Positions 1-32,874 of a stretch of 32,874 nt of DNA are shown here, piece by piece (positions within the stretch are counted from its first letter, which is position 1; every line of letters starts with the position of its first letter). Below the pieces are notes generated by a model that made no database searches, had not been told where the DNA came from, and saw nothing but the letters and a program-made list of their open reading frames with translations. Both the position numbers and the translations under genes were made by a program. The DNA comes from an uncultured Bacilli bacterium (GTDB lineage Bacteria > Bacillota_I > Bacilli_A > RF39 > UBA660): the NCBI GenBank assembly GCA_947624855.1, contig CANQMC010000001.1, forward strand, positions 1 to 32,874, read 5' to 3'.

Positions 1-73
1 TTTTTTTTAATTTTTTTTCAAAAATTACTTCTTTATTTTAATTCTTTTTATCTTTTTTGGTCAAATTAGACAA

Positions 74-100
74 AAAACCTCATTTTTTAAACAAGGTTTT
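74..100 (-). terminator. Hairpin terminator downstream of parE, possibly bidirectional
   Basis: AAAACCT (74-80) pairs with AGGTTTT (94-100) around a 13-nt loop. U-rich sequence follows on either strand. It lies just 3' of the parE stop at 112. Confidence 0.45.
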
Positions 101-111
101 TACTAATTAAA

Positions 112-2019
112 TTATATTGCTCTATAATCATCTTCCATTGTAAAGATAATATTTTCTTCGATCCATTCTTTTCTAGGTTCAACTTTATCACCCATTAAAA
201 CACTAACTCTTTTTTCCGCTAAAGCCGCATCATATATATTTACTCTAATTAAACTTCTAGTATCTGGATTCATTGTCGTATCCCAAAGTTCTTCGGCACT
301 CATTTCACCCAAACCTTTATTTCTTGATATATCTGGTTTTCCAGTATTATCTGCAACAATTTGAAATCTTTCTTCATCAGAATAAGCATAAAAATACTTT
401 TTGCCATAATCAATTTTATATAAAGGTGGCTTAGCAATATAAAGTTTACCAGCCTCAATTAAAGGACGCATAAATCTATAAAAAAATGTTAAAAGTAAGA
501 TTTGAATATGAGATCCATCAACATCTGCATCGGTCATAATAATAACTTTATCATAATTAGAATCATCAGCTTCAAATTCTGGACCTACCCCAGCTCCTAT
601 CGTATGAATAATCGTATTTATTTCTTCATTTTTTAAAATATCTGCTACATTAGCTTTTTCAGAATTAATAACTTTACCTTTTAAAGGTAAGATAGCTTGA
701 AAACGTCTATTTCTTCCACCTTTAGCTGAACCTCCAGCTGAATCTCCTTCGACCAAAAATAATTCATTTTTTTTAGGATCTTTTGTTGAAGCTGGAGCAA
801 ACTTTCCAGAAAGATTTTTTTCAAGTTTATTTTTACCTTTTCCACTTCGGGCTTCTTCACGAGCTTTTCTAGCTGCCTCTCTAGCAAATTTACTTTTACT
901 AGCTTTATCAATAATATTTAAAGCTGCTTCTTTATTTTCTTCTAAGAAAAATTTTAAATTTTCATAAGTAATAGATTCGGTTACACTTCGAGCTTCTGGT
1001 GTTCCTAATTTCCCTTTTGTTTGACCTTCAAATTGCAATAAATTTTCAGGAATTCGTAGATTAATCACGGCACTTAAGCCCTCTCTTACATCACTGCCAT
1101 CAAAAGTACTATCTTTTCCTTTTAAAATATTATTACTTTTAACATAATCATTAAAAGCTTTAGTAATACCTGTTTTAAAACCTACTTCATGGGTCCCTCC
1201 ATCAATAGTTTTAACATTATTAACAAAAGACAAAATATTTTCATTATATGTATCTGTATATTGCATAGCTATATCTACTTCAATTCCACTTTTAGAACCA
1301 TTAAAACTAATAACATTATGTAAACTACCTTTATCTTCATTCATATATTCAACAAAATTAACAAGTCCATTTTCATAATGAAATTTAGCTTCTTTTTTAC
1401 TATCTTCATCTTTTACTTCAATCGTAACATTAGGAATTAAAAAAGCACTTTCTTGCATTCTTTCTGTAATTGTAGTATAAGAAAATTGACAATTTTTAAA
1501 TATTTCATAATCTGGTAAAAAAGTAACAATTGTACCTGTTTTATTAGTAGTACCAATCACTTTTAAAGGACTTTCTACTATTCCCCCATCTTTAAATCTA
1601 ATATTAGATATTTCTCCATCTCGATAAATAATAACATCCATTTTTTTAGATAATGCATTAACTACGGAACCACCAACACCATGAAGTCCTCCACTTACTT
1701 TATAATTGCCTTCTTCAAATTTCCCACCGGCATGCAAAACTGTATAAATAACTTCTGGTGTACTTTTACCAGATTCATGCATTCCAGTTGGAACTCCTCG
1801 ACCATTATCAGCAATGGTAATACTTCCATCTTTATTTAAAACAATTTTAATGTGATTCCCATATCCATTTATTATTTCATCAATAGAATTATCAACAATT
1901 TCCCAAACCAAATGATGTAGCCCTCTTTTATCTGTGCTACCAATATACATACCAGGTCTTTTTCGAACTGCTTCTAATCCCTCTAATATTTTAATCGATG
2001 ATGCATCATACTTTGCCAT
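112..2019 (-). CDS. parE: DNA topoisomerase IV subunit B (type IIA topoisomerase ATPase subunit, ParE rather than GyrB)
   Basis: Full-length GHKL/TOPRIM protein with LEGLEAVRKRPGMYIGST, EGDSAGGSAKGGR and IMTDADVDGSHI. Segments LSGKFAPAS and MGDKVEPRKEWIEENIIF match my recollection of B. subtilis ParE (SGKLTPAG, EPRRKWIEKNVAF) better than GyrB (LPGKLADC, EPRRNFIEANARY). Start trimmed to the ATG at 2019, which follows AAGGGTGA; the ORF-track GTG at 2028 sits inside that SD. Confidence 0.8.
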   Translation of the reverse strand: MAKYDASSIKILEGLEAVRKRPGMYIGSTDKRGLHHLVWEIVDNSIDEIINGYGNHIKIVLNKDGSITIADNGRGVPTGMHESGKSTPEVIYTVLHAGGKFEEGNYKVSGGLHGVGGSVVNALSKKMDVIIYRDGEISNIRFKDGGIVESPLKVIGTTNKTGTIVTFLPDYEIFKNCQFSYTTITERMQESAFLIPNVTIEVKDEDSKKEAKFHYENGLVNFVEYMNEDKGSLHNVISFNGSKSGIEVDIAMQYTDTYNENILSFVNNVKTIDGGTHEVGFKTGITKAFNDYVKSNNILKGKDSTFDGSDVREGLSAVINLRIPENLLQFEGQTKGKLGTPEARSVTESITYENLKFFLEENKEAALNIIDKASKSKFAREAARKAREEARSGKGKNKLEKNLSGKFAPASTKDPKKNELFLVEGDSAGGSAKGGRNRRFQAILPLKGKVINSEKANVADILKNEEINTIIHTIGAGVGPEFEADDSNYDKVIIMTDADVDGSHIQILLLTFFYRFMRPLIEAGKLYIAKPPLYKIDYGKKYFYAYSDEERFQIVADNTGKPDISRNKGLGEMSAEELWDTTMNPDTRSLIRVNIYDAALAEKRVSVLMGDKVEPRKEWIEENIIFTMEDDYRAI

Positions 2020-2235
2020 CTTATTCACCCTTATAAATTATACCAAAATATTAAAAAAATGTAAAATAATCTTACATCAATTTTACACTTTTTCTTTTCT
2101 AACTAATTTATTATTTTTTATATAATCTTTATATTTTATAAAAATAAGGTTTAATCTCAATTTATTTTAAGAATAGCAATTTTATTATTGCAATTAATAA
2201 AAAATTTATATATAATTTTTTTAAGAGGTATTAAT

Positions 2236-2703
2236 ATGCAAAAAAAATTAATTATAATTACAATTACAATCATCTTATTTGTTATAATAATTATGGGAGC
2301 TTTATTTTTAAAAGATAAAAATAAAAATTATCAAAATGAAAATGTTACAATATATCTTTTTCGAGGTGAAACTTGCCCTTATTGTGAAAATGCTTTAAAT
2401 TATTTTAAATCCACAATCGATAATTATCCTAATATTAATGTAATAAGCTATGAAGTTTGGAATAATAAAGAAAATGCTCAATTAAAAAATGCCATAATTA
2501 AAGAACTTAACATTCCCAAAACTAGTGTACCATTATTTGTAATCGGTGATTATTATAAAATAGGTTTTAGTGATAATGGTCAAAAATTAATCGATAAAGC
2601 TTTAGAAGAAATTAATAATGAAAATTATCAAGATGTTGTTGCAAACATTATTAAAGAGAACAATTTTAATTTAACACCTGAAAAAATAACTAGTAATTCC
2701 TAG
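2236..2703 (+). CDS. Membrane-anchored thioredoxin/glutaredoxin-fold protein with a CPYC motif
   Basis: N-terminal TM helix (KKLIIITITIILFVIIIMGALFL) followed by FRGETCPYCENA, a CxxC redox motif in thioredoxin-fold context. Start moved to the ATG at 2236, preceded by AAGAGG. Confidence 0.6.
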   Translation: MQKKLIIITITIILFVIIIMGALFLKDKNKNYQNENVTIYLFRGETCPYCENALNYFKSTIDNYPNINVISYEVWNNKENAQLKNAIIKELNIPKTSVPLFVIGDYYKIGFSDNGQKLIDKALEEINNENYQDVVANIIKENNFNLTPEKITSNS

Positions 2704-2712
2704 TTATTTATT

Positions 2713-3132
2713 TTAATATCTTACTCTTTCACCACTAATAGGTTCAAAAAAACTACTTCTTTTCCAATCAATTAAAGCATGAATTAATTTATCTTCATCC
2801 CAATCATGAATATCAGCCATTATATCTGTATATTCTTGATAATTATAAGTTTCACCAAAATAATTCATAAATGGTGTATCTTTTGAAAAATAATCATACC
2901 AATTAAATATAATTTCTTTAAATTCTTTATCATTTGGCCTAGAATTACTTTTTATATAACTATACATTTCATCCAAACTATACTTACTTTCTTTTAAATC
3001 TGATTTAATACTTGTTGGAGATGAATATATTTTTTTATTATCCTTTTCTTTTAAACCAGTTGCTAATCCTAAACCAATTATAATTGCCAACACAATTACT
3101 CCTATTATAATTATTATGTTTCTTTTATGCAT
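2713..3132 (-). CDS. Small single-pass membrane protein, function unknown
   Basis: ORF with an N-terminal TM helix (IIIIIGVIVLAIIIGLGLATGL). The ATG at 3132 is preceded by AAAGGAGG, and the ORF-track TTG start overlaps that SD. I recognise no family. Confidence 0.55.
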   Translation of the reverse strand: MHKRNIIIIIGVIVLAIIIGLGLATGLKEKDNKKIYSSPTSIKSDLKESKYSLDEMYSYIKSNSRPNDKEFKEIIFNWYDYFSKDTPFMNYFGETYNYQEYTDIMADIHDWDEDKLIHALIDWKRSSFFEPISGERVRY

Positions 3133-3221
3133 TCTTTTACCTCCTTTCAAACCAATTTTATCTTATTATTTTAATTTTGCCAACAAAGGATTACTTGAGT
3201 TATAAAAAAAGAAACTCTAGT

Positions 3222-4238
3222 TTAACTTGAATTCTTAATTTTTTTATATTCTTTTAAAATTTTATTAGTTATATCTTGATAATTACAATCTCCAATTAAA
3301 CATTTTTTATTATTAGTTTTAGTATTATATTTTAAATTCATCACTAAAACATTTTTATAATATGTTTTACCTTCAATTAAATTATTTTTAACATCATAAT
3401 TTATATTATAATATATATCTTTATCCACCATATTATAATAAAATATATTATCTTCTAAATTATAAGCTAACTTTAAATTTTCTTCATTTTTTTCATAATA
3501 ATCTTTATTAGTTAATTTGTAATTATTATTTAATAATAAAGTTTTAACATTAGCTTTCTCTTTCAAATAATTATAATTATCATTTTGTAAACTATTTATA
3601 TCAGTTAAAACTATTTTAAAAGTTTCATTAAAAGAATTATTATCAATATTATAATTAATATCTATATATAAATTATTTAAATTACTTAAAATATCTTTTT
3701 TAAAATATTTAGGATTATCTAAATTATCTACTAAAGTAATTTTAGTTTTATTTCTTTTAAAAACTATTTCTTCTTTTTTAAAATTACTAACATACAAAGA
3801 AAAACTATTAATAATATAATCTTCTTTAAATTTAAGATCATCTATTTCTAAAATAACATTATCTTTAGAAGTTATCAAAAAAGAATTTCCTAAATCTAAA
3901 TTATTAGCCGTTAAATGATAAATATTATATTTTTGATAATTATTTATAAAATAAAAAGCAAAAAAGCTTGTTAAAACAATCAATATAAATAAGATAATCA
4001 AAAATATTATATCCAAATACTTTCTTTTTTTATTTTGATATAAACAACCCAAAAAATCGTAATCTAAAATTAAACTTAATTTAGCTAGTATTTCAATATC
4101 AGGATAATTTTTACCTGTTTCCCAATTAGATACTGCTCGGTCTGAAACATTTAATTTTTGAGCTAATTTTGCTTGTGTTAATTTCTTTTTCTTTCGTAAA
4201 TTACTAATAATTGAACCAATATCTTTTTCCAAAACCAA
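3222..4238 (-). CDS. Membrane-tethered XRE-family (HTH_3) transcriptional regulator with a large extracytoplasmic domain
   Basis: N-terminal HTH (LTQAKLAQKLNVSDRAVSNWETGKNYPDIEIL), then one TM helix (IIFLIILFILIVLTSFFAFYFI), then an Asn/Tyr-rich domain of about 240 aa. The real start may be the TTG at 4232, 8-9 nt after AGGGAGG. It is a paralog of the N-terminus of 22738-23403. Confidence 0.75.
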   Translation of the reverse strand: MVLEKDIGSIISNLRKKKKLTQAKLAQKLNVSDRAVSNWETGKNYPDIEILAKLSLILDYDFLGCLYQNKKRKYLDIIFLIILFILIVLTSFFAFYFINNYQKYNIYHLTANNLDLGNSFLITSKDNVILEIDDLKFKEDYIINSFSLYVSNFKKEEIVFKRNKTKITLVDNLDNPKYFKKDILSNLNNLYIDINYNIDNNSFNETFKIVLTDINSLQNDNYNYLKEKANVKTLLLNNNYKLTNKDYYEKNEENLKLAYNLEDNIFYYNMVDKDIYYNINYDVKNNLIEGKTYYKNVLVMNLKYNTKTNNKKCLIGDCNYQDITNKILKEYKKIKNSS

Positions 4239-4252
4239 ACCTCCCTTTTAAA

Positions 4253-4798
4253 TTACAATTTTTTTAAAATTTCATCTATTCTATGCTCTAGATCTTCTTT
4301 AGATTTATCATTAAAAACATAATAATCAGCAAAAGCAATAGGGCCACCTTTTTCTACCCCTTCAATTTCCCAAATATCTCGATTTTGAGCATCTTGATAA
4401 GTTGCAGGTCGATCTACTCTTTCACTTAATCTTTGATATCTAATATTTTTATCTACTACTACAGCAATTAAAGTAAAAGCATCTCCAAATTTTTCTTTTA
4501 ATATTTTATATTCACTCCAAGAATATAATCCATCTAATACTACATTACCTTTTTTATATAATTCTTCTATTTTAGGTAATAAAATAATTGCATAAGCTCC
4601 CATTCCTAATTCTTTTCTTAAACCTTCACGCATTTCTTTTTCACTTAAAGGTGTTACTTCAATATTTTTTTCTTTTAATTTATCATAAGTAACTCCCCCA
4701 AAATATACTTTTTCATAATTTAATTTTTGAAAATAATCAACTACAACTGATTTACCACTTCCAGTCATTCCCACGATTGCTACAATTTTATTCATCAT
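4253..4798 (-). CDS. P-loop nucleotide/nucleoside kinase-like protein (dephospho-CoA kinase/adenylate kinase superfamily)
   Basis: Walker A motif IVGMTGSGKS at the N-terminus, size about 180 aa, LDG and R-rich lid-like segment (RYQRLSERVDRP). Exact specificity is not assignable from sequence by eye. Confidence 0.55.
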   Translation of the reverse strand: MMNKIVAIVGMTGSGKSVVVDYFQKLNYEKVYFGGVTYDKLKEKNIEVTPLSEKEMREGLRKELGMGAYAIILLPKIEELYKKGNVVLDGLYSWSEYKILKEKFGDAFTLIAVVVDKNIRYQRLSERVDRPATYQDAQNRDIWEIEGVEKGGPIAFADYYVFNDKSKEDLEHRIDEILKKL

Positions 4799-4802
4799 AT
4801 CC

Positions 4803-5690
4803 CTACTTTCTTTTATTCTCGGAAATTAATTCCATATTTTCTGTCAATTGTTTAATTCTTTCAATTATTCTTCTAGCTTTTACTTTATCTAATGAACTTT
4901 TAGTTAAAGCTAAATGATATTCTAACTCTTCAATAGATAAATTTGAAGTAAAAAATGTTGTTAAATAATTATTCATTCTATTTTGTAAAATAGTTCCTAA
5001 AACTTCATCTCTTCCCCATTCACTAACCTGTTCAGCTCCAATATCATCAATTAACAATATTGGTACATTTGAATAATAATCTATTTTTTCATTATAAGTA
5101 TTCCAATCATCTTTTAAAGTTCTAAGTATTTCTGGAAAATATAAAGCTTTAAATTCTATTTTTTTATTAATTTTTAATTCATTTAATAAAGCATATAATA
5201 AATAAGTTTTACCACTTCCAAATACTCCATGTAAATATAAACCTTTCATATTTTTAATACCATCATAATTATTATAAAACTCTTTAATCCATTTAAGTAA
5301 AGAACCTCTTTCTTTAATACTTGTATCAATATCTTTAAATCTAGCATTAAATAACTCTTTACTGGCTGTATTTCTAAGTTCTAATAATTTATCATTTTCT
5401 TTTTTATATTTACATGGTACATAACCTAAATCTACTATATCATTATCTATTTTAGGATATAAAAAGTAACCCATTACTTTATTTTGACATTCATATAAAC
5501 CTTTACAATTATGACAATTTTTAAGTTCTTTAACACTATCCATTAAACAATTACTATTTAAAATCGCCAATTTTTTACTTATTTTAAGTTTTTTAATTAA
5601 TTCTTTAAAAGTATCATCTTCCATATTTTCTTTATATACTTCTTCTAAATCAATATTTACTTCTTTTTTAATATTATTAATTTTTTCCAT
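4803..5690 (-). CDS. dnaI: Primosomal helicase loader DnaI (AAA+)
   Basis: N-terminal Cys-rich zinc module (CHNCKGLYECQ...C), Walker A GVFGSGKT and Walker B LLIDDIGAE. It lies directly downstream of a DnaB_2/DnaD-domain gene, as in the B. subtilis dnaB-dnaI operon. Confidence 0.85.
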   Translation of the reverse strand: MEKINNIKKEVNIDLEEVYKENMEDDTFKELIKKLKISKKLAILNSNCLMDSVKELKNCHNCKGLYECQNKVMGYFLYPKIDNDIVDLGYVPCKYKKENDKLLELRNTASKELFNARFKDIDTSIKERGSLLKWIKEFYNNYDGIKNMKGLYLHGVFGSGKTYLLYALLNELKINKKIEFKALYFPEILRTLKDDWNTYNEKIDYYSNVPILLIDDIGAEQVSEWGRDEVLGTILQNRMNNYLTTFFTSNLSIEELEYHLALTKSSLDKVKARRIIERIKQLTENMELISENKRK

Positions 5691-5694
5691 TTAA

Positions 5695-6972
5695 TCACCT
5701 AAATTCTTTAAATAAGTCATCTAATTCTTTCTTTTCTTCTTCACTTATTTCCTCTTTCGTAATATTTTTATCAAACCAAACAGGTACTGGAACTTCATTT
5801 ATTTTTTTAGTTTTATCTTTGCTATTTCCTTTTTGTAATTTTTTATGTTCTTTTTCCGCAAATTCCATCGCTTCTCTGGCTGTTTTAATATTAGCTCTTT
5901 TCCATTGGCCGGCGATAGTTTCAACATAATTAACAGTAAGTTTATTATTATTTTTCTTAAGTACATAATCAATTAAAACATTAACTACCGCAGGATTTAA
6001 CTCTAAATCAATTAACAAAGTTTCTAATAATTTTAGATCTCTACTTGTAGGAGGTACACCTTTATATTTATTTTTTAAAAAATCATAAGGACTAGTATTT
6101 TCAAACACCCCAATAATTCTTCCTTTTTTCGAATTATCCCCCAAAGGTGATTTTAAATAATCTGGTTGAGTTCGATAAACAAGAGTTGGTAAAGTACCAT
6201 GATGGAATTGATAATACTTTCTAGCATTTTTTCTTAAAACTTCTTTATCAATTGAGCCTTTTTCATTAATACTAGTTCTTATAAGTTCAATAATTTTTAA
6301 AGTATCTAAATCATATATAAAACTTAAATTAATAATCAATTCTTTTACTTTTTTATTAATAGCTTTTTCATTTAATATACCTCTTGGAATACTACTAATA
6401 ATCATATCAAAATCAATATTTGATTTAATATTTAAAGGTAATTTCTCACTTTCTCTAGCTTCAATAAAAGGAGCACTCGTAGCTTCAAAAGTTTCATTTA
6501 AAGTTTTAGTAATATCTTCATAATCTTTTAAATTAATATTAACTTTACAATAAAGTTTTTTTAAATCATTATATTCTATTTCACCTATATTATTATATAA
6601 AACAATATTTAAAATAGGATTATTAAAAAATTCACTAGCACTTAAAGGAGAATATAATTCATAAACATAAGAATTAATATCCCCAGCTTTAAAATAAGTT
6701 TTTAAAAGGCCAACTCCCTCTAAAGCCTCTCTAGCATGTTTAATACTTTCTAAATCACATTTTAAAATACTCATTAAATGATGATGAGTAAAATCTTTAC
6801 TCATTAATTCTAATCTATCTAAATCACTCCATAAAGTTAAATATAAACTAGTTGCTCCAAAGCCAATAATAGGTTCATATAAATTAATAATATTTCTTTT
6901 ATCAATTTCGGTTAAAACAGTTCTATTAACTACAACATATTTATCTGCAGGTAAAAGAGTTATTAATTTCAT
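5695..6972 (-). CDS. dnaB: Replication initiation and membrane attachment protein (B. subtilis-type DnaB, DnaD/DnaB_2 domain; not the helicase)
   Basis: About 425 aa. The C-terminal DnaB_2-like segment is NYVETIAGQWKRANIKTAREAMEFAEKEHKK. The stop is 4 nt from the dnaI start. SD GGAGGTG precedes the ATG. Confidence 0.75.
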   Translation of the reverse strand: MKLITLLPADKYVVVNRTVLTEIDKRNIINLYEPIIGFGATSLYLTLWSDLDRLELMSKDFTHHHLMSILKCDLESIKHAREALEGVGLLKTYFKAGDINSYVYELYSPLSASEFFNNPILNIVLYNNIGEIEYNDLKKLYCKVNINLKDYEDITKTLNETFEATSAPFIEARESEKLPLNIKSNIDFDMIISSIPRGILNEKAINKKVKELIINLSFIYDLDTLKIIELIRTSINEKGSIDKEVLRKNARKYYQFHHGTLPTLVYRTQPDYLKSPLGDNSKKGRIIGVFENTSPYDFLKNKYKGVPPTSRDLKLLETLLIDLELNPAVVNVLIDYVLKKNNNKLTVNYVETIAGQWKRANIKTAREAMEFAEKEHKKLQKGNSKDKTKKINEVPVPVWFDKNITKEEISEEEKKELDDLFKEFR

Positions 6973-6996
6973 ATGAACACCTCCATATCTACTATT

Positions 6997-7025
6997 ATTA
7001 TAAAATAGTTTTTTAATTAAAACAA
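6997..7025 (-). promoter_or_regulatory. Sigma-A-type promoter candidate for dnaB-dnaI
   Basis: On the minus strand: TTGTTT (7025-7020), 17-nt spacer, TATAAT (7002-6997), about 25 nt upstream of the dnaB start. Confidence 0.4.
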
Positions 7026-7041
7026 GAAAAAAAAGAAAATA

Positions 7042-8082
7042 CTATCTAATATTTTCTCTTACATAATTTGATTCAGTAATTAATTTTAATAAATCTTCAT
7101 TAGTAATAACTCCATTAACATAATCTAAAGCTAAATTTTTATCAATAACCATTAATACTTTATCTGTATAAACTGATAAAGTATGAGAATTATTACTTTT
7201 ATTTTCTTTTATTAAAGCATAACTTTCCCCTTGATTATCAAAACCGAATTTTTTAGTATTCATTCCTTCATTAATCTCTAATACTAAATTATTAGGTAAA
7301 GCATACTCTTGTAAAGTTTCTAATTCTTTATCTTTTACTTGATAAATTAATTTCTTTTCATGTAAATTTTTATCAAAAGCTTGTTTTATACTATAATTAA
7401 AATTAACTGGTCCATTTAATTTATTATTATAAGAAATATTAATATCTTTATCTTCTTCTATATAACTACCATTTAAATTATAAATATAATCTCCTTTAGC
7501 ATAAACTGAATTAAAAAATACAGAATTATCGGTAATAGATATAATAAATAATTTCCCTTTATGAGAAAAATGAAAAACATCTTCCGTAATTTTATAATTC
7601 GAATTTTCTTGAATTGCTAATTTAATTTCTGCTACAAGTCTTGATAAAAATGTTTTATCTTTAATTTTATTATTTAAACGATTAACAAAATTTAAAACTT
7701 TTTCATCCCCATCAAAACAAAAATTTAAAATATTTAAAGAATTAAAATTTCGATATTTTGATAAAGTATCTAAACTTGCATAATAAGGAATATTATTAAA
7801 ACCTTCTAAAGAATAAATATTAGATCTAATATCTTCTCCTGTTGTTTCTCCATAAATAAAAGGCATAAAATCTTCCGCTAATTCTCCTGTATTATATAAT
7901 GTATAACCTCTTCTAAGTCCACATTTAAAACATTTTTCAATTGTAACTGGTTTATTATTTACATTTATAATATCTTCAACATAAATATGTTTATCACACT
8001 TTTTCATTCTTTGATAAGCTTCATTTAATCTTAAAAATTCCTCTTTTATTTTTCTTCTTTCATCTTGAATATTTACTTTCAT
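7042..8082 (-). CDS. Hypothetical protein (346 aa) with an N-terminal CxxH...CxxC motif
   Basis: Long ORF with AT-rich codon usage like its neighbours. It has KKCDKH...CFKCG near the N-terminus. I recognise no family. Confidence 0.55.
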   Translation of the reverse strand: MKVNIQDERRKIKEEFLRLNEAYQRMKKCDKHIYVEDIINVNNKPVTIEKCFKCGLRRGYTLYNTGELAEDFMPFIYGETTGEDIRSNIYSLEGFNNIPYYASLDTLSKYRNFNSLNILNFCFDGDEKVLNFVNRLNNKIKDKTFLSRLVAEIKLAIQENSNYKITEDVFHFSHKGKLFIISITDNSVFFNSVYAKGDYIYNLNGSYIEEDKDINISYNNKLNGPVNFNYSIKQAFDKNLHEKKLIYQVKDKELETLQEYALPNNLVLEINEGMNTKKFGFDNQGESYALIKENKSNNSHTLSVYTDKVLMVIDKNLALDYVNGVITNEDLLKLITESNYVRENIR

Positions 8083-8097
8083 TTTTTAAAACTCCCT

Positions 8098-9471
8098 CTA
8101 AAATTTAATTATATTATCAATATATTCTTTTAAATCTTTAATTTTTACAACTTCTTGTGCCATTGTATCTCGATGTCTTACTGTAACTGTCTCATTATTA
8201 ATTGATTCATCATCAACTGTAATACAAATAGGTGTACCAATCGCATCACTTCTTCGATATCTTTTACCAATTGAGCCACTAGTATCTATACTACACATAA
8301 AATAATTACACAAATCACCATATATATCTTTAGCAAGTTCTTCATGATTTTTCTTTATTAATGGCAAGATAGTAGCTTTAAGTGGTGCTAAAGCTGGATG
8401 TATTTTTAATACTAATCTTTCTTCACCATTTTCTAATATTTCTTTATAATAAGCATCTGTTAAAACTGCATATAATAATCTATCTAAACCCACACTTGGT
8501 TCAATAACATAAGGTAAATATCTTTCATTAGTATCAGGGTCTAAATATCTTAAATCAACTTTAGAATGTTCCATATGAACTCCTAAATCATAATCAGTTC
8601 GATCGGCAATACCCCACAATTCTCCAAAACCAGTTGGAAATTTATATTCAATATCTGTAGTAGCTTTACTATAAAAAGATAATTCTTCTTTAGTATGATC
8701 ACGATATCTTAAATTTTCTTTATTTAAACCAATAGACTTTAAAAAATCTAAACAAAAGTTTTTCCAATATCCAAACCAATCTAAATCATCACCTGGTTTA
8801 CAAAAAAATTCTAATTCCATTTGTTCAAATTCTCTAGTTCTAAAAATAAAGTTTCCTGGTGTAATTTCATTTCTAAAACTTTTACCTGTTTGACATATCC
8901 CAAATGGTAATTTAACTCTCATACTTCGCCAAACATTTACAAAATTAACGAATATTCCCTGAGCAGTTTCCCCTCTTAAATAAACTTTAGCTTTATTATC
9001 TTCTGTAACTCCTTGATGAGTTTCAAATAATAAATTAAATTTTCTAATTCCTGTAAAATCTAATTTACCACATTTAGGACAAGTAATATTATTTTCTTTA
9101 ATAAAATTTTCTAATTTAGCATTATCCCAACCATCACCAGTTTCTTTACCACCTGTAAATTCTTCAATTAATTTATCCGCTCTAAAACGAGATTTACAAG
9201 CTTTACAATCAATTAAAGGATCATTAAAATTAGTTACATGTCCACTAGCTACCCAAACTTCAGGATTCATTAAAATAGCACTGTCAAGGCCATAATTATA
9301 TGGATTTTCTTGAACAAATTTTTTCCACCATGCTCTTCTTAAATTTTCTTTTAATTCTCTTCCTAAAGGTCCATAATCCCAAGTATTAGCAAGTCCTCCA
9401 TATATTTCACTTCCTTGAAATATAAATCCATATTGTTTACAATAATTAACTAATTCTTCTTGAGTTACCAT
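8098..9471 (-). CDS. glyQS: Glycine--tRNA ligase, single-chain (alpha2) GlyQS type
   Basis: Class II aaRS motifs with unmistakable GlyRS similarity (YGGLANTWDYGPLG, FRNEITPGNFIFRTREFEQMELEFF, GLDRLLYAVL). Start trimmed to the ATG at 9471 (MVTQEEL) after GAAAGGAA. The ORF-track extension runs through the leader terminator U-tract. Confidence 0.92.
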   Translation of the reverse strand: MVTQEELVNYCKQYGFIFQGSEIYGGLANTWDYGPLGRELKENLRRAWWKKFVQENPYNYGLDSAILMNPEVWVASGHVTNFNDPLIDCKACKSRFRADKLIEEFTGGKETGDGWDNAKLENFIKENNITCPKCGKLDFTGIRKFNLLFETHQGVTEDNKAKVYLRGETAQGIFVNFVNVWRSMRVKLPFGICQTGKSFRNEITPGNFIFRTREFEQMELEFFCKPGDDLDWFGYWKNFCLDFLKSIGLNKENLRYRDHTKEELSFYSKATTDIEYKFPTGFGELWGIADRTDYDLGVHMEHSKVDLRYLDPDTNERYLPYVIEPSVGLDRLLYAVLTDAYYKEILENGEERLVLKIHPALAPLKATILPLIKKNHEELAKDIYGDLCNYFMCSIDTSGSIGKRYRRSDAIGTPICITVDDESINNETVTVRHRDTMAQEVVKIKDLKEYIDNIIKF

Positions 9472-9484
9472 CTTATCATTCCTT

Positions 9485-9612
9485 TCATTAAAAAACTCTA
9501 AAAGAAACATAGGGACGCAAATATGCGCGGTTCCACCCTACTTATTTCTTTTAGAGAAATCACTTTTCAATATATAACTCCGGATTTTCCACATCCATCA
9601 CCGTTTGTATGT
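9485..9612 (-). promoter_or_regulatory. T-box riboswitch leader of glyQS
   Basis: The minus-strand RNA contains AAGUAGGGUGGAACCGCG (core at 9538-9526), close to the T-box consensus AAUUAGGGUGGUACCGCG. A terminator follows: UAGGG...GCGCA-UAUU-UGCGU-CCCUA, then UGUUUCUUUU. The 5' boundary and specifier are uncertain; a GGA triplet at 9581-9579 is a possible Gly specifier. Confidence 0.7.
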
Positions 9613-9616
9613 ATTT

Positions 9617-9645
9617 ATTATACCTTATATTTCATAATAAATCAA
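9617..9645 (-). promoter_or_regulatory. Sigma-A-type promoter of the glyQS leader
   Basis: On the minus strand: TTGATT (9645-9640), exactly 17 nt, TATAAT (9622-9617). Confidence 0.55.
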
Positions 9646-9655
9646 TACTATATTT

Positions 9656-11097
9656 TTAAGTTGGTATATAAGGATTACTACTTGTTCCTGGTGTTTCTCC
9701 TGGTTTTTCTGTTGTAAACGTTACATCAGCCTTTAAATTTATGACAGGGCGCACACCAAGAGCGCTGTTCACGCCGTTGTTGTTGCTGAGGTAGCCACTC
9801 GAATACACGCCGAACACGATAGCATAGCTGCCGAAAAAGTAAGACGGAGACATGTCCAATAGTATTCTCCTGTATATAAATAATAATTTTTATTATTAGT
9901 GTTATATTTTCCTCCGGCAAATGCTACTTCATCTGCTGTTATTAATCCTATCGGATATTTTAATTTTCCATTCCCTTCATTCCCATCTCCTGGGGTTGTA
10001 TACAAGTCATTATCTTTATATTTACATTTTAAATCTGGTGTCTTGTTTGTATAATTTCTATTATATGCTCCATAATATGTTACTTGTGTTCCATAGCCTC
10101 CTGTTTTAGCATATGTACCTGTTTCACTTGTACTACTTGATCTATCTCCACAAAATCCTGATGTATAACTTATGTGTTCTGTTTCATCTGATAAATTTTT
10201 ATTATACCAATCATCTATTACTCCTTTTATTGTACTATTAGAATTATTAGAATGTGCACTTGCCCAACTGCCTGCACTTGTTGCTCCATACATATACCCT
10301 ACATATGCATTATCACCAGATGATTCATTAAACTTGCTAGTACTTATTTGGGTTCCTGTTCCTGTAGTATTTGGTGCAGCAGGTCCAGTTCCAGCATATA
10401 TCATTCGAACTGAACCATCGCCATTAATACGTATTATTCGCCACCATATATCTTGACTTTTTGTTTTATCTTGCCCAAACTTTACCCAGTTATCTGTTGG
10501 GTTACCTGCAAAGTAATGTACTTCTCCAAAATCATCATATTGACTTGCATCTGCTGATTTATATATTACTCCTGTTGTATCTCCTGTTATTGTAGTATTA
10601 AATGTACCATTTTCTCTTGTTCTTACTGTTGTATGATCTGCTAGTATTTTATCTTTTGCTGTTTCTTTTATATCTAAATATATATAACATCTTGTTCCTT
10701 TTTTATTTACTCCTATATATACTTTTCCTTCTTTATATTCCATTGGTATATCTTTAGCTATTTCATCTTTTGTTCCATTATCTACTGTACAATATGAATT
10801 GGTTGTATTTAATGTATATCCACTTGCTGGTACATCTGTTTTTGTTTCATAACAAGTATCTTTATCTGTACATCCTTTTTGATTTTGTAAATTAATTGCC
10901 ATTAAATTTAAATCTGCTTTTCTTATTCTTACTTCTCCTTCTGCAAAAGGTATTATTTGTTCATATGTATAATTAGCTTTACTTCCTTTTAATATTATTA
11001 CACTTCCTATGGCTACTATTACTACTAATCCTATAAATACTTTTTTAAAATTAAATCCTTTTCTTAGTGTCTCAAACTTAATACCTGTATCTTTCAT
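9656..11097 (-). pseudogene. Membrane-anchored surface protein (about 480 aa if restored) with a C-terminal DUF1566/C-type-lectin-like module, split by a 1-nt frameshift near 9851-9858
   Basis: The 442-aa ORF (9769-11097) has an N-terminal TM anchor (VFIGLVVIVAIGSVIIL) and a Gly/Thr/Tyr/Asn-rich ectodomain (WWRIIRINGDGSVRMIY...ITADEVAFAGG...YYLYTGEYYW). After ...EYYWT it decays into a nonsense tail (CLRLTFSAAMLSC...). The 67-aa ORF in the adjacent frame (9656-9859) continues with MSPSYFFGSYAIVFGVYSSGYLSNNNGVNSALGVRPVINLK, completing the YW.(S/T)..(A).V.F..G......VR.V motif typical of DUF1566-type lectin folds. Confidence 0.7.
9743..9853 (-). other. Candidate DGR variable region: GC-rich, A-poor, NNC-rich patch
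   Basis: Hand count over 37 codons (ATG TCT CCG ... CGC CCT GTC): G+C 60/111, A 18/111, and 19 of 37 codons are NNC (GGC x5, AGC x4, AAC x4, TAC x2, TTC x2, ATC, CTC, CGC, GTC). Flanking codons of the same gene are almost all NNT/NNA. No template repeat or reverse transcriptase is present in this window. Confidence 0.45.
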
Positions 11098-11271
11098 ATT
11101 CTTTTCTCCAATCTATGTGATAATTATCTACTATCAATTATGTTAGATTTTTATCATTTATAATTAAATTATAAATTATGCAAGTTTAATTGTCAATACA
11201 AAACGTTTCATTTCTGAGACAAATGTTTTAGATTTATAAAAATAATGAGAGAATATACTTGGTGATTTACA

Positions 11272-11748
11272 ATGTATTATGGAACTTTATTAAAAGAACT
11301 AAGAATTAAAAATGATTTAACTCAAGCTGATATAGCAAATATTTTAAAAATATCCCCTAAAACATATAATCATTATGAAGTAATGGAAAATATAATTCCT
11401 TTAAAACATTTAAATACTTTATGTAATTATTATAATATATCTATCGATTATTTATTTGGTTTTACTAAAACTAAAAAATATAATTTTACAAATACTAATA
11501 TTGATATAAATATAATAAGTGAAAGATTAAAAAGTTATCGTAAAGAAAATAAAATATCTCAAGAAGATATTGCCATTTTATTAAATACTAATCGATCAGT
11601 TATAGCTAATTATGAACGAAAAAGAACTTTAATATCGACATCATGTCTTTATGTATTATGTGATAAATATTTTATATCAGCCGATTATATATTAGGAAGA
11701 ATAGATAAAAAAATAACATTCAAAAAAAAAGATAAAAAAACTAAATAA
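11272..11748 (+). CDS. XRE-family transcriptional regulator with two tandem HTH_3 domains
   Basis: Two HTH units: LTQADIANILKISPKTYNHYE...IDYLFG and ISQEDIAILLNTNRSVIANYE...ADYILG. It is divergent from the surface-protein gene. Confidence 0.8.
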   Translation: MYYGTLLKELRIKNDLTQADIANILKISPKTYNHYEVMENIIPLKHLNTLCNYYNISIDYLFGFTKTKKYNFTNTNIDINIISERLKSYRKENKISQEDIAILLNTNRSVIANYERKRTLISTSCLYVLCDKYFISADYILGRIDKKITFKKKDKKTK

Positions 11749-11763
11749 TAATATTTTATCTTT
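11728..11763. terminator. Bidirectional hairpin between convergent genes
   Basis: A perfect 10-bp stem, AAAGATAAAA (11728-11737) with TTTTATCTTT (11754-11763), flanked by A-runs and T-runs. It overlaps the 3' ends of both convergent CDSs. Confidence 0.5.
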
Positions 11764-11765
11764 TT

Positions 11766-12575
11766 TTATCTAGATTCATAAATTCTATTTTTTATAGAAG
11801 CTAATAAATTTAACATATCTAAAGCAAATTCTCTAATTTCTCCTGAAACATTTTCACTATATAATAAATATTCAAAATCTGGATAAATTAAATTTAAAGT
11901 TTCTTCATCACATATAGTTATTTTACTTAAAACATTAAACATTTCAATAATCATTTTACTATAAGTATCAGAATCTCTTTTAAAATCACTTGGACATTTA
12001 GTTAAATATTCTATTGATAATCTACTTTCATAAGCAAGTATTGCAATATCTACATATTTAGAACCTAAAAAATAATCATTTCGATAATTAGCACATTCAA
12101 GTTCAATTATATCTGGTTCTAAACCATTTAAAAAATTATATTCCAAATCAACATTTGTATAATACAAATAATATTTATAACTAAGTAATTTTTCTTTTAC
12201 TTGTTCATTATTTTCATTATTTAATAATTCATTTATTAAACTTAAATTTATTTTAGCAATATCAAAACGAAGAATATCAGCATATTCTATTGCATCTTCC
12301 CCAATCGTATTATAAAGTGTATTTGATATTCTATCATAAACATCACTATCTATATATTTTTTTCTTTTTTTTATATATCCAATAGCTTTTTCTATTAAAT
12401 TTTTATTTGCTAATTCTATTAAAAGTCTTTTTTCTCTATTTAAAAATTCTTTAACTGGTCCTAAATATAATCTATAATCTATATCATTATTTATAGCTTC
12501 CATATAAGCTAAATTGATATAAAAATCTTTTATAATAGCACAAGTTTCAATTAAATCATTTATTATACGTTCCAT
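11766..12575 (-). CDS. Hypothetical helical protein (269 aa) encoded immediately downstream of rpoC
   Basis: Long ORF. Start trimmed to the ATG at 12575 (MERIINDL), preceded by GGGGGA. No terminator hairpin is visible in the roughly 50 nt between the rpoC stop and this start. I recognise no family. Confidence 0.6.
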   Translation of the reverse strand: MERIINDLIETCAIIKDFYINLAYMEAINNDIDYRLYLGPVKEFLNREKRLLIELANKNLIEKAIGYIKKRKKYIDSDVYDRISNTLYNTIGEDAIEYADILRFDIAKINLSLINELLNNENNEQVKEKLLSYKYYLYYTNVDLEYNFLNGLEPDIIELECANYRNDYFLGSKYVDIAILAYESRLSIEYLTKCPSDFKRDSDTYSKMIIEMFNVLSKITICDEETLNLIYPDFEYLLYSENVSGEIREFALDMLNLLASIKNRIYESR

Positions 12576-12627
12576 AAAATATCCCCCTATAAATAAATAT
12601 AACACAAATAAAAAAAGAAAGCTACTA

Positions 12628-15600
12628 TTATTCACTATCTTCTTTTAAATCTTCTAATATTTCTTGATCTTCATCATTATTTTTTATATCTTTAGCTTCT
12701 TCATTTTGAGGTTGTTCTTCTTTTTTAGTTGGATTACCATCTTCATCTAAAAGTTGTTCTTCTAAGAATTCACTAGGTTCATCATCCATAAATTCTTTTT
12801 CTAAATATATATCGATATCACTATATTCTTTAGCACCAGTTCCGGCTGGAATAAGTTTACCAATAATAACATTTTCTTTTAGACCTCTTAAGTAATCAAC
12901 TTTACCTTTAATCGCAGCATCTGTTAATACTCTTGTTGTTTCTTGGAATGAAGCTGCTGATAAATAACTATCTGTTTCTAATGAAGATTTAGTTATACCA
13001 AGCATAATTGGTCTACCTGTTGCTGGTACTCCTCCTTTTAAGATTACTGGTTTATTACCTTCAGTAAATTCATGTAATGAAACAGTTAAACCTTCAACAA
13101 AATCTGTATCTCCAGCATCAATAATTCTAACTTTATTGATCATTCTCTTAACAATAATTTCAATATGTTTATCGTTAATATCAACACCTTGTAATTTATA
13201 AACTGCTTGGATTTCTCTTAAAATATATTCTTGAGCTGTAAGTGGATCTGTAACAGCTAATAATTCTTTAGGAGCTATAGAACCTTCTGTTAATTTTTCA
13301 CCAGCTTGAACTGTATCTCCAACTTCCACTCTAAGTTTAGTATTATAATTAGTTATATGTTCTCTAATACCTGCTTCATTTTCCACAACAACTTTATGTT
13401 TACCACCTAAATCTTCAATAGCAATAACTTTACCATTAATTTCTGATACTGTAGCCTTATATTTAGGAGTACGAGCTTCAAATAATTCTTCAACCCGAGG
13501 TAAACCTTGAGTAATATCATCGCCACCAGCAACTCCACCGGTATGGAATGTTCGCATTGTAAGTTGAGTACCAGGTTCTCCAATAGATTGAGCAGCCATA
13601 ATACCTACAGCTTCACCTGTTTCAACTAAATTACCTGTAGCTAAGTTCCGTCCATAACATTTTTGACAAACCCCATTTTGAGTTTTACATGTTAAGACAC
13701 TTCTTATTTCTACTTTTTTAACCCCAGCATTAACTATTTTAGTAGCAATGTTTTCAGTAATTAATTCATCTTTATCAACTATAACTTCTTTAGTTTCAGG
13801 ATGAAGTACTTTTTTAGCAGTATATCTACCTAAAATTCTTTCAGATAAACTTTCTATCATCGCGCCATCTTTATCATTAACTAAATCGTATACTTCAACT
13901 CCAGCGATAGAACCACAATCAAATTCTTTAACAATAATATCTTGAGCAACATCAACTAATCTTCTGGTTAAATATCCGGAATCGGCTGTTCTTAAAGCGG
14001 TATCAGCTGAACCTTTTCTTGAACCATGAGTTGATAAGAAGAATTCGGATACATCTAATCCTTCAATAAAACATGAAGTAATTGGAATTTCAACAGTCGA
14101 ACCATCAGGTTTAGCCATTAAACCTCTCATACCTGCAAGTTGAGTAAAGTTTGAAATTGAACCACGAGCATTAGAGTTCATCATCATAAATATAGGATTA
14201 TCAAAATCATTGGCCGATAAAGCTTGTAATTCTTTTTTAATTTCATCATTAGCTTCTGTCCATATTTCAATAACACTGTTATAACGTTCTTCATCGGTAA
14301 TTAAGCCTCTTTTAAATTGTTTATTAACCTTTTCAACTTTTTCTTTAGCTTTATCAATAATATCTTGTTTATGTTCACTTCTTACGATATCTGATACTGA
14401 TACTGTAATACCCGCAACCGTAGAATATTTAAAACCTAAATCTTTTAATTTATCAAGCATTATTGAAGTTTCAGTAGTTTTATATCTTTTAAATACTTGA
14501 GCAATTATCCATTCTAAAGTTTTTTTAACAAATGGTTTAGATAATTCCATTTTAGCTATTTCTTTTGGAATATTTTTACCCATTTCAATAAAGAATTTAT
14601 TTGGAGTTATACCTTCAATATTATCTTTAGTTCCTTCATTAATAAATGGGAAAGAATCAGGTAATATTTCATTAAATATTATTTTACCAACTGTTGTAAC
14701 TAAATATTTATCATGTTGTTCTTCTGTAAATAATTTATGGGTAAAAGATCTAACTGGTAAAGCAATTCTAGTATGTAAAGTTACTTCTCTTCTTTCATAA
14801 GCCATTAAAGCTTCACTTGGACTTTTAAATACTCGTCCTTCGTTTTCTTCACCAGCTTTCTCAATTGTTAAGTAACAATTACCAAGCACCATATCTTGGG
14901 ATGGTGTAACAATTGGTTTTCCATCTTTAGGATTTAAAATATTACTTGCTGATAACATTAAAATTCTAGCTTCGGCTTTAGCTTCTTCAGATAAAGGAAT
15001 ATGAACAGCCATTTGATCTCCATCGAAATCGGCATTAAATCCTGTACAAACTAAAGGGTGTAATCTAATAGCTTTTCCTCCAACTAATTTTGGTTCAAAA
15101 GCTTGAATACCAAGTCTATGTAAAGTTGGGGCTCTGTTAAGCAAAACTGGATGTTCTGTAATTACATCTTCCACTATATCCCAAACACATTCATCTCTAG
15201 TATCTATTAATTTTTTAGCTCCTTTAATATTATGAGCTAAACCTCTTTCTACTAAACCATGAATAACATGAGGTTTAAATAACTCTAAAGCCATTTCTTT
15301 AGGAATACCACATTGATACATTTTTAAATTTGGTCCTACAACGATAACTGAACGACCAGAGTAATCTACTCTTTTACCAAGTAAATTTTGACGGAAACGA
15401 CCTTGTTTACCTTTTAACATACTAGATAAACTTTTAAGTGGTCTATTTCCGGCAGCAGTAATACTACGACCTCTACGACCATTATCAAATAAGCTATCAA
15501 CTGCTTCTTGAAGCATTCTTTTTTCATTTTGAACAATAATAGTAGGTGCTCCAAGTTCTAATAACTTTCTTAAACGATTATTTCGATTAATAATTCGACG

Positions 15601-16374
15601 ATATAAATCATTTAAATCACTAGTAGCAAACCGACCACCATCAAGTTGAATCATTGGTCTAAGTTCTGGTGGAATTACTGGTAAAACATCTAATATCATC
15701 CATTCTGGTTTATTACCAGATTCTTGAAAAGCTACTAAACAATCAAGTCTTTTAACTAAACGTATTCTTTTTTGACCAGTAGCATTTTCAAGTTCTCCTC
15801 TAAGAGTTTCTACTTCTTTATCAATATCCACATTTTGTAATAATTCTTTAATAGCTTCGGCACCCATACCTACTTTAAATGAGTTACCATATTTTTCATA
15901 ATATGCTCGATATTCTCTGTCAGATAAAGTTTGTTTTTTCTCTAAAGGAGCATTTCCTGGGTCAATTACTACATAACTAACAAAATATAATACTTCTTCT
16001 AAATCTCTAGGTGACATATCTAAAACTAATCCCATTTTAGATGGTACACCTTTAAAGAACCAAATATGAGAGCAAGGAGCAGCAAGTTCAATATGACCCA
16101 TTCTCTCCCGTCTAACTCTTGATTTAGTTACTTCTACTCCACATCTATCACATATTACATTTTTATATCTAAGTCTTTTATACTTTCCACATGAACATTC
16201 ATAATCTTTAGTAGGTCCAAAGATTTTTTCACAGAATAGTCCACCTCTTTCGGGTTTTAAAGTTCTATAATTGATAGTTTCAGGCTTTTCAACCTCACCA
16301 TAAGACCAACTTCTAATTTTCTCAGGTGATGCAATTCCTATCTTAATTCCTTTAAAATTATTAACATCTATCAT
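12628..16374 (-). CDS. rpoC: DNA-directed RNA polymerase subunit beta prime
   Basis: Unmistakable RpoC: zinc-binding CSCGKY...CDRCGVEV and catalytic [12 protein letters not shown]. The 1248-aa protein starts 2 nt after the rpoB stop. Confidence 0.98.
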
Positions 16375-16376
16375 TA

Positions 16377-19300
16377 TTACACCTCTTCCCCAATATCTTC
16401 GTCATCGATCTCTTCATCATCTATTTCTTCATATTCATCATCATCGTCATCATCAAAATCGTCATTAAAATTTTCTTTTTCTTCTTTTTTAATTTCAATT
16501 TCACCATCACGAATTGTTGCTTCTGCATCTATTTCTTCAATTTTTAAAGTATCTTCTTTTTCTTCCTCTTCTTCAAGTTCTTTAAATTCTACTACATTAT
16601 CATCATTATCAATAATTTGCATATCTAAACCTAAAGCTTGGAATTCTTTAATTAATACTCTAAATGATTCAGGAACACCAGCTTGATTTACCGTTTTACC
16701 TTTAACTAAAGCTTCATAAACCTTAACCCGTCCAATAATATCATCGGCTTTAACCGTTAAGATTTCTTGTAAAACATGCGCAGCTCCATAAGCATATAAA
16801 GCCCAAACTTCCATTTCTCCAAAACGTTGACCACCAAATTGAGCTTTTCCTCCAAGAGGTTGTTGAGTAACTAAAGAATAAGGACCGGTCGCTCTAGCAT
16901 GTAATTTATCATCAACCATATGGTGTAATTTAAGCATATACATAACTCCAACACTAATACGATTATCAAAAGGTTCTCCTGTCCGTCCATTATATAGAAC
17001 AGTTTTACCATCTGCTTCCATACCAGCTGCTTTCATTTCTTCTTGAATATCTTCCCAAGTTGCACTGTCAAATACTGGTGTAGCATAATGACAACCTTGA
17101 AGTTTTCCTGCCATACCTAAATGTAATTCTAAAATTTGACCAATATTCATCCGCGAAGGAACTCCAAGAGGATTAAGCATTACATCAACTGGTTTACCAT
17201 TAGGCATATAAGGCATATCTTCTTCTGGTAATACTAAAGAAATAACCCCTTTATTACCATGTCTACCAGACATTTTATCTCCAACTTGAATTTTTCTTTT
17301 TTGAATAATATAAACTCTTATAACTTTAGAAACACCAGCTGGAAGTTCATCAGAATTTTCTTTAGTATAAACTTTAACATCATGAACAATTCCGGCTGCA
17401 CCATGTTCCACTCTTAAAGAAGTATCTCTAACTTCTCTAGTTTTTTCACCAAATATTGCATGTAATAATTTTTCTTCACTAGTAAGTTCTTGAACTCCCT
17501 TAGGTGTTACTTTACCAACTAAGATATCTCCTTCTTTAACTTCTGTACCAATTCTTACAATACCACTAGAATCTAAGTTTTTCCGAGCTTCTTCACTTAC
17601 ATTTGGAATATCTCGCGTAATTTCTTCAGGTCCTAATTTAGTATCTCGACAATCTATATCATAATGATCTATATGTAAAGAAGTATAAACATCATCTTTA
17701 ACTAATCTTTCATTTAAGATAACGGCATCTTCATAATTGTATCCATTAAATGTCATGAAAGCAACAGTCATATTTTTACCTAAAGCAAGTTCACCTTTTT
17801 CAGTTGATGGTCCATCGGCAATTACTTCGCCACGATGAACTTTATCACCTTTTTTAACAATTGGATGATGATTTAAAGCAGTTGAAGCATTAGTTCTTTC
17901 AAAATCAGCTAAATAATAAGTATCTTTACCTTTAGCATTTTTAACAATAATTTTTTTACCATCAGCATATTGAACTACCCCATCAGCTTTACATACAACT
18001 GTAGAACCTGAATCTCTAGCTGCAATATATTCTACTCCAGTTCCAACAATTGGAGCTTCACTAGTTAAAAGTGGTACTGCTTGCCGTTGCATGTTTGCAC
18101 CCATTAAAGTTCTATTAGCATCATCATATTCTAGGAATGGAATACAACTTGTTGTAATTGCTACGATTTGACTTGGTGCCACATCAACAAAATTAACATT
18201 TTCCCTTTTAACCATAACATTATCGCCATTTAAACGACATAATATTTCATCATTTTCAATACGATTATTTTTATCTAATTTAACAGTAGCTTGAGAAATA
18301 TATAAATCATTTTCTTCATCGGCTGTCATATAAACAACTTCATCAGTTACAACTCCATCAATTACTTTTCGATAAGGAGTCATAATAAATCCATATTCAT
18401 TAATTTTAGCATAACCCGCTAGAGAAGTAATTAATCCTATATTTTGACCTTCTGGTGATTCAATAGGACAAATACGTCCATAATGGGATGCATTAACGTC
18501 ACGTACATCCATACCTGCTCGATCTCTAGATAAACCTCCAGGACCTAAGCTAGATAAACGTCTTTTATCTGTAAGTTCGGCAATCGGATTAATTTGATCC
18601 ATAAATTTTGATAATTGAGAAGAACCAAAAAATTCTTTTAAAGCCGCCGTAACTGGTCTAATATTAATTAAAGTCTTTGGAGTAACACTATCAAGTTCTT
18701 GAGTAGTCATTCTCTCTCGGATTACTCTTTCCATTCTAGTCATACCAGTTCTAAAAACATTTTGAATTAATTCTCCAACTTGACGTACCCTTCTATTACC
18801 TAAATTATCTATTTCATCTGTATTACCAATATTAGCATGTAAATTTAAATAATATGATACTGATGCATAAATATCTGGAATAGTAAGTCTTTTTACATCT
18901 ACTGATGAATCATTACCAATTATTTTAATTACTTTATCTGGATTTTCTTTATCATACACTAAAACATCTTGAATTTTATCATATTCATCAAGTTCTTCAT
19001 TAATAATTGTTTTATGTAAATTAAATCCATTTTGAAATATTGGTTTAATTAATTCTAAAACTTCTTTCGTAACAACTGTACCTTTACTCGCTACTACTTT
19101 CTTTCCATCTTTAATATCTTGAGCTAAAGTGCATCCTAAAAGACGGTCTAATATATTTAACTTTTTATTAAATTTATAACGACCTACTTTAGCTAAATCA
19201 TAACGGAATCTATCAAAGAAACGAGTAACTAATTGGTTTTTACTACTATCTAATGTTGCTGGTTCTCCTGGTCTTAATTTTTCATAAATTTCAATTAAAG

Positions 19301-19994
19301 CTTCTTCAGTATTCCTTGTATTATCTTTTTCAATAGTATTTACTAAATAATCATTTTCACCAAATACTTCAAAAATATCTTCATCACTTGATAAACCAAG
19401 CGCTCTTAAGAATGTGGTAATAGGAACTTTTCTTGTTCTATCAATTCTTACATACATGATATTTCGAGCATCTAATTCATACTCTAACCATGTTCCTTTA
19501 TTCGGAATAACTTCTCCTGAAATTATTCTTCTACCATTTTTATCTATTTCTCTTTTAAAATAAATAGATGGACTACGAACCAATTGAGATACAATAACTC
19601 TCTCGGCTCCATTAATAATAAAAGTTCCAGCTTCAGTCATTAAAGGCATATCCCCAAGGAATATTTCTTGTTCTTTAACTTCTCCTGTTTCGTGTATAAA
19701 CACTCTTGCTTGAACCTTTAAAGGCGCTGCATAGTTTACCATTCTCTCCTTAGCTTCTTTAATCGAATATCTAGGTTCTTCAAATTTGTAATCACCAAAT
19801 TCTAAAGATATATTACCAGTAAAGCTTTCAACTGGGAATAAATCTTCAAATATTTCTTTGATACCAAATTCTAAAAATTCTTGATAACTTTTCTTTTGAA
19901 TTTCAAGTAAATCTTGCAACTCCATAGTATTATGCGATCTTGAAAACGTTCTTCTTTGTCTATGATCGCCAAAATTTTCAACTTTATAAGCCAC
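16377..19994 (-). CDS. rpoB: DNA-directed RNA polymerase subunit beta
   Basis: Unmistakable RpoB: [32 protein letters not shown] (rifampicin-region homolog), NMQRQAVPL and [10 protein letters not shown]. Confidence 0.98.
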
Positions 19995-20089
19995 GATTTC
20001 ACCCCAATATCTAAATTTTTTAGTGCTCTTTTAAAGAAAAAAACAAATATGTCACCAATATAAAATTTTAGCAATAAATTTAAGACATG

Positions 20090-20680
20090 TCAATTCTTTT
20101 TTGCTAAAAATATTAAAAAACCTTTACTTTTTTCTTTAATATCCAATGAATAAATTTTCTCTAACTCTTTTTTTATACTTAAAGCCCCTTGATCTTTACG
20201 AATAACAAACCAAACCTCCCCATCATCTGTTAAATATTCTTTAGCTTCTCCAAGTATTTTTAAAACAATATCTTTACCCGCTCTAATTGGAGGATTAGTA
20301 ATTATTAAAGAATACTTATCATTTATTTTTTCATATATATTACTCTCTTTAAAAGAGACACTAACCTTATTTAATTTTTGATTTTCTTGGGCAAGCTCTA
20401 AAGCTCTTAAATTAATATCAATTCCTACTCCGGGAACTTTTAATATTTTTGAAAGAACTATACTAATAAACCCATACCCACATCCAACATCTAAAAAATT
20501 TTTTATTTCCTTTTTATTTTTTAAATAGGTATCAATTAGTAATTTACTACCATAATCTATTTTATCTTTACTAAAAACTCCATTATCACTTACAAACGAA
20601 AAAGAATAAGAATTATACTCATAATTAATAATTCTTTTTTCACTTTTTAATTTATCGTTATTAGTAAAGTAATGATTCAA
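20090..20680 (-). CDS. Class I SAM-dependent methyltransferase (RsmC/YbxB-like, NPPIRAG motif)
   Basis: Motif I LDVGCGYGFISI and motif IV IITNPPIRAGK. Its position directly upstream of rpoB matches B. subtilis ybxB. The apparent start is a TTG 7 nt after AAGGGTG. Confidence 0.8.
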   Translation of the reverse strand: MNHYFTNNDKLKSEKRIINYEYNSYSFSFVSDNGVFSKDKIDYGSKLLIDTYLKNKKEIKNFLDVGCGYGFISIVLSKILKVPGVGIDINLRALELAQENQKLNKVSVSFKESNIYEKINDKYSLIITNPPIRAGKDIVLKILGEAKEYLTDDGEVWFVIRKDQGALSIKKELEKIYSLDIKEKSKGFLIFLAKKN

Positions 20681-20711
20681 TTACATACACCCTTTTTTTA
20701 ATATTACTTTT

Positions 20712-20739
20712 AGTATAACAAATATTCTAAATTAGTCAA
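20712..20739 (-). promoter_or_regulatory. Sigma-A-type promoter candidate for the methyltransferase-rpoB-rpoC operon
   Basis: On the minus strand: TTGACT (20739-20734), 16-nt spacer ending in TGT (extended -10), TATACT (20717-20712). Confidence 0.5.
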
Positions 20740-20775
20740 GTATGAATTTTAAAAATTATATAAAAATACTTAGAA

Positions 20776-20807
20776 TTGACACTAAAATAAAAATTTAACA
20801 TAAATTA
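20776..20807 (+). promoter_or_regulatory. Promoter candidate for the cotY/Z-like gene, readable as sigma-K-like or sigma-A-like
   Basis: AC (20781-82), 16 nt, then CATAAATTA (20799-20807) fits the B. subtilis sigma-K pattern AC-16/17-CATA---TA. The same DNA also reads TTGACA (20776-81), 17 nt, CATAAA. Confidence 0.35.
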
Positions 20808-20837
20808 ATAATGAGAATACATGAAAGGGTGAATAAT

Positions 20838-21284
20838 ATGAATAATAATTGTGAAAACAATACAACAGGCAATTGCATTAATGAAATATTAAGTGTTATT
20901 TTTGTTTTACAACAAAATGCGTGTCCTGAATCTTGTTTAGATGCCTGTGATAGACCTGTTTTAGGTGGTGGACCAAATTGCTTAATTTGTAACACTAGAC
21001 CCGTTATGCTTTATACCTGCTGCGGAAATGGAACACCTTGGAGTATGCCAACCTTAAAAGATTCCACAATAACATGTTCAGCTACTACACCAACCGAATG
21101 CTCCAATATTTTTAGAGTAGAAAAAATTGAAGGTAACTGTTGTACATTTAGAGTACTTGCCGATAATCCTGATACTACTAGTCTAAATCCATATGTTGCC
21201 ACAAATTCTTTCTTTACTATGGATTGTAGTTGCCTATGTGCCATACGATGCCTAAGTGATACATTTGTAGATTGTGTTTGTTAA
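20838..21284 (+). CDS. Cysteine-rich spore coat/crust protein, CotY/CotZ family
   Basis: FRVEKIEGNCCTFRVL and CSCLCAIRCLSD match my recollection of B. subtilis CotY (FRVEKLCDCCATLSIL; CFCAIQCLS), and the N-terminal C..E.L......Q...CP..C pattern also fits. It has many Cys in about 148 aa. Start trimmed to the ATG at 20838 after GAAAGGGTG. Confidence 0.75.
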   Translation: MNNNCENNTTGNCINEILSVIFVLQQNACPESCLDACDRPVLGGGPNCLICNTRPVMLYTCCGNGTPWSMPTLKDSTITCSATTPTECSNIFRVEKIEGNCCTFRVLADNPDTTSLNPYVATNSFFTMDCSCLCAIRCLSDTFVDCVC

Positions 21285-21306
21285 AAAACCTCAATGAGGT
21301 TTTTTT
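21283..21306. terminator. Bidirectional intrinsic terminator
   Basis: AAAAAACCTC - AAT - GAGGTTTTTT, a 10-bp stem between the convergent cotY/Z-like gene and the 364-aa gene. Confidence 0.7.
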
Positions 21307-22399
21307 AATTGGCATGTCTAAATAAATAATTAGTCTTACTTTCTAAAGTATTTTGTTTTAAATATATTTCTAATAATTCATTAATATGATTACAAATAAT
21401 ATCATTTCTATCTTTAATATTTAAATCCATTAAATTCTTTTTAGGCATCGAAGTTCCTGTTTCTTTTTCTAATTTTATCATTATATTATAATAATAATGA
21501 TAATCAATTAAATAAATTAAATTTCTAAAATCATAACCCATACTTACTAATTTATTAATATAAATTAAAAAATAATCAGCTACAATATTTAATACTTGTT
21601 TTTCATAAACTTCTTCAAAATAATACATTGTACTTAATAATTTACCATTTAAAAATTCTAAAAAACAATTATATATATCTGGACTATTAATAATATCATT
21701 TAAATTATTAATAATAATATTTATCTTATCAATATTATTACTTTTATCTAATTGTTGTAGTTCAATATTATTTAATAAATATACTAATCGATCTTCAAAT
21801 TCTTTATTAACTTCTTTAATATCTAAATCATTTAACATTTTTAATTTTTCTAAATATTCTTTAATAATTTCTAATAACCATTTTTGAAAAAATAATATAT
21901 CATATTCATCTAACTCTTTAATTTTATTTAAAATATTATTAATAAGAAGATTTAATTCATTATTTTTAAGAGCTCCCTCTTTTAATTTAAGAATACTAAA
22001 ATAATTATCTAAAAAATTTATTTTAAGATCAATTTCAAATTTATATTTAGAAGGATTAATAATTTCATTTAGCTTTTTCTTTAAAGGTTTAAAAATAGTT
22101 AAAATACTACTTCCTCCAACTATTCCTAAAATAATAGCCATAATTTTATTTATAGCATAAATTAAGCCTAAATTATAAATTATAAATCCTATACCTACTG
22201 CTAAAGCTCCCGTTATTATAATACTTAATAATAATTCTAAAAAATCTTTTTCATTCCAATCAATATTTTTTAAATATAAATTTAAATTTCCTATATCTTT
22301 TTTAGATAAACTATAAATATCTAATTTATTTAATAAATTACTTAATATTTTCCCATTAGTTGTCTTATAAATAATATTTAAAATATCTTCATTATTCAT
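21305..22399 (-). CDS. Hypothetical membrane protein (364 aa)
   Basis: ORF with SD AGAGGT. It has two or three TM helices near residues 55-105 (LLLSIIITGALAVGIGFIIYNLGLIY, IMAIILGIVGGSSILTIF) and then a long helical Asn/Leu/Ile-rich domain. I recognise no family. Confidence 0.55.
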   Translation of the reverse strand: MNNEDILNIIYKTTNGKILSNLLNKLDIYSLSKKDIGNLNLYLKNIDWNEKDFLELLLSIIITGALAVGIGFIIYNLGLIYAINKIMAIILGIVGGSSILTIFKPLKKKLNEIINPSKYKFEIDLKINFLDNYFSILKLKEGALKNNELNLLINNILNKIKELDEYDILFFQKWLLEIIKEYLEKLKMLNDLDIKEVNKEFEDRLVYLLNNIELQQLDKSNNIDKINIIINNLNDIINSPDIYNCFLEFLNGKLLSTMYYFEEVYEKQVLNIVADYFLIYINKLVSMGYDFRNLIYLIDYHYYYNIMIKLEKETGTSMPKKNLMDLNIKDRNDIICNHINELLEIYLKQNTLESKTNYLFRHAN

Positions 22400-22471
22400 A
22401 CAATTACCTCTTTTATATATTTGTAAAAATTATTATAGTTCATTTTATTTAAAATTTCAATACCAAAAATC

Positions 22472-22500
22472 TTGACTTTATCAAAATAAAATGTTATATT
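22472..22500 (+). promoter_or_regulatory. Sigma-A-type promoter of tRNA-Met
   Basis: TTGACT (22472-77), 17 nt, TATATT (22495-500), 12 nt upstream of the tRNA 5' end. Confidence 0.6.
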
Positions 22501-22512
22501 GTTAACACACAG

Positions 22513-22589
22513 GGCGGGATAGCTCAGCTGGCTAGAGCGACCGGTTCATACCCGGTAGGTCGGGGGTTCAATCCCCTCTCCCGCTACCA
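22513..22589 (+). tRNA. tRNA-Met (anticodon CAT), elongator type
   Basis: Hand-folded cloverleaf: acceptor GGCGGGA/TCCCGCT, D arm GCTC-AGCTGGCTA-GAGC, anticodon arm ACCGG-TTCATAC-CCGGT, T arm GGGGG-TTCAATC-CCCTC, discriminator A, encoded CCA. It is near-identical in the D, anticodon and T arms to the B. subtilis elongator tRNA-Met as I recall it. It lacks the initiator features (1:72 mismatch, three G-C pairs in the anticodon stem). A tRNA-Ile2 (lysidine) identity cannot be fully excluded. Confidence 0.92.
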
Positions 22590-22601
22590 ATAATGATTAT
22601 T

Positions 22602-22632
22602 ACTAGATCGTGTATCTAGTTTTTATTTTTTT
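22602..22632 (+). terminator. Intrinsic terminator after tRNA-Met
   Basis: ACTAGAT - CGTGT - ATCTAGT followed by TTTTTATTTTTTT. Confidence 0.7.
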
Positions 22633-22737
22633 GTTGTTATTTAATATGCAAGAAATTCTTGCTAGTAATGTCAAATAAGTTTGATATAATAATTTTAGAT
22701 TATCTTTTATAATGTTCTTATGAAAGGAGGAAATTTT

Positions 22738-23403
22738 ATGGATCTGGGTAATAAAATTTTAAAAATAAGAAAGGATAATAAAATGTCACAAGAACAGTTT
22801 GCAGAAGTTTTAAATGTTACAAGACAAACTATTTCAAATTGGGAAAACGGAAAAAATTATCCAGATATTGAAACACTAATTAAAATTAGTGATAAGTTTA
22901 ATGTTTCTCTAGACATTTTATTAAAAGGTGATAAAGAAATGATAAAAGATATTAATAAAAAAATAAAAAATAATAAAGTATTAAAAATAATTATTGTTGT
23001 TCTTATTGTTATTATTGCTATAATTGCTTTAATTGTTGGCCTAAAAACATATGAAAGAATAGATTATTATTTGGAAATTAATAATATTGATAAAGATAAT
23101 CCCCCTATAGCACTTACTATGAATAAATGTAATTACAATGATAAAAGATTAAGATTAAATGCTATAATAGAGCAAGATTGTAATTACGAATATAAAAAAT
23201 GGTATGAAGTTCCAAGTTGTACTTCTGATTATAATAAGAAACCAATTGCTTTTAATATTATAGATAATAAAACTAAAGAACAAGAAAAAGAATTAATGGA
23301 AAAAATGAATATTAATTTAGATGATTATGATAGTGCGATTGATTTACTTACTGCAATGGAAGATTACATTATAAGTATTGGTGGCACTTGTGATAATAGA
23401 TAA
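22738..23403 (+). CDS. Membrane-tethered XRE-family (HTH_3) regulator
   Basis: HTH (MSQEQFAEVLNVTRQTISNWENGKNYPDIETL), one TM helix (VLKIIIVVLIVIIAIIALIVGL) and a Cys-containing extracytoplasmic domain of about 120 aa. Start trimmed to the ATG at 22738 after AAGGAGG. Confidence 0.75.
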   Translation: MDLGNKILKIRKDNKMSQEQFAEVLNVTRQTISNWENGKNYPDIETLIKISDKFNVSLDILLKGDKEMIKDINKKIKNNKVLKIIIVVLIVIIAIIALIVGLKTYERIDYYLEINNIDKDNPPIALTMNKCNYNDKRLRLNAIIEQDCNYEYKKWYEVPSCTSDYNKKPIAFNIIDNKTKEQEKELMEKMNINLDDYDSAIDLLTAMEDYIISIGGTCDNR

Positions 23404-23441
23404 TAAGTAAAATTACAATTTGTATGAGTAAAATGATATCT

Positions 23442-23466
23442 AGAGTGATTAAACACTCTTTTTAAA
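23442..23466 (+). terminator. Intrinsic terminator
   Basis: AGAGTG - ATTAAA - CACTCT followed by TTTTTAAAT. Confidence 0.55.
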
Positions 23467-23477
23467 TACCAAAAGAA

Positions 23478-23510
23478 GAAAAAAAAGAATTAATATTTTA
23501 AATCAATTCT
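23478..23510 (-). terminator. Intrinsic terminator for the lipoprotein gene
   Basis: Minus strand: AGAATT - 13-nt loop - AATTCT followed by TTTTTTTT. Confidence 0.55.
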
Positions 23511-23512
23511 AA

Positions 23513-24481
23513 TTATTCACTTAATTTAGCTTTTTTATTTTTAACACTAAAAACTATTATCGCAATTATTAAAGTTAAACTTCCTCCAGCAATTAAACCT
23601 ATTGCTAAAAGTTTTAAATTTTCATCAGATAAATTAAATAAATTTTTAGTTGTTTTAGTAACTGTATTATTATTTGTATTATTAGTAAAACTAAATTCAT
23701 AACTTAAAGTATCTTTATTTAATAAATTCCAAGTTAAAGTTTTACCATCATTTGATACATTATCAGCATTATTTGATATTGCTTTATTTGGTAAAGTAAC
23801 TTCATATGTAAGGGATATATATTCTTTTAAAGCATCGGCATCCATATTCATATCACTAATATCTAAATTCATATCTGTATCAGTAGAATTATTACCAGTA
23901 TCAGCATTATCTAAAACATCTTTTGTATTATAATTTGCTTTATAAATATCATTATTTTTAATAAAAAATTTATCATTCGTACCATCAAAATTTAAATCCA
24001 TAACTTTATCTTCATTTGTACTAATATCATCAATATTATTAAAATGCTTAGCTATAGTCAAAATATATTTATAATTTTGTTTATCAAAATTAGCATTAAC
24101 TGTATAACCATTATCTTTAAATTTTTGAAGATCATCATTGTTTAATGCTTCATCAAAATCCATTTCTCCCGAATTTATCGCTTCATCTAATTCTTTTTTA
24201 AAATCTTCTTCACTTTTAGTTGTCGAACTTTCACTCATACAATTAGTAACACATTCTTCGGGATTATCACTATCATCACAATTAGATTGACAATTCATCG
24301 TACTATCATCAAACATTGATTGCGCTGTTGAATAAAATTTAAGTAAATCAATTTCTAAATTCATATTTAAATCAACACTTTTATCATTATTAACATTCAT
24401 ATTTACTTTAGTATTCATACACCCTGCCATAAATAGCATACATATACATAAACAAATTATTTTTAAACCTTTTTTAATCAC
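23513..24481 (-). CDS. Putative lipoprotein with a C-terminal TM anchor, Asp/Asn-rich ectodomain
   Basis: Signal peptide with a lipobox-like LFMAGC, an acidic low-complexity ectodomain with a Cys cluster (NCQSNCDDSDNPEECVTNC), and a C-terminal TM helix (LLAIGLIAGGSLTLIIAIIVF). Start probably the GTG at 24481, about 9 nt after AAGAGG. Confidence 0.6.
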   Translation of the reverse strand: MIKKGLKIICLCICMLFMAGCMNTKVNMNVNNDKSVDLNMNLEIDLLKFYSTAQSMFDDSTMNCQSNCDDSDNPEECVTNCMSESSTTKSEEDFKKELDEAINSGEMDFDEALNNDDLQKFKDNGYTVNANFDKQNYKYILTIAKHFNNIDDISTNEDKVMDLNFDGTNDKFFIKNNDIYKANYNTKDVLDNADTGNNSTDTDMNLDISDMNMDADALKEYISLTYEVTLPNKAISNNADNVSNDGKTLTWNLLNKDTLSYEFSFTNNTNNNTVTKTTKNLFNLSDENLKLLAIGLIAGGSLTLIIAIIVFSVKNKKAKLSE

Positions 24482-24566
24482 ACTTAACACCTCTTATTAT
24501 AAAAATCATAGCACACAATTTATACATAGTCAATTAATATTCCTTTTTTGATTGTCAAGTAAATAT

Positions 24567-25304
24567 CTACTTATTTTTATTTTTTTTCTTTTCTATTTTT
24601 GTTTGTTCTTTATAATTTTTCATAATTTCAAAAGTTTTATGATATTCTCTTTCAATATTTGGGAAAGCTTTTAATAAACGATTTGGAAAAGCTTTAAAAT
24701 TAGCAATAGATTCTTTAATTCTTTTTTCAAAAATAATAGGTATTTTATTAATTTTTTCTTCATTTAACTCTTCAGCAATAATAATTCTATTACGTAAGTT
24801 AAACGCTATAATAAATGAATAAATAGAATCTAACATAAAAATTATAAATAAAACTAAAGCTACAATTTTCCAAACTTTAAAAGGAAATAAAGAAAATAAT
24901 AAAAATATTAAAGGAGCTAAAAAATAAATTATAAATAAAGCTAAAATACCAAATAAAATAGAATTACGAAGACATACCCTACCATTTAAATTATATGGTC
25001 TATCAGAATAATCCCACCATTTATTATGAAATACTTTTTCGAGTAAAAAAGAAATAAAATATTCTAAAGCACTAGTTATAACAATACCTACGATAAAAAC
25101 TACAACTGGATCATTGTAATAGCGCATTAAACAAAGCAATATTAATAATGCTCCAATTCCATAAATAGGAATATAAGGTCCACATAAAAAACCACGATTT
25201 ACAAATTTTTTGGTATTTAAATAAACCCAAAACACTTCAATAAAATAACCAATAAAGGAACATAAGAAAAATATTAAAAATGTATAAACTATTATTTCTT
25301 TCAT
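24567..25304 (-). CDS. Polytopic membrane protein, resembles the 'putative ABC-transporter type IV' (PF06541-like) family
   Basis: Five or six TM helices, with the segment RGFLCGPYIPIYGIGALLI that I associate with that family. SD AGAGGT. Confidence 0.55.
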   Translation of the reverse strand: MKEIIVYTFLIFFLCSFIGYFIEVFWVYLNTKKFVNRGFLCGPYIPIYGIGALLILLCLMRYYNDPVVVFIVGIVITSALEYFISFLLEKVFHNKWWDYSDRPYNLNGRVCLRNSILFGILALFIIYFLAPLIFLLFSLFPFKVWKIVALVLFIIFMLDSIYSFIIAFNLRNRIIIAEELNEEKINKIPIIFEKRIKESIANFKAFPNRLLKAFPNIEREYHKTFEIMKNYKEQTKIEKKKNKNK

Positions 25305-25417
25305 AACATACCTCTATATAATTATATCACTCAAATAAAACATTAACAATATTTTAATTAAAATATAAGCATATAATTTAAATAAAAACATATAATCTAA
25401 CAGAAAGGATAATTTTT

Positions 25418-25906
25418 ATGATTAATAAACAAAATTTATGGTTTATAACTCTTTTTTCTTTAATATTAGTTTTAAGTGTTTATTATTTAACAATGAAAGA
25501 TGATACATTAAAAACAATAAATGTAAATAATAATACAGAAGCTTCCGAAGTTGTTGTATCTGAAAATGATAATTTAGTAGCTTTAAAAGTAGCTAGTGAA
25601 GAAGAATTAATATCCAAAACAAAAGAATTACAAGATATTTTATTAAATGCTACGGCTACTGCTGAAGAAAAAAATAATGCTTATGAAGAATTACAAAACT
25701 TAAATAAAACCGAAGCTGATAAAGAAACAATTGAAAAACTTATTAAAGAAAATTTTAAATTGGAAGCAGTAGTAAATATAACAGATAATAATATTAATGT
25801 TACTATTGGCAGTGAAAAACATGATGCAACGCTTGCTAATAATATTATAAGAAGTATCCAAAAACTATTTAATGAAGATAAATATATCACGGTTAAATTT
25901 GGTTAA
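25418..25906 (+). CDS. spoIIIAH: SpoIIIAH-like sporulation protein
   Basis: KQNLWFITLFSLILVLSVYYL matches my recollection of B. subtilis SpoIIIAH (KQTVWLLTMLSLVVVLSVYYI). The C-terminal NINVTIGSEKHDATLANNIIRSI also matches (KINITVKSDKHSKSKATAIIDLV). No other spoIIIA genes are adjacent. Confidence 0.65.
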   Translation: MINKQNLWFITLFSLILVLSVYYLTMKDDTLKTINVNNNTEASEVVVSENDNLVALKVASEEELISKTKELQDILLNATATAEEKNNAYEELQNLNKTEADKETIEKLIKENFKLEAVVNITDNNINVTIGSEKHDATLANNIIRSIQKLFNEDKYITVKFG

Positions 25907-25984
25907 TTAGGCTTTAATTTAACCATTTTTCCTTTCATATCATAAAATACACTAGAAAGATTATAAATTGAAAGGAAGGTACAC

Positions 25985-26191
25985 GTGAAAAGAAGTATTT
26001 TAACTAAAAGAGAACATGAAATATTTAATTTACTAGTAGCGAGTAAATCAACCAAAGAAATAGCCGGACTTTTAGGTATTAGTGAAAAAACTGTCCGTAA
26101 TCATATATCTAATGCCATTCAAAAATTAGAAGTAAAAGGTCGAGCGGGCGCTGTAGTCGAATTACTCCGCTTAGGTGAAATAACATTATAA
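25985..26191 (+). CDS. gerE: LuxR-type single-domain sporulation regulator GerE
   Basis: [62 protein letters not shown] is nearly colinear with B. subtilis GerE ([62 protein letters not shown]). GTG start after GGAAGG. Confidence 0.85.
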   Translation: [68 protein letters not shown]

Positions 26192-26194
26192 ATT

Positions 26195-26219
26195 AATCTC
26201 CCCACAAAGGAGATTTTTT
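26195..26219 (+). terminator. Intrinsic terminator after gerE
   Basis: AATCTCC - 7-nt loop - GGAGATT followed by TTTT. Confidence 0.7.
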
Positions 26220-26273
26220 AAATTCTAAGTCTAAAAATACTTTATTTATCGTATATATTAATTAGGTGATAAT

Positions 26274-27218
26274 ATGCTTAAAAAAAATGCTCTTAGAAGA
26301 ATAATGGTTTCCAGTATTGCCCTTTTTATCGTAGGAATTCTTTATTTTTTCCCCGATAATAAAACCGAAGAATCAATAACGCCTAATGTAAGTTACATCG
26401 AAGTAAATAAAACCCCTATTTATTTAATTAATAAAGATAATTATGTTGTAAGAACTAATATTGCCACAACCAATAAAGATCCTTTAAATAAAGCCAAAGA
26501 ACTTTTAAATGCCCTTACTATTGATGGTGATAAAACAGAATATATTTTAAAAAATTTTAAACCTATTATTCCTAAAAACACTAAAGTATTAGATATATCT
26601 TTAAAAGATGGTTTATTAAAAATAAATTTTTCTAAAGAATTTTTAAATGTTAAAAAAGATGATGAAGAAAAATTAATCGAAGCCATTATTTATACTTTAA
26701 CTGAAATTAAAGATATAAAAGAAATTATGATATTTATTGAAGAAACAAAATTAGATATATTACCTCAAAATAAAATTATTCTTCCTAATACTTTAACTAG
26801 AGATTTTGGAATAAATAAAGTTTATGATTTAACAAATCTTAAAAATACAACCAAAACCACTATTTATTATGTAGGAAAAGAAAATGATCTAACATATTAT
26901 ATACCTATAACTAAAATAGATAATAAAACTAATAATAAAGTTGAAATAATTATAAATGAACTTAAAAGTTCTCCAATATATGAAACTAATTTAATTAGTT
27001 ATTTAGCTAGTAGTGTTAAACTATTAAATTATGAAGCCTTAGAAAATCAAATTGAACTTAGTTTTAATAATGAAATATTTAGTGATTTTAAAGAAGAAAA
27101 CATTCAAGAAGAAGTTAAATATTCCATATCTTTATCTTTAAAAGATAGTTTAAAAGTCGAAAATGTTATTTTTAAAGTTAATGATAAAATAATTACAACA
27201 TTTAAAGAAAATAACTAA
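26274..27218 (+). CDS. gerM: GerM-like protein with two GerMN (Germane) domains and an N-terminal membrane anchor
   Basis: N-terminal TM helix followed by two repeats of the GerMN pattern: IP.nTKVLDISLKDGLLKINFSKEF...EEKLIEAIIYTLTEIKDIKEIMIFIE, and a second unit ending VKYSISLSLKDSLKVENVIFKVNDK. Confidence 0.55.
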   Translation: MLKKNALRRIMVSSIALFIVGILYFFPDNKTEESITPNVSYIEVNKTPIYLINKDNYVVRTNIATTNKDPLNKAKELLNALTIDGDKTEYILKNFKPIIPKNTKVLDISLKDGLLKINFSKEFLNVKKDDEEKLIEAIIYTLTEIKDIKEIMIFIEETKLDILPQNKIILPNTLTRDFGINKVYDLTNLKNTTKTTIYYVGKENDLTYYIPITKIDNKTNNKVEIIINELKSSPIYETNLISYLASSVKLLNYEALENQIELSFNNEIFSDFKEENIQEEVKYSISLSLKDSLKVENVIFKVNDKIITTFKENN

Positions 27219-27222
27219 AAAA

Positions 27223-27248
27223 ATCAAATAATAAAATTTGATCTTTTT
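27223..27248. terminator. Hairpin between convergent genes, possibly a bidirectional terminator
   Basis: ATCAAA (27223-28) pairs with TTTGAT (27237-42), then CTTTTT. A-rich on the other side. Confidence 0.4.
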
Positions 27249-28365
27249 AAATATCTAATTTTAAGACAACATCACTTTCAGGATAAGTTACACAAGGATG
27301 AATATAATCATTTTCACTTAAAGCTTTTACTTGAGTAGCCCCAATAGTTTTTACTTTACCTTGAATTAAAATACTTCTACAAAAGCCACAAATACCAACT
27401 CGACAAGAAGAAGGTGCTTTAATACCTGCCTTTTCCATTGAAATTAATAAAGATTCATCACTTTTACATTTTATTGTTTTAACTTCATCTTTCATAATTA
27501 CTTTTAAAGAATAAGTATTTTTTTCTGATGGTTCATACATAACATTAAAATTTTCATAATGAACATTCTTTTTAGGAATATTAAATTTCAATAATATTTC
27601 ATTCATAGTTTGATATAAACCTTTAGGACCACACATTAAAACTGTATTAAATTCTTTTAAATAAGGTTCAATCATTTCTTCATTTATATAACCATTTAAA
27701 TAATTATCTTTTTCTTCTTCCGTTAATGTAATTACAAAATTAATATTTTTATTTTTATTTAATTCATTTATTTCATCTTTAAATATAATATCTTTTTCTT
27801 TTTTAACACTATAAATAACAGTTAAAGAACATTCTTCATCTTTATCTTTAATAGCTTTAGCTAAAGACATAAAAGGAGTAATTCCACTACCTCCCGCAAT
27901 AGCAATTACATTTTCTTCATCTCGAATTTTATTATAACCAAATTCTCCCATTGGTTTAGAAATAGTAAGACCATCCCCTACTTTAATATCTTTAAACATA
28001 ATATTACTAACTAAACCATTTGGTACTTTTTTAATCGTAATTCGATAAAAATTTTTTAAAGCTTCACTTGGAGATGAAGATAAAGAATAAGCTCTAGTAA
28101 CATAAGCATCATCGATAAATAACTTTAAACTAATATATTGTCCAGCCTTAAATGGTGCTAATTCTCTTGTACCTTTACTTACATCAGGTTCTAATATAAA
28201 ACTTTTAGTATCATCAGTTTCTTTTATAATATCTTTTACAATTACATATTGTAAATCATTCATTTTACTTACCTCTTTATCTATATGGGTATCTAAAATA
28301 TCTTTAGCACTATAATCTTTAATAATATCTTGTCGAACCTTTTTTAATTCTGTAATATTTTCCAT
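27247..28365 (-). CDS. Ferredoxin-NADP reductase-type flavoprotein with a C-terminal plant-type 2Fe-2S ferredoxin domain
   Basis: RAYSLSS (FAD RxYS motif), GGSGITP (NAD(P) binding) and the C-terminal Cys cluster CRVGICGFC...C. The SD AGGAGG overlaps the upstream gene's stop codon. Confidence 0.75.
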   Translation of the reverse strand: MENITELKKVRQDIIKDYSAKDILDTHIDKEVSKMNDLQYVIVKDIIKETDDTKSFILEPDVSKGTRELAPFKAGQYISLKLFIDDAYVTRAYSLSSSPSEALKNFYRITIKKVPNGLVSNIMFKDIKVGDGLTISKPMGEFGYNKIRDEENVIAIAGGSGITPFMSLAKAIKDKDEECSLTVIYSVKKEKDIIFKDEINELNKNKNINFVITLTEEEKDNYLNGYINEEMIEPYLKEFNTVLMCGPKGLYQTMNEILLKFNIPKKNVHYENFNVMYEPSEKNTYSLKVIMKDEVKTIKCKSDESLLISMEKAGIKAPSSCRVGICGFCRSILIQGKVKTIGATQVKALSENDYIHPCVTYPESDVVLKLDI

Positions 28366-28375
28366 AATTTTCCTC

Positions 28376-29845
28376 CTAAAAATCGTCTTTATTTAATAAT
28401 TTATTTGTTATAAAATAACCACTTTTAATTGCATTATCAGCTCCATTTCCAAACAAAGAAGAACCACCCACAAAACTTATATTTGGATCTTTTTCATCTT
28501 CATAAGAAACTAATCTATTAATTGAATTATCATAACCTTTTCGCATATAACCATACATACTACCATTAATATTATTAGTTAATTTTTCAAAAGCAAATGG
28601 AGTTACAATTTCTATTTCTTCAATATATGCTTTAAGTTCAATATTAAAATATCTTTCAAATTGTTCAATTAAATTATTAGCTAAATCTTCTTTTAATTTA
28701 TGATAATTACTTTTATTAACTTTAGCCCAAGCATCTCCATAATAATCAGTTTTTAAAACCATAATTGTTGTATTTTTAGGACTAACATCTTCATTAACAA
28801 CATTAGGCACGATTGCTTCAAATGTTGAATGATAAAAACTATTCATAGATTTAATATTTATAATACTATTTAAATTATTAAAATTATAATATTTATAATG
28901 TTTTAAACCTAAAGTTTTACAATCTTTATTTAAACCTAAATAAACAACTAAAGAATTAGCTCCAATCGTTCTTGCATTTTCAAGTTTATTTATTTCTGGA
29001 GTAGCTTTTAATAAATCTTTATAAACATATCTTGGCATTAAATCACAAATTAAATGTTTACATTTATATTCTTTTTGATCTTTAGTTTCTACTAAAACAT
29101 AATCTTTATTTTTATTAATATTAACAACTTCTGCATTAAATATTATTTTACCATGTTTATCTCGATATTTATTTACCATATTAAAAATTAATTCCATATT
29201 TTTAATATTTAAAACTACTCTTTTTTTAAATATTATTTTATACATAAACTCAGCATAATCAATAAAACTAAGTTTATTTAAAGGACTACCTAATTGAATC
29301 CATAAAAAACTTAAATAAGGAATTATTTCTTTAGAAATACCTATATCTATTAAAGCATCATAAGCATTAGTATCTAAATACTTTAAAAAATATTCATTTT
29401 TAACTTTAACTCCCTTTTCAATTTCTAAAATACTATCATGTATTTCTTTAATTACTTTTAAAAATTTTTTCAAATTAGTAATTGAACCTGGTTTTAAATG
29501 TTCTAAATAAATAAAGAAATCTTCAATATTACCTTTTATTTCATAAGGTTTTTTTAAATCTAATGCATTTATTAAAGCATTAAAAGGAACTACTTCACCA
29601 TCTATACTAAGATCATATTCATTAAAAATATTTTGAAGTTCTCCAATATGTTCTGAATTACCATAGTTATATAAATCATAAAGGGCTGTATCAAATTCAA
29701 ATCTTCCTTTTTTAAAAGTCGTAGTGGCTCCTCCTGGTAAACTATTTTTTTCTAAAATTAATACTTTTTTAGAATTTAAAGTTAAATTTAAACCGGCACT
29801 TAATCCTCCAAGTCCTGAACCAATAATAATATAATCATAAATCAT
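28376..29845 (-). CDS. NAD(P)/FAD-dependent oxidoreductase, phytoene-desaturase (CrtI)-like family
   Basis: N-terminal Rossmann motif DYIIIGSGLGGLSAG...LILEKNSLPGG and size about 490 aa. Its start is 2 nt from the xfp stop. Confidence 0.7.
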   Translation of the reverse strand: MIYDYIIIGSGLGGLSAGLNLTLNSKKVLILEKNSLPGGATTTFKKGRFEFDTALYDLYNYGNSEHIGELQNIFNEYDLSIDGEVVPFNALINALDLKKPYEIKGNIEDFFIYLEHLKPGSITNLKKFLKVIKEIHDSILEIEKGVKVKNEYFLKYLDTNAYDALIDIGISKEIIPYLSFLWIQLGSPLNKLSFIDYAEFMYKIIFKKRVVLNIKNMELIFNMVNKYRDKHGKIIFNAEVVNINKNKDYVLVETKDQKEYKCKHLICDLMPRYVYKDLLKATPEINKLENARTIGANSLVVYLGLNKDCKTLGLKHYKYYNFNNLNSIINIKSMNSFYHSTFEAIVPNVVNEDVSPKNTTIMVLKTDYYGDAWAKVNKSNYHKLKEDLANNLIEQFERYFNIELKAYIEEIEIVTPFAFEKLTNNINGSMYGYMRKGYDNSINRLVSYEDEKDPNISFVGGSSLFGNGADNAIKSGYFITNKLLNKDDF

Positions 29846-29847
29846 GT

Positions 29848-32187
29848 TTATTCTCCTCTCTCATTAAATACATAATTAGTTATCTCTGGCATATCAACAC
29901 CATATTCTTTTATATATTCTTTATGTTTTTTTAACATATTATCACAATAAATATTTAATTCATTAACTGTTACATTAGAAATATTTAAATGTTTTAAAGC
30001 TAATTTTACTAAACTAAAACGATCAATTCCATTTAAAACTCGCATATCAAAGGAAGTTGTTATTGCACCTTCTTCAATATATCCTCTTACATGAAGATTT
30101 TTATTTGTTCTTTTATATGTTAATTCATGAATTAAATTTGGATAACCATGAAAAGCAAATATAATTGGTTTATCTTTTGTAAACAAATTATCATATTCTA
30201 AATCCGTTAAACCATGAGGATGTTTATCATAACTTACAAGTTTCATTAAATCTACAACATTGATTACTCTAATTTTAAGATATGGTAACCATTTTCTTAA
30301 AATTTCGGAAGCTGCTATAATCTCTAAATTAGGAGTATCACCAGCACTAGCTAAAACTAAATCGACACCATCTTGATCATTACTAGCAAAATCTAATACG
30401 CCTAAACCATTTTTAGTATGTTTTAAAGCTTGCTCTTTATTTAACCATTGTAATGTTTGATGTTTACTTGCTACTACGACATTTATATAATCTTTAGTTT
30501 GACTTATATGATTAAAAGTTGATAATAAAGTATTAGTATCTATTGGTAAATATATTCTAACAATATCCGCTTTTTTAGTAATAATATGATTTAAAAATCC
30601 TGGATCTTGATGAGTATATCCATTATGATCTTGTTGCCAAACATGACTAGTTAAAATAATATTTAAACTAGAAATTGGAACTCTCCAAGAAAGCTCTTTA
30701 GAAACTTTAAGCCATTTAGCATGTTGCGATACCATACTATCAATTATTCGACTAAATGATTCATAAGTATGAATAAAGCCATGTCTACCAGTAAGTAAAT
30801 ATCCTTCTAACATCCCTTCACAAGCATGTTCTGATAAAATAGTATCAATTATTGCTCCATCTGTATTTAACTTATCGTCATCTTTTATCATTTCTCCATT
30901 CCATTTACGATTAGTTACTTCAAATACATGATTTAATCTATTTGATAAAGCTTCATCTGGACCAAATATTCGATAATTATTTTTATTTAATTTAATTATA
31001 TCTCTTATAAAATAAGATAATTCTGTCATATCACTTAATTTAATTTTACCAGGTTCATATATATCAACTAAATAATTATCTAACTCTGGCATCACTAATT
31101 CTTGTAAAAGTAATCCTCCGTTAGCGTGTTTATTAGCGCCCATTTTATTTAAAGGTATTAATTCTTGTAAACCTTTTTTCAAAGTCCCATTAGCATCAAA
31201 TATTTCATTTATTCGATAACTCTTTAACCAATTTTCTAATATTTCAATATTATCTAAATGATCTTTATCTATATTAAGAGGTACTTGATGAGATCTAAAA
31301 GTTCCTTCAATTATTTTTTCTTCAACTATTTTAGGTCCAGTCCAACCTTTAGGAGTTTCTAAAATAATCATTGGCCAAATAGGTCTCATATTATCTATAA
31401 GTTTTATTTCTTTAATCTTTTTAACAATTAATTCTAAAGCATCAGCCATGTCTTCATGAATTTGAGTCATATTCTCATATTTAACATATATTGGTTCATA
31501 ACCTAAACCTTTAAAATAACTAAATAACTCATCTTTAGGTATTCGAGCTAAAATACTAGGATTAGCTATTTTATAACCATTTAAATGTAATATAGGAATA
31601 ACTACTCCATCATTTTTAGGATTAATAAATTTATTTAATTGCCAACTAGCCGCTAGAGGTCCCGTTTCAGCTTCACCATCACCAATAATACAACAAGCCC
31701 ACAAATCTGGATTATCTAAAACAGCCCCATAAGCATGAGCAAGACTATATCCAAGTTCCCCACCTTCATTAATACTTCCTGGAATTTCTGGAGCAACATG
31801 ACTTGAAGTTCCCCCTGGAAAACTAAATCTTTTAATTAATTTTTTTAAACCTTCTTCATCATAAGTTATATCTGGATAATATTTACTATAAGTTCCTTCC
31901 AAATAAACATTAGAATAACAAGCTCCTCCCCCATGACCAGGTCCACTTATAAAAATCATATTTAAATCATATTTTTTAATAATTCTATTTAGATGGACAT
32001 AGCAAAAATTTTGACCAGGTGTAGTTCCCCAATGGCCTACTAATTTAGATTTTATATGCTCATACTTTAAAGGTTCTTTTAATAATACATTATCTTTTAA
32101 ATATAATTCGGCTGCCGTTAAATAATTAGCTCCTCTAAAATAAGCATCTATTTTTTCAAGTTCTTGTGCATCTAATATTCTCTCCAT
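29848..32187 (-). CDS. xfp: Xylulose-5-phosphate/fructose-6-phosphate phosphoketolase (ThDP-dependent)
   Basis: 779 aa. Diagnostic segments: VGHWGTTPGQNF, GPGHGG, EGGELGYSL, GDGEAETGPLA and SHVWQQDHNGYTHQDPGF. Confidence 0.93.
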   Translation of the reverse strand: MERILDAQELEKIDAYFRGANYLTAAELYLKDNVLLKEPLKYEHIKSKLVGHWGTTPGQNFCYVHLNRIIKKYDLNMIFISGPGHGGGACYSNVYLEGTYSKYYPDITYDEEGLKKLIKRFSFPGGTSSHVAPEIPGSINEGGELGYSLAHAYGAVLDNPDLWACCIIGDGEAETGPLAASWQLNKFINPKNDGVVIPILHLNGYKIANPSILARIPKDELFSYFKGLGYEPIYVKYENMTQIHEDMADALELIVKKIKEIKLIDNMRPIWPMIILETPKGWTGPKIVEEKIIEGTFRSHQVPLNIDKDHLDNIEILENWLKSYRINEIFDANGTLKKGLQELIPLNKMGANKHANGGLLLQELVMPELDNYLVDIYEPGKIKLSDMTELSYFIRDIIKLNKNNYRIFGPDEALSNRLNHVFEVTNRKWNGEMIKDDDKLNTDGAIIDTILSEHACEGMLEGYLLTGRHGFIHTYESFSRIIDSMVSQHAKWLKVSKELSWRVPISSLNIILTSHVWQQDHNGYTHQDPGFLNHIITKKADIVRIYLPIDTNTLLSTFNHISQTKDYINVVVASKHQTLQWLNKEQALKHTKNGLGVLDFASNDQDGVDLVLASAGDTPNLEIIAASEILRKWLPYLKIRVINVVDLMKLVSYDKHPHGLTDLEYDNLFTKDKPIIFAFHGYPNLIHELTYKRTNKNLHVRGYIEEGAITTSFDMRVLNGIDRFSLVKLALKHLNISNVTVNELNIYCDNMLKKHKEYIKEYGVDMPEITNYVFNERGE

Positions 32188-32210
32188 CTAATATCACTCT
32201 ACCCTATATA

Positions 32211-32239
32211 ATTATAACAAAATCTAAAAAATAATACAA
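32211..32239 (-). promoter_or_regulatory. Sigma-A-type promoter candidate for the xfp operon
   Basis: On the minus strand: TTGTAT (32239-34), 17-nt spacer ending in TGT (extended -10), TATAAT (32216-11). Confidence 0.45.
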
Positions 32240-32294
32240 TAACAATTATATCATTTATTACCCTATATATTTTACAAATAATTTATTTAAATAC

Positions 32295-32323
32295 TTTACA
32301 AAATAAATTTAAAGTGATATTAT
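32295..32323 (+). promoter_or_regulatory. Sigma-A-type promoter candidate for a short plus-strand RNA
   Basis: TTTACA (32295-300), 17 nt, TATTAT (32318-23). Confidence 0.4.
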
Positions 32324-32329
32324 TAATTT

Positions 32330-32397
32330 AAGCAAGGTACTTATCTAGTACTTGCCCTTAGTGCAAGCACATATCCGTTGGATATAGTGCTTTTTTT
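32330..32397 (+). ncRNA. Candidate small RNA of about 70 nt (putative type I antitoxin)
   Basis: Bounded by the promoter above and an intrinsic terminator: AGCACATATCC - GTT - GGATATAGTGCT followed by TTTTTTT (32391-97). It has an additional 5' hairpin, GCAAGGTAC/GTACTTGC. It is convergent with the small hydrophobic ORF, ending 30 nt from that ORF's stop. Confidence 0.35.
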
Positions 32398-32426
32398 ATT
32401 TTACCAAAACCCCCTGATGGATTAAC

Positions 32427-32519
32427 CTAAGCTAATCCAAAGATAATTAATAAAATAATTATCATTATAAGTATAAATATTAATATATCTTGTAACAAGA
32501 TAATCATACTTTTACTCAT
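32427..32519 (-). CDS. Small hydrophobic peptide (30 aa, MSKSMIILLQDILIFILIMIIILLIIFGLA), type I toxin-like
   Basis: Hand-translated ORF that is not in the supplied track. AAAGGAG lies 7-8 nt upstream of the ATG at 32519. It forms a single TM-like segment and ends at a TAG at 32427-29. Confidence 0.45.
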   Translation of the reverse strand: MSKSMIILLQDILIFILIMIIILLIIFGLA

Positions 32520-32780
32520 ATTGACCACTCCTTTACTAATCAGATTAATAAATAAGTGGCAAGCACTATAGATTTCCCTTGCATAAAGAAAGATATCACA
32601 CAAAAAACATTTTGGTCAAGCAAAAAATTAATTTGACCACACTTTTTCAAGATTAGCGACTAAAACCAACAAAATATGACATTTAAAACATATAAAAAGA
32701 ACAACAATAAATAAAAGTTGTTCTATTCTTGCCTCTTATGACCGGACACTTTTTGTTTCAGTATTTTAGGGTATAAAAAT

Positions 32781-32817
32781 ACAAGCATAGTATTTTGCTT
32801 CTTATGCTTGTTTTTTT
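32781..32817 (+). terminator. Orphan intrinsic terminator-like hairpin
   Basis: ACAAGCATA (32781-89) pairs with TATGCTTGT (32803-11), followed by TTTTTT and preceded by AAAAA. There is no CDS upstream on either strand within about 250 nt. Confidence 0.4.
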
Positions 32818-32820
32818 CAA

Positions 32821-32849
32821 TTGATTTTGCAATCACTTTTTGTTATACT
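32821..32849 (+). promoter_or_regulatory. Sigma-A-type promoter pointing out of the window
   Basis: TTGATT (32821-26), 17 nt, TATACT (32844-49). Confidence 0.5.
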
Positions 32850-32874
32850 TTTTTTATAATAAACATAGAAAGTT

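Follow-up and report, generated by a model that had tools for sequence, protein, structure and literature searches.

Prokaryotes have, to our knowledge, no natural system for the targeted hypermutation of proteins other than diversity-generating retroelements (DGRs), which are now being adapted as tools of directed evolution. A conserved hairpin or cruciform 3′ of the variable region (VR) is a Bordetella-type feature that is not universal among DGRs. In Bordetella phage BPP-1 the parts form a compact phage cassette (mtd VR1–avd–TR–brt), with the template repeat (TR) between avd and brt; in Treponema denticola TvpA and other remote-VR, multi-target DGRs, one reverse transcriptase (RT) seemingly serves scattered chromosomal surface-protein targets, and the Treponema system has an HRDC gene as its accessory and a single TR, carried in the cassette. 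Among the accessory genes already described for DGRs is MSL (PMC5758913). In gut phages, DGRs target C-lec-like domains of the DUF6273 family (PMC10743442), and the VR of these phage targets is described as a β-hairpin on the C-lec-like domain (PMC10743442, PMC11792537).

Here we examine a GC-rich patch within a stretch of 32,874 nt, hereafter the window. It is very probably the VR of a DGR target, a membrane-anchored surface protein of uncultured gut Bacilli, a reading that rests on the loci of relatives and not on the window's own genome. The sequence-only reading of this DNA had proposed a DGR VR in a remote target, and the relatives bear this out: they share the GC-rich scaffold with its inverted codon-position conservation, they carry AAY-rich non-coding TRs that have the boundaries of the patch, variability falls at TR adenines, and related genomes encode an RT, bAvd and MSL cassette that is unlinked to the TRs. 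The window patch by itself would be one more DGR target. A TR-less RT–Avd–MSL operon accompanied by autonomous, structured TR small-RNA genes, some of them in tandem, was not found described in the literature searched.

Composition and boundaries of the patch

On the minus strand, positions 9743–9853 of the window read ATGTCTCCG...CGCCCTGTC and encode the peptide MSPSYFFGSYAIVFGVYSSGYLSNNNGVNSALGVRPV. The counts originally made by hand were reproduced exactly: G+C is 60/111 (54.05%), A is 18/111, and 19 of the 37 codons are NNC, the others being NNT (11) and NNG (7), with no NNA. Over all 111-nt segments of the 32,874-nt contig stretch, GC averages 25.5% (sd 7.1%) and reaches its maximum of 55% at 9747–9857; the sole other stretch near the GC of the patch is a tRNA-Met gene at 22513–22589. 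The GC at third codon positions (GC3) is 0.72 in the patch core vs 0.18 in the 150 nt directly upstream. Coordinates of the features discussed below are collected in Table 1.

Table 1 Features of the locus and its surroundings, in window positions.
Feature	Position	Strand	Description
Target gene	9656–11097	−	Frameshifted as assembled; N-terminal membrane anchor, β-sandwich and large DUF6273-like ectodomain; 480 aa when restored
Variable region (VR)	9747–9853	−	ATGTCTCCG...GGTGTGCGCCC; homologous to the TR family; both ends coincide with the ends of non-coding TR units
GC-rich 3′ edge, GGTGTGCGCCC	9747–9757	−	IMH-like position; final stretch common to VR and TR
1-nt deletion in Thr codon (TGG AC- ATG)	9853–9855	−	Cause of the frameshift; 1–3 nt upstream of the 5′ edge of TR homology
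Hairpin TGTAA-CGT-TTACA, 5 bp	9713–9725	−	Present in the window; probably fortuitous
Double-HTH XRE-family regulator	11272–11748	+	Pfam HTH_19 and HTH_3 (1e-20), two domains; divergent from the target gene; context only

The placing of the GC-rich 3′ edge in an IMH-like position, already suggested from the sequence, agrees with the finding that TR–VR homology ends at GGTGTGCGCCC. This element is unchanged in nearly all TRs and in VRs of fresh appearance, and immediately 3′ of it the two diverge, VRs reading (A/T)GT(A/C)ATAAAT.. and TRs reading AATATCCTTTTAAAC; we infer that GGTGTGCGCCC acts as the IMH. The hairpin noted further downstream does exist, but we found no conserved inverted repeat equivalent to it downstream of 44 related VRs, and because it is not conserved in relatives we rejected it as a functional element.

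The lineage comprises low-GC MAGs labelled "Mycoplasma sp." or "Tenericutes". We identified 17 homologs in other MAGs that bear the same patch; GC of the core is 45–62% vs 25–31% for the locus background, and is at least 50% in 12 of the 17. The same patch with the same edges recurs in more than 20 independent low-GC assemblies. The VRs of three MAGs (L129, L136 and L142) are identical at 65–66 of 66 scaffold positions; given that this scaffold was defined from the same three sequences, the independent evidence is the contrast between codon positions. Among these VRs identity is 0.95–0.97 at third positions and 0.68–0.75 at first and second positions, and third-position identity in the 150 nt upstream is 0.38–0.50. 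This pattern is the reverse of ordinary coding evolution.

Searches for DGR parts inside the window agree with the earlier statement that these 33 kb hold no RT, Avd or TR. The blastn-short search gave no second copy of the patch in the 32,874 nt, a covariance model of the TR 3′ domain had no match, and tblastn with Brt and Avd recovered neither an RT nor an Avd. A degenerate scan allowing the VR base or A at each position was likewise empty, its best off-target alignment, uninspected, being 88/111, as is expected in A-rich DNA.

The target protein and its frameshift

As assembled, the target gene is split between two overlapping open reading frames in different frames, 9769–11097 (442 aa) and 9656–9859 (67 aa). 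The frame-restored protein of about 480 aa postulated earlier is real: restoring a single nucleotide to the Thr codon at the 9854/9853 junction joins the two into a 480-aa product (...YYWTMSPSYFF...GVRPVINLK...), and the restored frame has this single lesion and no stop codons. The motif TGG ACN ATG (T/A)CN CC is present in nearly all of about 60 related genes and its 14-nt spacing is whole in every one; among these, the window copy alone reads TGGACATGTCTCC at the Thr-codon junction. The window copy is either a recently inactivated target, possibly with a retrohoming scar, or an assembly error.

Two parts of the initial description of this protein did not hold. Its architecture had been called unusual, yet the family has more than 7,500 matches, the closest homolog being 70% identical and 480 aa long. 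It had also been assigned to DUF1566-type folds; a Pfam search of the restored protein with hmmscan returned DUF6273 (PF19789) as the sole match at E ≤ 1, at residues 379–456 (E = 5e-4; 20.3 bits, below the 23.5-bit cutoff), with no match to DUF1566 or FGE-sulfatase, and an NCBIfam search reported nothing. PF19789 is pre-annotated on many homologs of the target, and structural comparisons agree with it. An AF2 model of the 70%-identical homolog (P0002; pLDDT 85.6) consists of a helix (17–37), strands (65–144) and a globular part (150–480), and its best structural matches in BFVD are phage DUF6273 proteins (E = 4e-4 to 0.1, probability up to 0.99). Foldseek against the PDB did not match any solved structure of a C-type lectin (best E = 0.74), and a profile search of PDB sequences gave nothing significant, so the C-lec assignment leans on DUF6273 relatives and on the literature.

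In the restored protein the VR comprises residues 416–451 of 480, near the 3′ end of the gene, and in the model of the homolog it forms a run of strands (residues 420–455). The VR is thus predicted to sit in a ligand-binding, DUF6273/C-lec-like domain near the 3′ end, and we propose that about 17–20 codons of this C-terminal domain would be diversified. The head-to-head arrangement of the target with an XRE-family gene is also seen at L129 and L133, and XRE-like genes lie directly upstream at L173 and L185.

Template repeats in gut metagenomes

We derived a core sequence, GTGAATTCGAMTGGCAACCTCAAC, solely from the VRs, and with it recovered 23 loci in metagenomes. Each of these is a non-coding, AAY-rich copy in which the VR boundaries are exact and the flanks conserved. 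In relatives the TR unit, about 285 nt long, is laid out as a promoter, the TR, a conserved folded 3′ RNA domain and then, usually, a terminator-like stem; each of the three TR units at L176 has a near-consensus extended −10 promoter, the consensus fold of the 3′ domain shows compensatory changes at 11 pairs, and Rfam has no family for the unit. Units occur singly or in tandem, in arrays of up to three and several per genome, often 0.6–2.5 kb from a target gene; none adjoins an RT.

TRs and VRs differ chiefly where the TR has adenine. When 20 TRs were aligned with 17 VRs, entropy among the VRs came to 1.62 bits over the 26 columns with A in the TR vs 0.50 over the 64 non-A columns (Mann–Whitney p = 1.6e-12), and binomial tests of the A-site excess in individual VRs mostly give 1e-3 to 1e-7. 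TR/VR pairs drawn across samples differ at 15–20 A sites vs 4–6 non-A sites. From the window VR, the two closest TRs available, both from other samples, differ at 16 A sites and 6 non-A sites, with one codon indel in addition (L206; binomial p = 2.8e-5), and at 14 A sites and 7 non-A sites (L186; p = 3.6e-4). As far as their sequences indicate, both TRs are relatives and not the cognate of the window VR; a TR-peptide profile search for that cognate returned many further TR units, none of them exact. The TR at L129 was rejected as the template of that locus's own VR (16 A-site and 15 non-A mismatches), and none of the same-genome pairs among the loci compared differs at A sites alone.

We also searched for TRs in viral contigs. 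The first inferred-TR pattern and the TR 3′ flank each had 0 matches in IMG/VR, so the system is not represented in that collection. An unanchored M/R/W degenerate pattern was discarded: the one match examined (L027) proved to be a run of poly-A, and the majority of matches lay at contig ends. When the pattern was anchored with A-free codons it matched 0 viral contigs and 0 genome contigs, the latter in a collection without the window's genome.

A conserved RT operon apart from the template repeats

Searches by tblastn with Bordetella Brt located RTs in related MAGs. Two of these (L133 and L154) have a DGR cassette with an RVT_1 domain (3e-23), an IGNMTSQ motif of the DGR-clade form (I/L/V)GxxxSQ, and bAvd-like and MutS_I (MSL) proteins. 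The operon context is conserved on the chromosome as MYG1–MSL–bAvd–RT–DUF378, and no TR was found inside the RT cassettes or within 10 kb of them. The RT family is 75–88% identical over more than 90 clusters, its chromosomal context is fixed across the lineage, and its viral relatives are only about 30% identical. In one MAG, Lapin-028__bin40, the RT (L133), a TR unit (L129) and nine or more targets lie on different contigs, which binning may have mis-assigned. The lack of a TR, RT or Avd in the window is explained by this arrangement, because the RT operon, TR genes and target paralogs are normally unlinked in the relatives sampled.

Stability of the variable region and alternative explanations

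Among paralogs, VR GC3 forms a continuous gradient from 0.79 to 0.11, with scaffolds partly eroded in some (e.g., L134), which shows that unwritten VRs decay. The window VR is among the least decayed: its GC3 is high and its scaffold of GTG, TTC, TCG, GGC, CTC and GGTGTGCGCCC is whole. In 10 evaluable clusters of homologs at 90% identity (3 + 7) we found no VR hypervariability; contrary to the expectation that orthologs would vary in the patch only, the VR was invariant or changed at roughly the protein-wide background rate. These clusters include Mycoplasma sp. CAG:776, with about 200 contigs in all and a single variant on 120 of them. These comparisons use consensus assemblies, in which minority variants can be masked. 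Near-invariance within species-level clusters makes rewriting look rare or past, and current diversification of the VR would be rare, absent or hidden by consensus assembly. The proposal that the patch is kept compositionally foreign by repeated retrohoming is sustained only in part, given the near-invariance of orthologous VRs.

Alternatively, the VR may be a fossil: a DGR would have written it earlier, the system would since have been lost or fallen silent in this genome, and the target would be decaying as a pseudogene. The origin of the patch would be unchanged, but it would have no function today. This is possible, though on balance we doubt it. The frameshift at 9853/9854, the invariant VRs, the paralog gradient with its eroded scaffolds and a window that lacks any DGR part are all consistent with such a fossil; the little-decayed state of the window VR, a gene otherwise free of lesions with a stop-free restored frame, and an RT family so strongly conserved in so fixed a context that its loss would be exceptional are not.

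The number and placement of TR-like units, several per genome, some in tandem, often close to a target and never beside an RT, together with VRs that are stable within strains, would also suit gene conversion independent of an RT, in which dispersed units would serve, by recombination, as silent donors to the expressed genes in the manner of the MgPa repeats of Mycoplasma genitalium. We consider this very unlikely, since conversion would keep AAY codons and give Asn-rich VRs, whereas most VR–TR differences fall on adenines of the TR; a promoter, a covarying 3′ RNA domain and the usual terminator-like stem are needless in a DNA donor, and a DGR-type RT, Avd and MSL cassette is present in the same MAG. 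Acquisition of the 3′ end from a higher-GC homolog, by horizontal transfer or as a recombination mosaic, or an assembly chimera, is scarcely credible despite the abrupt composition switch at both edges and the frameshift at the 5′ edge, given the recurrence of the patch and its edges in independent low-GC assemblies, the restriction of its non-genic relatives to A-rich non-coding TR units, the failure to find a GC-rich donor gene when all recovered TR and target loci lie in low-GC DNA, and a pattern of conserved third and varying first and second positions that transfer does not predict.

Proposed mechanism and implications

Under the preferred reading, that the patch is a DGR VR, the following steps may be envisaged by analogy with the BPP-1 DGR. 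A small non-coding TR RNA would be transcribed, comprising the AAY-rich TR and then the conserved folded 3′ domain of about 135 nt. It would be reverse-transcribed by the DGR RT with bAvd and the small MutS-domain-I protein (MSL), supplied from a separate chromosomal operon, and the adenines of the TR would be copied unfaithfully. The cDNA would then be swapped in for the stretch of the target between ATGTCTCCG and GGTGTGCGCCC, such that AAC/AAT codons become NNC/NNT and A-free scaffold codons (GTG, TTC, TCG, GGC, CTC, CGC) are copied exactly. Writing from a TR with randomised adenines would explain why a GC-rich, A-poor and NNC-rich patch lies in a genome of 25% GC.

A broader model, which we offer tentatively and to which we give somewhat less than even chances, is a distributed DGR in uncultured low-GC gut Bacilli: a single, chromosomally fixed MYG1–MSL–Avd–RT operon would serve a whole collection of TR-RNA genes in trans, each TR type programming different DUF6273 paralogs, with the window patch as a remote target and its 1-nt deletion as the scar of an imprecise cDNA integration. 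If true, this would be a multi-template, multi-target form of diversification that RT-anchored DGR finders are expected to miss, and pipelines that need a TR near the RT are expected to under-count such systems. The target family has more than 7,500 database matches in uncultured gut Bacilli. The conserved 3′ RNA domain would constitute a compact natural module for supplying a TR in trans, and the gradient from fresh to decayed VRs a built-in clock for the frequency with which natural DGRs fire. How active gut DGRs are is a question on which the apparent stability of VRs within species also bears.

Comparison with known systems

The system resembles that of BPP-1 in its VR, which is about 105–135 nt long, lies within the final quarter of the gene for a ligand-binding target, about 90 nt before the stop codon; in a TR rich in AAC/AAT, with TR–VR differences concentrated at TR adenines; in a GC-rich stretch at the 3′ limit of homology; and in a recognizably related RT (Brt vs the L133 RT, E = 7e-24) with a bAvd-like partner. 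It departs from that compact cassette in that no TR lies within 10 kb of the RT operon and the TRs form small RNA genes of their own, and also in its many chromosomal targets, its MSL accessory gene, the lack of a conserved hairpin after the VR, and a target of DUF6273 type instead of Mtd.

The MSL-containing DGRs of "Architecture D", which include that of Legionella pneumophila (Wu et al. 2018, PMC5758913), share the combination of RT, avd and a small MutS-domain-I gene and are likewise chromosomal and bacterial, not phage-borne. In the literature searched, the described architectures have the TR in the cassette, whereas MYG1–MSL–Avd–RT has none; this comparison is one of architecture. Like the remote-VR, multi-target DGRs exemplified by Treponema denticola TvpA, the system seemingly has one RT for scattered chromosomal surface-protein targets. 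In place of the HRDC gene and single cassette-borne TR of Treponema there are several distinct TR units with their own transcription, single or in arrays of up to three, and the family of targets is much larger, one MAG having nine paralogs or more. The target belongs to the same domain family as the phage DUF6273 targets known from "tentaclins" and from Faecalibacterium prophage DGRs (PMC10743442, PMC11792537). The phage targets are receptor-binding proteins encoded in compact cassettes; the target described here is a cellular, membrane-anchored protein that carries its VR at the C-terminus.

Composition of the patch and state of the target gene

A recount of the patch gave 60/111 G+C, 18/111 A and 19/37 NNC codons, as in the sequence-only reading, together with no NNA codons, and its translation is MSPSYFFGSYAIVFGVYSSGYLSNNNGVNSALGVRPV. 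The contig has a mean GC of 25.5% (sd ~7% in 111-nt windows), and the highest GC among all 111-nt windows of the whole contig (55%) is found at 9747-9857; the sole other stretch near this maximum is tRNA-Met. GC at third codon positions is 0.72 in the patch core vs 0.18 in the 150 nt upstream.

The target gene is broken as assembled, with two ORFs in different frames, and the addition of one base in the Thr codon between 9854 and 9853 yields a 480-aa protein; the 442-aa ORF matches an existing database protein. The junction reads TGG ACN ATG (T/A)CN CC in nearly all of ~60 relatives, and the 14-nt spacing is kept in every one. The window reads TGGACATGTCTCC here, a 1-nt deletion in the Thr codon that lies 1-3 nt from the 5′ edge of homology to the template repeat (TR). 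Three origins may be considered for this deletion: a scar left when cDNA was integrated imprecisely, an ordinary mutation that turned the gene into a pseudogene, or a misassembly where the junction varies.

Several neighbouring features were also recorded. The target gene's stop codon marks the start of a compact T-box leader, which lies directly upstream of the glycyl-tRNA synthetase gene; its score of 46 bits falls below the Rfam gathering score of 93, apparently owing to a strongly truncated stem I. Divergently transcribed from the target gene, a layout conserved in several relatives, is the gene for a double-HTH XRE regulator; it adjoins a 289-aa ORF immediately upstream of rpoC for which no Pfam match was found.

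Coordinates of features in the window and in related loci (L-numbers, loci from other genomes or metagenomes)
Feature	Location	Strand	Remark
GC-rich patch	window 9743-9853	-	3′ part of target gene
IMH-like edge	window 9747-9757		3′ edge of patch
Hairpin	window 9713-9725
ORF, 442 aa	window 9769-11097		enters patch in wrong frame
ORF carrying patch	window 9656-9859		other frame
T-box leader	window 9508-9657	-
Glycyl-tRNA synthetase gene	window 8098-9510
XRE regulator	window 11272-11748	+
ORF, 289 aa	window 11766-12635	-
tRNA-Met	window 22513-22589
Enzyme operon	L133 10888-14639; L202 8152-11335		conserved context
Intergenic TR copy	L129 3497-3598
TR array	L176 2340-3200	-
Leader-TR hairpin	L176 2561-2582
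Multi-module homolog	L165 8751-12148

Family and structure of the target protein

A database search with the restored protein returned more than 7,500 hits. The protein's sole Pfam match is DUF6273 (residues 379-456), at 20.3 bits vs a cutoff of 23.5; DUF1566 and FGE-sulfatase, which had been suggested from the sequence, both fail to match it. In an AlphaFold model of P0002, a 70%-identical homolog (54-sequence alignment, pLDDT 85.6), we observed an N-terminal helix (17-37), a beta-sandwich (~65-145), and a large globular domain (150-480) in which the patch region forms a run of strands (420-455). A Foldseek search of the PDB returned nothing (best E 0.74); in BFVD the top matches are phage 'DUF6273 domain-containing proteins' (E 4e-4 to 0.1, probability up to 0.99), and DUF6273 domains of gut phages have been described as C-type-lectin-like targets of diversity-generating retroelements (DGRs) (PMC10743442). 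Aligned protein sequences keep the flanks YWTMSP and GVRPVINL almost unchanged, and ~20 interspersed positions between them vary even among the closest relatives.

Longer homologs with several WTM(S/T)P...GVRPV modules occur at L165 and L166, where all patches are AT-type, that is, unwritten or decayed. P0006 (715 aa) has two such modules, with a third in the adjacent upstream 416-aa gene.

The patch in related genomes

A scan of a genome collection recovered 42 loci, all from uncultured gut 'Bacilli', 'Tenericutes' or 'Mycoplasma sp.' MAGs (rabbit, goat, chicken, human) and often multi-copy, with at least nine paralogs on separate contigs in Lapin-028__bin40. Many copies have a core GC of 45-62% in the patch vs 25-31% in the locus, other paralogs carry an ordinary AT-rich stretch at this position, and GC3 of the patch across copies forms a continuous gradient from 0.79 to 0.11, with eroded scaffolds visible (e.g., L134). 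The variable regions (VRs) of L129, L136 and L142, from three different MAGs, agree at 65-66 of 66 scaffold positions, although this agreement is not independent because the scaffold was derived from the same three sequences. A comparison by codon position is independent: identity among these VRs is 0.95-0.97 at third positions and 0.68-0.75 at first and second positions, and third-position identity just upstream is only 0.38-0.50. Ordinary coding evolution produces the opposite codon-position pattern; the pattern seen here is the one expected if a common template were copied and its AAY codons randomised.

A family of non-coding templates

From the VRs alone we derived a TR core, GTG AAT TCG AMT GGC AAC CTC AAC, which had no match in IMG/VR and retrieved 23 metagenome loci. 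Each of the 23 copies is non-coding and is flanked on either side by stop codons when read in the VR frame; they begin (A/T)(T/A)GTCTCCG and end GGTGTGCGCCC, exactly at the patch boundaries, and are rich in AAC/AAT at VR-variable sites. The intergenic copy in L129, whose MAG also holds nine targets, belongs to the same family. When 20 distinct TRs and 17 GC-rich VRs were aligned together, the VR entropy per column was 1.62 bits at the 26 columns where the TR has A vs 0.50 at the 64 non-A columns (Mann-Whitney p=1.6e-12), and cross-sample TR/VR pairs showed 15-20 A-site mismatches vs 4-6 others. The window VR differs from the L206 TR by 16 A-site and 6 non-A mismatches plus one codon indel (binomial p=2.8e-5, 29% A), and from the L186 TR by 14 A-site vs 7 non-A mismatches (p=3.6e-4); these two TRs, the best for the window VR, are relatives of its cognate TR and not the cognate itself. 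No relative yielded a TR/VR pair from one genome in which every difference falls at an A site.

The TR lies within a unit of ~285 nt, in which GGTTAATCT is followed by the TR and then by a conserved 3′ domain of ~135 nt (AATATCCTTTTAAAC...AGGATACAAGATTA...hairpin) whose consensus structure comprises 32 pairs, with compensatory changes at 11. The three L176 units have a near-consensus extended -10 promoter, ATGACA-16-TG-TATAAT (11/12 in two, 10/12 in the third), and in most units, each of the three in L176 included, a stem and then a T-run could be read by eye where an automated scan called no terminator. Units occur alone, as pairs (L171, L188) or as a tandem triplet (L176); the distance to a target gene is often 0.6-2.5 kb, and none adjoins a reverse transcriptase (RT). 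Judged by this anatomy the TR units would be small RNA genes, and Rfam holds no family matching them. A peptide-profile search for ORFs called over TRs returned 144 short proteins, with ...GVRPISF, the TR/3′-domain junction, in 36 of the best 120; because these TR-derived peptides come from ENA, Logan, JGI and NCBI data, TR units are widespread.

Further variation was observed among the units. The leader just upstream of the TR pairs with the first TR bases (GGAGA...TCTCC, AGACT...AGTCT; L167-L189), its sequence varying between units with the pairing kept, and this hairpin may set the 5′ boundary of the TR. Within one array the TRs differ mutually, and not at adenines alone. A variant TR class (L169, L173, L174, L185) is without the usual GGTGTGCGCCC end, and ...GTGAATAATAAAATAATGATGTCCTGTTAGGCGCTTGACAGGGC precedes a conserved AATA(T/C)CCTTTTAAAC, in effect an inserted GC-rich hairpin. 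Some units (L168, L172, L175, L183, L189) adjoin genes for collagen-like GPTGPTGPTG-repeat proteins, and a conserved 611-aa ORF lies nearby in a run of small ORFs; together these ORFs might be a mobile element, so that mobile DNA may carry some of the TR genes. The peptide search also returned N-rich ORFs with other tails (GVRPDSYYKL, GVRQYPFKL, GVRPIPTKI; e.g., P0389, P0391, P0400, P0407, P0425), probably TRs of other DGR lineages targeting DUF6273-type domains, and P0365, which is labelled Candidatus Saccharibacteria.

The enzyme operon

Using Bordetella Brt (from AY029185) as a tblastn query, we identified RTs in L133 (Lapin-028__bin40) and L154, both with the DGR-type IGNMTSQ motif and YMDD and both preceded by a 117-aa gene resembling the accessory gene avd (bAvd). 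A small MutS-domain-I gene, the 'MSL' DGR accessory of Wu et al. 2018 (PMC5758913), precedes avd in L133, whereas in L154 it follows the RT. RT identity is 75-88% over more than 90 protein clusters; the window target protein is far less conserved, at 35-53% identity to homologs in other MAGs. The RT occupies a fixed chromosomal context among housekeeping genes, MYG1_exonuc-MSL-bAvd-RT-(small ORF)-DUF378, in which MYG1 is a metal-dependent exonuclease family. No TR was found inside, or within 10 kb of, the RT cassettes examined.

Interpretation of the window patch

The most satisfactory explanation of the window patch is a DGR VR that was copied from a TR belonging to this AAY-rich, non-coding family. 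The sequence-only reading had proposed a DGR VR, and the occurrence of the patch in relatives, the TR family, the adenine bias and the RT cassette in related MAGs support it. The lack of a TR, RT or Avd in these 33 kb, also noted there, matches the unlinked arrangement in the related genomes sampled, and the proposed IMH-like edge coincides with the end of TR-VR homology; the hairpin noted beyond it is not conserved in relatives.

The sequence-only reading had asked whether orthologs vary in the patch alone; within clusters of 90% identity their VRs show essentially no variation, and this holds for a Mycoplasma sp. CAG:776 protein found on ~200 contigs in all, one variant alone accounting for 120. 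On the scale of strain divergence rewriting seems rare, although it is recent when set against species divergence and AT-biased decay. The patch could also be a fossil VR of the same DGR origin with no present activity, a scenario that we regard as quite plausible, though less likely than not. In the P0050 cluster, a strain variant (P0156) differs over a stretch beginning upstream of the VR (LPWSGSTTSNYLYTGQYYWTMSPYSFGGSFASVFRVDS), which looks like recombination with a paralog and not DGR rewriting. RT-independent gene conversion from silent cassettes is disfavoured, being opposed by both the adenine bias and the RNA-gene anatomy of the TR units. The recurrence of the patch in over 20 assemblies and its codon-position pattern likewise speak against a horizontal-transfer mosaic or assembly chimera.

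Relation to known systems

What sets this system apart is that its RT operon contains no TR, that its TR-RNA genes stand alone and are in some cases arrayed, and that its family of cellular DUF6273 targets is very large; our literature searches turned up no description of this organisation. Several TRs per DGR have occasionally been reported (PMC6642488), and the window patch itself, as a DGR target, belongs to a known type.
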